A DNA stretch of 64,000 nt from Clostridia bacterium (lineage in GTDB: Bacteria; Bacillota; Clostridia; Oscillospirales; CAG-272), in contig JAFVWS010000004.1 in the NCBI GenBank assembly GCA_017501545.1, forward strand, positions 10,515-74,514, given 5' to 3'. Position 1 is the first letter of the stretch. Each line of letters begins with the position of its first letter. Made by a program: the position numbers and the translations under genes. Shown here in pieces: positions 1 through 64,000 of the stretch. The notes under the pieces were generated by a model that was given only the letters and a program-made list of their open reading frames with translations, searched no databases and was not told the DNA's origin.

Positions 1-361
1 AGAAAATCAGCGCGTGGCTTTCGCTTGACGGCATTCCGAAAAGCCAGCTTACAGTGCCGAATACTATGACTGTTAAAAATGAGCTTAGGCATATAATTCC
101 TGCCTCATAGCCACCACTTGGCGAGGCAAGAGAAAAGATGCTTTTGCTTACTGAAAACGTAACGAATGCACCCAAAAATACACCTAAAAAATTAAAAATA
201 CCACCCAAAAGGGCGCCCTGCCAAAGCTTTAGCCTTTTTGATGCAACTACAGAGTAAATTGAGTTTGGCGCATCCGTCCAGCCGTTTATGAATACCACGA
301 AAATAGCAAGAAAAACTACAAAAAAGTCCAAAGGAGTGTCGATATTTGTCCAAAAATTCAT
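1..361 (-). CDS. Inorganic phosphate transporter, PiT family (5' part; runs off window start; absent from ORF track)
   Basis: Manual reverse-strand translation from ATG at 361 (RBS GGAGG upstream): MNFWTNIDTPLDFFVVFLAIFVVFINGWTDAPNSIYSVVAS...GMPSSESHALIF; NGxxDAxN and PxSxSHAL are PiT signatures. Confidence 0.85.
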   Translation of the reverse strand, partial: MNFWTNIDTPLDFFVVFLAIFVVFINGWTDAPNSIYSVVASKRLKLWQGALLGGIFNFLGVFLGAFVTFSVSKSIFSLASPSGGYEAGIICLSSFLTVIVFGTVSWLFGMPSSESHALIF

Positions 362-389
362 TCGTTTCCTCCCTGATTTAATCAAATTA

Positions 390-415
390 ACAAAACATAT
401 CTTGCTACATAAAAT
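390..415 (+). promoter_or_regulatory. Possible sigmaK/sigmaE-type sporulation promoter
   Basis: AC(390-391)-N16-CATAAAAT(408-415) fits the AC-N16-CATAnnnT mother-cell sigma consensus, 23 nt before the ATG at 439. Confidence 0.35.
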
Positions 416-438
416 GTATTAAAAAGGGGGGTATAGAT

Positions 439-1221
439 ATGATACTTGAAAAAGAATTTATGCGCGAGGAGGTAGTTTTGTATGCAAGAAAATATGCGCT
501 TACAAGAAACCCCTTGTTTTACACCTTTGAGGGCATAGGTGGCAATTGCACAAACTTTGCCTCTCAATGCGTTTTGGCAGGTAGCTGTACAATGAATTAT
601 ACTGCAGTTTACGGCTGGTATTATCTTTCAATAAATCGCCGTAGCGCCTCGTGGACGGGTGTTGACTACTTCTTCGATTTCATGACAACGAATCAAGGCG
701 TTGGACCATATGGCAGGGTGATAACCATAAGCGAGGTGCAGCCGGCTGATTTAATACAGCTTCAAAATAGCGAGGGACGCTTTTATCACACCTTGGTTGT
801 GACCAAGGTTGAAGATGGAGAAATATATATTTGCGCCAACTCAAACGACGCACTTGACCGTCCGCTTTCAAGCTATGATTATGCAAGCTTGCGAGTTATA
901 AGGATAGATGCGGTGCGCTACGACACAAGATACGTCATTGATTGCTTTGAGGCTCTTTATTCGCCTCCTGTTGAGCTTCCTCAAAATACGCCACAGAGCG
1001 AAACACCAAGCGAGTCCGAGCCGGCACAAGAAGAGCCTTCAGCCCCAACACCACCAGCTCAAGCGCCGACAGAGCCGACACCACCAGAGAGGTTAGAACC
1101 GCCACCACCAGCTCAAGCGCCAGCAGAGCCGACACCACCAGAGAGGTTAGAACCACCACCATCGGCACCAACAGCGCCTGCATCTTTAACTTCACCATCT
1201 GAAAACGAAGCTGTTCAGTAG
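439..1221 (+). CDS. Putative amidase domain (Amidase_6-like) protein with Pro/Glu-rich C-terminal tail
   Basis: YARKYA...GGNCTNFASQC...GWYY...SWTGV...DLIQ...HTLVV motifs; low-complexity Pro-rich tail. Confidence 0.75.
   Translation: MILEKEFMREEVVLYARKYALTRNPLFYTFEGIGGNCTNFASQCVLAGSCTMNYTAVYGWYYLSINRRSASWTGVDYFFDFMTTNQGVGPYGRVITISEVQPADLIQLQNSEGRFYHTLVVTKVEDGEIYICANSNDALDRPLSSYDYASLRVIRIDAVRYDTRYVIDCFEALYSPPVELPQNTPQSETPSESEPAQEEPSAPTPPAQAPTEPTPPERLEPPPPAQAPAEPTPPERLEPPPSAPTAPASLTSPSENEAVQ
1051..1158 (+). repeat. 54-bp tandem repeat x2 (PPAQAP[T/A]EPTPPERLEPP)
   Basis: Units start at 1051 and 1105 and are nearly identical. Confidence 0.9.
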
Positions 1222-1387
1222 CCAGAATTAAGCATTGAAATTCTATATAATATGAGAACAGTACAAAATGCACAAAAATTGCGATTTTTAAATGGGTAAA
1301 ATTACCGAGATTTTGTTTATTTTTCATAATGTTGCACAGAAGTTGTCTTTCTTTTTAAAAATTTTTGTTAAATAAGTATAAACTTGC

Positions 1388-1416
1388 TTGACAAAAACTT
1401 CATTTTATTGTATTAT
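1388..1416 (+). promoter_or_regulatory. sigmaA promoter of glycoside hydrolase gene
   Basis: TTGACA(1388-1393)-17 nt-TATTAT(1411-1416). Confidence 0.6.
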
Positions 1417-1483
1417 GTATATGTATAAATTTCTATATAATAGATTTAATTTACACAGTACATATTTTTTCGGAGGAAGACAA

Positions 1484-4400
1484 ATGAAAAAAAGATGGCT
1501 TACGGTAATACTTGTTGTTCTTGCAATTTGCTTAGTATTACCTTTGGTTGCGGCTTGTGGAAAAAATAATGGTGACACAAGCACAAACACCGATAGTGGG
1601 TCTGACAATACCGATATAGGTACCGATTCTGGTAATGGCGGTAATGAGGGAGACAACACTGGTGACACTGAAAACAACGGCAATGCCTCAGTTCTTGAGT
1701 CGAAATCAGCGCCAGTTGTTAAATATCTAAGAATTGCTGAGCTTGGTGATAACAGTGTTACTGTTAAATTTAACTTAGTTGGTGAGGCGGCAAGCTATGA
1801 AATTAGATATAGCACAAAGCTAATCACTGAAAAGAACTATGATAAAGCAACTGTAGCAGAATGTACAGTTACTGGCGATGGTGCAATTAAGACAGCAGTT
1901 GTTGAGGGTATCACAGCTGACAAGGATAATCGCTACTACATCACAGTAAAGGCGACAAACGACGTTGCTACAAGTGATTTTGATATTGTTCGCGCTGGTG
2001 GTATATACCTAATTGAGCTTGACCATAAAAATCCACAACAGCTTTATAATGGTGAGACTAACCGAAACCTCACTGCACTTATTGACGAGCAATCAATAGT
2101 TGGTGACCCATATAGAAAGGATTATAACGACCTTCCTATTTCAAATATTGGTAGATTCTGGGACGAAAGAGGTACTGTTTATTGGAACCATACAACAACC
2201 TCCACTGCTGAGCGCTTTGGTACACAGCTTGCTCCTATAATTGACCTTGAGTACGTTCACTACGTAGATAACGTAATGGTATTCTATCAGGATGCTACAT
2301 ATGATGTTATTATTCGTGCATCTGACGATGCTGCAAACTTTAACACTCCTGAGGCTTGGGACGTAGAGATTCAGCTTAAGAGAAACTATAATCAAATTAC
2401 AGCTGATATTTTAAGCTACATAAAGGTTCTCAATAGTAACGGTAGAGAAACCGCAAACGGCAATATTGACGTTACTGTAAAAGAGTACAACCACTTTAGA
2501 GCTGGACTTGGCGACAAGTACGAGGAAATAAAGGAAAACAGTAAGATTTCTGATGAAGAAAAGGAAACGCAGCTGACAGCCTTGGTTGCAGCTGAGGTTG
2601 CAGCGCAAAGACAGTACTTTGAGGCGCTTGCTACAGCCCTAAAAGCACACGAAAGCACAAAGACATTTGGCGAAGCTCTTGATGCAGCATATAATGGCGA
2701 AACAGTTGATTTTGATGCAATATTCGCTGGCTACAGAAAGCTTGATGAGGCAGCAAAGGTAACACTTCAAACTGATGCTGCAGCAGCATTTACAGCAGCT
2801 GATAAGGCTTGCGGTATTGAGCGTGGTTCTGAGCCATACAAGAGCAGATTGCTTGTAGACGAGGCTGTTACAAGCCTTGACTATGAAATGATAGTTCCTT
2901 ACTCCTTTATGCAGGTTGATATCGGCATTGAGGCAAGATATGTACAAGTAGAGTTTAAGGATGGCGAGGCTCCAAACGAGGTTCTCGTATACGGCTATCA
3001 GGTTCGTGAGGATGAAAACATGCTCATTCAGGAGCCAACGCACAAGCTTCCAACAATTGGCGAAATGATGGGTCAATGTGGCTTCGTTGCTGGCGGTGGC
3101 GGTAACTGTACAATTGAACAGCTTGCTTGCTCATACGTAGTACGTGAATACCACAACCTTGGTTGGTCTTATTCACTTGGTTCATTCCCAGGTAAGGCAT
3201 CTAACTTTGTACAAACCGTTGTTGGTAACTTTGATAAAGCATATAAGGATTATAGTGAGGCAGGACTTCTTGTAATTCCTTGTCTACAATGGAATGAGTC
3301 GTCTATGCCTGCAAGACTCTATGATGAGTTTGAGGGCAAGTTCTCCAACTCTATTGCAAGCTGGGAAGAAAAATATCTCCCATCAACATGGGCAGCATAC
3401 GCAGACGTAATGTATCAATATGCAGCTCGTTATGGTAGCAGTAAGATGGGCTACCTTGTAGAAAACATTCTTGCACACTCTGACGCAACTCCAGAAAACT
3501 GTGAGGTTGGTCGTGGACAAATCAAATGGCTTGAGTTTGGTAACGAGCCAAATGGTGAGGACTCAGCTGGTGCAACACCATATCAGTGCGCAGCTCTTCA
3601 ATCTGCAGCATACGATGGACACCAAAGAACAGTTCTTTCACACATTTATAATCCAAACAGCTTCACATATCCATTCGGTGCTAAGACAGCTGACCCTGAT
3701 ATCAAGGTTGCAACCGCAGGCTTTGCAGGTATTCAGGACAGATATATTATGACAATGTCTTACTGGATGAGAGCAAACAGAACAGACGGCTCCATTGCTA
3801 TGGACGCCTTCAACGTACACACATACTTCGGTAAATACTTCTATATGAATGACCAGTCAATTTGCGTTGGTGTAAGCCCAGAGGAATATGGTCTTGTTGA
3901 CGCAATGTCGAACCTTGTTCAGTTCAGAGATAAGTATTACCCAGATGTAGAGGTATGGTTAACAGAGTTTGGTTGGGATACTAACCAATCCTATGAAACA
4001 ATGACATCAGCACACGCATACGATACTAAGGACCTAAACGGTGACGGTGAAATTTCTGAGTATGAAATGGTAATGAGAAGCCGTGAAATCCAAGGTATGT
4101 GGCTCGTTCGTGCATATATCTTGCTCGCATCTTGTGGTGTTGACAAGGCTACAATGTACATGTGCGAGGATGCAGCTGACGACGAGGTAGGAGCTATCGG
4201 TAAGTATGGTACTTGTGGTATTTGGGCAGTTGCCAGAATGCCAGAGACACGCTACCAAATCTTCGATGCAACGATTACTGACGTTGTAAGAGATGAAAAC
4301 GGTAACATTGTAAAGGACGAAGAGGGCAACGATAAGAGAGAATCAGTTAAAGCTGAGGTATATCAAGTTATAGTAGTTGAGAAAAACGACAAGGGCGAGG

Positions 4401-4849
4401 ACGTTGACGTTAAATCCTACTATAGAACTGACAATGATGAGCTATTCTATGTAAACGACCCAAGAGTAAAGAAGGACGAAAATGACAAGTCAACATTTAG
4501 TATAGCGTCAAAGATGGAAGCAAAAGATGCCTACTACTATATGTACACACTTTACAAGACTCTTGGCGATATGGCCTTCGTTAAGGAAATTAAAACTGAC
4601 AACCCAGACGTTTGGGTTTACGAGTTTGCTAATGATAACGGTAAGGTTGGCTACGCTGTATGGTGCCCAACATCTAACGGTACTGTAGTTGAGGACTTTG
4701 TTCTTAACATTGATGGTACAAAGGCAACACTTGTAGAAACAGATTCAAAGAACAAGGATACCGACGGCGTTTCAACTAATCTTGAAATTACTGACAACAC
4801 AGTAACTATAACAGTTAGCGAAAACCCAGTATACGTAGTTGTTGAATAA
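1484..4849 (+). CDS. Large lipoprotein, clan GH-A glycoside hydrolase (GH39/GH5-like) with Fn3-like and discoidin/CBM32-like domains
   Basis: ATG 1484 after GGAGG; lipobox LVAAC; Gly/Asn/Asp/Thr linker; WLEFGNEPN (acid/base), FNVHTY and VWLTEFGWD (nucleophile) motifs; C-terminal beta domain ending VSENPVYVVVE. Confidence 0.75.
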   Translation: MKKRWLTVILVVLAICLVLPLVAACGKNNGDTSTNTDSGSDNTDIGTDSGNGGNEGDNTGDTENNGNASVLESKSAPVVKYLRIAELGDNSVTVKFNLVGEAASYEIRYSTKLITEKNYDKATVAECTVTGDGAIKTAVVEGITADKDNRYYITVKATNDVATSDFDIVRAGGIYLIELDHKNPQQLYNGETNRNLTALIDEQSIVGDPYRKDYNDLPISNIGRFWDERGTVYWNHTTTSTAERFGTQLAPIIDLEYVHYVDNVMVFYQDATYDVIIRASDDAANFNTPEAWDVEIQLKRNYNQITADILSYIKVLNSNGRETANGNIDVTVKEYNHFRAGLGDKYEEIKENSKISDEEKETQLTALVAAEVAAQRQYFEALATALKAHESTKTFGEALDAAYNGETVDFDAIFAGYRKLDEAAKVTLQTDAAAAFTAADKACGIERGSEPYKSRLLVDEAVTSLDYEMIVPYSFMQVDIGIEARYVQVEFKDGEAPNEVLVYGYQVREDENMLIQEPTHKLPTIGEMMGQCGFVAGGGGNCTIEQLACSYVVREYHNLGWSYSLGSFPGKASNFVQTVVGNFDKAYKDYSEAGLLVIPCLQWNESSMPARLYDEFEGKFSNSIASWEEKYLPSTWAAYADVMYQYAARYGSSKMGYLVENILAHSDATPENCEVGRGQIKWLEFGNEPNGEDSAGATPYQCAALQSAAYDGHQRTVLSHIYNPNSFTYPFGAKTADPDIKVATAGFAGIQDRYIMTMSYWMRANRTDGSIAMDAFNVHTYFGKYFYMNDQSICVGVSPEEYGLVDAMSNLVQFRDKYYPDVEVWLTEFGWDTNQSYETMTSAHAYDTKDLNGDGEISEYEMVMRSREIQGMWLVRAYILLASCGVDKATMYMCEDAADDEVGAIGKYGTCGIWAVARMPETRYQIFDATITDVVRDENGNIVKDEEGNDKRESVKAEVYQVIVVEKNDKGEDVDVKSYYRTDNDELFYVNDPRVKKDENDKSTFSIASKMEAKDAYYYMYTLYKTLGDMAFVKEIKTDNPDVWVYEFANDNGKVGYAVWCPTSNGTVVEDFVLNIDGTKATLVETDSKNKDTDGVSTNLEITDNTVTITVSENPVYVVVE

Positions 4850-4861
4850 TTAAAAACACAC

Positions 4862-4898
4862 AAAAAGCACTCTCAAGCTGAGAGTGCTTTTCTTTTTT
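4862..4898 (+). terminator. Intrinsic terminator that also matches the CIRCE core
   Basis: AAAAGCACTCTCA-AGC-TGAGAGTGCTTTT followed by T tract. Confidence 0.8.
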
Positions 4899-4960
4899 CA
4901 AGCCCGAAAATACTGCTATTATTATATAATAATGAAGAAAAAAACTGGAATTTGTTGATT

Positions 4961-4987
4961 TAAGCACTTTTTGCCGATGACTGCTAA
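4961..4987 (+). promoter_or_regulatory. CIRCE element (upstream, degenerate)
   Basis: TAAGCACTT-N9-GACTGCTAA versus consensus TTAGCACTC-N9-GAGTGCTAA. Confidence 0.7.
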
Positions 4988-5016
4988 AAAAGTCGAAAAA
5001 ATATTTTAAAAAAGTA

Positions 5017-5045
5017 TTGACAAAGCATTAAAATGGTGGTATATT
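5017..5045 (+). promoter_or_regulatory. sigmaA promoter of hrcA operon (extended -10)
   Basis: TTGACA(5017-5022)-17 nt-TATATT(5040-5045) with TG at 5037-5038. Confidence 0.8.
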
Positions 5046-5056
5046 ATTCATAGAGT

Positions 5057-5083
5057 TTAGCACTTGGCACAAAAGAGTGCTAA
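5057..5083 (+). promoter_or_regulatory. CIRCE element (HrcA operator)
   Basis: TTAGCACTT-GGCACAAAA-GAGTGCTAA between promoter and hrcA start. Confidence 0.95.
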
Positions 5084-5102
5084 AAGAAAGGGGCGGTTGA
5101 AA

Positions 5103-6212
5103 ATGGGCTTTGATAACAGCGTTTTAAGCGACAGGAAAAAGCTAATACTTCGCGCAATAGTCGAAGCGCATATTAAGCTTGGTGAGCCTGTGGGCTCAAA
5201 GTATCTTATGCAAGAGGCTAAAATTCCTTATTCCTCTGCCACAATAAGAAACGAAATGGCAGAGCTTGAGGAGCTTGGATATCTTGATAAGCCACATACC
5301 TCGGCAGGACGTATCCCGTCAGAGCTTGGATATAGGTTTTACGTTGATACTCTTGTAAATCAATATGATACAAAAAAGCGCGAGGCAAGCGAGCTTAAGA
5401 AAATGCTTTCGGTTAAAATGTCGGAGATTGATAAAATCCTTGACAATGCAACCAAGGTGGCATCAGCCATGACAAATTACACCGCGCTTTCGCTAAGACC
5501 AAGACCATCAAGCATTACAATTAAAAAATATGAGGCAGTTTATCTTGATACGCGCTCTTACTTAATTGTTATGATTGCTCAAGGCACTGAGTCGGTCAAG
5601 ACAAAAAAGGTTAACGTTACGTTTGATATAACCCCTGAGGAAATATCAGCACTTTCCAAGGTTTTAAACCTAAACCTTTCAGGTGTTAACGTGGACGGAA
5701 TTAACATTCATTTGATGATGTCTATGAATTCTCAGCTTAATGAGCTTATAGGTCTTGATATGCAGCTTAGCGAGGAGCTTGTTTCAGCAACAGTAAAGAG
5801 CATTTACGAAACAATGAATGAGCTTGGCTCGGAGATTAAATTTGAGGGTGTAAACAGACTTCTTGAATATCCCGAGTATAAAAACCTTGATAAGCTTCAA
5901 AAAATGATATCCACAATTGAAAACAAGGAGGATATTATTAAGGCAGTCAGCACAATTGACCAAAGCGATGACGATACAAAGATATTTATCGGCTCGGAAA
6001 ATATGGTTAAAATAATGGATGACTCAACCTTGATTTACAAAAACCTAAAGCTTAATGGCAAAACAATCGGAGCAATCGGAATTATTGGTCCATGCCGTAT
6101 GGATTACTCAAAGGTGCTTTCCACCATTGACCAGCTTTCCGAGGAGATTAATAAGCTCTCCGATATAGGCTCATTGCCAAGCGCTAAAACAGAAGAGGAT
6201 GATTACGAGTAA
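5103..6212 (+). CDS. hrcA: Heat-inducible transcription repressor HrcA
   Basis: ILRAIVE...EPVGSK...SSATIRNEMAELEELGYL.KPHTSAGRIPS; IGIIGP.RMDY; start set at ATG 5103 because the longer ORF starts inside CIRCE. Confidence 0.97.
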   Translation: MGFDNSVLSDRKKLILRAIVEAHIKLGEPVGSKYLMQEAKIPYSSATIRNEMAELEELGYLDKPHTSAGRIPSELGYRFYVDTLVNQYDTKKREASELKKMLSVKMSEIDKILDNATKVASAMTNYTALSLRPRPSSITIKKYEAVYLDTRSYLIVMIAQGTESVKTKKVNVTFDITPEEISALSKVLNLNLSGVNVDGINIHLMMSMNSQLNELIGLDMQLSEELVSATVKSIYETMNELGSEIKFEGVNRLLEYPEYKNLDKLQKMISTIENKEDIIKAVSTIDQSDDDTKIFIGSENMVKIMDDSTLIYKNLKLNGKTIGAIGIIGPCRMDYSKVLSTIDQLSEEINKLSDIGSLPSAKTEEDDYE

Positions 6213-6748
6213 TGAAGAAAAACGAGAAAAAGGAAGAGCTTGAGGCACAAACCGCCGAGGCTCAGGTTGACATCGAGGCTGAGGTTGACCCTAAGGATGA
6301 GGAAATAAATAAGCTTAATGAAATTATTAAGGGGCTTGAGGCTGACAAGGCTGAAACCAATGATAAGTATTTAAGAGTGCTTGCAGAGTATGACAATTTC
6401 CGCAAGCGCACACAAAAGGAAAGAGAAGCACTTTATCAAGACGCATATATAGATGCGGTAAGCGCACTTCTTCCAATTGTGGACAACGTAGAAATGGCAC
6501 TTAAATTCACGGTTGATGAAAATGATAAAAAGGGAATTGAAATGATAGTTTCCGCTGTTCATCAAACGCTTGAAAAGATGGGTGTTAGCGAGGTGGAAAC
6601 AAAGACCTTTGATCCAAGCCTTCACAATGCGGTAATGCACGTTGATGACGAAAGCCTGGGCGAGGGGGAAATCGTTGAGGTGTTCCAAAAGGGATACGCT
6701 TGTGGCGATAGAGTAATAAGATATGCAATGGTAAAGGTTGCAAACTAA
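6212..6748 (+). CDS. grpE: Nucleotide exchange factor GrpE
   Basis: LRVLAEYDNFRKR, FDPSLHNAV, FQKGY...VIRYAMVKVA; operon position. Confidence 0.97.
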   Translation: MKKNEKKEELEAQTAEAQVDIEAEVDPKDEEINKLNEIIKGLEADKAETNDKYLRVLAEYDNFRKRTQKEREALYQDAYIDAVSALLPIVDNVEMALKFTVDENDKKGIEMIVSAVHQTLEKMGVSEVETKTFDPSLHNAVMHVDDESLGEGEIVEVFQKGYACGDRVIRYAMVKVAN

Positions 6749-6890
6749 CACCAAAGGTGTTATCCTGTGGCAAAGCAATAGAAGCTACAAAAAAGACCGA
6801 CGGGTCTAAAGCGTAAATAATTAATGTTAAATACGCACATCGCATCTTAGCGATACGCGCAAAATAATAACTCATATGGAGGAAATAAAA

Positions 6891-8720
6891 ATGGGAAAGA
6901 TTATAGGAATAGACTTAGGTACAACAAACTCTTGCGTGGCAGTATACGAGGGTGGTGAGCCCGTTGTAATACCAAATCCAGAGGGATCAAGAACAACACC
7001 ATCAGTTGTTGCATTTACTAAGACAGGAGAAAGACTTGTAGGTCAGGTTGCAAAGCGTCAAGCTATTACAAACCCAGACAAGACTGTAAGCTCAATTAAG
7101 AGAGAAATGGGCTCATCCTACAAGGTAACAATTGATTCAAAAACATACACACCTCAAGAGATTTCAGCAATGATTCTTCAAAAATTGAAGGCAGATGCTG
7201 AGGCTTATCTTGGCACAAAGGTAACAGAGGCTGTTATCACAGTTCCAGCTTACTTCAGTGACGCACAAAGACAAGCAACAAAGGACGCAGGTAAGATTGC
7301 AGGCCTTGAGGTTAAGAGAATTATTAACGAGCCAACCGCAGCAGCACTTGCATTTGGTATGGATAAGGAAGAAAACCAAAAGATAATGGTATTTGACCTT
7401 GGCGGTGGTACGTTCGACGTATCAATTCTTGAAATTTCAGACGGCGTATTTGAGGTTTTGGCAACAGCTGGTAACAACCGTCTTGGTGGTGACGACTTCG
7501 ATAAGAAGATTATCGACTGGATTGCAGAGCAGTTCAAGGCTGAATACGGCATTGACCTCCGTCTTGACAATATGGCACACCAAAGACTTAAGGAGGCTGC
7601 TGAAAAGGCTAAGATTGAGCTTTCAGGCGTTACAACCTCAAACATCAACCTTCCATATATCACAGCTGACGTTACAGGTCCTAAGCACTTTGACGCAACT
7701 CTTACAAGAGCAAAGTTTGATGAGCTTACAGCAAGCTTAGTTGAGGCTACAATGATTCCAACAAAGCAAGCGCTTAAGGACGCAGGACTTTCAGCATCAC
7801 AAATTGACAAGGTTATCTTGGTTGGTGGTTCTTCAAGAATTCCAGCAGTTCAAGAGGCACTTAAGAAATTTATCGGCAAGGAACCATTCAAGGGCATCAA
7901 CCCTGACGAGTGCGTAGCTATGGGTGCTGCAATTCAAGGTGGCGTTCTTGGCGGAGACGTTAAGGACCTTCTTCTCCTTGACGTAACACCACTTTCACTT
8001 GGTATTGAAACACTTGGTGGTGTTTGCACAAAGATTATTGACAGAAATACAACAATTCCAGTAAAGAAGAGCCAGATACTCTCAACTGCAGCAGACAGCC
8101 AGACATCAGTTCAGGTTCACGTTTTGCAGGGTGAAAGAGAGATGGCAGCAGGCAACAAGACCCTTGGACTATTCTCACTTGACGGAATTGCTCCAGCACC
8201 TCGTGGAATTCCACAAATTGAGGTTACCTTTGACATTGACGCAAACGGTATTGTAAACGTAAGCGCTAAGGATAAGGGTACAGGCAAGGAGCAGCACATC
8301 ACAATCACCTCATCAACAAATATGAGCGAGGCTGATATTGAGCGTGCTGTTAAGGAGGCTGAGAAGTTTGCTGAGGAGGATAAGAAGGCTAAAGAGGCAG
8401 TTGAGGTTAAGAACCATGCTGAGCATATGATTTTCCAAAGCGAAAAGACACTTGCTGACCTTGGCGATAAGGTTACCGAGGATGAAAAGGGCGAGGTTCA
8501 AAAGGCTATTGATAAGCTTAAGGAAACAGTAAAGGGCAACGATACGGAAGCTATCAAGGCTGATACTGAGGCTCTTGAAAAATCCTTCTACGCAATTAGC
8601 GAAAAGCTTTACAAGGAGGCTCAAGCTGCACAGGGCGATGCTGGTGCACAGGGCGGTCCAACAGCTGATGCTGACGGCAACGTTTATGGCGCTGACTTTG
8701 AGGATAAGACAGGCAAATAA
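6891..8720 (+). CDS. dnaK: Chaperone DnaK
   Basis: [39 protein letters not shown]; GGAGG RBS before ATG 6891. Confidence 0.99.
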
Positions 8721-8851
8721 TAAAATCCTTTCAAATACACGGTGGGACTGCTGATTTTTGTCGGCAGTCCTGCGTGGGTATATAGAAAAGTAGATTTCCC
8801 GTGGGGGAGTGTCTAATTTTCGACAAAATTTAAACTAAAAGTAGGTTTAAG

Positions 8852-9976
8852 ATGGCTGACAAACAAGATTATTATGAAACTCTGGGCATAGGCCGTGGCG
8901 CAAATCAGGACGAGATTAAAAAGGCATATCGTTCTATGGCTAAAAAGTACCACCCAGATATGAACCCGGGAGACCAAGAGGCTGAGAAAAAATTCAAAGA
9001 GGTTAACGAGGCGTATGCTGTTTTGTCTGACGAGCAGAAAAAGGCGCAGTATGACCAGTTTGGACACGCAGCATTTGAGCAGGGCGGTGGCGCCGGCTAT
9101 GGTGCTGGTGGCTTTGATGGCTTTGGCTTTGATATGGGCGATATCTTTTCTTCAATTTTCGGTGGTGGCGCTTCACGTGCAAATCGTGCAAATGCACCAC
9201 AGGATGGCGAGGATATCGTAGTCAGGGTGTCAATTTCATTTGAGGAGGCAGCCTTTGGCTGTAAGGAGGAAATCACCTTCCCTAAAATCCAAAAATGTGA
9301 CGATTGTGGTGGCTCTGGTGCTGAAAAGGGCTCGCCTATAAATAAATGCTCAAGATGTGGTGGCAGAGGTACAATTACCGCTCAGCAAAGGACGATATTT
9401 GGTATGACCCAAACCACACGTCAATGTCCTGATTGTGGCGGTACTGGTAAGGTTATTACAAAGCCTTGTCAAAACTGTAAGGGCAAGGGACTTGTAAGAA
9501 TAAACAAAAAGCTTTCTGTTTCAATCCCGGCAGGAATTGATGACGGACAAAGAGTTGTGCTTCGTGGTCAAGGCCACGAGGGCAAAAACGGTGGTTACCC
9601 AGGCGACCTTATTATTCAGGTTACAGTACGTCCTCACGCAGTTTTTGAGCGTGATGGCTATGATTTATACTGCGATGTGCCAATTACCTTTTACGAGGCA
9701 GCACTTGGCGCTAAAATAAAAATCCCAACCCTTGAGGGCGACGTTGAAATTGATATTCCAGATGGAACCCAAACGGGCACAGTCTTCACAGTTAAGCAAA
9801 AGGGCATTTCAATGGTAAATTCAAGCAAAAAGGGTAACCTTTACGTTAAGGTTATCGTTGAAACACCAAAAAGCCTAAGTAATGAGCAAAAGAAGCTTAT
9901 GCAGGAATTTGCAAAGACCTGTGGAGAGAAGAATTTTTCAAAGAAAAGCGGATTTTTCAAGAAATTCAAAAAATAA
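8852..9976 (+). CDS. dnaJ: Chaperone DnaJ
   Basis: J domain with HPD, G/F region, four CxxCxGxG repeats. Confidence 0.99.
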
Positions 9977-9991
9977 TTAAAGGGACACAGT

Positions 9992-10918
9992 ATGGAAAAC
10001 AATAAATGGATTCAAATCAAGGTTACAACAGGGGTTGAAAATAGGGACTCACTAATTGCAGTTATGAGTATGATTACAAATGGCTTGCAAATTGAGGATT
10101 ATTCAGACCTTGAGGACAGAATACTTGACGGCGTATATGGAGATTTAATTGACGAAAGCGTTTTAAACGCAGACAAAACGATAGTGTCAGTTTCTGCATA
10201 CGTAAGCGCCGACAAGCCCGTTATCGACCATACCGCATACATAAAGGATCGCTTGAATTCCTTAGGCGTGGAATACAACCTTGAGCTTATTTCACTATGC
10301 GAGGAGGACTGGGCGGACTCCTGGAAGCAATACTATAAGCCAATTAAGATAGGCAAAAGGCTTGTTGTTGTCCCAATGTGGGAAAAATATGATGCAAAAA
10401 ATGGCGAAATTATTGTAAAGATGGACCCAGGCATGGCATTTGGCACTGGCACGCACGAAACAACCCGTCTTTGCGCTACACTCCTTGAGGACTATGTGGA
10501 TAATAATTCCGTTATGCTTGACGTTGGCACAGGAAGTGGAATCTTGGCAATTTGTGCAAGTAAGCTTGGTGCAAAGGAGTGCTACGCATACGATATTGAC
10601 CCGGTTGCAGTTAGAGTAGCACGCGAAAACGTAAGGGACAATGACGTTGACAATATTGAGTGCGAGGTTTCCGACCTATTAAAGGGCGTGTCCCCTAAAA
10701 AATATGATGTAATTACTGCAAACATTGTTGCTGATATTATAATTAGAATGTTACCTGACATCGGAAAATTTATGCACGAAAAAACAGTACTTGTAATTTC
10801 TGGTATAATCGACGAAAGGTGCGAGGACGTGTATGCATCAATAAATAAAAACGGCTTTAAAATCATCGAGGAAATTCACGAAAACGGCTGGTGCGCTATC
10901 AGTCTTATGAAAAATTAA
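9992..10918 (+). CDS. prmA: Ribosomal protein L11 methyltransferase
   Basis: EEDWADSWKQYYKP, DPGMAFGTGTHETT, LDVGTGSGIL. Confidence 0.97.
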   Translation: MENNKWIQIKVTTGVENRDSLIAVMSMITNGLQIEDYSDLEDRILDGVYGDLIDESVLNADKTIVSVSAYVSADKPVIDHTAYIKDRLNSLGVEYNLELISLCEEDWADSWKQYYKPIKIGKRLVVVPMWEKYDAKNGEIIVKMDPGMAFGTGTHETTRLCATLLEDYVDNNSVMLDVGTGSGILAICASKLGAKECYAYDIDPVAVRVARENVRDNDVDNIECEVSDLLKGVSPKKYDVITANIVADIIIRMLPDIGKFMHEKTVLVISGIIDERCEDVYASINKNGFKIIEEIHENGWCAISLMKN

Positions 10919-10928
10919 GAGGTAGAAA

Positions 10929-12113
10929 ATGAAAAGCAACGACGCTTCAATGAAAAGGTTCTTTAAAATAAAGAAAAACGAGCTTTACGGCTTCGAAACT
11001 GAATTTAAAAATGAGCATTGGTGGCAGTCATACCCAGTTTCTCGTGGCGAATACCCATTTGTAATAGAAATTCCAAACGGAGTAAAGTCCATTAAGGAAA
11101 ACGCATTTGCAGGCTTAAAATCGGGCGCAAACGGTAAGATAATGATTGTTATCGGTCAGGGCGTCGAGGTGCTTGAAAAATGCGCATTTTCGGGCTGTGA
11201 AATAGATAAGCTTGTTATTTCTGACACAGTAAGAGAAATAAGCCCAGATGCGTTTCGTCTTTCCAAAATAGGTGAGATTGAGGTGGAAAAGACCAACCCG
11301 TTTTATAAAAGCGTGGACGGGTGCCTTTTCGATTATGAAATGTCAACTCTTATTCGCTTTTCGGGTAAGACCAAAAGACAATATGAAATTCCGGCAGGGG
11401 TGTCTATAATCGGCAAAAGAGCATTTGAAAACACACCAAACCTTGAGTGCGTTTACGTCCCTGACACGGTGGTGACACTTTATGACGGCGCATTTTATAA
11501 TTCCGGAATACGCTCGTTTAATTTACCGGCTGATTTATCAATGATAGGTCAAAACGCATTTGCCTTTTGTAAGAGCTTAACCTCGTTTACGTTGCCTCAC
11601 GGAGCGACAATGGTAAACCATAAGCTCTTTTACGGCTGTGAGGCGTTAGAGTCAGTTAGCCTGCCTGAAACTGTTGTCACAGTTGGCAAGGAAGCATTTT
11701 GTGGCTGTAAATCGCTTAGCGAAATTGAATTGCCAGATGCAGCTGTATCAATAGGAGAGGGTGCATTTAGTGGCTGTAAGTCTTTAAAGCTTAACCATTT
11801 TCCAAGTGGTGTATCGTCAATTGAGGCATGTACCTTTAAGGGCTGCGAGTGGATTAGTGAAATTTCACTTCCCGATACCTTGACAAAAATCGGTAAGGAA
11901 GCGTTTAGTGGCTGTAAAAGACTTGCAAGCATCAGCGTTCCTAAGTCGGTTGAAAAAATCGAAGAAAACGCATTTCTCGGTTGCGACAGGGCCATTAAGG
12001 TTACACTTGTGGGCAGAGGCAAAAAGGACAAGCTTCCATTTGACAAGGGCTGGAATTGCCTTGATAACACAGGAATGATAAAAGCAAAAATCAAAAATAT
12101 AATTTTTGAATAA
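10929..12113 (+). CDS. BspA-type leucine-rich repeat (LRR_5) protein, no obvious signal peptide
   Basis: Repeated LxxIxLPxxVxxIGxxAFxGCxxL units; NPFYKSVDGCLF insert typical of the family. Confidence 0.9.
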   Translation: MKSNDASMKRFFKIKKNELYGFETEFKNEHWWQSYPVSRGEYPFVIEIPNGVKSIKENAFAGLKSGANGKIMIVIGQGVEVLEKCAFSGCEIDKLVISDTVREISPDAFRLSKIGEIEVEKTNPFYKSVDGCLFDYEMSTLIRFSGKTKRQYEIPAGVSIIGKRAFENTPNLECVYVPDTVVTLYDGAFYNSGIRSFNLPADLSMIGQNAFAFCKSLTSFTLPHGATMVNHKLFYGCEALESVSLPETVVTVGKEAFCGCKSLSEIELPDAAVSIGEGAFSGCKSLKLNHFPSGVSSIEACTFKGCEWISEISLPDTLTKIGKEAFSGCKRLASISVPKSVEKIEENAFLGCDRAIKVTLVGRGKKDKLPFDKGWNCLDNTGMIKAKIKNIIFE

Positions 12114-12247
12114 TTTTAATACACCTCGCAAGTAATGCGTGCTCTCTCTCTGTTAAGGACAACGCGCTAAAGGCGAGGTGTATTCTTTTCTTGACAAAAA
12201 AACTGCGAAATGATAATATATAATAAAAGACGTAAAAAGAGGTTATT

Positions 12248-12991
12248 ATGCCAAGATTTTTCTTAAACAACGAAAGCATCACAAATGAAAATGGTGAAAT
12301 TAATATAAAAATCACGGGTGAGGACGCACACCATATCTCTCGCTCACTGCGTATGGCGGTTGGCGAAAAAATTGACGTGTGTGATGAAAACGGCGTGGTT
12401 TATAGCTGTATATTAACTGCCTTTACCGAAAACGAGGTGCTTGCAAGGGCTGTTTCCTCCGAGGCGTGCGACAGTGAGCCAAGCGTGCAAATTACACTTT
12501 TTCAAGCGCTTCCAAAGAGCGATAAGATGGAAACAATCATTCAAAAAAGCGTTGAATGTGGTGTTTATAAAATCGTACCGTTTCGCTCAGAGTTTTGCGT
12601 GGTAAAGCTTGATGGCAAGGATGCAGAGAGGAAAAGAGAGCGCTGGCAAAAAATTTCAGAAAGCGCCGCTAAGCAATGTGGCAGAGGCATTATCCCTAAG
12701 ATAGATAGCGTGCTTGATTTTAAGGTGGCTATCAAAATGGCATTGGAAAGCGAGCTTGTGATTTTCTGCAACGAAAGAGAAAAGGACGTGACCCTAAAAA
12801 GCGTTCTTAAGGAAGCAAAGGCAAAATCAATTTCTCTAATAATTGGCTCGGAGGGTGGCTTTAGCGAAAGAGAGGCTGAATATATCGAAAATTGTGGTGC
12901 AAAAAGCATAACGCTTGGCAAAAGAATTCTAAGATGTGAAACTGCACCAACCTTCGTCCTTAGTATAATTTCTTATGAAACCGAAATGTAA
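12248..12991 (+). CDS. rsmE: 16S rRNA m3U1498 methyltransferase RsmE
   Basis: HHISRSLRM, K.DKME.IIQK.VE.G, AAKQCGRG, IGSEGGFS, LGKRILRCETA. Confidence 0.96.
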   Translation: MPRFFLNNESITNENGEINIKITGEDAHHISRSLRMAVGEKIDVCDENGVVYSCILTAFTENEVLARAVSSEACDSEPSVQITLFQALPKSDKMETIIQKSVECGVYKIVPFRSEFCVVKLDGKDAERKRERWQKISESAAKQCGRGIIPKIDSVLDFKVAIKMALESELVIFCNEREKDVTLKSVLKEAKAKSISLIIGSEGGFSEREAEYIENCGAKSITLGKRILRCETAPTFVLSIISYETEM

Positions 12992-13215
12992 AAAGCAAAA
13001 GAGGATGCCACAGTCCTCTTTTTCTTTTTGGCAAGCAAAAAATCGCATTTTTGTTAACTTTGCCGAAAAAATGTGCAATTTTCACAAAAAAATATCAAAA
13101 AAACTATTGAAAAACACAATAAAATAGTGTAATATAATTAATACCAGTGCACAAATTGCACAAAAAATGCAATATTGCACAAAGAAATTTTGACAATCTT
13201 TATCGGAGGTCTTAT

Positions 13216-14301
13216 ATGTCAAACAGATTATTCCAAGGCGTAATACATCAAATGCACTCAGCTATTGATCGCGTAATAGGTGTTATTAATGATGCTGGCT
13301 CCGTAATTGCTTGCAGTGAGCTTTCTATGATTGGAGAGGTTCGCGCTCAGGCAAAGGAAGAAATGGCGTACACAACCGACGCAACTGTGGTGGAGGGCTA
13401 CACCTACCAGCACATCGGCAATGGCGCAAGCCCCGAGTTTATGGTTTTTGTTGAGGGTGAGGACAAGTCTGCTGAAAAGTATGCAGCAATTTTGTCAATT
13501 TCTCTTGCAAACATCAAGGACTTTTATGATGAAAAGAGCGATAAGAGCTCATTTATCAAAAATATCATTATGGACAACATTTTGCCAAGCGATATCTATG
13601 CAAAGAGCAAGGAGCTTCATTTTGACGGAAACGAGTCAAGGGTGGTTTTACTCGCACGCTTCTACACAAGAGGCGACGTATTACCATTTGACGTAATTCA
13701 AAATATGTTCCCAGACAAATCCAAGGATTTTGTCATCTCAACTGCAGAGCAGGATATTGTAATTGTAAAATCACTTGAGCCTGATACGACAAGCCAAGAC
13801 GTTGAACAGCTTGCACAAAATATTTGCGACACAATCAGCTCAGAATTTTACTGCAAGGTAGGTATCGGTATCGGTACTATTGTAGAAAATATTAAGGACC
13901 TTGCACGCTCATATAAGGAAGCACAAATTGCAATTGAGGTTGGTAAGGTTTTTGAAAGCGAAAAGGAAATTATCAGCTACGAAAACCTCGGCATTGGTCG
14001 TCTTATTTATCAGCTTCCAACAACCCTTTGCGAAATGTTTTTAACAGAGGTATTTAAGCACGGCTCACTTGAAACGCTTGATAAGGAAACACTTCAAACA
14101 ATTCAAGTATTCTTTGACAACAACCTAAACGTGTCAGAGACATCAAGAAAGCTATTTGTGCACAGAAACACTCTTGTGTATAGACTTGAAAAAATCAGAA
14201 AGATAACAGGTCTTGACCTTCGTGAGTTTGACCATGCGATTACATTTAAGGTTGCACTTATGGTTAAGCGCTACCTAACATCAAAGCCGATAAAATTCTA
14301 A
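13216..14301 (+). CDS. CdaR/PucR-family transcriptional regulator
   Basis: C-terminal NLNVSETSRKLFVHRNTLVYRLEKI...TGLDL HTH; start MSNRLFQG after GGAGG. Confidence 0.9.
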   Translation: MSNRLFQGVIHQMHSAIDRVIGVINDAGSVIACSELSMIGEVRAQAKEEMAYTTDATVVEGYTYQHIGNGASPEFMVFVEGEDKSAEKYAAILSISLANIKDFYDEKSDKSSFIKNIIMDNILPSDIYAKSKELHFDGNESRVVLLARFYTRGDVLPFDVIQNMFPDKSKDFVISTAEQDIVIVKSLEPDTTSQDVEQLAQNICDTISSEFYCKVGIGIGTIVENIKDLARSYKEAQIAIEVGKVFESEKEIISYENLGIGRLIYQLPTTLCEMFLTEVFKHGSLETLDKETLQTIQVFFDNNLNVSETSRKLFVHRNTLVYRLEKIRKITGLDLREFDHAITFKVALMVKRYLTSKPIKF

Positions 14302-14328
14302 TAACGCCTCTAAAAAAAGGAGGGCTTT

Positions 14329-15609
14329 ATGCAAAAAAAGGTTAGCTTATCTACACTGATTATTTCAGTTGTATGTGCTATTTTAGTTACGTTCCTTATA
14401 ACGGCAGTTGTCTTTGCACTTGGCGGTACAGTTTCTGATATTGTGAAGGCAGTAAAGGCAGCGGACTCAGTTGGTGAGGAAATAGATACTCTTCAAGAAA
14501 ATTTACCACAGGACAAACGAAATCCCGAGCTTTTTAAAACGCTTGCCTATATTGATTACTTTTATCAATCAGGCTACGTAGGTGAGGTTGATAATGAGGA
14601 TTTGCAGTTTTACCTAATGAACGCATATATTGCATACGTTGGCGACAAGTATGGCATGTACTATACTCCCGAGATGGTTGACGAGCTATTTAGTGGCTTT
14701 CAGGGGGTTAGCGTAGGAATTGGCGTTTATATTAAGGGAGAGCTTGAAAATGGTGGAATAAAGGTCTTTGCCACAATGAAGGATTCTCCTGCAGAAACAG
14801 CTGGAATTTTAGCTGGCGAGTATATAACTAAGGTGGATGGCGTTTCGGTTTCCACCCTTGGCTATGACGAGGCAGTAAGCAGAATTTCTGGTGAAATTGG
14901 CGCAGACGTTACACTTACAGTAGAAAATGCAAGTGGAGAGGTGCGCGAGGTAGAGCTTACCCGTCGTGAATACGAAACACAGTCTGTATATTATCGCAAG
15001 TATTCATTTAACAATTCTATTGGTGTAATAAGAATTATTGATTTTACAGACTCAATGCCAAGTCAGTTTAAGGACGCGGTAAATGCGTTAATTGCAGAGG
15101 GCTGTACGTCGCTTGTATTTGACGTGCGCTCAAATGGTGGTGGCACGCTTGACTCCTGCGTTGAGGTTTTAGACTTCTTACTTCCCGAGGGGCCAGTTGC
15201 GTATATCACAGATAGTGAGGGCAACGTTGAAGACACCTATTATTCTGATGAATCAGAAATTGATTTACCTATGGTTGTTTTAACCGACGGCTACACAGCC
15301 TCAGCGGCAGAGCTGTTTACGTGTGCATTGAAGGACTACGACAAGGCAACAATAATTGGTACAAAAACGTACGGCAAGGGCTGTATGCAAAATGTATTTG
15401 AGCTTCCTTGTGGTGGCGCACTAAGATATACGACAAATATGTTTAATGGTCCTGTGTCACCAAACTTTGATGGCGTAGGAATTTCACCTGATATTACAGC
15501 ATCACTTTATTCTCCAGCATCTGAAAAGAATCTCTTTGAGCTAACAGATACTGAGGATAATCAGCTCCACAGAGCATATATTTATTTAATAAACAAAGAA
15601 AGTAATTAA
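14329..15609 (+). CDS. S41 family C-terminal processing peptidase (CtpA-like) with PDZ domain
   Basis: N-terminal TM, GIGV PDZ, DVRSNGGG, TASAAE, GTKTYGKG. Confidence 0.93.
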   Translation: MQKKVSLSTLIISVVCAILVTFLITAVVFALGGTVSDIVKAVKAADSVGEEIDTLQENLPQDKRNPELFKTLAYIDYFYQSGYVGEVDNEDLQFYLMNAYIAYVGDKYGMYYTPEMVDELFSGFQGVSVGIGVYIKGELENGGIKVFATMKDSPAETAGILAGEYITKVDGVSVSTLGYDEAVSRISGEIGADVTLTVENASGEVREVELTRREYETQSVYYRKYSFNNSIGVIRIIDFTDSMPSQFKDAVNALIAEGCTSLVFDVRSNGGGTLDSCVEVLDFLLPEGPVAYITDSEGNVEDTYYSDESEIDLPMVVLTDGYTASAAELFTCALKDYDKATIIGTKTYGKGCMQNVFELPCGGALRYTTNMFNGPVSPNFDGVGISPDITASLYSPASEKNLFELTDTEDNQLHRAYIYLINKESN

Positions 15610-15630
15610 TCGAAAGGTTGGTATATAAAA

Positions 15631-16113
15631 ATGGCAGAACAAAAGACAAAATATACTCAAGAGGGCTACCAAAAATTAATTGACGAGCTTGAATATTTAA
15701 AAATCACTCGCCGTCAAGAGGTTAAGGAGCTCTTAAAGGAAGCAAGAAGCTTTGGTGACTTGTCAGAAAACAGTGAATATGACGAGGCAAAGAATCAACA
15801 GGCACAAGTAGAGCACAGAATTGCTGAGCTTGAATTCCTTATCAAAAATGGTGAGGTTGTTTCCGAGGAAACCATTGATAAAAACGTAGTAAGCATTGGT
15901 TCAACCGTTACAATCAAATATGAGGACGGACGTGAGGTTACCTATCATATCGTCAGCTCAAACGAGGTTGCACCTTTAGAAAAGAAAATCTCCGACCTTT
16001 CACCTATCGGCTCAGCACTTGTTGGCCATAAGAAGGGCGAAACTGTAACAATTGTTACTCCAGCAGGCGAAAAGGACGCAAAGATAGTTTCATTTGAAAG
16101 AACAAAGAAATAA
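15631..16113 (+). CDS. greA: Transcription elongation factor GreA
   Basis: ARSFGDLSENSEYDEAK, IS.LSPIG.AL. Confidence 0.97.
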   Translation: MAEQKTKYTQEGYQKLIDELEYLKITRRQEVKELLKEARSFGDLSENSEYDEAKNQQAQVEHRIAELEFLIKNGEVVSEETIDKNVVSIGSTVTIKYEDGREVTYHIVSSNEVAPLEKKISDLSPIGSALVGHKKGETVTIVTPAGEKDAKIVSFERTKK

Positions 16114-16124
16114 TTGGTGGAAAA

Positions 16125-17651
16125 ATGGCAGAAGCAGTAAATAACGAAAACGTAGCGCTTGAAGAGGATTTAAGCGAGCAAATGATTATAAGAAGGGAAA
16201 AGCTAAAGGCCTTACAGGACGTGGGCAAAAACCCCTTTGAAATTACAAAGTATGATGTAACACACCTAAGCCAAGATGCAATTAAGCTCTTTGAAGAAAA
16301 GGAGCCAACGCTTAGCGAGGGCGAGGAAATAACTGTACGTGTTGCAGGTAGAATGATGTCACGCCGTATTATGGGTAAGGCATCATTTGCACACCTACTT
16401 GATGAGGCAGGCAAGGTTCAGCTTTACGTTTCCAAGAATGACCTTGGCGAGGACGACTATGCAGGCTTTAAAAAGTGGGATATCGGTGATATTATTGGCG
16501 TTGAGGGCGTTCTTTTCAGAACAAGAACCGGTGAGGTTTCTATCCACGCAAAAAGCGCTGTTCTTCTTTCAAAATCACTTCGCCCACTACCAGAGAAGTA
16601 TCATGGCTTAACTAACCTTGAGCAAAGATATAGACAAAGATACGTTGACTTAATCGTTAACCCAGAGGTTAAGGACACCTTCTATAAGCGTTCACAAATC
16701 CTTAAGGAGATAAGAAATTATCTTGATAATAAGGGCTTTTTAGAGGTTGACACTCCAATTTTGGTTCCTATGGAAATCGGCGCAAGCGCGCGTCCATTTA
16801 AGACACACCATAACACCCTTGACCTTGATATGACACTCCGTATCGAAACAGAGCTTTATCTAAAGCGTCTTATCGTTGGCGGTATGCATAAGGTTTATGA
16901 GGTAGGTCGTATCTTTAGAAACGAGGGTATGGACCCAAAGCACAACCCAGAGTTTACAACTATTGAATTATACCAAGCATTTACCGATTATCACGGTATG
17001 ATGGACCTCGTTGAGGAAATGTATAAAATGCTCGCCGAGAAGGTTTGTGGCTCAACCAAAATTACGTATCAAGGCACAGAAATTGATATGGGCAATTGGG
17101 AGAGACTAACTATGGCAGAGGCAGTTAAGAAGTATGCTGGCGTTGATTATAACGACTGGGCAAGCGACGAGGAAGCACGCGAGGTTGCAAAGAAGCTACA
17201 CGTTGAGGTGGCAGACGATGCAACTAAGGGCAGAGTTCTTATTGAAATCTTTGATGCATACGTAGAGGAAAAGCTAATTCAGCCAACCTTTATCTATGAC
17301 TATCCAGTTGAAAACAGCCCTCTCGCAAAGAGAAAGCCAGAAAACCCAGCGTTTACTGAGCGCTTTGAGTACTTTATAAACGCAACCGAATATGGTAACG
17401 CGTTTAGTGAGCTAAATGACCCAATCGACCAAAAGGAAAGATTTGAGGGACAAGTAGCAGAAAAATTAAAGGAAGAGCCAGACTCCAAGGCAGAGGTAGA
17501 CTATGACTACATCGACGCCCTTGAATACGGTATGCCTCCAACAGGTGGCCTCGGCTTCGGCATCGACCGCCTCGTAATGCTCCTCACCGATAGCGCATCC
17601 ATCAGAGACGTTCTTTTGTTCCCAACAATGAAACCCTTGAGCGATAACTAA
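16125..17651 (+). CDS. lysS: Lysine-tRNA ligase (class II)
   Basis: RIMGKASF, YRQRYVDL, FRNEG.D.KHNPEFT, YGMPPTGGLGFGIDRL, FPTMK. Confidence 0.99.
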   Translation: MAEAVNNENVALEEDLSEQMIIRREKLKALQDVGKNPFEITKYDVTHLSQDAIKLFEEKEPTLSEGEEITVRVAGRMMSRRIMGKASFAHLLDEAGKVQLYVSKNDLGEDDYAGFKKWDIGDIIGVEGVLFRTRTGEVSIHAKSAVLLSKSLRPLPEKYHGLTNLEQRYRQRYVDLIVNPEVKDTFYKRSQILKEIRNYLDNKGFLEVDTPILVPMEIGASARPFKTHHNTLDLDMTLRIETELYLKRLIVGGMHKVYEVGRIFRNEGMDPKHNPEFTTIELYQAFTDYHGMMDLVEEMYKMLAEKVCGSTKITYQGTEIDMGNWERLTMAEAVKKYAGVDYNDWASDEEAREVAKKLHVEVADDATKGRVLIEIFDAYVEEKLIQPTFIYDYPVENSPLAKRKPENPAFTERFEYFINATEYGNAFSELNDPIDQKERFEGQVAEKLKEEPDSKAEVDYDYIDALEYGMPPTGGLGFGIDRLVMLLTDSASIRDVLLFPTMKPLSDN

Positions 17652-17654
17652 AAC

Positions 17655-17687
17655 AAAAAAAGCCGACCACGTGGTCGGCTTTTTCTT
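17655..17687 (+). terminator. Intrinsic terminator after lysS
   Basis: AAAAAGCCGACCAC-GTGGTCGGCTTTTT. Confidence 0.85.
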
Positions 17688-17936
17688 ACCTCATCAATTT
17701 CCAAAGCGCCCACAGCATGTCGAGCTGTATGCCAAATTGCAGGCAAAAACGCACAGAAAAATAAATAAAAAATCAACCCAAACAGACCTCAATCTGTATG
17801 GGTTTTTTTGTATAACAATTAGTATTGTTTTACTTGATTAAAAGTGTGTAATATGTTAAAATAATATTAATAAATAAATCAAACCGTAATGAATGCTAAT
17901 TAAATTTACACATAGACAGAATAGACAGGAGGAAAA

Positions 17937-18677
17937 ATGACGGATACGATTAAAAGAATAGATGAACTTATTGAGATGTGTTCTAATACATATGTAAGTG
18001 AATGGGATTATAAAAAAGTAGTATATGAAATTAAAAATTTGGTGTTTGATATATGTGGAGAAAGTAGCACTTGTATGCAAAATTACATTTCTATTGTAGG
18101 AAATAAAAATATATCATGCGAGAGTGCTTGCGCGTATTTTGTGGGAATATTAAATGGATTAAAAAATCATATACGTATTGGTACAAAAAACAGAAAATAT
18201 CAAGTGTTTATTAGTTCTACATATCAAGATTTAATCCAGTATCGTAGAGCGGTTTCTGATGAAATTGCTTTTCGAGGACATTTTCCAGCTGGCATGGAAG
18301 ATTTTACAGCATGTGGTGATGATTTGGAAACGTATATAAAGAAAGTGATCGACGAATCAGACTATTATATTCTGATTATTGGGCAAAGATTTGGAACATC
18401 CACGGAACAAGACGAAAATATAAGCTATACAATGATGGAATATCGATATGCCAAATCTAAAAAAATGCGAATTATTCCTTTCATTTATAATGGAACATTA
18501 ACTCTTGTTGGAAACGATATGGATACAAATAAAGATAAATTTGATAAATTTGTGGAAGAAGTTAAAAAGACTACACCACAATATTTCAAAGACGAAAACG
18601 AACTAATAAGGAAACTCACAAAGGCATTGGAAGTAGAAATGAAAAATCATCCTCAAAAAGGGTGGATAAGGTTATAA
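17937..18677 (+). CDS. DUF4062 (TIR-like fold) domain protein with short N-terminal helical domain
   Basis: KYQVFISSTYQDL...GHFPAGMEDF...IDESDYYILIIGQRFG...SYTMMEYRYA is the DUF4062 pattern. Confidence 0.85.
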   Translation: MTDTIKRIDELIEMCSNTYVSEWDYKKVVYEIKNLVFDICGESSTCMQNYISIVGNKNISCESACAYFVGILNGLKNHIRIGTKNRKYQVFISSTYQDLIQYRRAVSDEIAFRGHFPAGMEDFTACGDDLETYIKKVIDESDYYILIIGQRFGTSTEQDENISYTMMEYRYAKSKKMRIIPFIYNGTLTLVGNDMDTNKDKFDKFVEEVKKTTPQYFKDENELIRKLTKALEVEMKNHPQKGWIRL

Positions 18678-18749
18678 ATAAGAAATTTAAAAACAACCCA
18701 TATGGTGATTTCCGTATGGGTTGCTTTTTGTATATTAATTTGAGTGTTA

Positions 18750-19019
18750 TTACTTGTTGTTTTTAATAAATTCTTTCGCATTATGCAACAACTTTAAGTC
18801 TGATTGTGAAATGTATTCGAAATTGTCGAGGTTAAGCAAGTATCTTGGGTCTAATTTTAAAATTTGACAAATTCTGCGAAGCTGCTCAATGCTGGGTTCT
18901 TGAACGTTTCGTTCTATTTTTGAGTAATTAGACTGGTTCATTGGTATTAATTTTGACATGTCTCGTTGCGATAGGTCTAAATCCTCACGAGCATTGCGAA
19001 TTTTATCTCCCATTTGCAT
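18750..19019 (-). CDS. XRE-family HTH regulator, probable R-M controller
   Basis: IRNAREDLDLSQRDMS...QSNYSKIERNVQEPS...L; divergent from the R-M operon. Confidence 0.88.
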   Translation of the reverse strand: MQMGDKIRNAREDLDLSQRDMSKLIPMNQSNYSKIERNVQEPSIEQLRRICQILKLDPRYLLNLDNFEYISQSDLKLLHNAKEFIKNNK

Positions 19020-19071
19020 AAAAACAAGTTCCTTTCCTTTTCTATAATTATAGCCAATTTAACTAAATCTA

Positions 19072-19126
19072 TTGAAAAATAGTTAAAAATGCCGTATAAT
19101 TATAAACAAGAGTTAGATTTTAACTC
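19072..19126 (+). promoter_or_regulatory. R-M operon promoter with palindromic operator
   Basis: TTGAAA(19072)-17 nt-TATAAT(19095); GAGTTA-GATTT-TAACTC at 19110-19126. Confidence 0.6.
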
Positions 19127-19141
19127 AAAGGAGAGCAACAA

Positions 19142-20935
19142 ATGACTATCTTAATAAGAACGGAAGACGAAGTTAGAGATTCGGCTAAAATTTTGTTAGG
19201 TTTTGATAAAATAGAAAAAGATATAAAACAAGGAACTGGGCAGATAACGACGTTTAATCAATTAGGATTTAAGGGTAATAACAACAAGCCTGATGGTTGG
19301 TATTTGCCTGCAAATAAAACCTTACCTGCTATAATTTTAGAAACAAAGTCTGAAAATGAAGATATTTCTTTGCAAAAGTGGGTTGATGAGTTAAATAAGA
19401 ATTGTAATATTGTTTTAACCAAATATGAGCATGTAGTAGGAATTTTATATAATGGTATAGATATTCGTGTTTTTAAGGACAACGTGGAAGTAAACGGACT
19501 TTCTGATATATTACAAGATAAAAGCTACTATATTGAGCTTTTTACAAAAAACACTATAGACAAGCAAAAAATTTACAATTTAACAAAAAGAATAAATGAT
19601 TGTTTACATACAGAGTTTGGTATTAAAAATTTATATCATAGAATGATTTTTACGGCGTGTGCTTTGGTAGCAAAGAGATATGGTGCTATGCTTATTAAAG
19701 ATATGAGTTTTTCTTTAATGAAAAATTCTATTTTAAGCACCCTAAATAAATCATTGGAAGAAAGTAGAAAACAAAACTTAAAACTTGATTTATTGACGGA
19801 AGTTTATGCCGAAATTAAAATGAATAATACGACTAATCAAGAAGCAATAAATAATTTTATTGTTTGGGTTTCTGAAATTTCAGAGTGTGTTAATTCAGAT
19901 TATTGGAATGGCGAAGACGTAATGGGTATTTTCTTCAATGAATTTAACCGTTATAAAGGTAAGTCGGAATCCGGACAAGTATTTACCCCTGACCATATTA
20001 CGTCTTTTATGTATCGCCTGATTGGTGTAAATCAAAATGATAAAGTATTGGATGCTGCTTGTGGCTCGGGCGCATTCCTTGTTAAAGCGATGTGCAATAT
20101 GATGAAGGAAGCGGGTGGTGTAAAAACTAAAAAAGCTGGACAAATAAAAGAATCACAATTATTCGGTATAGAATTTGATAGAGAAATTTTTGCTCTTGCT
20201 TGTGCTAATATGTTGATTCATAAAGACGGAAAAACGAATTTAGAGCATTTGGATAGTAGAACCTTAGAAGCTTGCGAATGGATTAGAAGTAAGAAAATTA
20301 CAAAAGTTCTTATGAATCCACCGTTTGAAACAAAATATGGGTGTTTGACTATTGTTGATAACGTGTTAAAAAATGTGCCACAAAACACAAAGTGCGCTTT
20401 CATTTTACCTGATAAAAAATTGGAGAAAGATAGTAGGGGTAAAAAAATATTAAAGCATAGCACTCTTGAAAAGATTATAAAGTTGCCTGAAAAAGTATTT
20501 TCAGAAGGGGTAACAACTTCAATTTTTATATTCACAGCAGGTGTTCCACAAAACAACAAAGAAATATTTGCTTGCTATATTGAAGATGACGGGTTGGAAA
20601 CCGTAAAAAATCAAGGACGTCAAGATATTAAGGATAAATGGCAGGATATTGAAGATTTGTGGATAGATGTTATACATAAACAGTCAGGACACGAAACAAT
20701 ACAGTGGGTAAAACCAAGCGAACATTTAAGTTATCAAATGCCTGAAATTCCTTTTGAAATTTCAGAAGAAGACTTTACCAAAACAATAATGGATTACTTA
20801 ATGTTTAAAGACGGCATTGACGTTAAAGAATTTAATGAAGCTTTAATGAAAAAAGTTTTATATAACAGCGAAGTTAAACAAGAGAAAGAAAAAATTGTTA
20901 TTACATTAAAAGGGGTAAATAATGAGCAAAATTGA
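19142..20935 (+). CDS. Fused restriction endonuclease / N6-adenine methyltransferase (type IIB/IIG, BcgI-alpha-like)
   Basis: N-terminal PDGWY...ILETK (PD-ExK nuclease); GQVFTP, VLDAACGSGAFL (motif I), MNPPF (motif IV). Confidence 0.85.
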   Translation: MTILIRTEDEVRDSAKILLGFDKIEKDIKQGTGQITTFNQLGFKGNNNKPDGWYLPANKTLPAIILETKSENEDISLQKWVDELNKNCNIVLTKYEHVVGILYNGIDIRVFKDNVEVNGLSDILQDKSYYIELFTKNTIDKQKIYNLTKRINDCLHTEFGIKNLYHRMIFTACALVAKRYGAMLIKDMSFSLMKNSILSTLNKSLEESRKQNLKLDLLTEVYAEIKMNNTTNQEAINNFIVWVSEISECVNSDYWNGEDVMGIFFNEFNRYKGKSESGQVFTPDHITSFMYRLIGVNQNDKVLDAACGSGAFLVKAMCNMMKEAGGVKTKKAGQIKESQLFGIEFDREIFALACANMLIHKDGKTNLEHLDSRTLEACEWIRSKKITKVLMNPPFETKYGCLTIVDNVLKNVPQNTKCAFILPDKKLEKDSRGKKILKHSTLEKIIKLPEKVFSEGVTTSIFIFTAGVPQNNKEIFACYIEDDGLETVKNQGRQDIKDKWQDIEDLWIDVIHKQSGHETIQWVKPSEHLSYQMPEIPFEISEEDFTKTIMDYLMFKDGIDVKEFNEALMKKVLYNSEVKQEKEKIVITLKGVNNEQN

Positions 20936-21467
20936 TACGACGCAGTGGAAAGAGTTTGAGATAGGAAAGTTGTTTTATAAAGTAGAATTAAAAACAAAAA
21001 AAGAATTTAATAAAGCAACAGACGTTTCTCTTATAAAAACTGAAGAGTTTTCATTGCCTCTTGTAAATGCAAAAGATGGTAATAATGGTATAATGTATTA
21101 TGGTAGAGAGTCAGATTTTGAGTTTGAGGAAATGTGTTTAGATATTGTGAGTGATGGGGCGGTATCAACAGGCAATGTTTATGCTCAACCACAAAAAACT
21201 GGTGTTTTATATAATGCATATTTAATAAAAAGTTATTATCCAAAAATGAGCGAAAAATGTTTGCTGTTTTTAGCAACGATTATACAAAAAACAATAAAAC
21301 AAAAATATGGATACGAAAATAAAGCTGGATGGTCAAAAGTAAAAGATGAAAAAATAAAGCTACCTGTTGACATTGATGGCAACCCAAATTTTGCATATAT
21401 GGAAGAATATATGCAAAATTTGGAAATTGAGGTTAATTCTTCGTTACGTCTCTTTCTTCTTGTGTGA
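20922..21467 (+). CDS. R-M specificity subunit (single TRD, BcgI-beta/HsdS-like)
   Basis: WKEFEIGKLF...LPLVNAKDGNNGI...KYGYENKA...IKLPVD..GNPNFAYMEEYM; overlaps end of upstream gene. Confidence 0.8.
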   Translation: MSKIDTTQWKEFEIGKLFYKVELKTKKEFNKATDVSLIKTEEFSLPLVNAKDGNNGIMYYGRESDFEFEEMCLDIVSDGAVSTGNVYAQPQKTGVLYNAYLIKSYYPKMSEKCLLFLATIIQKTIKQKYGYENKAGWSKVKDEKIKLPVDIDGNPNFAYMEEYMQNLEIEVNSSLRLFLLV

Positions 21468-21712
21468 CTATTTCGCTTCTATACTGTATAATGGAACATT
21501 AAAGCGTAAGACTAAAAAGATTCATAAAAAACCAGCCATTGTGGTTGGTTTTGCTTTCAACCCCAAAACAATCTTTAGAATCTTTTAATACTAAAAATCG
21601 CTATAAAAAGCTTGATTTTTTGGCTTGGTTTGGTACAACTTGCGACAGCTTTCTTTTGGTACTCAAAAAAACCACCCTTTACCTTGATTGGTATAAGGGT
21701 GGTTTTATTCGC

Positions 21713-22480
21713 TTACTTTAAAAGGCTTTTGCCTTCCCATTCCGCATCAGGATAAACGCCGAGAAGGTTTGTTACTGTTGGGGCGATATCCTTAATGCTT
21801 GCATCTTTAAAATCAATCTCGATTTTTTCATTTTTGCTTAACACCATAATAGGGATAATCATATCCTCGTTAAGCTCCGTGCCGTGGGTTCTATCGTGCC
21901 CACCGTGGTCTGCTGTTACTATAATCACGTAATCCTCGGGAAGCTTATCATATAGCTTTGTGATGTTAGCAAAGCTATTTTCCATAGCAGCCATATATTG
22001 TTCACTCATCCAACCGTAGTTGTGGCCTGCCATGTCCGTGTATCCTAAATAAAGGAATGTAAAATCCGTTTCATTTTTTGTAAGATAATCAACTGCTGCG
22101 TCTGTTATTATGTCGTTAGCCTTATCGTAGCCATATAGTCTACCCTTGCAAAAATATGAAAAGGCAAGAGAATTTGGCCTTGATAAATCTCTTATTTCCT
22201 CCCAGTTGTAAAAGAAGGCAGAGGTTTTTCTTGAGTTAAGCAAAACCTCACACAAGCCGTTTATTGGTCTTACGTTAGGAGTATAAACGTTGGTTGTTGT
22301 TCCATGACGAGAGGGGTCTACACTGTGGAAAAGAGACATATGACATGGTAGAGTAACAGATGGAGTTACTGTCCTTGCATTTAAAGTGTATTTTGAATTT
22401 TCCAAAAGATATTTGGCATTTTCTGTTTTGATAAGTGCGTCAGGACGCATACCGTCAACGATGGTTACTAAGATTTTCAT
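21713..22480 (-). CDS. Alkaline-phosphatase-superfamily nucleotide pyrophosphatase/phosphodiesterase
   Basis: VDGMRPD, PSVTLPCH, D.AGH, TADHGGH.RTHG. Confidence 0.88.
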   Translation of the reverse strand: MKILVTIVDGMRPDALIKTENAKYLLENSKYTLNARTVTPSVTLPCHMSLFHSVDPSRHGTTTNVYTPNVRPINGLCEVLLNSRKTSAFFYNWEEIRDLSRPNSLAFSYFCKGRLYGYDKANDIITDAAVDYLTKNETDFTFLYLGYTDMAGHNYGWMSEQYMAAMENSFANITKLYDKLPEDYVIIVTADHGGHDRTHGTELNEDMIIPIMVLSKNEKIEIDFKDASIKDIAPTVTNLLGVYPDAEWEGKSLLK

Positions 22481-22676
22481 ATTTAACTCCTCAAAATAAT
22501 TTTAATGAAAAACGGGTTAATAAGCACCCGGTATTTATCATATTATACCATACCTGAATTGAATAATCAATTCCAGATTTTCTTTAGTTGACATGCTTTT
22601 ATAGAGTTATAATTCTCTTGAAAACTATATTTTATTATGTTATACTATCTACAGAAATTACTATAAGGAGCGTTTA

Positions 22677-24932
22677 ATGAAAAGGATATTATTTTTATTA
22701 TCAATGCTTGTTATTTTTTCCTGCGCTTTAATTTCGTGTGGAAGCAAACAGTGTAGTCATGATTTTTCCCAAGCAACCTGTAAGGCTCCAAAAACATGTA
22801 CGCTTTGTGGAGAGACAGAGGGCGAAATAGGGACACACGTGTGGAAAAGCTCTAACTGCTCATTACCAACCACCTGTGAGATATGCGGTGCAACCAACGG
22901 CGAGGCTCCAGGGCACAGTTGGCCGTCATCATTTTGTACTAATGACAAGGTGTGCAGAGTTTGTGGCGAAATAGAGAAGGCAAAGGAGCACGTGTGGAAC
23001 ACAAACGAATGTGGAAGGGTCAAATTTTGTGTAGAGTGCGACTTTATAGGCGAAAAAACTGAGCATAATTGGGTGGAGGCCACCTGCGTTTCCCCCGAAT
23101 ATTGCACACATTGTGAAGAAATAAAAAAAGAAGCATTGGGCCACGATTGGAGCATAACCTCTTGCAAAAACCCCAAGGTGTGTCAAAGATGCAATGAGAC
23201 ATCAACCGAAGGCTTACCTCACAAGTGGGAGTTTAAAGGATGCGAGCTTGAAAGAGTGTGTAGCGTTTGCTCTCAAACGGAAGGTTTTGTGAACGGTCAT
23301 AAATGGGTAGAGGCAACGTGCGAAAGGGCGAAGTACTGTCAAATTTGTGGCAAGGTCGAGGGTGAACCCGCGCACAAGTGGCAGGAGGCGACCTGCTTGC
23401 TTGCTAAATCGTGCGTGAAATGTAAAAAAACGGTCGGAGAACCGTTAGGACATAATTGGGAGTTGACCTCATCAAGGGAGGCTCTTTGTGAGGACGGAAA
23501 AAACACGTACTCATGCGATAGATGCGATGAAAAAAGGTATGAATTTACCGAAGCGGCAATATACGGCTACCACATTTGCAATGCTGATGGACTTTGCACT
23601 CAATGCAATGAGAAATACGACACAAGCAAAATGTCGCTTGAATCCGTGCTGATAAAAAATGAGCATTCGGTTGAATTCTGTGGAATCTTTACAAGCTTAG
23701 AAGCGACCGTGGATATATATAAGCCCATAACCTACAAGGATGTTGGTATGCCTGTTGTTAATTTGGGAGGAAGCCTGCCAAGCGCAAAGGGTTATACAAA
23801 CGTGGTTGATTTCACGTATGAATCAGAGGAGCAAAGCTTCGTTTGTACGGCTGAAATAAAGGTGCAAGGCGCATCAAGTGCAGGAATGCCAAAGAAGAAC
23901 TTTAACATAAAGCTATTTGATTCTGACGGAACCAAAAACAAGGTTGAGCTGGTTGATGGCTGGGGCAAGGAAAACAAATATTGCCTAAAGGCAAACTATA
24001 TTGACTTCTCACAGTCAAGAAACGTAGTATCAGGCAAGATTTTTGGTGAAATTGTAAAATCAAGAAATGATGAATTAGCAAATACTCCAAATGGTGGAGC
24101 GATTGATGGCTATCCAATTTTAGTTTACAATAACGGCGTGTATCAGGGCGTTTATACTATGAACATTCCAAAGGATAAATGGATGTTTGATATGCACGAT
24201 AGCGACGAGAAAAATCAGGCTATATTTATGACAGAAACTTGGAATAATGCAGTTTCTTTTAGAGAGATTTCAACAAGTGGATTTGTCCTCGAATACGCAT
24301 CAAACGAGGATAGCTTAGTTGACAATAACACCCAGTGGGCGTACGATAGCATGCTTGATTTAATTGAGTTTGTTTATTATAACGATGGCGAGGACTTTAA
24401 AAACGGTATCCACCAGTATGCCGATGTTGATAAGTGCATTGACTCAATGCTGTACACCTTCTTCATTTGCGCAGATGACAACACAAGTAAAAACATACTT
24501 TGGGTCACACTTGACGGCAAGGTGTGGTTTAGCAGTATGTACGATATGGATGGAACGTGGGGTATGAGGTGGAATGGAAAAATTGAGTTCGACGAGAATA
24601 CCCATCCAATATCCGCACTTATAGACGGTAAGGGGCTGGCACCGGAAAGAAACCATTCTAATTTGAACCTCTTATGGGAAAGAATTTATGTAAACTACTA
24701 TGACCGCGTTGTTGAAAGATACTGGGAATTAAGACAGGATATTTTAACAGTAGAAAACATAACATATCACTTTGTCGATTTCTTTAATGCAATTCCTGAT
24801 ATAGTAAGAGTTGCAGAAAAGGAAAAGTGGACAGGAGTTCCTACACAAAATATCGACCACTTAGAGCAAATTTTAACCTATGCAAGAAAACGCATTGAGG
24901 TAATGGACAAAATCTTAGTGCCAAAGCAGTAA
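22677..24932 (+). CDS. Lipoprotein with Cys/His-rich repeats and C-terminal CotH kinase-like domain
   Basis: Lipobox ALISC; about nine H-x6-C-x5-C-x2-C units; KVQGASS...PKKNF.IKL, LKANYID.SQSRN, DNTSKN, YDMDGTWG. Confidence 0.8.
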   Translation: MKRILFLLSMLVIFSCALISCGSKQCSHDFSQATCKAPKTCTLCGETEGEIGTHVWKSSNCSLPTTCEICGATNGEAPGHSWPSSFCTNDKVCRVCGEIEKAKEHVWNTNECGRVKFCVECDFIGEKTEHNWVEATCVSPEYCTHCEEIKKEALGHDWSITSCKNPKVCQRCNETSTEGLPHKWEFKGCELERVCSVCSQTEGFVNGHKWVEATCERAKYCQICGKVEGEPAHKWQEATCLLAKSCVKCKKTVGEPLGHNWELTSSREALCEDGKNTYSCDRCDEKRYEFTEAAIYGYHICNADGLCTQCNEKYDTSKMSLESVLIKNEHSVEFCGIFTSLEATVDIYKPITYKDVGMPVVNLGGSLPSAKGYTNVVDFTYESEEQSFVCTAEIKVQGASSAGMPKKNFNIKLFDSDGTKNKVELVDGWGKENKYCLKANYIDFSQSRNVVSGKIFGEIVKSRNDELANTPNGGAIDGYPILVYNNGVYQGVYTMNIPKDKWMFDMHDSDEKNQAIFMTETWNNAVSFREISTSGFVLEYASNEDSLVDNNTQWAYDSMLDLIEFVYYNDGEDFKNGIHQYADVDKCIDSMLYTFFICADDNTSKNILWVTLDGKVWFSSMYDMDGTWGMRWNGKIEFDENTHPISALIDGKGLAPERNHSNLNLLWERIYVNYYDRVVERYWELRQDILTVENITYHFVDFFNAIPDIVRVAEKEKWTGVPTQNIDHLEQILTYARKRIEVMDKILVPKQ

Positions 24933-24966
24933 ATAAAAAAGCCGACACTTGGTCGGCTTTTTTTGT

Positions 24967-25800
24967 TTATTTATACCTTTTTCTATATTCATGTGGAGAG
25001 ATGCCAATATGCTTTTTAAAGATTTTGCTAAAGAAGTATTGGTCCTTATAGCCTGAGGATGCGCCAACTGCGTTAATTTCCATATTGGTGGTCAAGAGTA
25101 GGTCGCAGGCCTTACTAAGCCTTAAGTCAAGAATATACTTGTTTGGCGATTTTTTCATTTCCTTGGAAAATAGCGTTGTGTATCTTGAAATGCTAAGCCC
25201 TTCCATTTTTGCAAGATTAGGTATTTGTATTTTTTCAGTGTAATTTGCATGAATGTATTTAATAGATTTTTTAAATGTGCGATAGCCACTATTTCTTGCG
25301 CGCTCAATGGCTATTGTAAGTAAAATCTCTTCCAAAAGACAAGCTAATGAATATTGCAAAAACGGAGCGTTTGTCATATATTGCTCAATCATTTTATAAA
25401 ATAAGCCCTCAATTTTAGGAGAAAATTCGCTTTCAAATACATATGGCTCCAAGGAAAAGCCTAAATCTGTTAGGGTCTTTTCTGCGTGTGAGCCAGTAAA
25501 ATGCGCACATAAATATTTTGAGGGTGGCTCTCCCCAATAGCGATACTTATATTTTGGAGGATAAAGAACAACAGCGCCCTTTTTTAAGTGAAAAACGACA
25601 TCATTTATTTTTGTATTAAAAATGCCATCTGTGACATAGATTAAAAAATAATCATCTCTACCGTAACAGTTATAAGTATCATATGCATATAACTCATTCT
25701 CAAAGCAATCGGATGTATAATTGACAATCAAGGGGTATTCATTAGACTGGTTGCTTTTAGAGTTTAAAATTTCCTTGTTTCTAAATCGCAATTTGTTCAA
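24967..25800 (-). CDS. AraC-family regulator (copy 1)
   Basis: Cupin N-terminus (GRDDYFLIYV.DG, HFTG); C-terminal double HTH (GYKDQYFFSKIFKKHIGISP.EYR); TTG start after GGAGG. Confidence 0.93.
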   Translation of the reverse strand: MNKLRFRNKEILNSKSNQSNEYPLIVNYTSDCFENELYAYDTYNCYGRDDYFLIYVTDGIFNTKINDVVFHLKKGAVVLYPPKYKYRYWGEPPSKYLCAHFTGSHAEKTLTDLGFSLEPYVFESEFSPKIEGLFYKMIEQYMTNAPFLQYSLACLLEEILLTIAIERARNSGYRTFKKSIKYIHANYTEKIQIPNLAKMEGLSISRYTTLFSKEMKKSPNKYILDLRLSKACDLLLTTNMEINAVGASSGYKDQYFFSKIFKKHIGISPHEYRKRYK

Positions 25801-25833
25801 TCAAAAACCTCCTTGTAATTCAAAAATAGTATA

Positions 25834-25910
25834 ATAATACAAATTTTCAAAAAGATAATCTATTTACATAACACCATAATTATTATAAAATATAAATATG
25901 GAATTGTCAA
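25834..25910. promoter_or_regulatory. Overlapping divergent promoters with AraC-type direct repeat (cassette 1)
   Basis: ATAATAC(25834)/ATAATCT(25855), 21-bp period; + TTTACA(25863)-17-TAAAAT(25886); - TTGACA(25910)-17-TATAAT(25887). Confidence 0.65.
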
Positions 25911-25972
25911 TAACAATATGGAATGCTTGCTATTAAATTGGCAAAAACCACAAAAATGAAAGGAGATAAAAA

Positions 25973-28900
25973 ATGAAAAAGAAATTATTATTTGTTCTTT
26001 TTGCGACTCTTTTGACATTTGTATTTGCGCTTTGTGTAAGCGCGGCAACAACTGTAACTCCAGCAAGTGATGAGCTTGGAGATTGTGTAATTAATGGAGA
26101 GGTGGTAGATGTGCCAGTTACACAGGGCATGTCCTATACCGTGCTTGATGAGGAGGCTAAAACTGTGGCGCTTTCCTCACGCGGTAGCACAGATAGTTTT
26201 ACAGGCGCTGTTGTAATTCCATCTACAATTAAAATTGATGGTGTTGACTATACAGTTACTGTGACTAATCCAAGCGTGTTTGCAAGCACATCAATTACAA
26301 AGGCATATGTGCCAGACACAGTTGTAGAAATGAAGGGCGAAACCTGGGGAAACGACAATGGTACCTTTGCAAACTGCTTTTACCTTAGTGAGGTTTATAT
26401 CGGTACAGGCATTAAGATTCTTGGTCGTTTTATATTTACAAGCATCGGCAAGAGCTCACCAGTTAAGGTATTTAACGTAGCTGGTCAGGTACAGGAGCTT
26501 GGCGAATATTGCTTTAACGCTGCTAACTTTGCAGATGACTGTCAAATCACCTTTGACTCCAGCGATATGAGAATAATTGGACCAAGAGTATTTGATAACG
26601 GCTCAAAGTCACTAAAGAGAATTGATTCCCACAAGCTTGAGTCTATCGGTGAAAGAGGCTTTGCATCCTCTAAGAGCCTTGAATATATCTTAATTCCTGA
26701 ATATTGTACTGTTGGCTTGTACGCCTTTAATGGTACAGATAATCTCCAAACAGCTATAATTCTTTGTGCTGAGGACGAGGTTAAAGAGATTCCAAAGGAA
26801 ATGTTCAGCTCAGGTACAAGCGGCTACAAAACTAATATTTATATTAGAGGTAGAGTATTAGCTACTGATTGGGCTGTTTTACCAGGCAGAGCCTTCAATA
26901 TCTATATGGACTCATATGAAACTGCAAAATATTTTGCAGATTCAATTATGAAATATCAACACAACAGAATAGCAAATGGTACGTGGTATTTCTGTACTCC
27001 ATACAATGATAGCTATTGCTTCTTAGCAAATAGTAGCTTTACTTTAACCGCAAAATCAGACGTAACTGAGCCACCACACGTAGCTATTTATAACGTAGGC
27101 GTTGAAACACCAGCAACCTGTAACCAATATGCAGGTATCGGTGATATTTGTGAGGTTTGTGGTGTATACTTTAATCTAACGCAAACAGGTAACGAGTATG
27201 ACGAAAACGCCCATAACTACGTTTTCAAAAGCCATACTGATCCACAATGCATAGAAGCAGGTGTAGATGTTTATGAGTGTGTTTATTGTAAGGAAACAAG
27301 AGAGGAAGTAATTCCTGCTTTGGGTCATGACTATCTACAGGAAATAGTTTCACCAACATGCTCACGTATTGGTTATACAAACAACGTGTGCAAGCGTTGT
27401 GATTATTCAAAAATCACAGATAAGGTAGACACTATTCCTCACAGCTACTTAGGTGAAAACATTGTCCTTGACGGAGTTAATGTTTCGTACGACACAATTT
27501 GTAAGTATTGTGGCGCACCCGGTGGCCGCACAGAAACAACACTTATAAACAAATGCTATATTGAGGGCTACGGCATTTTTGATGCAACGCTTGAGTATCT
27601 AAGCATCTCGGCAGATGGAACAGTTACACCATCTAACGTAGCATTTGATAACGCAGTAATTTACTTCCCATCTTATGTTGAAATTGGTGGTAGCATAGTT
27701 GAAATTAAGACAATTTCGGGCTTTAAGGATAAATCAATAAAGAGTATTTATATACCAGATACAGTTACAAGAATTGCAAGTAACGCCTTTGAAAGAGTAT
27801 ATAATCTTAAAAATATTGTTGTTGGTAAGGGCGTTAGTGAGCTTGAATCATCTGTATTCAATATGAACAATCAAAATGTATATCTTGATGAGTTTATATT
27901 TACTGGCACAATTGAAAAGCTACAGACACGCTCTCTTGCACGTGTATGTGCTTCCTCAAGTAGTATTCCTTATCAGTTTAATACACGCTTAACCTATGTA
28001 GGCGCTTATGTTTCTGTTAGCAACAGAGATGGCGGAAATATTTTAAGAGAGGTTTATATCACAAATGAATGTGATTTAAGCGAAAAATTCGGCTTCAATG
28101 GTTCAAACGGCTTAAAGCGTGCATACATTGAGGGTGGTGCAACTGCTGAAACAGCTAAGGAGATTACTCAAGAGCTATTTAGTGGAGATGCAAATGGACT
28201 TGAAATTTTAGTTAAGGGCTACATAAAAGCAACAGGTCAGGCTGTGTTGCCAACCAGTGGTGCGCTTATATTCTTCAAAACTCTTGACGAGGCTAAGTTC
28301 TTTGCCGCATCTGTAAATGCACAACCTATTAATGACAGAGCTACAAAATCCGGTTGGTATATTTGTGACGAATATTCAGAAAGCGAAACAAGAAGATTTA
28401 TTATTGACAATTACACATCCGACCCAGAAACTCTCACCTTCAAAAGACAGGATGGAAATTATTTCTATCATGTAGGTGAGGTTACAGTAGAGGGCGCAAC
28501 CTGTACACAGGGTGGTACAGAAACTGGTTCATGCTTCCTATGTGGCACTGTGCTTGCAACCTCAACCTCTGAGTCATTACCACACAACTATGATGGCGGT
28601 GTATTTACATTGGTTCCAAACTGTCGCGAGTTAGGCACAGTAAAATATACCTGCCTTGACTGTGGCGATGAGGTTTATGTTACAACAGGCTATGACCTAA
28701 GTGGTCACGTGCTTGATATCGTTTTGGATATAGTCTTCAAAAATGGATATTATGAAAAGGGCACACATATAAGAGAGTGCTCTGTATGCCACGAGGTAAT
28801 AGAGGAGGAAACATCATCCTTCCCAGTATTATTCACTTGCCTAGGCTACTCATTTGCAGAAAACGGCAATGGTGGAATTTCAATAGGCTATAACGTAAAT

Positions 28901-29245
28901 AAGGATGCTATTTCAGAGTATGAAAGAATAACAGGTGTTGAGGTTTCATACGGCTTGTTTGCAGGCACAAAGGCTGGTCTTGGTACAAATGACGTAATAG
29001 GCGAAAACGGCAAGGCTGTTGCTGGCGCAATAACAGCAGGATTTGATGGCAGTGAATATTCATATATGTTCATTAAAATGTTCGGCTTCAATGAAGATAA
29101 CAAGGATACACTCTTTGCAATCGGCGCTTACGTGAAAATAGTAACGGCTGACAAAAAGGAGTATCATTACCTTCAAGCAGACGCACCAAAGGACGATGAA
29201 AAATATTCGTTTGTCAGGTATAGCGACTTCGTAAAACAAGCATAA
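25973..29245 (+). CDS. Secreted BspA-LRR surface protein with Cys-rich linkers and conserved C-terminal module
   Basis: Signal peptide ending VSA; two LRR blocks; CxxC/His repeats; LFTCLGYS...FIKMFGF...IGAYV...YSDF C-terminus. Confidence 0.85.
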   Translation: MKKKLLFVLFATLLTFVFALCVSAATTVTPASDELGDCVINGEVVDVPVTQGMSYTVLDEEAKTVALSSRGSTDSFTGAVVIPSTIKIDGVDYTVTVTNPSVFASTSITKAYVPDTVVEMKGETWGNDNGTFANCFYLSEVYIGTGIKILGRFIFTSIGKSSPVKVFNVAGQVQELGEYCFNAANFADDCQITFDSSDMRIIGPRVFDNGSKSLKRIDSHKLESIGERGFASSKSLEYILIPEYCTVGLYAFNGTDNLQTAIILCAEDEVKEIPKEMFSSGTSGYKTNIYIRGRVLATDWAVLPGRAFNIYMDSYETAKYFADSIMKYQHNRIANGTWYFCTPYNDSYCFLANSSFTLTAKSDVTEPPHVAIYNVGVETPATCNQYAGIGDICEVCGVYFNLTQTGNEYDENAHNYVFKSHTDPQCIEAGVDVYECVYCKETREEVIPALGHDYLQEIVSPTCSRIGYTNNVCKRCDYSKITDKVDTIPHSYLGENIVLDGVNVSYDTICKYCGAPGGRTETTLINKCYIEGYGIFDATLEYLSISADGTVTPSNVAFDNAVIYFPSYVEIGGSIVEIKTISGFKDKSIKSIYIPDTVTRIASNAFERVYNLKNIVVGKGVSELESSVFNMNNQNVYLDEFIFTGTIEKLQTRSLARVCASSSSIPYQFNTRLTYVGAYVSVSNRDGGNILREVYITNECDLSEKFGFNGSNGLKRAYIEGGATAETAKEITQELFSGDANGLEILVKGYIKATGQAVLPTSGALIFFKTLDEAKFFAASVNAQPINDRATKSGWYICDEYSESETRRFIIDNYTSDPETLTFKRQDGNYFYHVGEVTVEGATCTQGGTETGSCFLCGTVLATSTSESLPHNYDGGVFTLVPNCRELGTVKYTCLDCGDEVYVTTGYDLSGHVLDIVLDIVFKNGYYEKGTHIRECSVCHEVIEEETSSFPVLFTCLGYSFAENGNGGISIGYNVNKDAISEYERITGVEVSYGLFAGTKAGLGTNDVIGENGKAVAGAITAGFDGSEYSYMFIKMFGFNEDNKDTLFAIGAYVKIVTADKKEYHYLQADAPKDDEKYSFVRYSDFVKQA

Positions 29246-29420
29246 AAGCAATAAAAACAGTGTGCGATGTTCTTAGCGGAGAATTAAAAAAACACTTCTA
29301 AGTGCGAGCATCGCATTTGACAGTTCAAACACTCTATGGGCTAAGCCCAAACCCATATTTACAAACAGAAAGAGAGAACAAAACGGTTTAATCGCCGAAA
29401 TGTCCTCTCTTTTTTCTGTT

Positions 29421-29622
29421 AGTGAAGTTTTCGCTGCCGCGAAAGTGAAGTTGCTATGCAGTGAAGTTTGCGCTACGCACAAGTGAAGTTAAGTTTGCCC
29501 ATCACTTCGCCATCAGGCGAAACTTCACTCACAAAGTGAACTTCACTATCGAAGATAACTTCACTTGCCCGTAAGGGCAAACTTAGTTAGCGTGAATACT
29601 CCGTTAAGAGTATCACGCTAAC
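29421..29622. repeat. Structured intergenic repeat: 4x AGTGAAGTT then 3x AACTTCACT, with interleaved hairpins
   Basis: AGTGAAGTT at 29421, 29444, 29460, 29482; AACTTCACT at 29521, 29539, 29557; AAGTTTGCCC/GGGCAAACTT pair; terminal hairpin 29586-29622. Confidence 0.85.
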
Positions 29623-29640
29623 CCTGTGGCTGTTTGGCTA

Positions 29641-30477
29641 TTATTTGTTATTTTTTCTATACTCTTGAGGAGAGAGTCCCATATGCTTTTTAAATATTTT
29701 GCTAAAAAAGTACGGGTCATTATATCCGGACGACGCACCAACCGCACTAATTTCCATATCAGTGGTCAAGAGTAAGTCGCAGGCCCTGCCAAGCCTTAAA
29801 TCAAGAATATATTCACTTGGCGTTTTTCCCATCTCCTTTGAAAACAGTGTTATGTATCTTGAATTGCTAAGCCCCTCTAACTGTGCAAGATAAGGAATCT
29901 TTATTTTTTCGGTGTAGTTTGCGTGAATATATTTAATAGAATTTTTAAATGTGCGATAGCCACTATTTCTTACACGCTCAACAGCTATTGTAAGCAAAAT
30001 TTCTTCCAAAAGACAAGCTAATGAATATTGCAAGAAAGGGGCTTTTGTTATATCCTTTTCAACCATTTTGTCAAATAATGATTTTATTTTAGGAGAAAAA
30101 TCACCTTCTAATATATATGGCTCTAAAGGAAATTCTAAATCGGTTAGAATTTTTTTCGCGTGCGAGCCGGTAAAATGCACGCATAAATATTTTGAGGGTG
30201 GCTCTCCCCAATAGTGATATTTATACTTAGGTGGGTATAAAACGACGGCACCCTTGTTCAAATTAAAAACAGTATCATTTATTTTTGTATTAAAAACACC
30301 ATCCGTGACATAGATTAAAAAATAATCATCTCGCCCGATGCTGTTATACGTATCATACGCAAATGGTTCAAGATTTGTAAAGCAGTCATTAACAAGGTTG
30401 ACAACAAGTGGCGCATCATGTGACATTTTGCTTTTTGCATTTAATAATTCACTGTTTCTATAATAGTGTAGCTTCAT
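29641..30477 (-). CDS. AraC-family regulator (copy 2, paralog of 24967..25800)
   Basis: Long identical stretches (GRDDYFLIYVTDG, WGEPPSKYLC, APFLQYSLACLLEEILLTIA, SIKYIHANYTEKI). Confidence 0.93.
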   Translation of the reverse strand: MKLHYYRNSELLNAKSKMSHDAPLVVNLVNDCFTNLEPFAYDTYNSIGRDDYFLIYVTDGVFNTKINDTVFNLNKGAVVLYPPKYKYHYWGEPPSKYLCVHFTGSHAKKILTDLEFPLEPYILEGDFSPKIKSLFDKMVEKDITKAPFLQYSLACLLEEILLTIAVERVRNSGYRTFKNSIKYIHANYTEKIKIPYLAQLEGLSNSRYITLFSKEMGKTPSEYILDLRLGRACDLLLTTDMEISAVGASSGYNDPYFFSKIFKKHMGLSPQEYRKNNK

Positions 30478-30509
30478 TTTCCAGCTCCTCTATTTGAATT
30501 TGTAATAAA

Positions 30510-30586
30510 ATAATACAAACACTCGATAAAATAATCTATTTACAACTTCTTATAAATATTATAGAATAAAAGTGCAGAGTTGTCAA
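30510..30586. promoter_or_regulatory. Overlapping divergent promoters with AraC-type direct repeat (cassette 2)
   Basis: ATAATAC(30510)/ATAATCT(30531), 21-bp period; + TTTACA(30539)-17-TAGAAT(30562); - TTGACA(30586)-17-TATAAT(30563). Confidence 0.65.
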
Positions 30587-30650
30587 TATTGTTGATTGCT
30601 TTAAAAACGATATTGATAAAAAACAACAAATTAATTTTAGGAGAATAGCA

Positions 30651-32414
30651 ATGAAAAGAAAGCTTATTTTGTCCGTGCTTGTGGCTACTGTAGTTATGTG
30701 CCTTTTTGCCATTACTATAAGTGCAACAGCAATTGATACGGACACAACTGTGACTTTAAATGGTAGCTTTACAATGGTGGCAGAGGGTAGCGTTACAAAC
30801 CCTACAGTAAATCTTTATGATGAGGACGGCTATGCACTCGTTTGGTATCTTAATACCGATAATATGCTCGTTAGCGACAGGGCGGTAAATCTTATTACTG
30901 TAACAAATAACAAGGCTAAGTTTAACGACGTGTCTAAGTTTTATGGTGGCTCACAGCAAAAGGGCGTTATTGTAGTTAACCTAAGAGATGATTTTGTTTC
31001 TGATGGTCTATCAACAATTGAGAAATTTGATTCAAATTTCCAATTCGGTTATTATGGCGCTAATAGGAATGTTCCAATTCAGTATTTTTATTTCCCAAAA
31101 ACAGCAACTGAAATTATTGATAGAATGTTCCAAAATACTCAGCTAATTATTGCAGATATTGAGCCAGGCACACCTATTACACGTATGGGTGTTCACGCAG
31201 TTGCACAGTCAAACCTAAAGGAGTTTTTCGTTCCTAACGATATTACAGCATTTGTAGAGCATGACGACGTTGGCGTTTTCCAAGATACAAAGCTTGAAAA
31301 AATCACCTTCGAGGAAGGCTCACAAATAACGGTTATTCCATATAGATGCTTTTATAACTGTAACAATCTAAAGGAGCTTGTTTTGCCAAACTCCGTTGAA
31401 GAAATACACTATAGGGCAATTCAGCTTACCCTATTTGATTCAAATGCTAAGCTTGAAAAGCTTGTTTTGGGTGCTAACTTTAAGGGCTTTTATGGTACAA
31501 CTGGCGATAACTTCTATGTAAGAGGTGCAAAAAACGTAAAGGTATATCTCCCTGCAACCTTTAATGCAGATAACGTTGATGTATCAACGGCGCATCAAAC
31601 CTTTACCCTTTGCCCGGATGCAACCTTTTATTATTGTGGCACAGAGGAAGCGTGGGATGCTCTTGTTGCAAAGATTTCAGAGGGTAAAAACGGCGCAACA
31701 GGCACTGACTCTGGCGAAAATATCATAACTGCAAAAGCAAACGGCAAGGTTGTATTTAATTATAATCCTTGTGATGCCTTTTATAATGGTGAGCACACGA
31801 AGGACCAAGAAAAGTCAAATGCTTGCGTTGAAATTTGCGCAAGATGTGGAAATATGACAATTAATCATAGCAATGAAGCAGAGCTTTCAACCTCTATATC
31901 ATATGAAAGCTTTTTGGCAAATGGAGAAAAAATAACCAAATGCTTAAACGAGGGATGCTCATTAAATACAAATCCTACAGTTGAAACCTTAGCTCCACTC
32001 TTTACCTGCCTTGGCTACTCATTTGCGGAAAACGGTAATGACGGAATTTCAATTGGCTTCTATTCAGATGATGAGGCAATTAAAAATTACGAAACGCTTA
32101 CAGGCGACAAGGTTTCATATGGTGTATTCGCAGGCACAAAGGCTGGTCTTGGTGCAAATGACGTAATAGGCGAGGACGGCAAGGCTGTTGCTGGTGCAAT
32201 AACAGCAGGCTTTGATGGCAGTGAATATTCATATATGTTTATTAAAATGTTCGGCTTCAATGAAGATAACAAGGATACACTCTTTGCAATCGGCGCTTAC
32301 GTTGAGGTATCAAGTGAGGAAGGAAAGAGCTATTCTTACTTACAAGAGGAAGCTCCAGCCGAGGGCGCAAAATATTCGTTTATCAAATATAGTGACTTTA
32401 TAAAAACAGCTTAA
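30651..32414 (+). CDS. Secreted BspA-LRR surface protein with conserved C-terminal module
   Basis: Signal peptide ending ISA; LRR units (CFYNCNNLKELVLPNSVEEI); same C-terminal module as 25973..29245. Confidence 0.85.
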   Translation: MKRKLILSVLVATVVMCLFAITISATAIDTDTTVTLNGSFTMVAEGSVTNPTVNLYDEDGYALVWYLNTDNMLVSDRAVNLITVTNNKAKFNDVSKFYGGSQQKGVIVVNLRDDFVSDGLSTIEKFDSNFQFGYYGANRNVPIQYFYFPKTATEIIDRMFQNTQLIIADIEPGTPITRMGVHAVAQSNLKEFFVPNDITAFVEHDDVGVFQDTKLEKITFEEGSQITVIPYRCFYNCNNLKELVLPNSVEEIHYRAIQLTLFDSNAKLEKLVLGANFKGFYGTTGDNFYVRGAKNVKVYLPATFNADNVDVSTAHQTFTLCPDATFYYCGTEEAWDALVAKISEGKNGATGTDSGENIITAKANGKVVFNYNPCDAFYNGEHTKDQEKSNACVEICARCGNMTINHSNEAELSTSISYESFLANGEKITKCLNEGCSLNTNPTVETLAPLFTCLGYSFAENGNDGISIGFYSDDEAIKNYETLTGDKVSYGVFAGTKAGLGANDVIGEDGKAVAGAITAGFDGSEYSYMFIKMFGFNEDNKDTLFAIGAYVEVSSEEGKSYSYLQEEAPAEGAKYSFIKYSDFIKTA

Positions 32415-32417
32415 TAT

Positions 32418-32447
32418 AAAAAGGTAGGACGCGTGTCCTACCTTTTC
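32418..32447 (+). terminator. Intrinsic terminator
   Basis: AAAAGGTAGGAC-GCGT-GTCCTACCTTTT. Confidence 0.8.
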
Positions 32448-32513
32448 TATTGATTTTATAATTAATAAGTGGTATAATTTTTTTAAAGTATTAGCCGAGA
32501 AAAGAGGAAAGCT

Positions 32514-34646
32514 ATGTTTGAAAATGCGAGCTGGATTGTGCATCCGGAAAATAAATTATATGAGCCAGTGTGCTTTTTAAAGGAATTTAGCCCAAAAAAG
32601 CAGATAAAAAAGGCGACCTTAAATATAACCTCGCTCGGCTGTTATTACCCAAGCTTAAATGGTGAAAGGGTTGGCAGCTTTATCTTAGCCCCAGGCTTTA
32701 CCTCACGTAAAAGGGTACAATATCAATCATATGACGTAACCAAAATGATAAGGGACGAAAACAAGCTTGAAATTTTAGTGGGTGATGGCTGGTATAATGG
32801 AAAAATAAATTTTGTAGTTGCAAACAACGTGCCAAAATCACTTATTTGTCAGCTTGATATTATCTATACCGACAAAACAAAGGAAACTATAGTATCAGAT
32901 GGTAGCTGGCAAGCCACCAAGGACAAATTGCGCTTTGCCGAGCTATATGATGGCGAAATATACGATGCACTTTATAAGGACACACCAACTTGCGCACGTG
33001 TCCTTGACCACGACAAAAAAATAATAGTAAAGCAACAAGGCGTAAATGTAATTGAACAAGAAATATTAGATCCTGTGTCTATTTTTAAAGCGCCAAATGG
33101 CGACACCATTGTCGATTTCGGACAAAACCTAACAGGCTATTTTGAGTTTACAGTCAATGCCAAAGAGGGCGACAAGGTAGAATTTACAGTTTGCGAGGAG
33201 CTTGATAAGGAAGGCAACTTTTATAACGAGAACTATCGTGATGCCAAGGCAAGATTTGAATATATTTGCAAAAATGGGGAAAACACCTACAAGCCACGCC
33301 TTGCATTCTGGGGCTTTAGATATATTCGCGTAGATAGCTTTCCGTGCGAGATAAAGCAAGAAAACATAAAAGCAATAGTTGTCCACTCGGACATTAGGCG
33401 CACAGGCTATCTTGACAGCTCAAGTGACCTACTTAATAAGCTGTTTTCAAATGTTATTTGGGGACAAAAGGGCAATTTCCTTGACGTGCCAACCGACTGT
33501 CCACAAAGGGACGAAAGGCAGGGCTGGACAGGCGATGCAACCGTCTTTTGTAAAACAGCCACCTATAACTACGACGTTGAAATCTTCTTTGAAAAATGGC
33601 TAACAGATTTAAAGCTTGACCAAGGAAAGAAGGGTAACATACCAAACATAATTCCACAAACCGTATGCTGGGACTGGTCAACTACGGAAAACACAGGTGC
33701 TGTTTGGGGTGATAGCGCAACTATAATCCCATACCAAATTTATAAAATGTATGGAAACGTAAAAATACTTAAAAAGCTATATGCCACAATGCAAAGATAC
33801 CTACGCTACATAGGTGCAAGCACCAAAAAAAGATACCTTTGGTATGGGTGTGAGCAGTTTGGTGACTGGCTTGGGCTTGATGCACCAAGTGGCAGCTATC
33901 GTGGCTCCTCAAACGAGGATTTCATTGCCTCAGTATTTTACTATAATTCCGTGAAAATTGTCGCAGACGTGTCTGAAATTTTAGGCAAGGACAGGGCAAA
34001 ATACGACACGTTAGCCACTAAAATCCTTGAAAAGATAAGAAAAACCTTTAAGGAGTATAAAACTCAAACCGAGTGCACTCTCGCCTTGTATTTTAATATC
34101 ACCGAGGACAAAAAAGCAGTAGCTAAGCACTTAAATGATATGATAAAGGCAAACGGCACCAAGCTACAAACTGGCTTTGTTGGCACACCGTTTTTACTAC
34201 ACGCGCTTTCACAAAATGGCTACACCGAAACAGCGTATGATTTATTGCTCAGCGAACAGTTCCCATCTTGGCTATATTCAGTTAAGCAGGGGGCAACCAC
34301 CATTTGGGAGCACTGGGATGGCAAAAACGAAAAGGGTGAGTTTTGGTCAAAGAATATGAACTCGTTTAACCACTATGCCTATGGCTCAGTTGCTGACTGG
34401 GTATACGAGGAGGCGTGTGGCATTAAGCCAAAGACCCCAGCCTTTGGCGAGGTAATAATCGCACCGAAGCCAACTGACAAGCTTGACTATCTAAGCGCCA
34501 CCGTTTATACTCGTGGGGGCAAAATTTTCTCAAAGTGGTACCATCAAAATGGTAAAATCAAATATGAGATTGAAACTCCCGTCAAATCAACGATTGTAAT
34601 TGACGGTAAGGAATATTCAGTAGGAAAGGGTAAGTATCATTTTTAA
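32514..34646 (+). CDS. Alpha-L-rhamnosidase, GH78
   Basis: DFGQNLTG, PTDCPQRDERQGWTGD, FGDWLGLD, GATTIWEHW, MNSFNHYAYG. Confidence 0.95.
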   Translation: MFENASWIVHPENKLYEPVCFLKEFSPKKQIKKATLNITSLGCYYPSLNGERVGSFILAPGFTSRKRVQYQSYDVTKMIRDENKLEILVGDGWYNGKINFVVANNVPKSLICQLDIIYTDKTKETIVSDGSWQATKDKLRFAELYDGEIYDALYKDTPTCARVLDHDKKIIVKQQGVNVIEQEILDPVSIFKAPNGDTIVDFGQNLTGYFEFTVNAKEGDKVEFTVCEELDKEGNFYNENYRDAKARFEYICKNGENTYKPRLAFWGFRYIRVDSFPCEIKQENIKAIVVHSDIRRTGYLDSSSDLLNKLFSNVIWGQKGNFLDVPTDCPQRDERQGWTGDATVFCKTATYNYDVEIFFEKWLTDLKLDQGKKGNIPNIIPQTVCWDWSTTENTGAVWGDSATIIPYQIYKMYGNVKILKKLYATMQRYLRYIGASTKKRYLWYGCEQFGDWLGLDAPSGSYRGSSNEDFIASVFYYNSVKIVADVSEILGKDRAKYDTLATKILEKIRKTFKEYKTQTECTLALYFNITEDKKAVAKHLNDMIKANGTKLQTGFVGTPFLLHALSQNGYTETAYDLLLSEQFPSWLYSVKQGATTIWEHWDGKNEKGEFWSKNMNSFNHYAYGSVADWVYEEACGIKPKTPAFGEVIIAPKPTDKLDYLSATVYTRGGKIFSKWYHQNGKIKYEIETPVKSTIVIDGKEYSVGKGKYHF

Positions 34647-34724
34647 TTTAATAGTTGTAAATGTTATTTCTTTATGCTATAATGATATAAATATAATCAT
34701 CAATCTGAATTCAAGGAGGATTTT

Positions 34725-36719
34725 ATGAAGAGAAAACTACTATTAGCTTTTGCAATTTCAGCCCTATTAATGCTCGTCTTTGCAATTTCAATTTTTGCCG
34801 CAGAAATTCCTGAGTGGACGGAAATTACCGAGGTTGATGGTATGCCAGATAAGAGCCTATTTGGCACTGATGGAACAAAGGGCGCAACCTCACGCGTTTT
34901 AATGTCCGATGGCATAACATACCCTGCATATTATATTTGCAAAAACTCTACCTCTTTAGGCTTTAGTTATTCTGATTTATCTTCTAAATCAGGAAAAACC
35001 TATGCTGCAAAAGACGTAGTAAGGCTTGAGGTGCCAAACGGCGTAATTTCAACTCCATCAACTGCATTAAAAACGGAAAACGGATACACATCACTTTTAA
35101 CCGTTTCATTACCTGAGGGCTTTACTACACTGGGTGAGTATACGTTTAAGGGAACAGATTCCGTGCCATCAGCACTTGTATCAGTTAGTTTGCCAAGCAC
35201 CTTGAAAACCATAGGACAATATGCTTTTGTTCGCTGTGCTGCTCTTGAGGAATTAGTTATTCCTGAAGGTGTAACCTCTATCCCGAAGGAAATGGCAAGC
35301 TACACCTCGTCACTGAAAAAAGTGGTGCTCCCTTCAACAATTACATCAATTGGAGAGCTTGCATTTAGAACATCAAATCTTTCAGAGGGAATTGTAATTC
35401 CTGAGGGATGTACAACACTTTCAAATTATGCCTTCAAGGAATCAGGCATAACAACTATTTATCTTCCTTCTACTCTTGAAACAGTAGGAAATGATATATG
35501 CTACGGATGCAAATCTATTACAACAGTTGATTCTAAATCTCCTATAATTGGATATCGTATGTTCTATGATTGTGACTCGCTCACCAGCATTACTCTTGAA
35601 AACACAATTGAGATTAGAGAACAGGGCTTCAACAATCCTAACGGTGGAATACTTAACATAACCGAGCTTGTTTTGCCAGAGGGCTTAACAACAATAGGAA
35701 ACTATGCATTTACCAGAGCTAAAATAACTGAGCTTGTTTTACCTTCAACTCTTACTAACATAGGTAAGTATGTATTTCAGGCAAGTACAACTCTACAAAA
35801 GATAGTAGTGCTTGGTTCTGTTTTGGGCGAAGGTATGTTTATGAACTGCTCAGCAGTAAATGAGTTAGTATTAACGGAAAACTTTGTAACACTAAGTAAA
35901 GATGCTTTATCAAACGTATCTCAAACCTCGTTTTTAACCTACTATACAGGTACGGATATTGATAGAATTAAGACAGTTTGCTCTAGCACAACTCGTGTTT
36001 CACAAGCTAAATTCTACACCTATGAAGATTATACAAATGACAATTACACATATAACAAGTTTATGGTAATTTACGACTGCAACCTTTGCGATGTTGCATT
36101 TGACGGTATCCACACAAACCCGGGTGACGATGGCGATTGCACAACGGCTCTTATTTGCTCAATGTGCAATGAATATACGATAAGAGAGGCACTTTCACAT
36201 ATAAGCAGTGAAAGACTTACCTATACAAGCTTTATGAAAGAGGGCGAATACTACGTTGGCTGTACTAACGAGGGCTGTGAGCATGGATCGGCTGAAAAGC
36301 TTGAGGCACTCTTTACATGCCTTGGCTACTCAACGCCTGAATATGAAGGCGGTGCAGTTGCACTTGGGTATTTTGTGAACCATAAAGCGATTGAAAGATA
36401 TGAGGAGCTATCAGGAAATACCGTTAAATATGGCTTATATGCAGCCATTAAGGATACTCTTGGTGACAATGACATTATAGATTCAAAGGGTAACGCTTCA
36501 GCTGGTGCAATAAAGGCAGGCTTTGAAAATAGCGCATACTCAAATCTATTCATTAAAATGTTCGGCTTTGGCGACAAAAAGGATGCAGAGTTTACTATCG
36601 GTGCATACGTTGAAATAGTAAATGACGGTGCAAGCGAGTATAGTTATCTCCAAATTGGCGAGCCAAAAGAGGGCGAAAAATACGCATTTATTAAATACAG
36701 TAATTTCGTTTCGCAGTAA
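34725..36719 (+). CDS. Secreted BspA-LRR surface protein with conserved C-terminal module
   Basis: Signal peptide ending IFA; many LPSTL..IG..AF repeats; LFTCLGYS...FIKMFGF...IGAYV...YSNF C-terminus. Confidence 0.87.
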   Translation: MKRKLLLAFAISALLMLVFAISIFAAEIPEWTEITEVDGMPDKSLFGTDGTKGATSRVLMSDGITYPAYYICKNSTSLGFSYSDLSSKSGKTYAAKDVVRLEVPNGVISTPSTALKTENGYTSLLTVSLPEGFTTLGEYTFKGTDSVPSALVSVSLPSTLKTIGQYAFVRCAALEELVIPEGVTSIPKEMASYTSSLKKVVLPSTITSIGELAFRTSNLSEGIVIPEGCTTLSNYAFKESGITTIYLPSTLETVGNDICYGCKSITTVDSKSPIIGYRMFYDCDSLTSITLENTIEIREQGFNNPNGGILNITELVLPEGLTTIGNYAFTRAKITELVLPSTLTNIGKYVFQASTTLQKIVVLGSVLGEGMFMNCSAVNELVLTENFVTLSKDALSNVSQTSFLTYYTGTDIDRIKTVCSSTTRVSQAKFYTYEDYTNDNYTYNKFMVIYDCNLCDVAFDGIHTNPGDDGDCTTALICSMCNEYTIREALSHISSERLTYTSFMKEGEYYVGCTNEGCEHGSAEKLEALFTCLGYSTPEYEGGAVALGYFVNHKAIERYEELSGNTVKYGLYAAIKDTLGDNDIIDSKGNASAGAIKAGFENSAYSNLFIKMFGFGDKKDAEFTIGAYVEIVNDGASEYSYLQIGEPKEGEKYAFIKYSNFVSQ

Positions 36720-36722
36720 TAT

Positions 36723-36750
36723 AAAGCCACCCAAATCGGGTGGCTTTTTT
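36723..36750 (+). terminator. Intrinsic terminator
   Basis: AAAGCCACCC-AAATC-GGGTGGCTTTTTT. Confidence 0.8.
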
Positions 36751-36870
36751 GCATAAAAATTGAAAATGTGAATAAAAACGTGAATATATTCACAAAAAAG
36801 TGAATAAAAATCAAAAACCAGAAAAAATATTCACAAAAAGGTTGACAAGTATAAAATATAAGTATATAAT
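36748..36870 (+). promoter_or_regulatory. sigmaA promoter preceded by ARG-box-like sites
   Basis: TGCATAAAAAT, TGAATAAAAAC, TGAATATATTCA, TGAATAAAAATCA; TTGACA(36842)-17-TATAAT(36865). Confidence 0.55.
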
Positions 36871-36911
36871 TATAAAACAAAAATTAATTTATCTTTAAAG
36901 GAGAAAAGAAA

Positions 36912-37790
36912 ATGAAAAAGATTATTTCACTTAGCTTAGTAGCAGTAATGCTTGTTGCTCTTGTTTTCTGCTTCGCTTCATGTGGCAAGGACAAGGAATA
37001 CGTTGCTGTTGATGCATCAGACCTTCTTAAGGAGGATTTTGGTATCGCAATAAAGAAGGGCGACACAGCAATGAAAACCGCAGTTGACGAGGTTGTTAAC
37101 GAGTGGGTTGCCAACGGCACAATGCAAAAGTATCTTGATTACTACACAGACCTTGCTGACTATGAGGCAGGCGCAAAGGACACAGCACCAGAGGCAGGCG
37201 ATCTTAAGACAAGCTGGAACTTTGGTTCAAACGGCAAAATCACAGTTTACACAGAGTCAGGCTTTGCACCATTCGAATTTTTGAGTGGTGATGACATTAT
37301 CGGCGTTGACATTGCTATTATGAGCGAGGTTGCTGAGCGTCAAGGTAAGACAATTGAAGTTAAGGACGTTTTGTTTGACACAATTCCTACATGCGTTCAA
37401 ACTTCAACAGGTGATGCAGTTGGTGCAGCAGGCCTTACAATCAACGAAGAAAGACTTGCAGCAGTAGATTTCTCAGCTGTATATTACAGCTCAACACTTG
37501 TTATTGTTTCTCTAAAGGACAATAGCTATGATAGCCTTGCAGACCTTAAGGGACTTAAGGTTGGCGTACAAGAGGGTACAAGTGGCGACCTTATCGCAAC
37601 TGATGCAAAGGCAGACGGACACAAGTATGTAAATGAAGATGGCCAAGAGGTTACAATTAAGGTTGAAATTGCTGAAATCAGCAGATATAAGCAATATTCA
37701 CTCGCTTTCGCAGACCTCAAAAACGGTAGAATTGACGCTATCGTAATGGATAAGCTTCCTGCACTTACAATGCTTAACCTAATTGGCTAA
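36912..37790 (+). CDS. Polar amino-acid ABC substrate-binding lipoprotein (SBP_bac_3), circularly permuted
   Basis: Lipobox FASC; VYTESGFAPFEF, GVDIAI, TINEER...VDFS..YY, VGVQEGTSG, GRIDAIVMD; the usual C-terminal E.FGIA.KKG...NGT segment sits at the N-terminus. Confidence 0.88.
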   Translation: MKKIISLSLVAVMLVALVFCFASCGKDKEYVAVDASDLLKEDFGIAIKKGDTAMKTAVDEVVNEWVANGTMQKYLDYYTDLADYEAGAKDTAPEAGDLKTSWNFGSNGKITVYTESGFAPFEFLSGDDIIGVDIAIMSEVAERQGKTIEVKDVLFDTIPTCVQTSTGDAVGAAGLTINEERLAAVDFSAVYYSSTLVIVSLKDNSYDSLADLKGLKVGVQEGTSGDLIATDAKADGHKYVNEDGQEVTIKVEIAEISRYKQYSLAFADLKNGRIDAIVMDKLPALTMLNLIG

Positions 37791-37854
37791 TAAATGGTTT
37801 AATTCTTAACTGAGGGGCTTTTGCTCCTCAGTTATTTAACGAAAAGGAAAAAAT

Positions 37855-38556
37855 ATGTTAGATTTTATAGAAAGCTTTTCCAAGGCGTTTTTTGTACAAG
37901 GCAGATGGAAGCTTTACCTTGAGGGCTTAGGTAATACAATTATCATAGCGACAATAGCTGCAATTATCGGCGTAATCGTCGGCGTTATATTTGCTATGAT
38001 AAACTACCTAAAAAAGAAGACGGGTAAGCTAAAATTCTTGTCTGCGATTGTAAACATCTATATTACAATAGTGCGTGGAACACCAGTTGTACTACAGCTT
38101 ATGATTTTATATTTCGTTGTTTTCGCATCGTGGGACAACGGAATTATGATAGGCGCTATAACCTTTGGTATTAACTCAAGCGCGTACGTTGCTGAAATTA
38201 TTAGAGCGGGCTTTGAAAGCGTTGACGACGGCCAAAGAGAGGCAGGACGCAGTCTTGGTCTTTCTACATGGCAAACAATGCGTAAAATCATCATTCCACA
38301 GGCGCTAAAAAACTCATTGCCACCTTTGTTCAACGAGTTTATCACGCTTATTAAGGAAACTGCTATTGTTGGTTACGTTGGGATTATGGACCTTGGCAAG
38401 GTGCCTGGTATGATTCAATCAAGAACCTTTGAATATTTGCCACCACTTATAATCTCGGCAGTAATTTATCTTGGACTCGTTATGCTACTTACCTTGGCTT
38501 TACGGCAAATCGAGAAGGCACTTTCAAAAAGCGACAGAAACGGAGGTAAAAAGTGA
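37855..38556 (+). CDS. Polar amino-acid ABC permease (HisM/GlnP type)
   Basis: [49 protein letters not shown]. Confidence 0.95.
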
Positions 38557-39437
38557 TGGATAATGTTATTATGCAAGAAAAACCAATACTTTCCGTAAGA
38601 AACCTTCAAAAGAAATTTGGTCAAAACGAAGTTTTGAAGAATATATCAACCGATATATACAAGGGCGAAAAGGTCGTTATTGTTGGTGCATCTGGCTCTG
38701 GAAAAAGTACGTTCTTAAGATGCCTAAACTGCCTTGAGGATCCAACTGGTGGACAAATTATATTTGACGACGTTGATATTGCTGATCGTCGTGTTAACAT
38801 CAACGTTCATCGCCAAAATATGGGTATGGTGTTCCAACAGTTTAATTTATTCAATAATAAAACTGTGCTCGAAAACATTATGCTTGCACCTTACTTAATT
38901 CACGGCAAAAAATTCAAGAAGGAAAGAAAATCACAAAATAAGGCTGACAAAAAGCTTCTAAAAGAGGCACGTGAGGCTGGAAACCTTGAAAAATACCAAA
39001 GCATCCTTGAAAGAATTAGCCAAAGAAATCGTGTAAGCTATAGACAAATTTGCAAGGAAAAGGCAATGGAGCTTCTTCGCCGTATCGGTCTTGAGGATAA
39101 GGCAAAGGCATACCCTTCAACCTTGTCAGGTGGACAAAAGCAAAGAGTCGCTATAGTTAGGGCGCTTGCAATGAATCCAAAGGTAATGCTTTTTGACGAG
39201 CCAACATCAGCACTCGACCCAGAAATGGTAGGCGAGGTATTAAACCTTATTAAAGAGGTTGCCGATGAAGGAATGACAATGGTTATTGTTACCCACGAAA
39301 TGGGCTTTGCACGCGAGGTTGGCACACGCGTTATATTTATGGACGAGGGAGTTATCGCAGAGCAGGGCACTCCAAGCGAGGTGTTTGATACACCTAAAAA
39401 TCCAAGAACAAAGCAGTTCTTAAATGCAGTATTATAA
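38553..39437 (+). CDS. Polar amino-acid ABC ATPase (GlnQ type) with Lys/Arg-rich insertion
   Basis: [39 protein letters not shown]. Confidence 0.95.
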
Positions 39438-39498
39438 TAAAAAGCCACCCATATGGGTGGCAAATAAAAACAGACCCGATTGGGTCTGTTTTTATTTA

Positions 39499-40029
39499 TT
39501 ATTCAGCGTCGTTTGATTCTTCTTCGTTTGATGCTTCCTCTACTGCCTCTTCGGTAGTTTCCTCTACTGCCTCTTCGGTAGCTTCTTCGTCATCCTTTTT
39601 GTCAGTTACCTTGTCAACAACGTTGTTTACAATACCAGTAGTCTTGTCAACAACCTTGTCAAAGAAACCGCCAACCTTGCCACCAACCTTGTCAGCAGCC
39701 TCGCCAAACTCGCCCTTTTCGCCGTTTCCAGCATCGTCCTTAATTACGCCTACAAACTTAAGTATTGAAATAACAATACCACCAACTATGTAGATGCAGA
39801 ATAAGAACTCGATAAGACCGAGAAGAGCAATTACAATATATGCGATGATGTCGATGAACAAAGGTTCAGTAAATGCAGCCAAAACGCCCATGCCACCCAT
39901 AATACCGCCGATAATAACGGAAACTACGAGATAGATGATTGCGTAAACTACAAGCTTAATAACAAAAGGCTTTGTAACCTTCTTTTCAAGCTTGAATGCG
40001 CCACTATAAAGCTTTCTCAAAAAATTCAT
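39499..40029 (-). CDS. Hypothetical two-TM membrane protein with acidic tail (paralog A)
   Basis: ATG 40029 after AAAGGAGG; MNFLRKLY..., two hydrophobic segments, GGFFDKVVDKTTG, Glu-rich tail. Confidence 0.75.
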   Translation of the reverse strand: MNFLRKLYSGAFKLEKKVTKPFVIKLVVYAIIYLVVSVIIGGIMGGMGVLAAFTEPLFIDIIAYIVIALLGLIEFLFCIYIVGGIVISILKFVGVIKDDAGNGEKGEFGEAADKVGGKVGGFFDKVVDKTTGIVNNVVDKVTDKKDDEEATEEAVEETTEEAVEEASNEEESNDAE

Positions 40030-40125
40030 AGTATATCCTCCTTTCAAAAATAAACAAAAGTGATTGTGTCGAGATGATATTCTCAACAAAAAGTATTATA
40101 TCAAATGAGAAATACGATTTCAATA
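40010..40125 (-). repeat. About 115-bp near-identical promoter/5'UTR/start block, copy 1 (copy 2 at about 40663-40778)
   Basis: Direct comparison shows one mismatch (aaatAcg vs aaatGcg); contains TTGAAA-17-TATAAT, a hairpin and the RBS. Confidence 0.9.
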
Positions 40126-40187
40126 TATTTTTGAAAATTTAATATAATAAAAACGGACAAAATGTCCGTTTTTTTGTTGGAATAATT

Positions 40188-40682
40188 TTATTCAGCGTCA
40201 TTTGCTACTTCTTCTACAGTAGCTACATCTTCGCTGGAGTCCTCAGAATCATCCTTTTTGTCAGTAACCTTGTCAACGACATTGCTTACGACTCCAGTTG
40301 TCTTGTCAACAACCTTGTCGAAAAAACCACCAACCTTGCCTGCGGTTTCAACTGCAGTGTTGGGTTCGCCTTCTTCAAGTCCTGCGTTGTCCTTGATTAC
40401 ACCCACAAACTTAAGTATTGAAATAACAACACCACCGAGTAGGTATGCGCCGATTACAGTATACACCAATGCAAGAAGCATGATAACGACATAGCAAACG
40501 ATATCAACTGCTAATGTATCCATAGCGCCAGTTAAAACAAGAATTCCAATTTCAAGTGCGCCCCAAATAGAACCAATTACAAGATTAAGGATTACGTAAA
40601 CAACAAGTCTAATAACAAATGGCTTAACTACCTTTTTCTCAAGATTAAAAGGCCCTTTGTAAAGCTTTCTCAAAAAATTCAT
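40188..40682 (-). CDS. Hypothetical two-TM membrane protein with acidic tail (paralog B)
   Basis: ATG 40682; same architecture and the same NDAE end as paralog A. Confidence 0.75.
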   Translation of the reverse strand: MNFLRKLYKGPFNLEKKVVKPFVIRLVVYVILNLVIGSIWGALEIGILVLTGAMDTLAVDIVCYVVIMLLALVYTVIGAYLLGGVVISILKFVGVIKDNAGLEEGEPNTAVETAGKVGGFFDKVVDKTTGVVSNVVDKVTDKKDDSEDSSEDVATVEEVANDAE

Positions 40683-40877
40683 AGTATATCCTCCTTTCAA
40701 AAATAAACAAAAGTGATTGTGTCGAGATGATATTCTCAACAAAAAGTATTATATCAAATGAGAAATGCGATTTCAATATTTTTTTCCAAAATAATATAAA
40801 AAATCTATTATTTTCTTTTGTTGACAATGATTTAATATCGTGATATACTTAGTATATCAAAATCAAAAGAGGTAGTT

Positions 40878-42122
40878 ATGATTACAGTTAAACCATTTAA
40901 CGCATTAAGACCTACACCAAGCCTTGCTGATAAATGTGCAGCGCTTCCATATGACGTTATGTCAAGCGATGAGGCGAGGGAAATGGTAAAGGGCAACGAA
41001 TATACTTTTTTACGCATTGACAGGGCAGAGGTAAACCTCGAAAAGGGCGTTGATATTTATAGCGACCGTGTTTACAATACCGCCAAGGAAATGCTTGAAA
41101 AATTTGAAAAAGACGGTGTTTATGTAAGCGACACACAAAAAAGATATTATTTCTATCGTCAGATTATGGGTAGTCAGTCACAAACTGGTATAGTTGGCTG
41201 TGCCTCAATTGATGACTACTTAGAAAACAGAATTAAAAAGCACGAGTTTACAAGGGCAGACAAGGAAATTGACCGTATAAAGCACGTTGACACCTGTTCA
41301 GCACAGACAGGCCCTATTTTCTTGGCTTACAAGGATAGCGAAACACTTGATAATATTATATGCAAGCAAACCGAAAAAGAACCACTTTACGATTTTGTAA
41401 GTGAGGACGGCGTGCGCCATACGGTTTGGACAACAGATGGTGAAGCGGTTGATAATGAAATTGAGTGCGCATTTAAGGGACTTGATGCATTATATATAGC
41501 AGACGGACACCATCGCTGTGCTTCTGCCGTTAAGGTTGGCACAAAGCGCAGAGGTGAAAATCCAAATTACACAGGAAATGAGGAATTTAACTTCTTTCTC
41601 TCTGTAATTTTCCCTTCAAAGACACTTAAAATCCTTGACTACAATCGTCTTTTAAAGGACTTAAACGGACACGGGGTAGAGGATTTTCTAAAAATTGTTG
41701 AACAAAAGCTTGGCACCGCCCAAAAATACGAGGGTGAGGGTGCGTATCGCCCAGAAAAAAAGCACACAGTTGGAATTTATGTGGGCGAAAGCTGGTATAA
41801 GGTTACCTTCCATCCCGAAATTTGCTCGGCTGAGCGTGCAGTTGACCGTCTTGACTGCGCAATTTTGCAAAAATATTTAATATCTGATATTCTCGGCATT
41901 GACGACCCACGCACAGATAAGCGCATCGACTTTGCAGGAGGAATAAGAGGTCTTAAATACCTTGAAGAAAGATGCCATATTGATATGCAAATGGCAATTT
42001 CAATGTACCCAACCTCGCTTGATGATTTAATGGCAGTTGCGGACGCAGGCGACGTTATGCCACCTAAGTCTACTTGGTTTGAGCCTAAGCTTCGCAGTGG
42101 ACTTCTAATTCACAAAATTTAA
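40878..42122 (+). CDS. DUF1015 family protein
   Basis: ALPYDV, KKHEFTR.DKE.DR, YIADGHHR, MPPKSTWFEPKLRSGL. Confidence 0.93.
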   Translation: MITVKPFNALRPTPSLADKCAALPYDVMSSDEAREMVKGNEYTFLRIDRAEVNLEKGVDIYSDRVYNTAKEMLEKFEKDGVYVSDTQKRYYFYRQIMGSQSQTGIVGCASIDDYLENRIKKHEFTRADKEIDRIKHVDTCSAQTGPIFLAYKDSETLDNIICKQTEKEPLYDFVSEDGVRHTVWTTDGEAVDNEIECAFKGLDALYIADGHHRCASAVKVGTKRRGENPNYTGNEEFNFFLSVIFPSKTLKILDYNRLLKDLNGHGVEDFLKIVEQKLGTAQKYEGEGAYRPEKKHTVGIYVGESWYKVTFHPEICSAERAVDRLDCAILQKYLISDILGIDDPRTDKRIDFAGGIRGLKYLEERCHIDMQMAISMYPTSLDDLMAVADAGDVMPPKSTWFEPKLRSGLLIHKI

Positions 42123-42145
42123 CGACTCTACAAAGGAGATTTTCC

Positions 42146-42841
42146 TTGGATATTTTTCTTATTATAATTCAGTATGTCGGCGCAATTTCCTTTACAATTT
42201 CAGCAACGATATACGCAATTCATAAGCGTGCTGACATAGTTGGCGCACTTGTGTTTTCCTTACTCACCTGCTTTGGTGGAGGATTAATGAGGGATTTAAT
42301 TCTCGGCAAGTTTCCACCCAACATATTAGTTGACAAGGGCTACTTATACTTGGCGCTTGCCTCGGTTCTTGTATGCTTGGTAATTTACCACCTTGCATTT
42401 ATCAAGAAAATCAGAGGCTTTATCGGTAAGCACGAGCATAGCTTTATAATTGAATTTACCGATGCAATAGGTCTTGCCTCGTTTGTTGTTTCGGGTATGG
42501 AAACTGCAATTTCATACGCGCCAGAGGGCACAAAGCAGAGCTTTTTAATTATCGTATTTGCAGGCTGTATAACTGGCGTCGGTGGTGGAATTCTTCGCGA
42601 TATTTGCTCGGCACAAATTCCGTCAGTGTTCAGAAAGCACATTTACCTAATTCCAGTAATTGTTGCATCAATATTCTTTGCACTGGTTTACGATAAGTTA
42701 GAGGCGGTGGCAATAATTGTTGCGATAGTGTTTATAATAGCAATTAGAATCCTTGCATACAAGTTTAAATGGAACCTTCCAATTCCAAAGCAAATCCCTG
42801 AAAAAGAGGAAGAAAAAGAGAAGGAATTAATTAAAAAATAA
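42146..42841 (+). CDS. UPF0126 / TRIC cation-channel family membrane protein
   Basis: Duplicated GGGLMRD / GGGILRD motifs, DAIGLA, multiple TM helices. Confidence 0.88.
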   Translation: MDIFLIIIQYVGAISFTISATIYAIHKRADIVGALVFSLLTCFGGGLMRDLILGKFPPNILVDKGYLYLALASVLVCLVIYHLAFIKKIRGFIGKHEHSFIIEFTDAIGLASFVVSGMETAISYAPEGTKQSFLIIVFAGCITGVGGGILRDICSAQIPSVFRKHIYLIPVIVASIFFALVYDKLEAVAIIVAIVFIIAIRILAYKFKWNLPIPKQIPEKEEEKEKELIKK

Positions 42842-42882
42842 GAAAAACAGCCACAGATGTGGCTGTTTTTTATTGTTTTATG

Positions 42883-44385
42883 TTACATTGTAACGAGAGC
42901 AAATCTAAGAGCAAATAGAACTGCAACTACTGTGATAACAATATCCTTCTTTTGATATTTACCTGTGAATAGTCTTAGAAGCACGTATGAGATTGCGCCA
43001 ATTGCGATACCGTTTGAAATTGAGTAGGTAAGTGGCATCATAACAAGTGCTAAGAATGCAGGAATTGCGCTTGTGATATCCTCCATGTCAACCTTTGCAA
43101 AGCCCTTGAGCATTAATACGCCAATGTAGATAAGTGCTGGTGCAGTTGCACATGCTGGAATGATTGTTGCAAGAGGTGTTAAGAATAGGCAAGCTATAAA
43201 GCAAACGGATGTGATGACTGAGGCAAAGCCTGTACGTCCACCAACACCAACGCCTGCACTTGACTCAACGAATGTTGTACATGTTGATGTACCGAGAAGT
43301 GAGCCAGAAAGTGTTGCAACGGAGTCAGCATTCATTGACTGCTTCATGTTGATTGGGTCACCGTTTTCATCAAGCATATTAGCTTGTGATGCAGCGCCGT
43401 AAAGTGTGCCCATTGTGTCGAACATATCAACGAGGCAGAATGTAATTGTAAGTGCAATTACAGAGAAGAGTGTTCCCCAAGTAAATTGTCCGCCGGTTGT
43501 AAAGAGTGTCTTAAAGCCCTCAAATGCGCCAAACAAGCCTTCTTTTCCAAAATGGTAGAATGAGCTACCAATGCTTGTGAAGCTGAAGCTTGGAAGCGTC
43601 CAAGTTGCAATGTAGTAAAGAACTGTTGAACCAAGAATTGAAATGATTACAGAGCCCTTAACCTTGAATTTAGAAAGCACGCCCATAATAATTAGGCCAA
43701 GTATTGCAATTAATATAGGAGCAATTGCCTTCCAGCCCTCAAATGGAGTTGCGGCATTTTTCCATGCACCATGGAAATCAAAGAATTGTACAAGTGTGTA
43801 CTGGTTTGGTTGAATGATACCAACGTTTTGGAAGCCGAGGAATGCAATGAATAGACCAATACCAGCTGGAATAGCCTTCTTTAGGTTGTCTGGTAGTGAT
43901 TTTGCAATCATTGTTCTAAGTCCAGTGAATGAAAGAATCATAAAGAGTAAGCCTGAAAGAAGAATTACAGATAGACCCTCTTTATAGCCCTTGATTACGT
44001 CTGTTGTGCCGTCCTCCTTTAATAATTCAGGAAGAATGAATGATACGAAGAAGAATGAGTTAAGACCCATGCCGCATGCCTGCGCAAAAGGCATCTTTGC
44101 ATAGAATGCATAGAGAAGAGTACCAACTACCGCTGCAAGAATTGATGCAACGTAAACCGAATACCAAATGATTTTTAGGTCGCCCGAAAGCTTGTCAAAC
44201 GAATCACCCGCTATTTGGTTTGGGTTGGTCACAACTATGTACGCCATAGCGAAGAATGTTGTAAGACCTGCAATAATTTCTGTCTTTACGTTAGAGCCAC
44301 GCTCGCTGATTTTGAAAAAACGGTCAAACTTGCTAACCTTTTTCTCTTGAACAGCTTCAACTTTAACATCTGTTTTTTTACTCAT
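42883..44385 (-). CDS. NCS2/AzgA-type purine permease
   Basis: EIIAGLTTFFAMAYI, GMGLN, GIGLFIA, DMFDTMGTL, FVESSAGV..GGRTG, PLTYSISNG. Confidence 0.94.
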   Translation of the reverse strand: MSKKTDVKVEAVQEKKVSKFDRFFKISERGSNVKTEIIAGLTTFFAMAYIVVTNPNQIAGDSFDKLSGDLKIIWYSVYVASILAAVVGTLLYAFYAKMPFAQACGMGLNSFFFVSFILPELLKEDGTTDVIKGYKEGLSVILLSGLLFMILSFTGLRTMIAKSLPDNLKKAIPAGIGLFIAFLGFQNVGIIQPNQYTLVQFFDFHGAWKNAATPFEGWKAIAPILIAILGLIIMGVLSKFKVKGSVIISILGSTVLYYIATWTLPSFSFTSIGSSFYHFGKEGLFGAFEGFKTLFTTGGQFTWGTLFSVIALTITFCLVDMFDTMGTLYGAASQANMLDENGDPINMKQSMNADSVATLSGSLLGTSTCTTFVESSAGVGVGGRTGFASVITSVCFIACLFLTPLATIIPACATAPALIYIGVLMLKGFAKVDMEDITSAIPAFLALVMMPLTYSISNGIAIGAISYVLLRLFTGKYQKKDIVITVVAVLFALRFALVTM

Positions 44386-44463
44386 GAAAAAATCCTTTCC
44401 GTCGGCAATAAATTTTTAGTATACCGACCTTTAATCATATTTTATCACAAAACAATCACATTT

Positions 44464-44646
44464 TCAACATTTTTTACCTATATTTGATACAAAAATATTC
44501 ATTTCTCGTACACCCTTTACTTTTTTCGCTTCATTTATTATATTATCTTGCTTGTTTTCGTCCATTTTTAAAAACGCCTGCAAAGCAGGCGCATTGTGAG
44601 AAAGCGCCATTTGAAAGGTAATCGGCATTTGGTTATTTTGTTCCAT
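44464..44646 (-). CDS. Small hypothetical protein (about 60 aa)
   Basis: MEQNNQMPITFQMALSHNAPALQAF...; GGGTGG RBS; recalls a small conserved clostridial protein (recollection, not searched). Confidence 0.55.
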   Translation of the reverse strand: MEQNNQMPITFQMALSHNAPALQAFLKMDENKQDNIINEAKKVKGVREMNIFVSNIGKKC

Positions 44647-44724
44647 TTTGTCCACCCTGTGTATGAATTTAATACTATTTTTATCATATGCAAGGATTAA
44701 TATAAGTGGTAAAAATTTCACCTC

Positions 44725-44753
44725 TTGACAAAAATGAAAAAATTTATTATAAT
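44725..44753 (+). promoter_or_regulatory. rnpB promoter
   Basis: TTGACA(44725)-17-TATAAT(44748), exact consensus. Confidence 0.85.
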
Positions 44754-44759
44754 ACTATC

Positions 44760-45130
44760 GAACTAAGTTGGATGGTCGCGCATTGTCACGCCGAAAGGTA
44801 GCAGTGTGAGGAAAGTCCGTGCTTCACAGGGCAGGATAGCTGATAACGTCAGCCAGAGGCGACTCTCGGGAAAGTGCAACAGAAAATTACCGCCCTTGGC
44901 TTATAGCTAATGGTAAGGATGAAAACGCGAGGTAAGAGCTCACGATATTCTATGGTAACATAGAGTAGGTGTAAACCCTATCTGAAGCAACACCGTGTAT
45001 GGAAATTTTATTTGCCCGATAAGGCTTTTGCCGTTTCCATGGGTGGCACGCATTATTGCGGAGCCTTGTGGTGACACAAGGCAAAGATAGATGACCGTCG
45101 AATACAGAACACGGCTTATAGATTTAGTTC
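44760..45130 (+). ncRNA. rnpB: RNase P RNA (bacterial type A)
   Basis: GAGGAAAGTCCG (P4), GGAAAGTGCAACAGAAA, GGTAAGAGC, TGTAAACCC, AGATAGATG, AATACAGAACACGGCTTAT; P1 pairing GAACTAAG/TTTAGTTC. Confidence 0.96.
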
Positions 45131-45200
45131 ACTTAATATGGAAAAACCGAGCCTAAAGCTTGGTTTTTTCTTTTGAAAATTTCTCCCGTGTTCTTCGAAC

Positions 45201-45430
45201 AACCGCACGCAAGCATAGTCGATTGTCTTCGTCTATCCAAGCGACAGACTTGCCACTCTCCTTGCCTTGCGCGAATTTCTTCGGCAAAAACAATACTCAA
45301 TTGTTTTGCTCTTGAAAAACCGCACGCAAGCATAGTCGATTGTCTTCGTCTGTCCAAGCGACAGACTTGCCACTCTCCTTGCCTTACGTGAATTTCTTCG
45401 GCAAAAACAATACTCAATTGTTTTTGCTCT
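45201..45430. repeat. Two tandem copies of a ~112-bp element (45201-45312, 45318-45430), third partial copy at about 45513-45544
   Basis: aaccgcacgcaagcatagtcgattgtcttcgtct.tccaagcgacagacttgccactctccttgcctt...ggcaaaaacaatactcaattgtttt; three substitutions and one indel between copies. Confidence 0.92.
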
Positions 45431-45438
45431 CGAAATCA

Positions 45439-45489
45439 GCTTATAGATTTAGTTCACTTAATATGGAAAAACCGAGCCTAAAGCTTGGT
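45439..45489 (+). repeat. Exact 51-bp duplicate of rnpB 3' end plus terminator stem (original 45114-45164)
   Basis: gcttatagatttagttcacttaatatggaaaaaccgagcctaaagcttggt occurs twice. Confidence 0.93.
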
Positions 45490-45596
45490 GCTTTTCTTGT
45501 AATTGGTTTTTTCGTGTTCTTCGAACAACCGCACGCAAGCATAGCATTTTTGCACGATAAAACTAAAAAACGGACACAGGGGTGTCCGTTTTTTGA

Positions 45597-46478
45597 TTAT
45601 TCCTCGTTTGGGTTATATTCCAAGATGGCTTTAAGCAACGCGATTTCCTTGTCAAGATTCTTGTTCATTTTCATATCGCGCTCACAAATGCAAATGAGTG
45701 TGTCCTTTGGCAAGATAGAGGCAAGCTCTGGATGCGATTTTGCAAAAGCGGTTGCGTGAAAATAAACAGCACGCCCCTCGTAGGTAATAGAGGAGTAGTC
45801 GCCCTCAACCAAATCACTGATTTTATAAAATCCAGTTGACATTTCCTCAAAAACAGCCTTATCAAGAAGCATAAAGTTAAATTGACCAGAAATAACTAAA
45901 TAGTTTATTTGCTCAAGCGCCTCGTTGTTTGCAGTTTGCTGTTGCACGCTTGGCACAACGCCACCATTGTATTCAACCTGCTGGTCGAAGCTACGATATA
46001 GGTTGTTTGTCCATTTGATGTCGGTTTTCCCATCCTTGTCGTAGTCAGGCACAACATCGGAAAATGCTTTATTTAATGTTTCAAGCTGACTGCTGGATAG
46101 CTCTCGTGGACCGTTGTAAGCAATACTGATGTCGGTTTTTTCCTTGATAGCGCACGTAAAAATAAGTCCACCAATAACTAAAAGGAAAAATACCGAAAGT
46201 ATAATCACCCATTTGCGCTTGTACCATAGGTTTTTAAAAAAGTTGCCCTTGGTAATTTCGGCGGTAGAGTCGTGAATTTTACTATCGTTTTCGATGCCAA
46301 GCAAGCGCATACGTCTTGCTGCAACAGACTCACGCTCCTCGTCGTCACCATCCTCCTCATCCATACTGATGGGATATCTCGTTTCTTGCTTTGTTTTCTC
46401 AAAAGAAGGCTCTGACACTTGGCTTTGCTCGCTTTCGCTTGGCAAAACGGTATCTTTTTCGTTTTGATTTTCGTCCAT
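45597..46478 (-). CDS. Hypothetical membrane-anchored protein
   Basis: Acidic N-terminus, single TM (WVIILSVFFLLVIGGLIF), extracellular domain with DYDKDG loop. Confidence 0.7.
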   Translation of the reverse strand: MDENQNEKDTVLPSESEQSQVSEPSFEKTKQETRYPISMDEEDGDDEERESVAARRMRLLGIENDSKIHDSTAEITKGNFFKNLWYKRKWVIILSVFFLLVIGGLIFTCAIKEKTDISIAYNGPRELSSSQLETLNKAFSDVVPDYDKDGKTDIKWTNNLYRSFDQQVEYNGGVVPSVQQQTANNEALEQINYLVISGQFNFMLLDKAVFEEMSTGFYKISDLVEGDYSSITYEGRAVYFHATAFAKSHPELASILPKDTLICICERDMKMNKNLDKEIALLKAILEYNPNEE

Positions 46479-46622
46479 ATTACCCCTCCTTCTTTTTTAA
46501 TTATTATATCACTAACTAAAACTAAAGTCAATTATCATTGACACTAAATATTAAATATGTTAAAATAATATAAGAGCGCCCTTTGGAGGCGTATAATTAA
46601 ACTAAAAAAGATGGTACAAAAT

Positions 46623-47858
46623 ATGAAAGAGCTACTTTGTCCTGCTGGAAATTTTGAAAAAATGAAGGCAGCTATTCTATATGGTGCAGATGCGGTTTAT
46701 TTGGCTTCTGATATGTTTGGCATGCGTGCGGCAGCCGACAATTTCACGCTTGAGGAGCTTGAGGAAGCTACCAAATACGCACACTCCCACGGGGTAAAGC
46801 TATATGTGACGGTAAATACTATGCCTCACACAAACGAATATGAAAGACTAAAAAAATACCTTTTGGAGTATGATAGAATAGGGGTTGACGCCCTTATAAT
46901 TTCCGACCTTGGCGTTTTTATGCTTGCAAGAGAGACAATTCCAAATATGGAAATTCATATTTCTACACAGGCAAGCATTGTTTCAGCCGCTGCAGCTACT
47001 GCTTGGCACAAAATGGGCGCAAAGCGTGTTGTTTTGGCAAGGGAGCTATCTCTTGATGAGATAAATGAAATTAGAAGAAACACCCCAAAGGAATTAGAGC
47101 TTGAGTGCTTTATTCACGGCTCAATGTGCATATCATATAGTGGCAGGTGTCTGCTTTCCAACTACTACACGGGCAGGGATGCGAACCGTGGCGCATGCGC
47201 ACAGCCATGCAGATGGAGCTATAAAAATGCATCCCCAATTGAATTTGCCGAGGAAAAGCGCCTCCTTGACAAGCTTAACATTGAGGAATATAAGGAGGGC
47301 TCGTTTGTGATGTCCTCTAAGGATATGTGTATGATTGAGCATATTGACAGCCTCATGGAAAGCGGTATAGATAGCTTTAAAATTGAAGGCCGTATGAAGA
47401 GTGCATACTATACAGCAATCTGCGCCAATACCTACAAAATGGCTATGAATGAATATTTAAGGTCTCCATCTGAATATAAATATAATCCACTCTGGCTAAG
47501 AGAGCTTGAAAGCGTTAGCCACCGTGAATACGCAACAGGCTTTTATTTTGACAACCCTATGAATAACCCACAGGTTGTAACGCAAAATGGATACCTTCGC
47601 GAAAAGGCATATTTGTGTGTTGCAACTGGAAAAGGTGACGGGGAGTATCTGTATTTCACCCAAAGAAACAAAATAAAAGAGGGGGACGTGTGCGAAATTA
47701 TCACCCCTGGTAAGGTTGGCAGAAAATTTGTAGCCACCGATTTAAGGCTTCCAAATGGTGAAAAAATAGACTCGGCACCACACCCATCAATGGAGTTTAA
47801 GATGAGGGTTCCGTTTGAGGTAAAAGAGGGAGATATCGTACGCTCAAGCGAGGAATAA
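46623..47858 (+). CDS. U32 family peptidase (TrhP/YrrO-like, likely tRNA hydroxylation)
   Basis: ELLCPAG, GADAVY, HISTQ, VVLARELS, HGSMCISYSGRC...RGACAQPCR, SFKIEGRMK. Confidence 0.92.
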   Translation: MKELLCPAGNFEKMKAAILYGADAVYLASDMFGMRAAADNFTLEELEEATKYAHSHGVKLYVTVNTMPHTNEYERLKKYLLEYDRIGVDALIISDLGVFMLARETIPNMEIHISTQASIVSAAAATAWHKMGAKRVVLARELSLDEINEIRRNTPKELELECFIHGSMCISYSGRCLLSNYYTGRDANRGACAQPCRWSYKNASPIEFAEEKRLLDKLNIEEYKEGSFVMSSKDMCMIEHIDSLMESGIDSFKIEGRMKSAYYTAICANTYKMAMNEYLRSPSEYKYNPLWLRELESVSHREYATGFYFDNPMNNPQVVTQNGYLREKAYLCVATGKGDGEYLYFTQRNKIKEGDVCEIITPGKVGRKFVATDLRLPNGEKIDSAPHPSMEFKMRVPFEVKEGDIVRSSEE

Positions 47859-47877
47859 TTTTTGAAAGGAGCAAAAT

Positions 47878-48723
47878 ATGCTTTTCGTTGAAATTTGCAA
47901 GGCAATATTTATAGGAGTTATTCAAGGAATAACCGAATGGCTTCCTGTCTCAAGCACGGGACACATGATAATTGCCAACGAATTTGTTAAGCTGAATATT
48001 AGCGATGGCGCGTGGGAAATTTTCGAGGTTGTAACACAGCTTGGCTCGATTTTGGCAGTAATTATTTTGTTCTTTGACAAATTAAACCCATTTAAAAAAA
48101 ACAAGGGCGGAATAGGCATAGGCGTGAAAAAAGAAACCGTTTCCCTTTGGATAAAGGTTATAATTGCAGTTATACCGGCTGGTGTGCTTGGCGTATTGCT
48201 TGATGATTTTCTTGATGCGCATTTTTATAATTTCATAACCGTGGCGATTGCTCTAATCGTTTATGGAATATTATTTATTGTTATCGAAAAAATAAATAAA
48301 AAAAGAAAATTCAAGTATAACGACATTGGAGGCATAAACAAAAGAACCTCGTTTGAGATTGGTTGCTTTCAGGTGCTTTCGTTAATACCTGGCACCTCAC
48401 GCTCAGGCTCGACAATTCTTGGCGCTTCAGTTTTGGGCGTGTCAAGACCCGTTGCTGCTGAATTTTCATTCTTCCTTGCAATTCCAGTAATGGCAGGTGC
48501 AACCCTACTTAAGGTGGCAAAGGCGTTTTTGATAGATGATATAAGCTTAAATGCACAGGAGATTTTAATCATCTTTGTTGGTACGCTAACTGCATTTTTG
48601 GTGTCGCTTGCGGTGATAAAGCTACTTATGGATTTTGTAAAAAAGCATACCTTTAGCGCATTTGGCTGGTACAGAATTGCCTTTGGCATTATCTTGCTCG
48701 CGTATTATTTTATATTTAAATAA
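47878..48723 (+). CDS. uppP: Undecaprenyl-diphosphatase
   Basis: QGITEWLPVSSTGH, PGTSRSGSTI, AAEFSFFLAIP, FGWYRI. Confidence 0.96.
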   Translation: MLFVEICKAIFIGVIQGITEWLPVSSTGHMIIANEFVKLNISDGAWEIFEVVTQLGSILAVIILFFDKLNPFKKNKGGIGIGVKKETVSLWIKVIIAVIPAGVLGVLLDDFLDAHFYNFITVAIALIVYGILFIVIEKINKKRKFKYNDIGGINKRTSFEIGCFQVLSLIPGTSRSGSTILGASVLGVSRPVAAEFSFFLAIPVMAGATLLKVAKAFLIDDISLNAQEILIIFVGTLTAFLVSLAVIKLLMDFVKKHTFSAFGWYRIAFGIILLAYYFIFK

Positions 48724-48831
48724 AAAAACTATTGATAATTAAAATAGTTTGTGATATAATACAAGCGAAAAATTTTAATACTAAATTTTTCCACTAATTT
48801 CGTTAAAATTTATATACAGGAGAAATAAAAA

Positions 48832-50127
48832 ATGACCTACAACAAGAAAACTATTGAAGACGTTAACGTTGAAGGAAAAAGAGTCCTCGTTAGATGTGAC
48901 TTTAACGTTCCACTCAAGGACGGCGTTATCACAAGTGACAAAAGAATTATAGGCGCACTTCCTACAATTAAGTACCTTCTTGATAAGGGTGCTAAGGTTG
49001 TACTTTGCTCACATATGGGCAAGCCACACAGCATCTTAACAGAGGGCTTTGGCCTTAATAAGAAGGAAAAGAAAAAGGTTGAGGAGCTTCCTGAAAATGA
49101 AAGAGCAGCTGCAACAGCTGAGCTTTTAAAGAAGGCTCTTGGCGATAAGCAAAAGTTCACACTTAAGCCAGTAGCTGACAGACTTAATGAGCTTCTTGGT
49201 GGCGTAGTTACATTTGCTGAGGACATCGTTGGAGAGGATGCAAAATCAAAGGTTGCAGCACTTGAGTGTGGCAAGGCAGTTCTTCTTGAAAACGTTCGTT
49301 TTGACGCAAGAGAAACAAAGAACAACCCAGAATTCGCGAAGGAACTTAGCGAGTACGCTGACATTTACGTAAACGATGCATTCGGTACAGCTCACCGTGC
49401 ACATGCTACAACAGCTGGCGTTGCTGATTATCTCCCTGCAGTATGTGGTTACCTAATTCAAAAGGAAATCGGCATTATGGGTAAGGCATTGGCTGATCCA
49501 AAGCGTCCATTCGTTGCTATTTTAGGTGGTGCTAAGGTTTCAGACAAGATTGGCGTTATAAACAACCTCATTGAAAAGGTTGACACACTTATCATCGGTG
49601 GCGGTATGGCTTACACCTTCTTTAAGGCACTTGGTTATAGCGTAGGCACATCACTTTGCGAGGACGACAAGGTTGAGCTTGCAAAGGAAATGATGGCTAA
49701 GGCTGAATCTAAGGGCGTTAAGTTCTTAATCCCAGTTGACAACAAGCTTGGTAAGGAATACAACGAGAATACAGAATCAATGTTCTGCAACTCAAACGAT
49801 ATTCCTGATGGCTGGATGGGCCTTGACATTGGTCCTAAGACACAAGAGCTCTTTGCAAACGCAATTAAGGGCGCTGGTACAGTTGTATGGAATGGTCCTA
49901 TGGGCGTTTCAGAGTGGAAGAACTTTGCAGCAGGAACTGAATGTGTTGCAAACGCAGTTGCAGAAAGTGGCGCTATCTCCATTATCGGTGGCGGTGACTC
50001 AGCAGCAGCAGTTGAAAAGCTTGGCTTTGCAGACAAGATGACACACATCTCAACAGGTGGTGGTGCTTCACTTGAATTCCTCGAAGGTCTTGAGCTTCCA
50101 GGCATTGCATGCCTCCAAGATAAATAA
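48832..50127 (+). CDS. pgk: Phosphoglycerate kinase (with ~35-aa insertion)
   Basis: [54 protein letters not shown]. Confidence 0.98.
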
Positions 50128-50309
50128 TTATGGTAATTAGCCAAACGCTCAAAAAGCGTTTGGCTTTTGCCGATAAATGGCTATAAAGTCAATGAATACA
50201 AGGGTTCAAAGCCTTTTTTGAAAAAAGAAAACCACCCTTGAAATTATTACACTTATAACATTTGAACATTTGTTCATATGAATGAATATGAAAATATAGG
50301 AGAAAAACA

Positions 50310-51065
50310 ATGAGAAGAAAAGTAATTGCAGGTAACTGGAAAATGAATATGACACCATCACAAGCTAAGGCTCTTATTGAGGAGACAAAGCCACTTGTTG
50401 CTGGTAAGGACAATTGCGATATTATTTTCTGCGTACCATTTGTAGATATCTATGCAGCACAAGAGGCAGCTAAGGGCTCAAACATTAAAATTGGTGCTGA
50501 AAACGTACACTTTGAGGAAAAGGGCGCTTACACAGGTGAAATTTCTGCAAGCATGCTCAAGGAGTGTGGAATTGAATACGTAATCGTTGGTCACAGCGAA
50601 AGACGTCAATACTTTGGCGAAACCGACCAAACAGTTAACCTTCGTACAAAGGCAGCAATCAACGCTGGCATGAAGGTTCTTCTTTGCCTTGGTGAGGTTA
50701 AGGATGAAAGACTTGACGGAATTACAAACGAGGTTGTTGCAATGCAAACAAAGCTCGCGCTTAAGGACATCACAAAGGAACAGCTTTCACAGGTTATCAT
50801 TGCATATGAGCCAGTTTGGGCTATCGGAACAGGCTTGACAGCAACACCAGAGCAAGCAGACGAAACCTGCGGAGTTATTCGCGAGACAATCAAGTCTCTT
50901 TATGGAAATGATGCAGCTGAGGAAATCATTATCCAATATGGTGGTTCAATGAATGCCGGTAACGCAGCTGAGCTTCTTGCAAAGGAAAACGTTGACGGTG
51001 GTCTTATCGGCGGCGCATCCTTGAAGGCGAAGGACTTCTCAATTATCGTTGAGGCAGCTCAATAA
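50310..51065 (+). CDS. tpiA: Triosephosphate isomerase
   Basis: AGNWKMN, GHSERR, AYEPVWAIGTG, YGGS, GGASL. Confidence 0.99.
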   Translation: MRRKVIAGNWKMNMTPSQAKALIEETKPLVAGKDNCDIIFCVPFVDIYAAQEAAKGSNIKIGAENVHFEEKGAYTGEISASMLKECGIEYVIVGHSERRQYFGETDQTVNLRTKAAINAGMKVLLCLGEVKDERLDGITNEVVAMQTKLALKDITKEQLSQVIIAYEPVWAIGTGLTATPEQADETCGVIRETIKSLYGNDAAEEIIIQYGGSMNAGNAAELLAKENVDGGLIGGASLKAKDFSIIVEAAQ

Positions 51066-51190
51066 TTTCTAATACTTTTTGCGCACACCCAAGGTGGTGT
51101 GCGCTTTTTTTAATAGTAAATTTTGACTGAAAAAGGGCTGGAAAGCGCAAAAACTTGTTGATAATGCACAAATTTGGGCATATTGCCATA

Positions 51191-51219
51191 TTGACAAAGC
51201 TATAATATAGTGTTATAAT
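51191..51219 (+). promoter_or_regulatory. sigmaA promoter of LRR gene
   Basis: TTGACA(51191)-17-TATAAT(51214); TGCACAAA-TTTGGGCA inverted repeat just upstream. Confidence 0.7.
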
Positions 51220-51273
51220 TAATGTGTGAAAATTTATTTTCTTTTATATATATTTTAAGTTGAGGTGCTTTTT

Positions 51274-54204
51274 ATGCTAAAGGCAAGAGGAAAAATAATA
51301 TTAACCCTTATGCTCGCTTTAATTGTAGGCGTGCTTTTTGCAGTGACGGCTTTTGCGATTGAGGGGGCAGATATAAGAATTCAATTTTATGACAGCAACG
51401 GAAACAACGTTGACGGCTCAATTACAACTAACGGCATTGTTAAGGGCGTAATTGACATAAAGGGTGGACAGTCGGTTAAGCTTCCAACCAAAAACGTTGC
51501 AGCTGGCAAATCCTACAACTGGCGTAGTGAGGATGGTCGCGCTTGGGAGGGTGGCACAACCGTTGTCTTTTACGAAAGCACTAAGCTTTACCCAGTAGAG
51601 GCTTTTGATATTTCCACAGCTGAGGAAATGTATACACATATGCCAAATGGCGCAAAGGTAAGACTTCTAAACGATATATATCTTGATAAAAAACCTAATT
51701 TCCCATGGCCAGGCTCTTGTACTGTTCTTATGAATGGTAAAACACTTGAAATTAATTCGTCACTTGGCGATGCTTGGGGTGGACAACGCGCAGGAACATA
51801 TTTTTATGGTACAGGAACCATTAAATACGCTGGTTCTGGCACATTTATGAACCTACAAGGACATGGCTGGGGTGGTGACAACTGTCGTTTGTTCGTTGGA
51901 GCTGGTGTTACACTTGATGCACCAAATGCAACTCTTGGCCGTGATGGTGATGGCTCATACGTTCAAGGCTATCCTTGGATTCAAATTTTCGGTATAGTAA
52001 ACTGTAAAACAGTTTTAAATATGCAAAATGCAGGCAACAGAAACCCACGTATTGAGGTTTATGATGGTGCACAGCTTAGAGTTAGTGACGTGCTTATTAA
52101 GCACTCAACCCCTGGTAATACAGTGCGCGTAAACATTCTTGGTGGAAACATTAAGACAACAGGCTCAACAAGCTTCTTTGCTGACGGGTCTGCGGTTTTC
52201 ACAATCACTGGTGGTTCATTCGAGTTTGCATCATCAGGTGATTATGCAATTCTTAATGAGACTATTGCCGCAACTGCTGACACAAGACTAATTACAATCG
52301 ACTTAAAATCCAGTAATGGAAAAACTTATAAAACAGTAATAAGCACCGCAACGTGCGCGCATGAATATGAGTTAAATACAACCTATCAGGCAAGCTGTCA
52401 AAGCTGTGCGAAGGACGCATTCGTTTGTAAAAAGTGCGAAACAGTAATTCACATCGCATATGGCGAAAAGGGCGACCATAGCTATTCGGAAACGCCAATT
52501 GCACATCTTGACCCAACGAAGACAACCGTGGGTTGGGATAAGTATATGTGTAGTGGCTGCTCAAGCATCAAGCTAAGCTATATTTACTATGACCCAAAAA
52601 ATGATAAGGTAGTAGTAATTGTAAACACAGGGTCGGGCGAAAAGAGTGTTGAAGCGATCGTTAAGGATGTATTTATAGTTGACTCTAACTACACAATTAC
52701 TGGCGTTAAGGCGTTTGGCGATTATAGCCTTACTGATATAGTTGGTATTACGATACCAGTAGGTATTGCAAATGTTAATATTACTACCAATAATACAAAT
52801 GCAAGTGTAAAACAAATTACATTCGGCACAGGCTTGGTTGGTACAGTTACAAGCCTAAAGGGCTTGACCTCACTTGAAAGAATCGTTATTGAAAACGTTG
52901 CTGACCTTGAGTTTAAGAGGGAATGTGCACCAAAGACCGTGAAGTCAATTAAATCCGATATTTCTGGTGCAAACGTTGAATACGCAGAGGGTGCATTCTT
53001 AGGATATACAAATCTAACGGAAATGACATTCTCCTCAGGCTCAACATATGTATTTGGAAAGCAATCATTCAAAGAGTCAGGAGTTAAATCACTTAACTTT
53101 GTTGACAACTGTAAGGTTGACTTTAAGGGAGAGCAAGCGTTTTATGCCTCAAAGCTTGAATACCTTTATGTTGGCAAGGGCATTACAACACTTGCAAATA
53201 AGCCATTTGACTGCACATATTATCTCCAGACCATTATATTAATGGACGTTACAAAGCTTTCAACCGACTATACATTCTGCTGCATGAATAAAGGCGCAAA
53301 AGCTCCGGTTGTATATCACCACGCATCATCACTTGAGCTTGGTGGAAATACATTCTACCAAAGCCATGGTATTACAATTTATACAACAGCTCCTATTACA
53401 CAAGGCTTCAACTCATGTAATTCATACACAATCCACTATGGTATTACGCACGCGTATGATAGAGTTGAAAAGGAGCCAACCTGTACAGAGGAGGGAAGCG
53501 TAACCTATATTACAACCTGTCCATGTGGTGAAAATGAAGGTACATCACATAAGGTATTTAAAAACAATGTTACATCAAGCTCAAATTATACAATTGAGGA
53601 CTACACAAACAAGATTAAGGAAAAGCTTCCACATGACTTTTCAACTGTTGGAAACATTGCATATGTAAATGGCTATACACGACAGGGCTACTATGCGTAT
53701 AAATGCGATATGTGTAAGGGCGTAATTCCTGAGGATTCTCCATCCTGTCCACCACTTATTACAGCAGTCGGCTATTCCGTTTATGGAAAGACCTCTTCAA
53801 TGAGCGTTAAGTACATAGTTAATAGCGACGCGCTTGCTATGTACGAGAAGGCGCTTGGAAAGAAGATACAATACGGCTCAGTGGTTGCAATAAAGGAATT
53901 ACTAAATGGAAAAACACCTCTTGACGAAAATGGAAATGCAAGAAGTGGTGTAATTAAGGTTAACACCTCAAATCAAGGCTACACCTCAAACTCAATTAAG
54001 CTTACTAACATTCAAGATGCAAGCAAGAACGTAAGCTACGTAATGAGCTTATACATAATTGCAGACGGGGAGATTACGTACATTCAGGACACTGAAAACG
54101 TTAAAAACCCAAGTGGCGTAACCTATCGAGAGGTTAACGAGCTAAACGAGTATTACGAGTCGATTCAAGTTGTGGCATTACCTGTTACAAGCGATGACGA
54201 ATAA
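51274..54204 (+). CDS. Secreted protein with beta-rich N-terminus, BspA-LRR block and divergent copy of the shared C-terminal module
   Basis: Signal peptide ending AFA; LRR units; Y.NGY...C..C...PPLITAVGYS...Y.VN..A...YE...G..IQYG...YIQ. Confidence 0.8.
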   Translation: MLKARGKIILTLMLALIVGVLFAVTAFAIEGADIRIQFYDSNGNNVDGSITTNGIVKGVIDIKGGQSVKLPTKNVAAGKSYNWRSEDGRAWEGGTTVVFYESTKLYPVEAFDISTAEEMYTHMPNGAKVRLLNDIYLDKKPNFPWPGSCTVLMNGKTLEINSSLGDAWGGQRAGTYFYGTGTIKYAGSGTFMNLQGHGWGGDNCRLFVGAGVTLDAPNATLGRDGDGSYVQGYPWIQIFGIVNCKTVLNMQNAGNRNPRIEVYDGAQLRVSDVLIKHSTPGNTVRVNILGGNIKTTGSTSFFADGSAVFTITGGSFEFASSGDYAILNETIAATADTRLITIDLKSSNGKTYKTVISTATCAHEYELNTTYQASCQSCAKDAFVCKKCETVIHIAYGEKGDHSYSETPIAHLDPTKTTVGWDKYMCSGCSSIKLSYIYYDPKNDKVVVIVNTGSGEKSVEAIVKDVFIVDSNYTITGVKAFGDYSLTDIVGITIPVGIANVNITTNNTNASVKQITFGTGLVGTVTSLKGLTSLERIVIENVADLEFKRECAPKTVKSIKSDISGANVEYAEGAFLGYTNLTEMTFSSGSTYVFGKQSFKESGVKSLNFVDNCKVDFKGEQAFYASKLEYLYVGKGITTLANKPFDCTYYLQTIILMDVTKLSTDYTFCCMNKGAKAPVVYHHASSLELGGNTFYQSHGITIYTTAPITQGFNSCNSYTIHYGITHAYDRVEKEPTCTEEGSVTYITTCPCGENEGTSHKVFKNNVTSSSNYTIEDYTNKIKEKLPHDFSTVGNIAYVNGYTRQGYYAYKCDMCKGVIPEDSPSCPPLITAVGYSVYGKTSSMSVKYIVNSDALAMYEKALGKKIQYGSVVAIKELLNGKTPLDENGNARSGVIKVNTSNQGYTSNSIKLTNIQDASKNVSYVMSLYIIADGEITYIQDTENVKNPSGVTYREVNELNEYYESIQVVALPVTSDDE

Positions 54205-54303
54205 TTAAAAATAAAAGAGCTCTTTTATAGGGCTCTTTTCTTTTTTGCATAAAAAAAGTTTTTTTTGGAAGAATAGACATAAAAAGCACTACTGGAGGTA
54301 AAT

Positions 54304-54567
54304 ATGAAAGAGCTGAAATTTAAAATTTTAGACAAGGTTGGCTTGCACGCGCGCCCGGCAGGCGCAATTTCAGCAGGGGCTAAATGCTTTAAATGTAACA
54401 TAGAGGTTGAGTGCGAGGGCAAGATGGCAGATGCAAAGCGCCTTTTGTCGCTAATGTCATTGGGAGCAACAAGTGGCAAGGTTTTGACCTTTAAATTTGA
54501 TGGTGAGGATGAGGACAAGGCATACTTGGCAATAGAAATGATATTAAACGAAAAGCTGGGGAAATAA
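54304..54567 (+). CDS. ptsH: PTS phosphocarrier HPr
   Basis: GLHARPA (His15); position 46 is Arg, not Ser. Confidence 0.9.
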   Translation: MKELKFKILDKVGLHARPAGAISAGAKCFKCNIEVECEGKMADAKRLLSLMSLGATSGKVLTFKFDGEDEDKAYLAIEMILNEKLGK

Positions 54568-56216
54568 TGGAAAAATCGTACAAGGGTCAAAGGATTTTTA
54601 CAGGAATAGGCATCACAAGCAAAAAGGCAAGCGGACGACTAAGGCTTATTTCTACAAATGAGGGCGTGGTTCAAAATAAAGGCACAAGTCTTAATAAGGA
54701 TGACGAAAAAAAGCGCTTTTTAGATGCCGTAAAAAGAACAATAGAGCGCACAAACGAGATAGCCAAGCGCGCCAAGGAGAGCTTAGGAGAAAGTGAGGCG
54801 CAAATTTTTGAAATTCACGCAATGCTTCTTGATGACGAGGACTTTATAGGCTCTGCGCTTGGCGAAATTTCCAAGGGCAAAAGCGCAGAGGAGGCAGTGA
54901 CGTCAAGCGCCCAAAAATACACAAGCATTTTGCGTGCAATAGGTGATGAATATCTTTCAGCACGCGCATCAGATATAAAGGATATTTGTAGTGGAATTAT
55001 CGACACTCTAAGCGCCAAAACCGAAAAAGGTGACAGCGAGGAGGAGCCTTATATTTTGGTCGCTCGTGACTTGACTCCATCACAAACTGTAAAGCTTGAT
55101 AAATCAAAAATACTTGGCTTTGTTACCTATGAGGGCACGCCCTCATCTCACACGTCAATTCTTGCACGCGCAATGGGCATTCCTGCAATTGTCGGCGTAG
55201 GTGAATTGCCAAATAGCATAATCGGCACCGAGGCGCTTCTTGACGCGAAAAGAGGAAGGCTTATAGCTTGCCCAAGTGATGAGGAAAGAGAAAGGTTTTT
55301 GGCTGAATATCGCTACGAAAGCAAAATTGCAAGCGAGCATGAAAGATATATGCGCTCACTTATAAGCACACCTGCAGTAACAAGAAGTGGGCACAGGGTT
55401 TTAATATACGCAAATGTAGGAAACGAGGGGGAGGTTGACGGTGCGCTATTAAATGGTGCTGAGGGAATAGGACTTTTAAGAAGTGAGTTTATGTATTTTG
55501 AAAGAGATACCTACCCAAGTGAGACAGAGCTTTTTTCATCATATAAAAGAATTGCTGAAAAGATGCAGGGCAAGCGAGTAATAATAAGAACTCTTGACGT
55601 AGGCGCAGACAAGCAAATACCATACTTTAATCTTGAAAAGGAGCAAAACCCTGCCCTTGGCTATCGAGGAATAAGAATTTGCCTTGATAGAAGAGAGCTT
55701 TTTAAAATACAGCTAAGGGCAATTTTGCGCGCCTCTCACTATGGTAAGGTGGGAATTATGATGCCTATGATTGCGACACTGGGTGAGCTAAAACGCGCAA
55801 AGGAGCTACTTTTTGAAGCGATGAAGGAGCTTGATAAGGAAAGCGTGATGTACGATGAAAAAATAGAAATAGGAATAATGATAGAAACCCCTGCCTCGGC
55901 AATTATCAGCGATAAGCTTGCAAAAGAGGTAAGCTTCTTTTCAGTCGGCACAAATGACTTAACGCAGTACACCTTAGCAGTTGACAGGCAAAACAGTCGT
56001 GTCTCGGGAATATGTGCCGACACCGAGGCAGTAATGCGCTTAATTAAAATGGCAACTGATAATATCCACGAGGTGGGTGGATGGATTGGCGTTTGTGGCG
56101 AGATGGCAGCAGACCTTTCCTTGACACAGGCGTTTGTTGATATAGGAGTAGATGAGCTGTCGGTTTCTGCGCCCTATCTTTTAGGCGTGCGTGGCAAGGT
56201 GACAGACTCAAAATAA
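54567..56216 (+). CDS. ptsI: PTS enzyme I
   Basis: SHTSILARA, GIGLLRSEF, IRTLDVGADK, NPALGYRGIR, SVGTNDLTQY, GVCGEMA. Confidence 0.96.
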   Translation: MEKSYKGQRIFTGIGITSKKASGRLRLISTNEGVVQNKGTSLNKDDEKKRFLDAVKRTIERTNEIAKRAKESLGESEAQIFEIHAMLLDDEDFIGSALGEISKGKSAEEAVTSSAQKYTSILRAIGDEYLSARASDIKDICSGIIDTLSAKTEKGDSEEEPYILVARDLTPSQTVKLDKSKILGFVTYEGTPSSHTSILARAMGIPAIVGVGELPNSIIGTEALLDAKRGRLIACPSDEERERFLAEYRYESKIASEHERYMRSLISTPAVTRSGHRVLIYANVGNEGEVDGALLNGAEGIGLLRSEFMYFERDTYPSETELFSSYKRIAEKMQGKRVIIRTLDVGADKQIPYFNLEKEQNPALGYRGIRICLDRRELFKIQLRAILRASHYGKVGIMMPMIATLGELKRAKELLFEAMKELDKESVMYDEKIEIGIMIETPASAIISDKLAKEVSFFSVGTNDLTQYTLAVDRQNSRVSGICADTEAVMRLIKMATDNIHEVGGWIGVCGEMAADLSLTQAFVDIGVDELSVSAPYLLGVRGKVTDSK

Positions 56217-56226
56217 AGGAGAAGAT

Positions 56227-56688
56227 ATGAAGGAAAAACAAAAAATTTTATCCCCCTGTGATGGCGAAATTATTCCACTTGAGGCAGTAAGCGACGAGGT
56301 GTTTTCCTCTGGGATTATGGGAGAGGGCTTTGCGGTTTTGCCAAGCTCAAAGCACTTTTTTGCCCCTGTTAGTGGCAAGGTGGAAAATGCATATAAAACA
56401 GGTCATGCATATTCAATAACAACCGAGGACGGCTTAGATGTTTTGGTTCATATAGGAATTGACACAGTTGAACTTGACGGTGAATTTTTTGATAAAAGAG
56501 TAAGTGCAGGCGACTATATAAAAAAGGGTCAAGCGCTTGCATATGCCGATATTAACAAAATCCTTGAAAAGGGCTTTGACCCAGTTTGCGTGGTTGTTGT
56601 TTCAAACTCAGAAAGGCTTCATAGCGTTGAAATAAAAAGTGGCGAATGCTATGCAGGGGACGAAGCGCTTCTATATGAAATAAAATAA
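56227..56688 (+). CDS. PTS EIIA component, glucose family
   Basis: DEVFSSGIMGEGFA, TGHAY, LVHIGIDTVEL.G. Confidence 0.93.
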   Translation: MKEKQKILSPCDGEIIPLEAVSDEVFSSGIMGEGFAVLPSSKHFFAPVSGKVENAYKTGHAYSITTEDGLDVLVHIGIDTVELDGEFFDKRVSAGDYIKKGQALAYADINKILEKGFDPVCVVVVSNSERLHSVEIKSGECYAGDEALLYEIK

Positions 56689-56722
56689 AAAAAGCGACCC
56701 CTGGGTCGCTTTTTTCTTATAA

Positions 56723-56952
56723 TTAGTGGTTTTCAATCCATTCGTTAACTGCTGACTTAGCAATTCTTTTGATGTTTTCCTGTGGGTGAATTGATTCAAC
56801 ACCACCATTTTCATAAACGAAATAAAATCCGTCCTGTGTTTTGTATAGAGTCTCCTCATAGCCCTTTGGGTCACCAAACGTGCCACAAACAAACTTCTTT
56901 ACAATTTCACTTGCTTCTGTATCATAAGTCTTTTTGCAAATAACCTTTTCAT
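56723..56952 (-). pseudogene. Small hypothetical gene with a 1-nt deletion just after the start codon (or sequencing error)
   Basis: AAAGGAG RBS + ATG at 56952; adding one A to ATGAAAAGG opens a 76-aa ORF MKKVICKKTYDTEASEIVKK...GDPKGYEETLYKT.DG.YF...EWIENH ending at TAA 56723. Confidence 0.7.
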
Positions 56953-57060
56953 AACTAAATCTCCTTTAATTTTTTTATCACAAAAATAATAACATAATGT
57001 AGGCTGTTTGTCAATACTTTTAAAGGGTGTAATTATAACCAAAAATTCGATAAATTTCTA

Positions 57061-57783
57061 TTATAAATTTTCAATTACAAATTCAACCTCGGCGTTTACT
57101 CTGCCATCCTCGTGAATTGAGCGCATAAAGTATTTTCCATCAGTTTTTGCCATATAGAATTTCAAATTGTCACCAGGCTTGGCATCATTAATATATGAAA
57201 TAGCAATGCTTTTTACAAGCTTGCCCTCTGGTGCTGGCAAGTAGTTGAAGAACATATCAGGATAGTTTGTATTGTTAATATGATGATTAATATCAGTGTC
57301 AGAATATCTGACTGTATATTCACCAACTAAGCTAAGCTTAAGCTCACTTGGAATACGCACCTTTGAGGGTGAATCAAGCTCAAGCTGTGGCTCTTGCTCA
57401 AAATTAGAAAAATCAACCTCGCTGATTTTAACAAGCTTCCTTTCGCTAACCGAAACAAGCGCCCAAACGCTGTTTGCCTCAGCCATTAGCTCCTCTCCCT
57501 TGAAAACCTGGAAAGAACGATAGGTTGTAAACCCACGTGAGCCAGTTGCCCAGGTGGAAACGCTAACCTCATCGTACGAGCAAATAGGGGAGTATATATT
57601 AATTCTTATGCTACTTAAAATAAGCGCCTTGTCTTGGTTTAATAGGTCTCTATATGATGGGCGCACGCCACTCATGTGAAGCATGCCTGTTTCCTGCATA
57701 AGCTTTAAAACACCAGATGCGCTAAGAATTTCATTTGAGTTTGTATCGTGAAATTTTACCTTGTATTTTTCAACCCACTTCAT
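57061..57783 (-). CDS. Acyl-ACP thioesterase (double hot-dog)
   Basis: VKFHDT, VSTW, A.S.WALV...RKL, VRYSDTDINHHINNTNY. Confidence 0.9.
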   Translation of the reverse strand: MKWVEKYKVKFHDTNSNEILSASGVLKLMQETGMLHMSGVRPSYRDLLNQDKALILSSIRINIYSPICSYDEVSVSTWATGSRGFTTYRSFQVFKGEELMAEANSVWALVSVSERKLVKISEVDFSNFEQEPQLELDSPSKVRIPSELKLSLVGEYTVRYSDTDINHHINNTNYPDMFFNYLPAPEGKLVKSIAISYINDAKPGDNLKFYMAKTDGKYFMRSIHEDGRVNAEVEFVIENL

Positions 57784-57978
57784 AATTTCCCTCGCAAATA
57801 ATAATTAAAATAACAAAGCCATTTTAACATCTTTTATATAGTAAATCAAGATATTAGACAAAAAAAGACAAAAAATATGGCCCAAAAAACAAGATTGCAT
57901 AAAATGTAAGTAAGAGGTTTAAACCTCTGTTTTTTGTCAATAATACTAACGAGAGAGAAATAATTGGGAGTGATAAAT

Positions 57979-58368
57979 TTGAATATAAAACGAGGAGATA
58001 TTTTCTATGCTGACTTAAGTCCCGTTGTCGGCTCAGAGCAAGGTGGGTTGCGTCCTGTTTTGATAGTTCAAAACGACGTTGGAAACAAGTATAGCCCAAC
58101 AGTAATTGCCGCAGCGATAACAAGTAAAATGACAAAGGCAAGGCTACCTACCCATATCGGCGTTTTGGCAAAGGATGTAGGACTAAATAAGGACTCGGTA
58201 ATCCTTTTAGAGCAAATAAGAACTCTTGATAAAACCCGTCTTAAGGAAAAAATGGGTCACCTTGACGAGGTTACAATGAATGAGGTTAACAGCGCAATAA
58301 CGGTGTCCTTTGGTCTTGCAACGACAGACCAAGCACAGGGCACGTCAGGGGAGAATACTGCAATATAA
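57979..58368 (+). CDS. mazF: MazF/PemK-family endoribonuclease (NdoA/EndoA-like), no adjacent antitoxin
   Basis: [40 protein letters not shown]...[16 protein letters not shown]; TTG start after GGAGTG. Confidence 0.93.
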
Positions 58369-58380
58369 AAGGGAGCAAAA

Positions 58381-59097
58381 TTACTGCTCCCTTTCTTCTA
58401 TTTTATTCTTTTCCTTGCGTGAAAACTTGTATTCAATAGAGGTACGGTCCTTTTTGTGTACAACTGAGGAGTCTGCTGTGTGCACTGCACCATCCTGCTC
58501 AGTAATAATTTTATCTCCATCCTCTTCGAGAACCGTAATTCCGTTTATGCGCATTTCAAGCGTTAGCGTGTCAGCACCAAGATGCACGCCATCCATTTCA
58601 ACCTTGTAGTATTTATACTGATACTTTTCGCCAGAGTCAAGCAGGCTTGGCATTAGGTTGTATTCCGTTTTGCCCTCGGCAGTTTGCGCCACAAGGTAGA
58701 ATTCAACGTCGTCATAGTCAACGCCAGGACAGCTTTCTTGTAGCTCCTCAACGTGAAGCTTGTTTATACGCACTCCAAACTGAATATAGCCATAGCCTGT
58801 TTTTTCGCCGTTTTCGCCAAGCTCCTCAATGTAAATAAGCTCAGTTACCTTAATAACGCCATTTTCAGAAAGGCCCTCAGTACCAACGGAGTGTGTGCGC
58901 ACGTCGGTGTTATTATCATACGCCTCATAAAATGTGTCGGTAAGATATACGTCCTTATAAAGGTCGAAAATAGTAGAGCGATAAAGCTGAATGCTAAAGA
59001 AAATAACAAACGCAAGAAGCGCAGTAGCAAAAGCACCAGTTAGAATTTTTACAAAGATGCCAAGACCCTTGGATTTTTCTTCCATTTCGACCTCCAC
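58381..59097 (-). CDS. Hypothetical membrane-anchored protein
   Basis: 238-aa ORF, single N-terminal TM; start may be the second Met (59085). Confidence 0.7.
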   Translation of the reverse strand: MEVEMEEKSKGLGIFVKILTGAFATALLAFVIFFSIQLYRSTIFDLYKDVYLTDTFYEAYDNNTDVRTHSVGTEGLSENGVIKVTELIYIEELGENGEKTGYGYIQFGVRINKLHVEELQESCPGVDYDDVEFYLVAQTAEGKTEYNLMPSLLDSGEKYQYKYYKVEMDGVHLGADTLTLEMRINGITVLEEDGDKIITEQDGAVHTADSSVVHKKDRTSIEYKFSRKEKNKIEEREQ

Positions 59098-59276
59098 AAT
59101 AATTAAATTTAGTCATAGCATACCGGGTCAAACTCAATTTGGCATACAGCGACCACACTAATTGTAGCACATATTTTTTGCGCGTGCAAGTTTTTTAAAA
59201 AAAATACTTGACAAAAGATATAAATTTCTTTATAATAATTAGGCAAACTGCAAAAAATGCAAGGGGAGGCTATTTT

Positions 59277-59807
59277 ATGGTTCTTGATATAACCTCTTTA
59301 ATCAATGGAAAAAGCTCAAAAATTGATTTTGAGTATGAAATTGATACAAAGGGACAAGATACAGATGTTCTCCCACCTAGTGATGTTTCTTTCACAGCAC
59401 CTGTAAGGGTTAAGGGCTATGTTACTGACAATGCAGGATATATGGCGCTATCACTTACAGCCGAGATAGATTATACCTCGCGCTGTGCAAGATGTCTTGA
59501 GGATATTTTTGGCACATTTACCCTCAATTTCAATCGCACTGTGGCAACAAAAGGCACTCTACAGGATGAGGACAATGACGAATACGTTATTGTCAAAAAC
59601 GGATTACTTGACATCGACCGTGAGTTAGTAGATGATTTACTCCTTGAGTTTCCCACCAAGCTTCTGTGTAAAGAGGAATGCGCAGGACTTTGTCCGAAAT
59701 GCGGTAAAAACCTTAATTTCGGTGAGTGTGATTGCCCGAAGAAAAAAGAAATTGACCCAAGGCTTGCAATTTTACAAAAACTACTTGAAAATGATGAATC
59801 TATGTAG
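59277..59807 (+). CDS. YceD/DUF177 family protein
   Basis: CARCL, P.KLLC.EECAGLCP.CG.NLN...C.C...DPRLA.L; directly upstream of rpmF. Confidence 0.93.
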   Translation: MVLDITSLINGKSSKIDFEYEIDTKGQDTDVLPPSDVSFTAPVRVKGYVTDNAGYMALSLTAEIDYTSRCARCLEDIFGTFTLNFNRTVATKGTLQDEDNDEYVIVKNGLLDIDRELVDDLLLEFPTKLLCKEECAGLCPKCGKNLNFGECDCPKKKEIDPRLAILQKLLENDESM

Positions 59808-59857
59808 TATAATGTTACAGTAATAAAAGATTAACTATCTAAAAGGAGGCTATTAAA

Positions 59858-60043
59858 ATGGCAGTACCAAAGAGAAAACAATCTCATGCACGCACAAATA
59901 AGAGAAGATCAAACAACAGCAAGCTTACAGCTCCTACAATGGTTAAATGCTCAAAGTGTGGCGAGTACAATCTTGCTCACCGCGTTTGCTCAGCTTGTGG
60001 CTACTATGCAGATAAGCAAATCGTAAACAAGGAAAATGCATAA
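59858..60043 (+). CDS. rpmF: 50S ribosomal protein L32
   Basis: MAVPKRKQS..R..KRR, CxxC...HRVCxxCG.Y. Confidence 0.98.
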   Translation: MAVPKRKQSHARTNKRRSNNSKLTAPTMVKCSKCGEYNLAHRVCSACGYYADKQIVNKENA

Positions 60044-60094
60044 ATAAACTTGGGCTTACAAAATTGGTAAGCCCTTTGTTTTTAGGAGAATAAA

Positions 60095-60649
60095 ATGAAT
60101 TATACACCAAAGCATAAGGATGGTATTGTACGCGCCTTATATTGTGGACTTATTGCCCTTGCATTTATACTAATGTTAGTTAGGGCTGAGGGTACACAAA
60201 GGACCGTATTTACTTGCGTGGCAATGGGTACTCTTGTTGCGGGAGTATTTTTGCTAATGCGCTATGAGCTGACGACCTATTCCTATATTTTAAGCGCTAA
60301 GGAAAACGATTTTGACTTTTTCGTAAACAAGTCCTCAGGCAAGCGTGGAAGCTATGTTTGCTACTATTTAATGTCGGACGTAATTAAAATAGTTCCATAC
60401 GAAAAGGACACAAAGGGAAAGCTTGAAAGGGAATACCAAAAAATCCTCTTCTTTAATTATACAAACAACCTCTTCGGTGCGAAAAAGCACGTTATTATTT
60501 TTAATAATAAGGGGAAATATGAGGGCGTTATAATTGAAGCCGACGAGGCATGCCTTGAATATCTACAAAACGCGCTTAACCTCGTGCGTGGAGTGAAGGG
60601 TGAGGAGCCAACTGAAATTATAGTAGAGGCAACAAATGAAGAAAAATAA
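60095..60649 (+). CDS. Hypothetical membrane protein (2 TM)
   Basis: AGGAG RBS; two N-terminal hydrophobic segments. Confidence 0.7.
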   Translation: MNYTPKHKDGIVRALYCGLIALAFILMLVRAEGTQRTVFTCVAMGTLVAGVFLLMRYELTTYSYILSAKENDFDFFVNKSSGKRGSYVCYYLMSDVIKIVPYEKDTKGKLEREYQKILFFNYTNNLFGAKKHVIIFNNKGKYEGVIIEADEACLEYLQNALNLVRGVKGEEPTEIIVEATNEEK

Positions 60650-60677
60650 AGCTGTCGCCAAGCGCGACAGCTTTTTC

Positions 60678-61130
60678 TTATTTTTTAAATAGTGTATTTT
60701 CTGTTGCCTCACCAAAGCGCTCCTTAATAAACTTAAGCGCCTCCTCAAAGATTAGCTTATCGTTGTCAAAGGTGTGGTCGTATGGGAATTCATCCTCGAA
60801 GAACCAGTGAAAGGACGAGATTTCCTCCGCCTGAGGAACAACGTAGGCACGTGTTGTTAGGGCAGTGAAGTAAACAACCTTTTTCTCGGTGTTCTTCTTT
60901 TTACCAATTAGATAAATTGATTCCATACGGAAGCCGTTTTCGATTTTAACGTCAATTCCGGTTTCCTCCTTGGTTTCTCTTATCGCGGTTTGGTATTCAT
61001 TTTCACCAGCCTCAACATGACCCTTAGGGAAGGACCAAAAGTCTGTATATTTATTTTTGATTAAAAGCACGGCATATTTTCCTCTTGCCTTGCGAAAGAC
61101 AACAGTGCCACATGATTTTTCGTATCTCAC
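60678..61130 (-). CDS. NUDIX hydrolase, Ap4A-hydrolase-like
   Basis: EKSCG.VVF, WSFPKGHVEAGE...TAIRETKEETG, K.VVYF. Confidence 0.9.
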   Translation of the reverse strand: MRYEKSCGTVVFRKARGKYAVLLIKNKYTDFWSFPKGHVEAGENEYQTAIRETKEETGIDVKIENGFRMESIYLIGKKKNTEKKVVYFTALTTRAYVVPQAEEISSFHWFFEDEFPYDHTFDNDKLIFEEALKFIKERFGEATENTLFKK

Positions 61131-61201
61131 AGACGTTTCAACCCCTTTCCTTTGAAAATATACATAGATTTTAATACTAAATTAAGATAAAGTCAAGAAT
61201 T

Positions 61202-62173
61202 TTACTTAAAATAGTCAATATTAATTTCGGACTCCTCGCTTTTCTTTGTTTTTAATAGCAATGAAATTCCAACTAAAGCAATTAACATAACAGTTAAAAC
61301 AATTCCACTCTCAAAGCCATAAACGTCACTGCCACTAACAATTTGCACGTTGTTGTAAGTGGTCTTAAAGAGTGATGGCATAGTGAGATAGTAAGCAGGC
61401 GCGCCTAAAATGCAAGCACTGCCAAAGCCCCAGACAAGCTTAATAGCAAATGAGCCCCAAATGCTACCACGCTTGAAAACGAAAATTCCAAGGAAAATTC
61501 CAAATAAGAATGTGTTTAAAAAGCTTACTAAATTAAATACCGTTGAAAGATTAAACAGTGCAAATACAAGTGAGCTTATAATAATGGCACTAAATGGACG
61601 CACGTCTCTTGCAAGTGAGGTCATAAAGTAGCCACGTACTAAAAGCTCCTCACCGAGTGAGGCAACCATAAAGCCCACGAAATAGATTAGAATAATAGGT
61701 GAAAAGCCCTTGAATTCAAAGCTCATTGAGCCAACTAAGAGGTTTACAAGGAAGGCTAATGCAACCATCACTCCACCAATTCCAAGTCCAAGTAAAATTT
61801 CAAGTGCCACACCCTTTTTTCTTATGCCCATTGAGAAAATAGAGCGTTTTTCAAGCTTCATTGAGAAAATAATAGGTGCTACTATAAAAAATGCCTTAGA
61901 AAAGAGCGTAAGCAGTGAAATCCACCAAGGTAGAGAGTCAAGGGACATTTCTGTAATCGCATTTAATAATTCCTCTGTGGAAATTACCTCTCCCTCAATA
62001 GAATTAATTGCCATATATACTATCGGCATATTTGTTAAAAGGTTAGAGGCAAGGGTTGCAATAGAGAAGACAAGGAAAAAGCATAAAATACTTCTTCCAA
62101 GCATCGTTGGCTTGTGGTTGAACGCTGCCTCGTCAACCATTTTCGTTCGTTTTATATTAAAAATTTTGTTCAT
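61202..62173 (-). CDS. CPBP (CAAX/Abi) family intramembrane protease-like protein, catalytic His residues absent
   Basis: EELLVRGY motif, about 8 TM helices, G..YGFESG. Confidence 0.82.
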   Translation of the reverse strand: MNKIFNIKRTKMVDEAAFNHKPTMLGRSILCFFLVFSIATLASNLLTNMPIVYMAINSIEGEVISTEELLNAITEMSLDSLPWWISLLTLFSKAFFIVAPIIFSMKLEKRSIFSMGIRKKGVALEILLGLGIGGVMVALAFLVNLLVGSMSFEFKGFSPIILIYFVGFMVASLGEELLVRGYFMTSLARDVRPFSAIIISSLVFALFNLSTVFNLVSFLNTFLFGIFLGIFVFKRGSIWGSFAIKLVWGFGSACILGAPAYYLTMPSLFKTTYNNVQIVSGSDVYGFESGIVLTVMLIALVGISLLLKTKKSEESEINIDYFK

Positions 62174-62715
62174 TCTTTTTTACCCGACATATATTTTTCC
62201 GCCTTAAGGATTGCAATTTGAGTTTTTGAATCCTTAATTTCGCCACTCATTACCATACCTACAAGTTTGCTAAGTGGAATTTTCTCGCTTACTAAAAACT
62301 CATCACTGTCGGGGTGTGCGTCCTTAAACGTCAAATCAGTTGCGAGATAAAGCTGGATTTTTTCATCAAAAATAGCAACGGTTGTATATATTTCACCGAT
62401 ATGCTCGATTTTTCCAGCAACAGCGCCACTTTCCTCCTCAAGCTCACGCTTAACAGCCTCAAGTGGGTCCTCGCCAGGCTCTAATTTTCCTGCCGGCACC
62501 TCAAGAAGCACCTCGGAAAATGGGTATCTGAATTGCCTTACCATAACAACCTCACCCTCGTTTGTCAAGGGCACAACGCAAACAGCACCAGGGTGGCGCA
62601 CAATTTCACGTGTGGCGCGCTTTCCGTCTGGCAATTCTACCTCGTCAACGAAAAGCTTAACTATTTTTCCATCAAATATTTGCTTTGAACTTATTTTCTT
62701 TTCAAAAAGCTCCAT
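62170..62715 (-). CDS. nudF: ADP-ribose pyrophosphatase (NudF-like)
   Basis: REIVRHPGAV, VRQFRYP, LEVPAGKLE.GE...RELEEE, D.DEFL, I.DSKT. Confidence 0.88.
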   Translation of the reverse strand: MELFEKKISSKQIFDGKIVKLFVDEVELPDGKRATREIVRHPGAVCVVPLTNEGEVVMVRQFRYPFSEVLLEVPAGKLEPGEDPLEAVKRELEEESGAVAGKIEHIGEIYTTVAIFDEKIQLYLATDLTFKDAHPDSDEFLVSEKIPLSKLVGMVMSGEIKDSKTQIAILKAEKYMSGKKE

Positions 62716-63404
62716 TATTTCTCCCTTTCAAAGGTTAATATAATAATACTTTCATCCTCGTTTTGTCCAGTAAGAGTCAAGGTGTCGCCCTCAATCTTGT
62801 AGGTCATTACAGTGACCTCCTCCTTGAAGCCGTCAACAAACTCACCACCAAAGGCAATCTTGTCACCCTTTATCGCGTATTCCATTGTGTATGTGTCGGT
62901 AAGACCCTCAACAAGCAGAGTGTAGCCTGATTTAAAGGTGAAAACCTCACCCTCATAGTCCTTACTCACCCAAGAGCCAACTATGTCAGAGTTTGACTTG
63001 TTCCAGTCAAGATTATATGGCACAAGCTCCATTTCATTTGTCTCAGAGTCATAAACCTGCGCAATAACAAGAGTGGAATCCTTATTTATTGAAAATTTGT
63101 TTCTATCAACGTAGCCGTCGTTACCCCACTCAACAACCAAGGTGTTATCGCCCTCAACCCTGTAGGATGCGATAAGCTCCTGCATTTTTATACCAAAGGT
63201 ATAAGAGCTCAGAGTTATTTTATCCTTGGTAAAGGTGTAGGTTTGGTAATATTCATCGTTTTGGTCGCTTTCCTGCCATGTGCCGATAAGTGAGGTGCCG
63301 TCGTAAACGTAATCATCCTCATATTTTGATTTTTCCTCACCACAGGAAACAAGGAAAATAGACAAAAACGCAACTGTTAAAATAACAGCAAAAACCTTTT
63401 TCAT
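62715..63404 (-). CDS. Lipoprotein with two lipocalin-like repeats
   Basis: Lipobox LVSC; two (L/I)xGxW...Y.(V/I).G(D)..L units. Confidence 0.7.
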   Translation of the reverse strand: MKKVFAVILTVAFLSIFLVSCGEEKSKYEDDYVYDGTSLIGTWQESDQNDEYYQTYTFTKDKITLSSYTFGIKMQELIASYRVEGDNTLVVEWGNDGYVDRNKFSINKDSTLVIAQVYDSETNEMELVPYNLDWNKSNSDIVGSWVSKDYEGEVFTFKSGYTLLVEGLTDTYTMEYAIKGDKIAFGGEFVDGFKEEVTVMTYKIEGDTLTLTGQNEDESIIILTFEREK

Positions 63405-64000
63405 TTAAAGCTCCAATTTATCTAAATTTTCGGGGGAAATGTCATATCCCTCCATAAAAATATCGTTGCCGTCGTATGAGAAAACAACCATGTGGCAGTT
63501 GTGCAAAACCCTTGCTGAGTCATCAACCCCTGGCGCTTTTTTAGTAACCGCGGAGAAAACCCCAGTTGCTGAGCCGTGGGAGATTGCAAGCACACATTCG
63601 TTATTTTGCGCGTTTTCCTTTACAAACTCGGCAATTCTTAAATAAACGTCCTCAACTCTTTCAAGCCCCTTTATAGAGTCGTCGTTACCAGTTATAAATG
63701 GAGAGTTAAAATCGTACGGCTTGCCCGAAAGCTCACCAAAATCGCGCTCTATTAGCCTTTGGTCGGTTGATAAATCCTCGCAACCAACCGCCTCGGCAAT
63801 AATTTTGCCAGTAACGTAGGCACGAGAGAGAGGGCTGGTAATTATCTTAGCAAATTTAATACCACTTTTATCTAAAGCCTTTTTTAATGAGGAAGCTGCC
63901 CACGTTGCTTGCTCAATGCCTGCTTCGTTAAGTGGAATTTCATCGCGCCCTTGCATCAGCTTTTTAACGTTCCAGTCAGTCTGACCGTGGCGCATAAAAA
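63405..64000 (-). CDS. Histidine phosphatase family protein (start lies beyond window end)
   Basis: RHGQT.WN, SPL.RA..T, ERDFG, SHG. Confidence 0.9.
   Translation of the reverse strand, partial: FMRHGQTDWNVKKLMQGRDEIPLNEAGIEQATWAASSLKKALDKSGIKFAKIITSPLSRAYVTGKIIAEAVGCEDLSTDQRLIERDFGELSGKPYDFNSPFITGNDDSIKGLERVEDVYLRIAEFVKENAQNNECVLAISHGSATGVFSAVTKKAPGVDDSARVLHNCHMVVFSYDGNDIFMEGYDISPENLDKLEL

Follow-up and report, generated by a model that had tools for sequence, protein, structure and literature searches.

A natural circular permutation in a family-3 amino-acid-binding lipoprotein of Clostridia, with relatives whose chains open at several other points

INTRODUCTION

Circular permutations found in nature are usually viewed as single ancient events, and permuted binding proteins of ABC transporters are already known in two families other than the one described here. 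Betaine-binding OpuAC of Bacillus subtilis was compared with Escherichia coli ProX by alignment and is permuted relative to it: ProX residues 154-218 correspond to OpuAC (2b4l) residues 14-77, and ProX 28-121 to OpuAC 164-255, each stretch being weak and the whole-sequence match having an E-value of 1.6e-7. The L. lactis OpuAC protein (3l6g) is collinear with ProX, unlike that of B. subtilis (L230:5133-6125 aligned with 2b4l and 3l6g). OpuAC is a type II (cluster F-III), two-hinge natural permutant with a solved structure that lies outside PF00497, and its cut would be roughly that of the c-d-e-a-b relatives described below, unlike that of the protein studied here. Its permutation is not stated in the accessible portions of PMC2861598 and PMC9732360.

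The other well-described case is TpMglB-2 (Tp0684) of Treponema pallidum, a naturally permuted, lipid-anchored ABC binding protein for which a 'Cluster Bc' was proposed; it still binds ligand and changes conformation, and its authors suggest a link with membrane anchoring (PMC4990184, in excerpt). TpMglB-2 has the type I/cluster B sugar-binding fold with a fourth hinge crossing, and a single cut site is described in that excerpt, whereas the family studied here is of type II, with two hinges and several cut sites. Within the same protein family, permutation has been engineered: the cpLAO-BP sensors are cut at the hinge and have their old termini joined by a linker, and they retain binding with a ~36-fold lower affinity for lysine (sections of PMC5087393). 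In these artificial proteins one hinge is deleted and the termini lie on different lobes, whereas the cut described here spares both hinges. For DNA methyltransferases, permutation by duplication has been described, with several orders in one family and partial duplicates predicted (PMC3320104, in part). What differs in the present case is that an N-terminal lipoprotein signal has to be retained or re-acquired every time, and that there are apparent returns to the ancestral order.

Canonical family-3 binding proteins such as AncQR (4zv1), T. maritima ArgBP (TmArgBP; 4psh, 6ggv), GlnBP (1wdn) and ArtJ (2q2a) share PF00497 with our protein, with an rmsd of 1.9 Å over ~170 residues, and have in common with it an Arg/Asp clamp, an aromatic sandwich, two hinge strands and an operon with a permease and a GlnQ-like ATPase. 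In TmArgBP, lobe I is made up of residues 23-110 and 210-231 and lobe II of residues 116-203, with hinges at 111-115 and 204-209 (PMC4022495, in excerpt); its arginine contacts are Arg101, Asp183, Phe38, Phe76, Asp37, Glu42, Gln142 and Ser131. A full-text literature search, with most subscription journals outside its reach, listed no publication on a permuted family-3 protein from nature, and no such binding protein is named in the main text of the DomainMapper preprint or of either CIRPIN version. Amino-acid uptake is ordinary physiology. Pfam-level annotation hides chain order in what is a common transporter of gut bacteria.

RESULTS AND DISCUSSION

Organization of the locus

The window, i.e. 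the whole stretch of DNA that was analysed, covers 64,000 nucleotides of contig JAFVWS010000004.1 (assembly GCA_017501545.1, Clostridia bacterium). The features of the transporter locus are collected in Table 1. The initial annotation had described an intact ORF followed by permease and ATPase genes, and this holds: the frame of the binding protein (hereafter the query) is open throughout, and the two following products match PF00528 and PF00005, respectively. Since a likely terminator of the upstream leucine-rich-repeat (LRR) gene precedes it, the transporter would have its own promoter. A role in stabilising or attenuating the transcript is conceivable for the stem-loop that separates the binding-protein gene from the permease gene.

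Table 1. Coordinates of the transporter genes and associated features in the window
Feature	Position	Strand	Remarks
Inverted repeat followed by T run	36723..36747	+	10-nt arms, 100% complementary; likely terminator of upstream LRR gene
ARG-box-like site 1 (predicted ArgR site)	36748..36765		matrix score 11.9
ARG-box-like site 2	36818..36835		matrix score 9.8; directly upstream of -35 hexamer
Promoter of sigma-70/sigma-A type, TTGACA-17-TATAAT	36842..36870	+	12/12 consensus positions; consensus match only
Ribosome-binding site AAGGAG	36898..36903	+	read off the sequence
Binding-lipoprotein ORF	36912-37790	+	open, 292 aa, no interruption
Hydrophobic signal peptide with lipobox FASC (Cys24), predicted lipid anchor	36912..36983	+	Cys24 invariant in 78/78 aligned proteins
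Moved segment e, residues 30-78	36999..37145	+	last strand of lobe II, hinge 2, last strand and helices of lobe I
Linker, residues 79-108, from canonical C-terminus to canonical N-terminus	37146..37235	+	block pLDDT 91-97
Segments a-d, residues 109-292 and stop codon	37236..37790	+	canonical N-terminal part, hinge 1, lobe II to its last helix
Stem-loop in binding-protein/permease gap	37807..37834	+	12-nt arms, 92% complementary, 4-nt loop
Polar-amino-acid ABC permease, single gene	37855..38556	+	PF00528 E 3.9e-25; TIGR01726 56.8 bits vs cut-off 42.2
GlnQ-like ABC ATPase	38553..39437	+	PF00005 E 1.3e-36; top NCBIfam model GlnQ, under its cut-off
Stem-loop 3' of ATPase gene	39444..39461		7-pair stem, listed on minus strand; likely terminator shared with convergent gene

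Several neighbouring features deserve mention in their own right. The ATPase carries an insertion between the Q-loop and the signature motif, the spacing being 99 residues in the window and 56-171 in the ATPases of 73 relatives (67 in 26 of them, 171 in 20). Downstream, on the minus strand, lie tandem paralogous genes for small membrane proteins with acidic tails (39499-40089 and 40188-40742; 62% identity in protein, 75% in DNA); a Pfam search with the product of 39499-40089 gave nothing above cut-off. They are followed by a gene for a DUF1015 protein (40878-42122; PF06245, E 1.6e-107). Upstream (30651-32414, 32514-34646 and 34725-36719), two BspA-type LRR proteins (PF13306) with similar C-terminal regions are encoded on either side of an alpha-L-rhamnosidase-like gene (NF041573, under cut-off).

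The five segments of the fold are all present, in rotated order

In canonical proteins the segments follow one another as a-b-c-d-e, and lobe I carries the two termini. When five segment HMMs, named a to e in canonical order and built from 37 canonical proteins, were run on the query, each matched exactly once (32-62 bits) and the resulting order was e-a-b-c-d, in agreement with the earlier claim that every part occurs a single time. PF00497 matched the query with 73 bits (gathering cut-off 26.4), residues 110-219 corresponding to profile positions 1-98 (E 2.5e-20). Of the two swapped profile matches that the initial annotation expected, this one was clear, but the N-terminal piece scanned alone aligned to positions 97-129 only with an E-value of 0.011, under the cut-off. 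In a search of PDB sequences, query residues 107-287 aligned to AncQR (4zv1) 9-174, and residues 40-75 to AncQR 192-227. The latter match, weak from the single sequence, was strengthened by a profile of 78 sequences (E 0.0016), and reached an E-value of 2.7e-4 when the search started from a distant paralogue that has this order too. The moved segment on its own gave a best E-value of 0.066 against the PDB, with 25 of the 29 matches falling on the C-terminal part of family-3 proteins. A collinear full-length alignment, which had been named beforehand as the observation that would speak against permutation, was not found among the PDB entries listed.

The PDB alignment, the profile and the segment HMMs thus bear out the proposal that residues ~30-78 are the normal C-terminal strand and helices, although the piece begins at Tyr30, before the EDFG motif, and also holds the last strand of lobe II. 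Likewise, a linker of ~30 residues is indeed followed by the usual N-terminus, residues 106-292 matching canonical proteins from there to about TmArgBP 195. The chain had been said to stop right after DKLPA; it ends 8 residues later, completing that helix. All five elements are therefore present once and rotated, segments a-d ending at about TmArgBP 195 and the moved piece starting at 198. No internal DNA repeat was found at the junctions in the gene. The sequence and structure matches listed for the query all belong to type II family 3 or its kin, and not to the type I/cluster B sugar-binding fold of TpMglB-2. Altogether, we consider the ORF at 36912-37790 to encode a real circular permutation of a family-3 (PF00497, cluster F) binding lipoprotein, with a probability of about 98%.

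The predicted structure places the cut in lobe II

An AlphaFold2 model of the query, built with 78 sequences, had a mean pLDDT of 92.4 and a pTM of 0.83, with values above 90 for the moved segment and the linker. Two alpha/beta lobes in a type II fold are predicted, and the moved region is modelled as strands 30-34 and 40-48 and helices 52-68 and 70-85 (pLDDT 94-98). The top structural matches of the model were the closed, arginine-bound AncQR (4zv1; Foldseek, ~184 columns, rmsd 1.9 Å) and TmArgBP (VIA, model residues 105-292 on TmArgBP 25-195, Z 17.6, rmsd 1.9 Å over 168 residues). Both Foldseek and VIA keep chain order and left residues 30-85 unplaced on the canonical C-terminal part, so the docking of these residues is predicted by the model rather than superposed. 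The structural check that the initial annotation had proposed therefore gave a predicted normal fold with a confident moved segment, but not the superposition of the swapped part.

The position of the cut follows from the residue alignment with TmArgBP: Ala32 of the query corresponds to residue 198 in lobe II and Glu41 to Glu207 in hinge 2, whereas the C-terminus maps to about 195. Query residues ~192-197 and 38-43, both strands in the model, align to the TmArgBP hinges 111-115 and 204-209. The break in the chain thus falls in the lobe II loop that separates its last helix from its last strand, between TmArgBP ~195 and ~198, with both hinges intact and the old ends joined by the 30-residue linker. 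In contrast to canonical family-3 proteins, whose ends are on lobe I, both chain ends would lie in lobe II, in an otherwise normal two-lobed fold. A cut in lobe II likely means that the lipid anchor has switched lobes, as the initial annotation had suggested and as this alignment supports; the anchor would sit on lobe II, ~6 residues from the first strand. An ordered linker would bridge the former termini; its residues Pro93, Trp102 and Phe104 are invariant in 78/78 aligned proteins.

A further difference from canonical proteins is an extra beta-hairpin in lobe II (residues ~234-254, window 37611-37673), which is clade-specific and is kept in re-cut and reverted relatives. A short tether after the lipidated cysteine was considered as a hallmark of the permuted form and discarded: the median is 8 residues in permuted proteins (range 6-14, n = 120) versus 11 in canonical ones (1-39, n = 38), the two being measured to different landmarks. 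In one sequencing run, a 6-base in-frame insertion is present in the tether at window position 36985, just 3' of the Cys24 codon, so tether length varies between strains.

The permuted gene is intact and conserved

The order e-a-b-c-d was found in 120 of 120 homologues among the matches listed (1105 matches in all). Of 118 confirmed GTDB loci, 80 were kept; the permease gene comes next in 79 and the ATPase gene in 78 of these, the exceptions ending at the locus edge. Most kept-locus records are metagenome-assembled genomes of uncultured Clostridia or Eubacteriales, many with animal-gut sample names; a few are labelled with other taxa. The dN/dS ratio was 0.11-0.21 in seven of eight pairs (the remaining pair being saturated), and the moved segment is conserved about as well as the core. 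In its own genome (94% complete), the query is the only PF00497 match.

With nearly all close relatives coming from metagenome assemblies, one might suspect an assembly artefact or a decaying remnant of a two-domain gene. This is extremely improbable. Contigs assembled from other runs, none marked as a possible source of the window and belonging to several studies, cover the gene or its junctions (X5, positions 36600-38708 with four differences; X14, 36600-37580; X13, 37066-39259), and no joint was seen in the gene. The misassembly of a two-domain gene that the initial annotation had named as a possible refutation is hence absent. The gene is moreover under purifying selection, and the same e-a-b-c-d order occurs in a single-contig genome, in a protein identical to AGC68677.1 of Thermoclostridium stercorarium, which by its sequence appears to belong to a clade different from that of the query and lies outside the trees presented below. 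It is the order shared by the listed homologues, the bridging contigs of other studies and the dN/dS values that argue against misassembly. In two RNA runs, sampled in small shares, no close contig over the binding-protein gene was found. We are highly confident that the gene is intact and conserved, and predict that it encodes a functional receptor.

A probable arginine importer under predicted ArgR control

Six of the seven TmArgBP ligand residues that could be mapped are kept in the query (F38 = F118, E42 = E122, F76 = F155, R101 = R181, Q142 = Q220, D183 = D280), and each of the six is invariant in 78/78 aligned proteins. The Arg/Asp clamp and aromatic sandwich of family 3 are provided by R181, D280, F118 and F155. 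TmArgBP Asp37 is replaced by Gly117, Ser131 is unmapped, and Glu115 corresponds to a Glu of AncQR. The protein would be expected to close on its ligand as a Venus flytrap in the usual manner: with its carboxyl and amino groups clamped by Arg181 and Asp280, the ligand would have its side chain sandwiched between Phe118 and Phe155, and Glu115, Glu122 and Gln220 may hold the guanidinium group, before the ligand is handed to the permease. Ligand-specific NCBIfam models all scored under cut-off on the query (ArtJ 59.7 against 510, TIGR01096 107.4 against 256.35). The canonical-order relative P0245 likewise scores under these cut-offs, the models being lineage-narrow.

The promoter region points in the same direction. 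With a seed pattern that we assumed for the ARG box and at most one mismatch, sites were found in the upstream DNA of 37 out of 68 loci (those of 67 relatives and of the window, kin that are not independent) and were absent from the other 31; 30 shuffles gave a mean of 6.3 and a maximum of 11 loci. A matrix was trained on 42 sites from the relatives only and scanned over the query's own genome. Among 594 site clusters, that of argG ranked first and that of the query promoter fourth; no arginine gene was identified at ranks 2 and 3. The window sites are weak, with 11.9 and 9.8 versus 20.6 at argG, which has a similar site before its -35, as is the case for window site 2. ArgR is encoded in the same genome. 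The ARG boxes of E. coli artJ, artP and hisJ are semi-palindromes of 18 bp, located at the -35 element or slightly upstream of it (PMC6640053, in part), and a clostridial ArgR regulon was predicted to include argGH and an amino-acid ABC transporter (PMC3828012, in part). As judged from motifs, the locus thus has ARG-box-like sites near the -35, shares them with arginine biosynthesis and has an argR gene in its genome. As a separate observation, the rank-2 ARG-box-like cluster lies near a contig end (G000:C30:60886-61016).

It is quite probable, then, that the query is the working receptor, with a chain permuted to e-a-b-c-d, of an importer that is regulated by ArgR and whose substrate is most likely arginine. 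For the ligand taken by itself, arginine or a close basic amino acid is the reading that we prefer on sequence grounds, with some reserve. The permuted transporter could be real and yet take another polar amino acid (glutamine, lysine, histidine or cystine) or a broad set, a possibility that we regard as tentative but worth keeping in mind: Asp37 has given way to Gly, the best match AncQR has been solved with arginine and also with glutamine, the top NCBIfam matches are a mixture of LAO, GlnH and cystine models (all under cut-off), and the sole family-3 receptor of a genome might well be broad. It has to be weighed against the enrichment of ARG-box-like sites, their ranking together with argG, and the conservation of Glu115, Glu122 and Gln220. 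In addition, no Rfam family matched in any of 20 scanned loci, so that a riboswitch or T-box gave no clue.

Relatives begin their chains at several points

Five single-domain orders occur among the relatives: a-b-c-d-e, e-a-b-c-d, c-d-e-a-b, b-c-d-e-a and one cut inside segment a, the last being a singleton (P0309). Nine clusters have the order b-c-d-e-a, one of them with 55 members; this form shares ~70-80% identity with e-a-b-c-d proteins over the best-aligned halves. In 33 genomes of the window's genus with a classable protein, 26 have e-a-b-c-d, 7 the canonical order and 5 c-d-e-a-b, counting orders with a missed segment in the nearest class. A class-wide search, in which 20 regions were picked by match pattern and not at random, gave 15 e-a-b-c-d, 3 c-d-e-a-b and 2 canonical cases. 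Searches of 50 genomes from the genus and of 301 from another family did not detect the b-c-d-e-a form, and a metagenome scan yielded one truncated locus. P0243, a relative of this order, was folded from its single sequence with a pLDDT of 34.6, which is uninformative on its fold. P0276 was examined as a recent independent origin of a permuted order and set aside, as it is a single protein on a 1019-base contig that may be chimeric.

For phylogeny, sequences were rearranged to canonical order, and 4 of 182 rows that aligned over too short a length were left out. On a quick tree of the remaining 178 rows, a sample biased toward relatives of the query, 16 order changes were required versus 68.5 in shuffles, and e-a-b-c-d was spread over several separate clades. 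In a careful tree of 52 chosen rows, the query falls in a 36-row clade (98/97) in which all early branches are permuted. Four canonical-order proteins lie in three places inside a 25-row clade (100/99), two starred nodes deeper, and the b-c-d-e-a proteins form a nested clade (100/98) beside e-a-b-c-d proteins. The simplest reading is that the four nested canonical-order proteins are most likely reversions. Their C-terminal tails, as well as that of a fifth canonical-order protein, match a profile of the linker (P0245, P0251, P0258, P0260 and P0539; 7-17 bits); an unrelated protein reached 10 bits elsewhere in its chain, and scores were no higher than 1.3 for the remaining 69 of 75. Linker-tailed canonical genes were seen in the same operon in two genomes.

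The same linker-like tails could alternatively mean that these close relatives are not reversions, and that a linker-tailed canonical ancestor was cut many times at the same lobe II loop. That e-a-b-c-d occurs in other separate clades would fit such a recurrent cut site, and counts of changes on a tree do not by themselves separate gain from loss. Constraining the 32 permuted rows of the 36-row clade together was rejected (AU p 1.7e-5, for a group named after seeing the tree), as both readings would predict. Repeated cutting nevertheless seems unlikely, as the early branches of the 36-row clade are all permuted, the canonical rows lie deeper, and more events would be needed than the three reversions.

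On balance, and with less assurance than for the permutation itself, we favour reversion within a wider scheme: the family-3 gene in Clostridia would behave as a circle with a movable opening that has been re-cut repeatedly, with the anchor moving between lobes, about three returns to canonical order within the clade of the query and the linker left behind as a C-terminal scar. Re-cutting would have kept the signal peptide, the pocket and the cognate permease while producing at least five chain orders. Closely related proteins that share their partners differ only in where the chain starts. If the scheme is true, they form an orthologous permutant series, some members ~75-80% identical, with which one could examine how permutations become established and what influence, if any, chain order has on folding, export or transport. 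Such matched natural pairs would make the ideas of permutation by duplication and of anchoring favouring a topology testable. They would also provide a common biosensor scaffold, in which engineered permutation costs affinity, with a linker and with cut sites that evolution has already tested.

Origin of the permuted chain

The initial annotation had put forward an origin by tandem-domain duplication and trimming, and had called for homologues and tandem intermediates. Permuted homologues proved widespread; tandem intermediates were few, and none was close to the query. Among them are two 1.5-copy proteins in clusters of one and two members: P0311 (order c-d-e-a-b-c-d-e, copies 55% identical), which may be an assembly chimera, and P0297 (copies 65% identical). 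P0316, with 9 members, has an internal c-d repeat. No duplicated gene was seen in close relatives of the query among the matches examined; these homologue searches were limited to lengths near that of the query, and longer tandem forms were visible among 150 representatives only. The mature coding region would have been duplicated in frame behind one signal peptide, and both copies trimmed; once the ends had been bridged, further rounds of duplication and trimming probably followed, which opened the chain at other sites and in some cases restored the canonical order. As the 1.5-copy proteins are rare and distant from the query, we infer this route from them rather than observing it, but still hold it to be a likely one.

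The order could instead have arisen with no duplication of a whole domain: the gene may have undergone fission followed by re-fusion, or a segment of it may have been cut out and inserted again, perhaps with tandem paralogues as partners. The lack of a close duplicated intermediate among the matches examined is compatible with this, tandem binding-protein genes of differing orders are common in the genus and would serve as recombination substrates, and b-c-d-e-a is rotated almost exactly, with scarcely a residue missing or present twice. Separately encoded halves were, however, not seen in the loci examined, and the duplicates in P0311, P0297 and P0316 fit the duplication model (as laid out in part of PMC3320104), which makes these routes rather unlikely in our view.

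Some loci show further arrangements of these genes. Tandem binding-protein genes, often of different orders, precede a single permease gene in L017:3038-3898, L021:2936-3826, L053:2974-3807, L102, L106 and L108. In L066:42-1709 and L198, a single reading frame covers the e-a-b-c-d binding protein and its permease, which are connected by a short Gly-rich joint, the cluster containing four fused sequences, and in L225 and L226 the c-d-e-a-b form is also fused to the permease.
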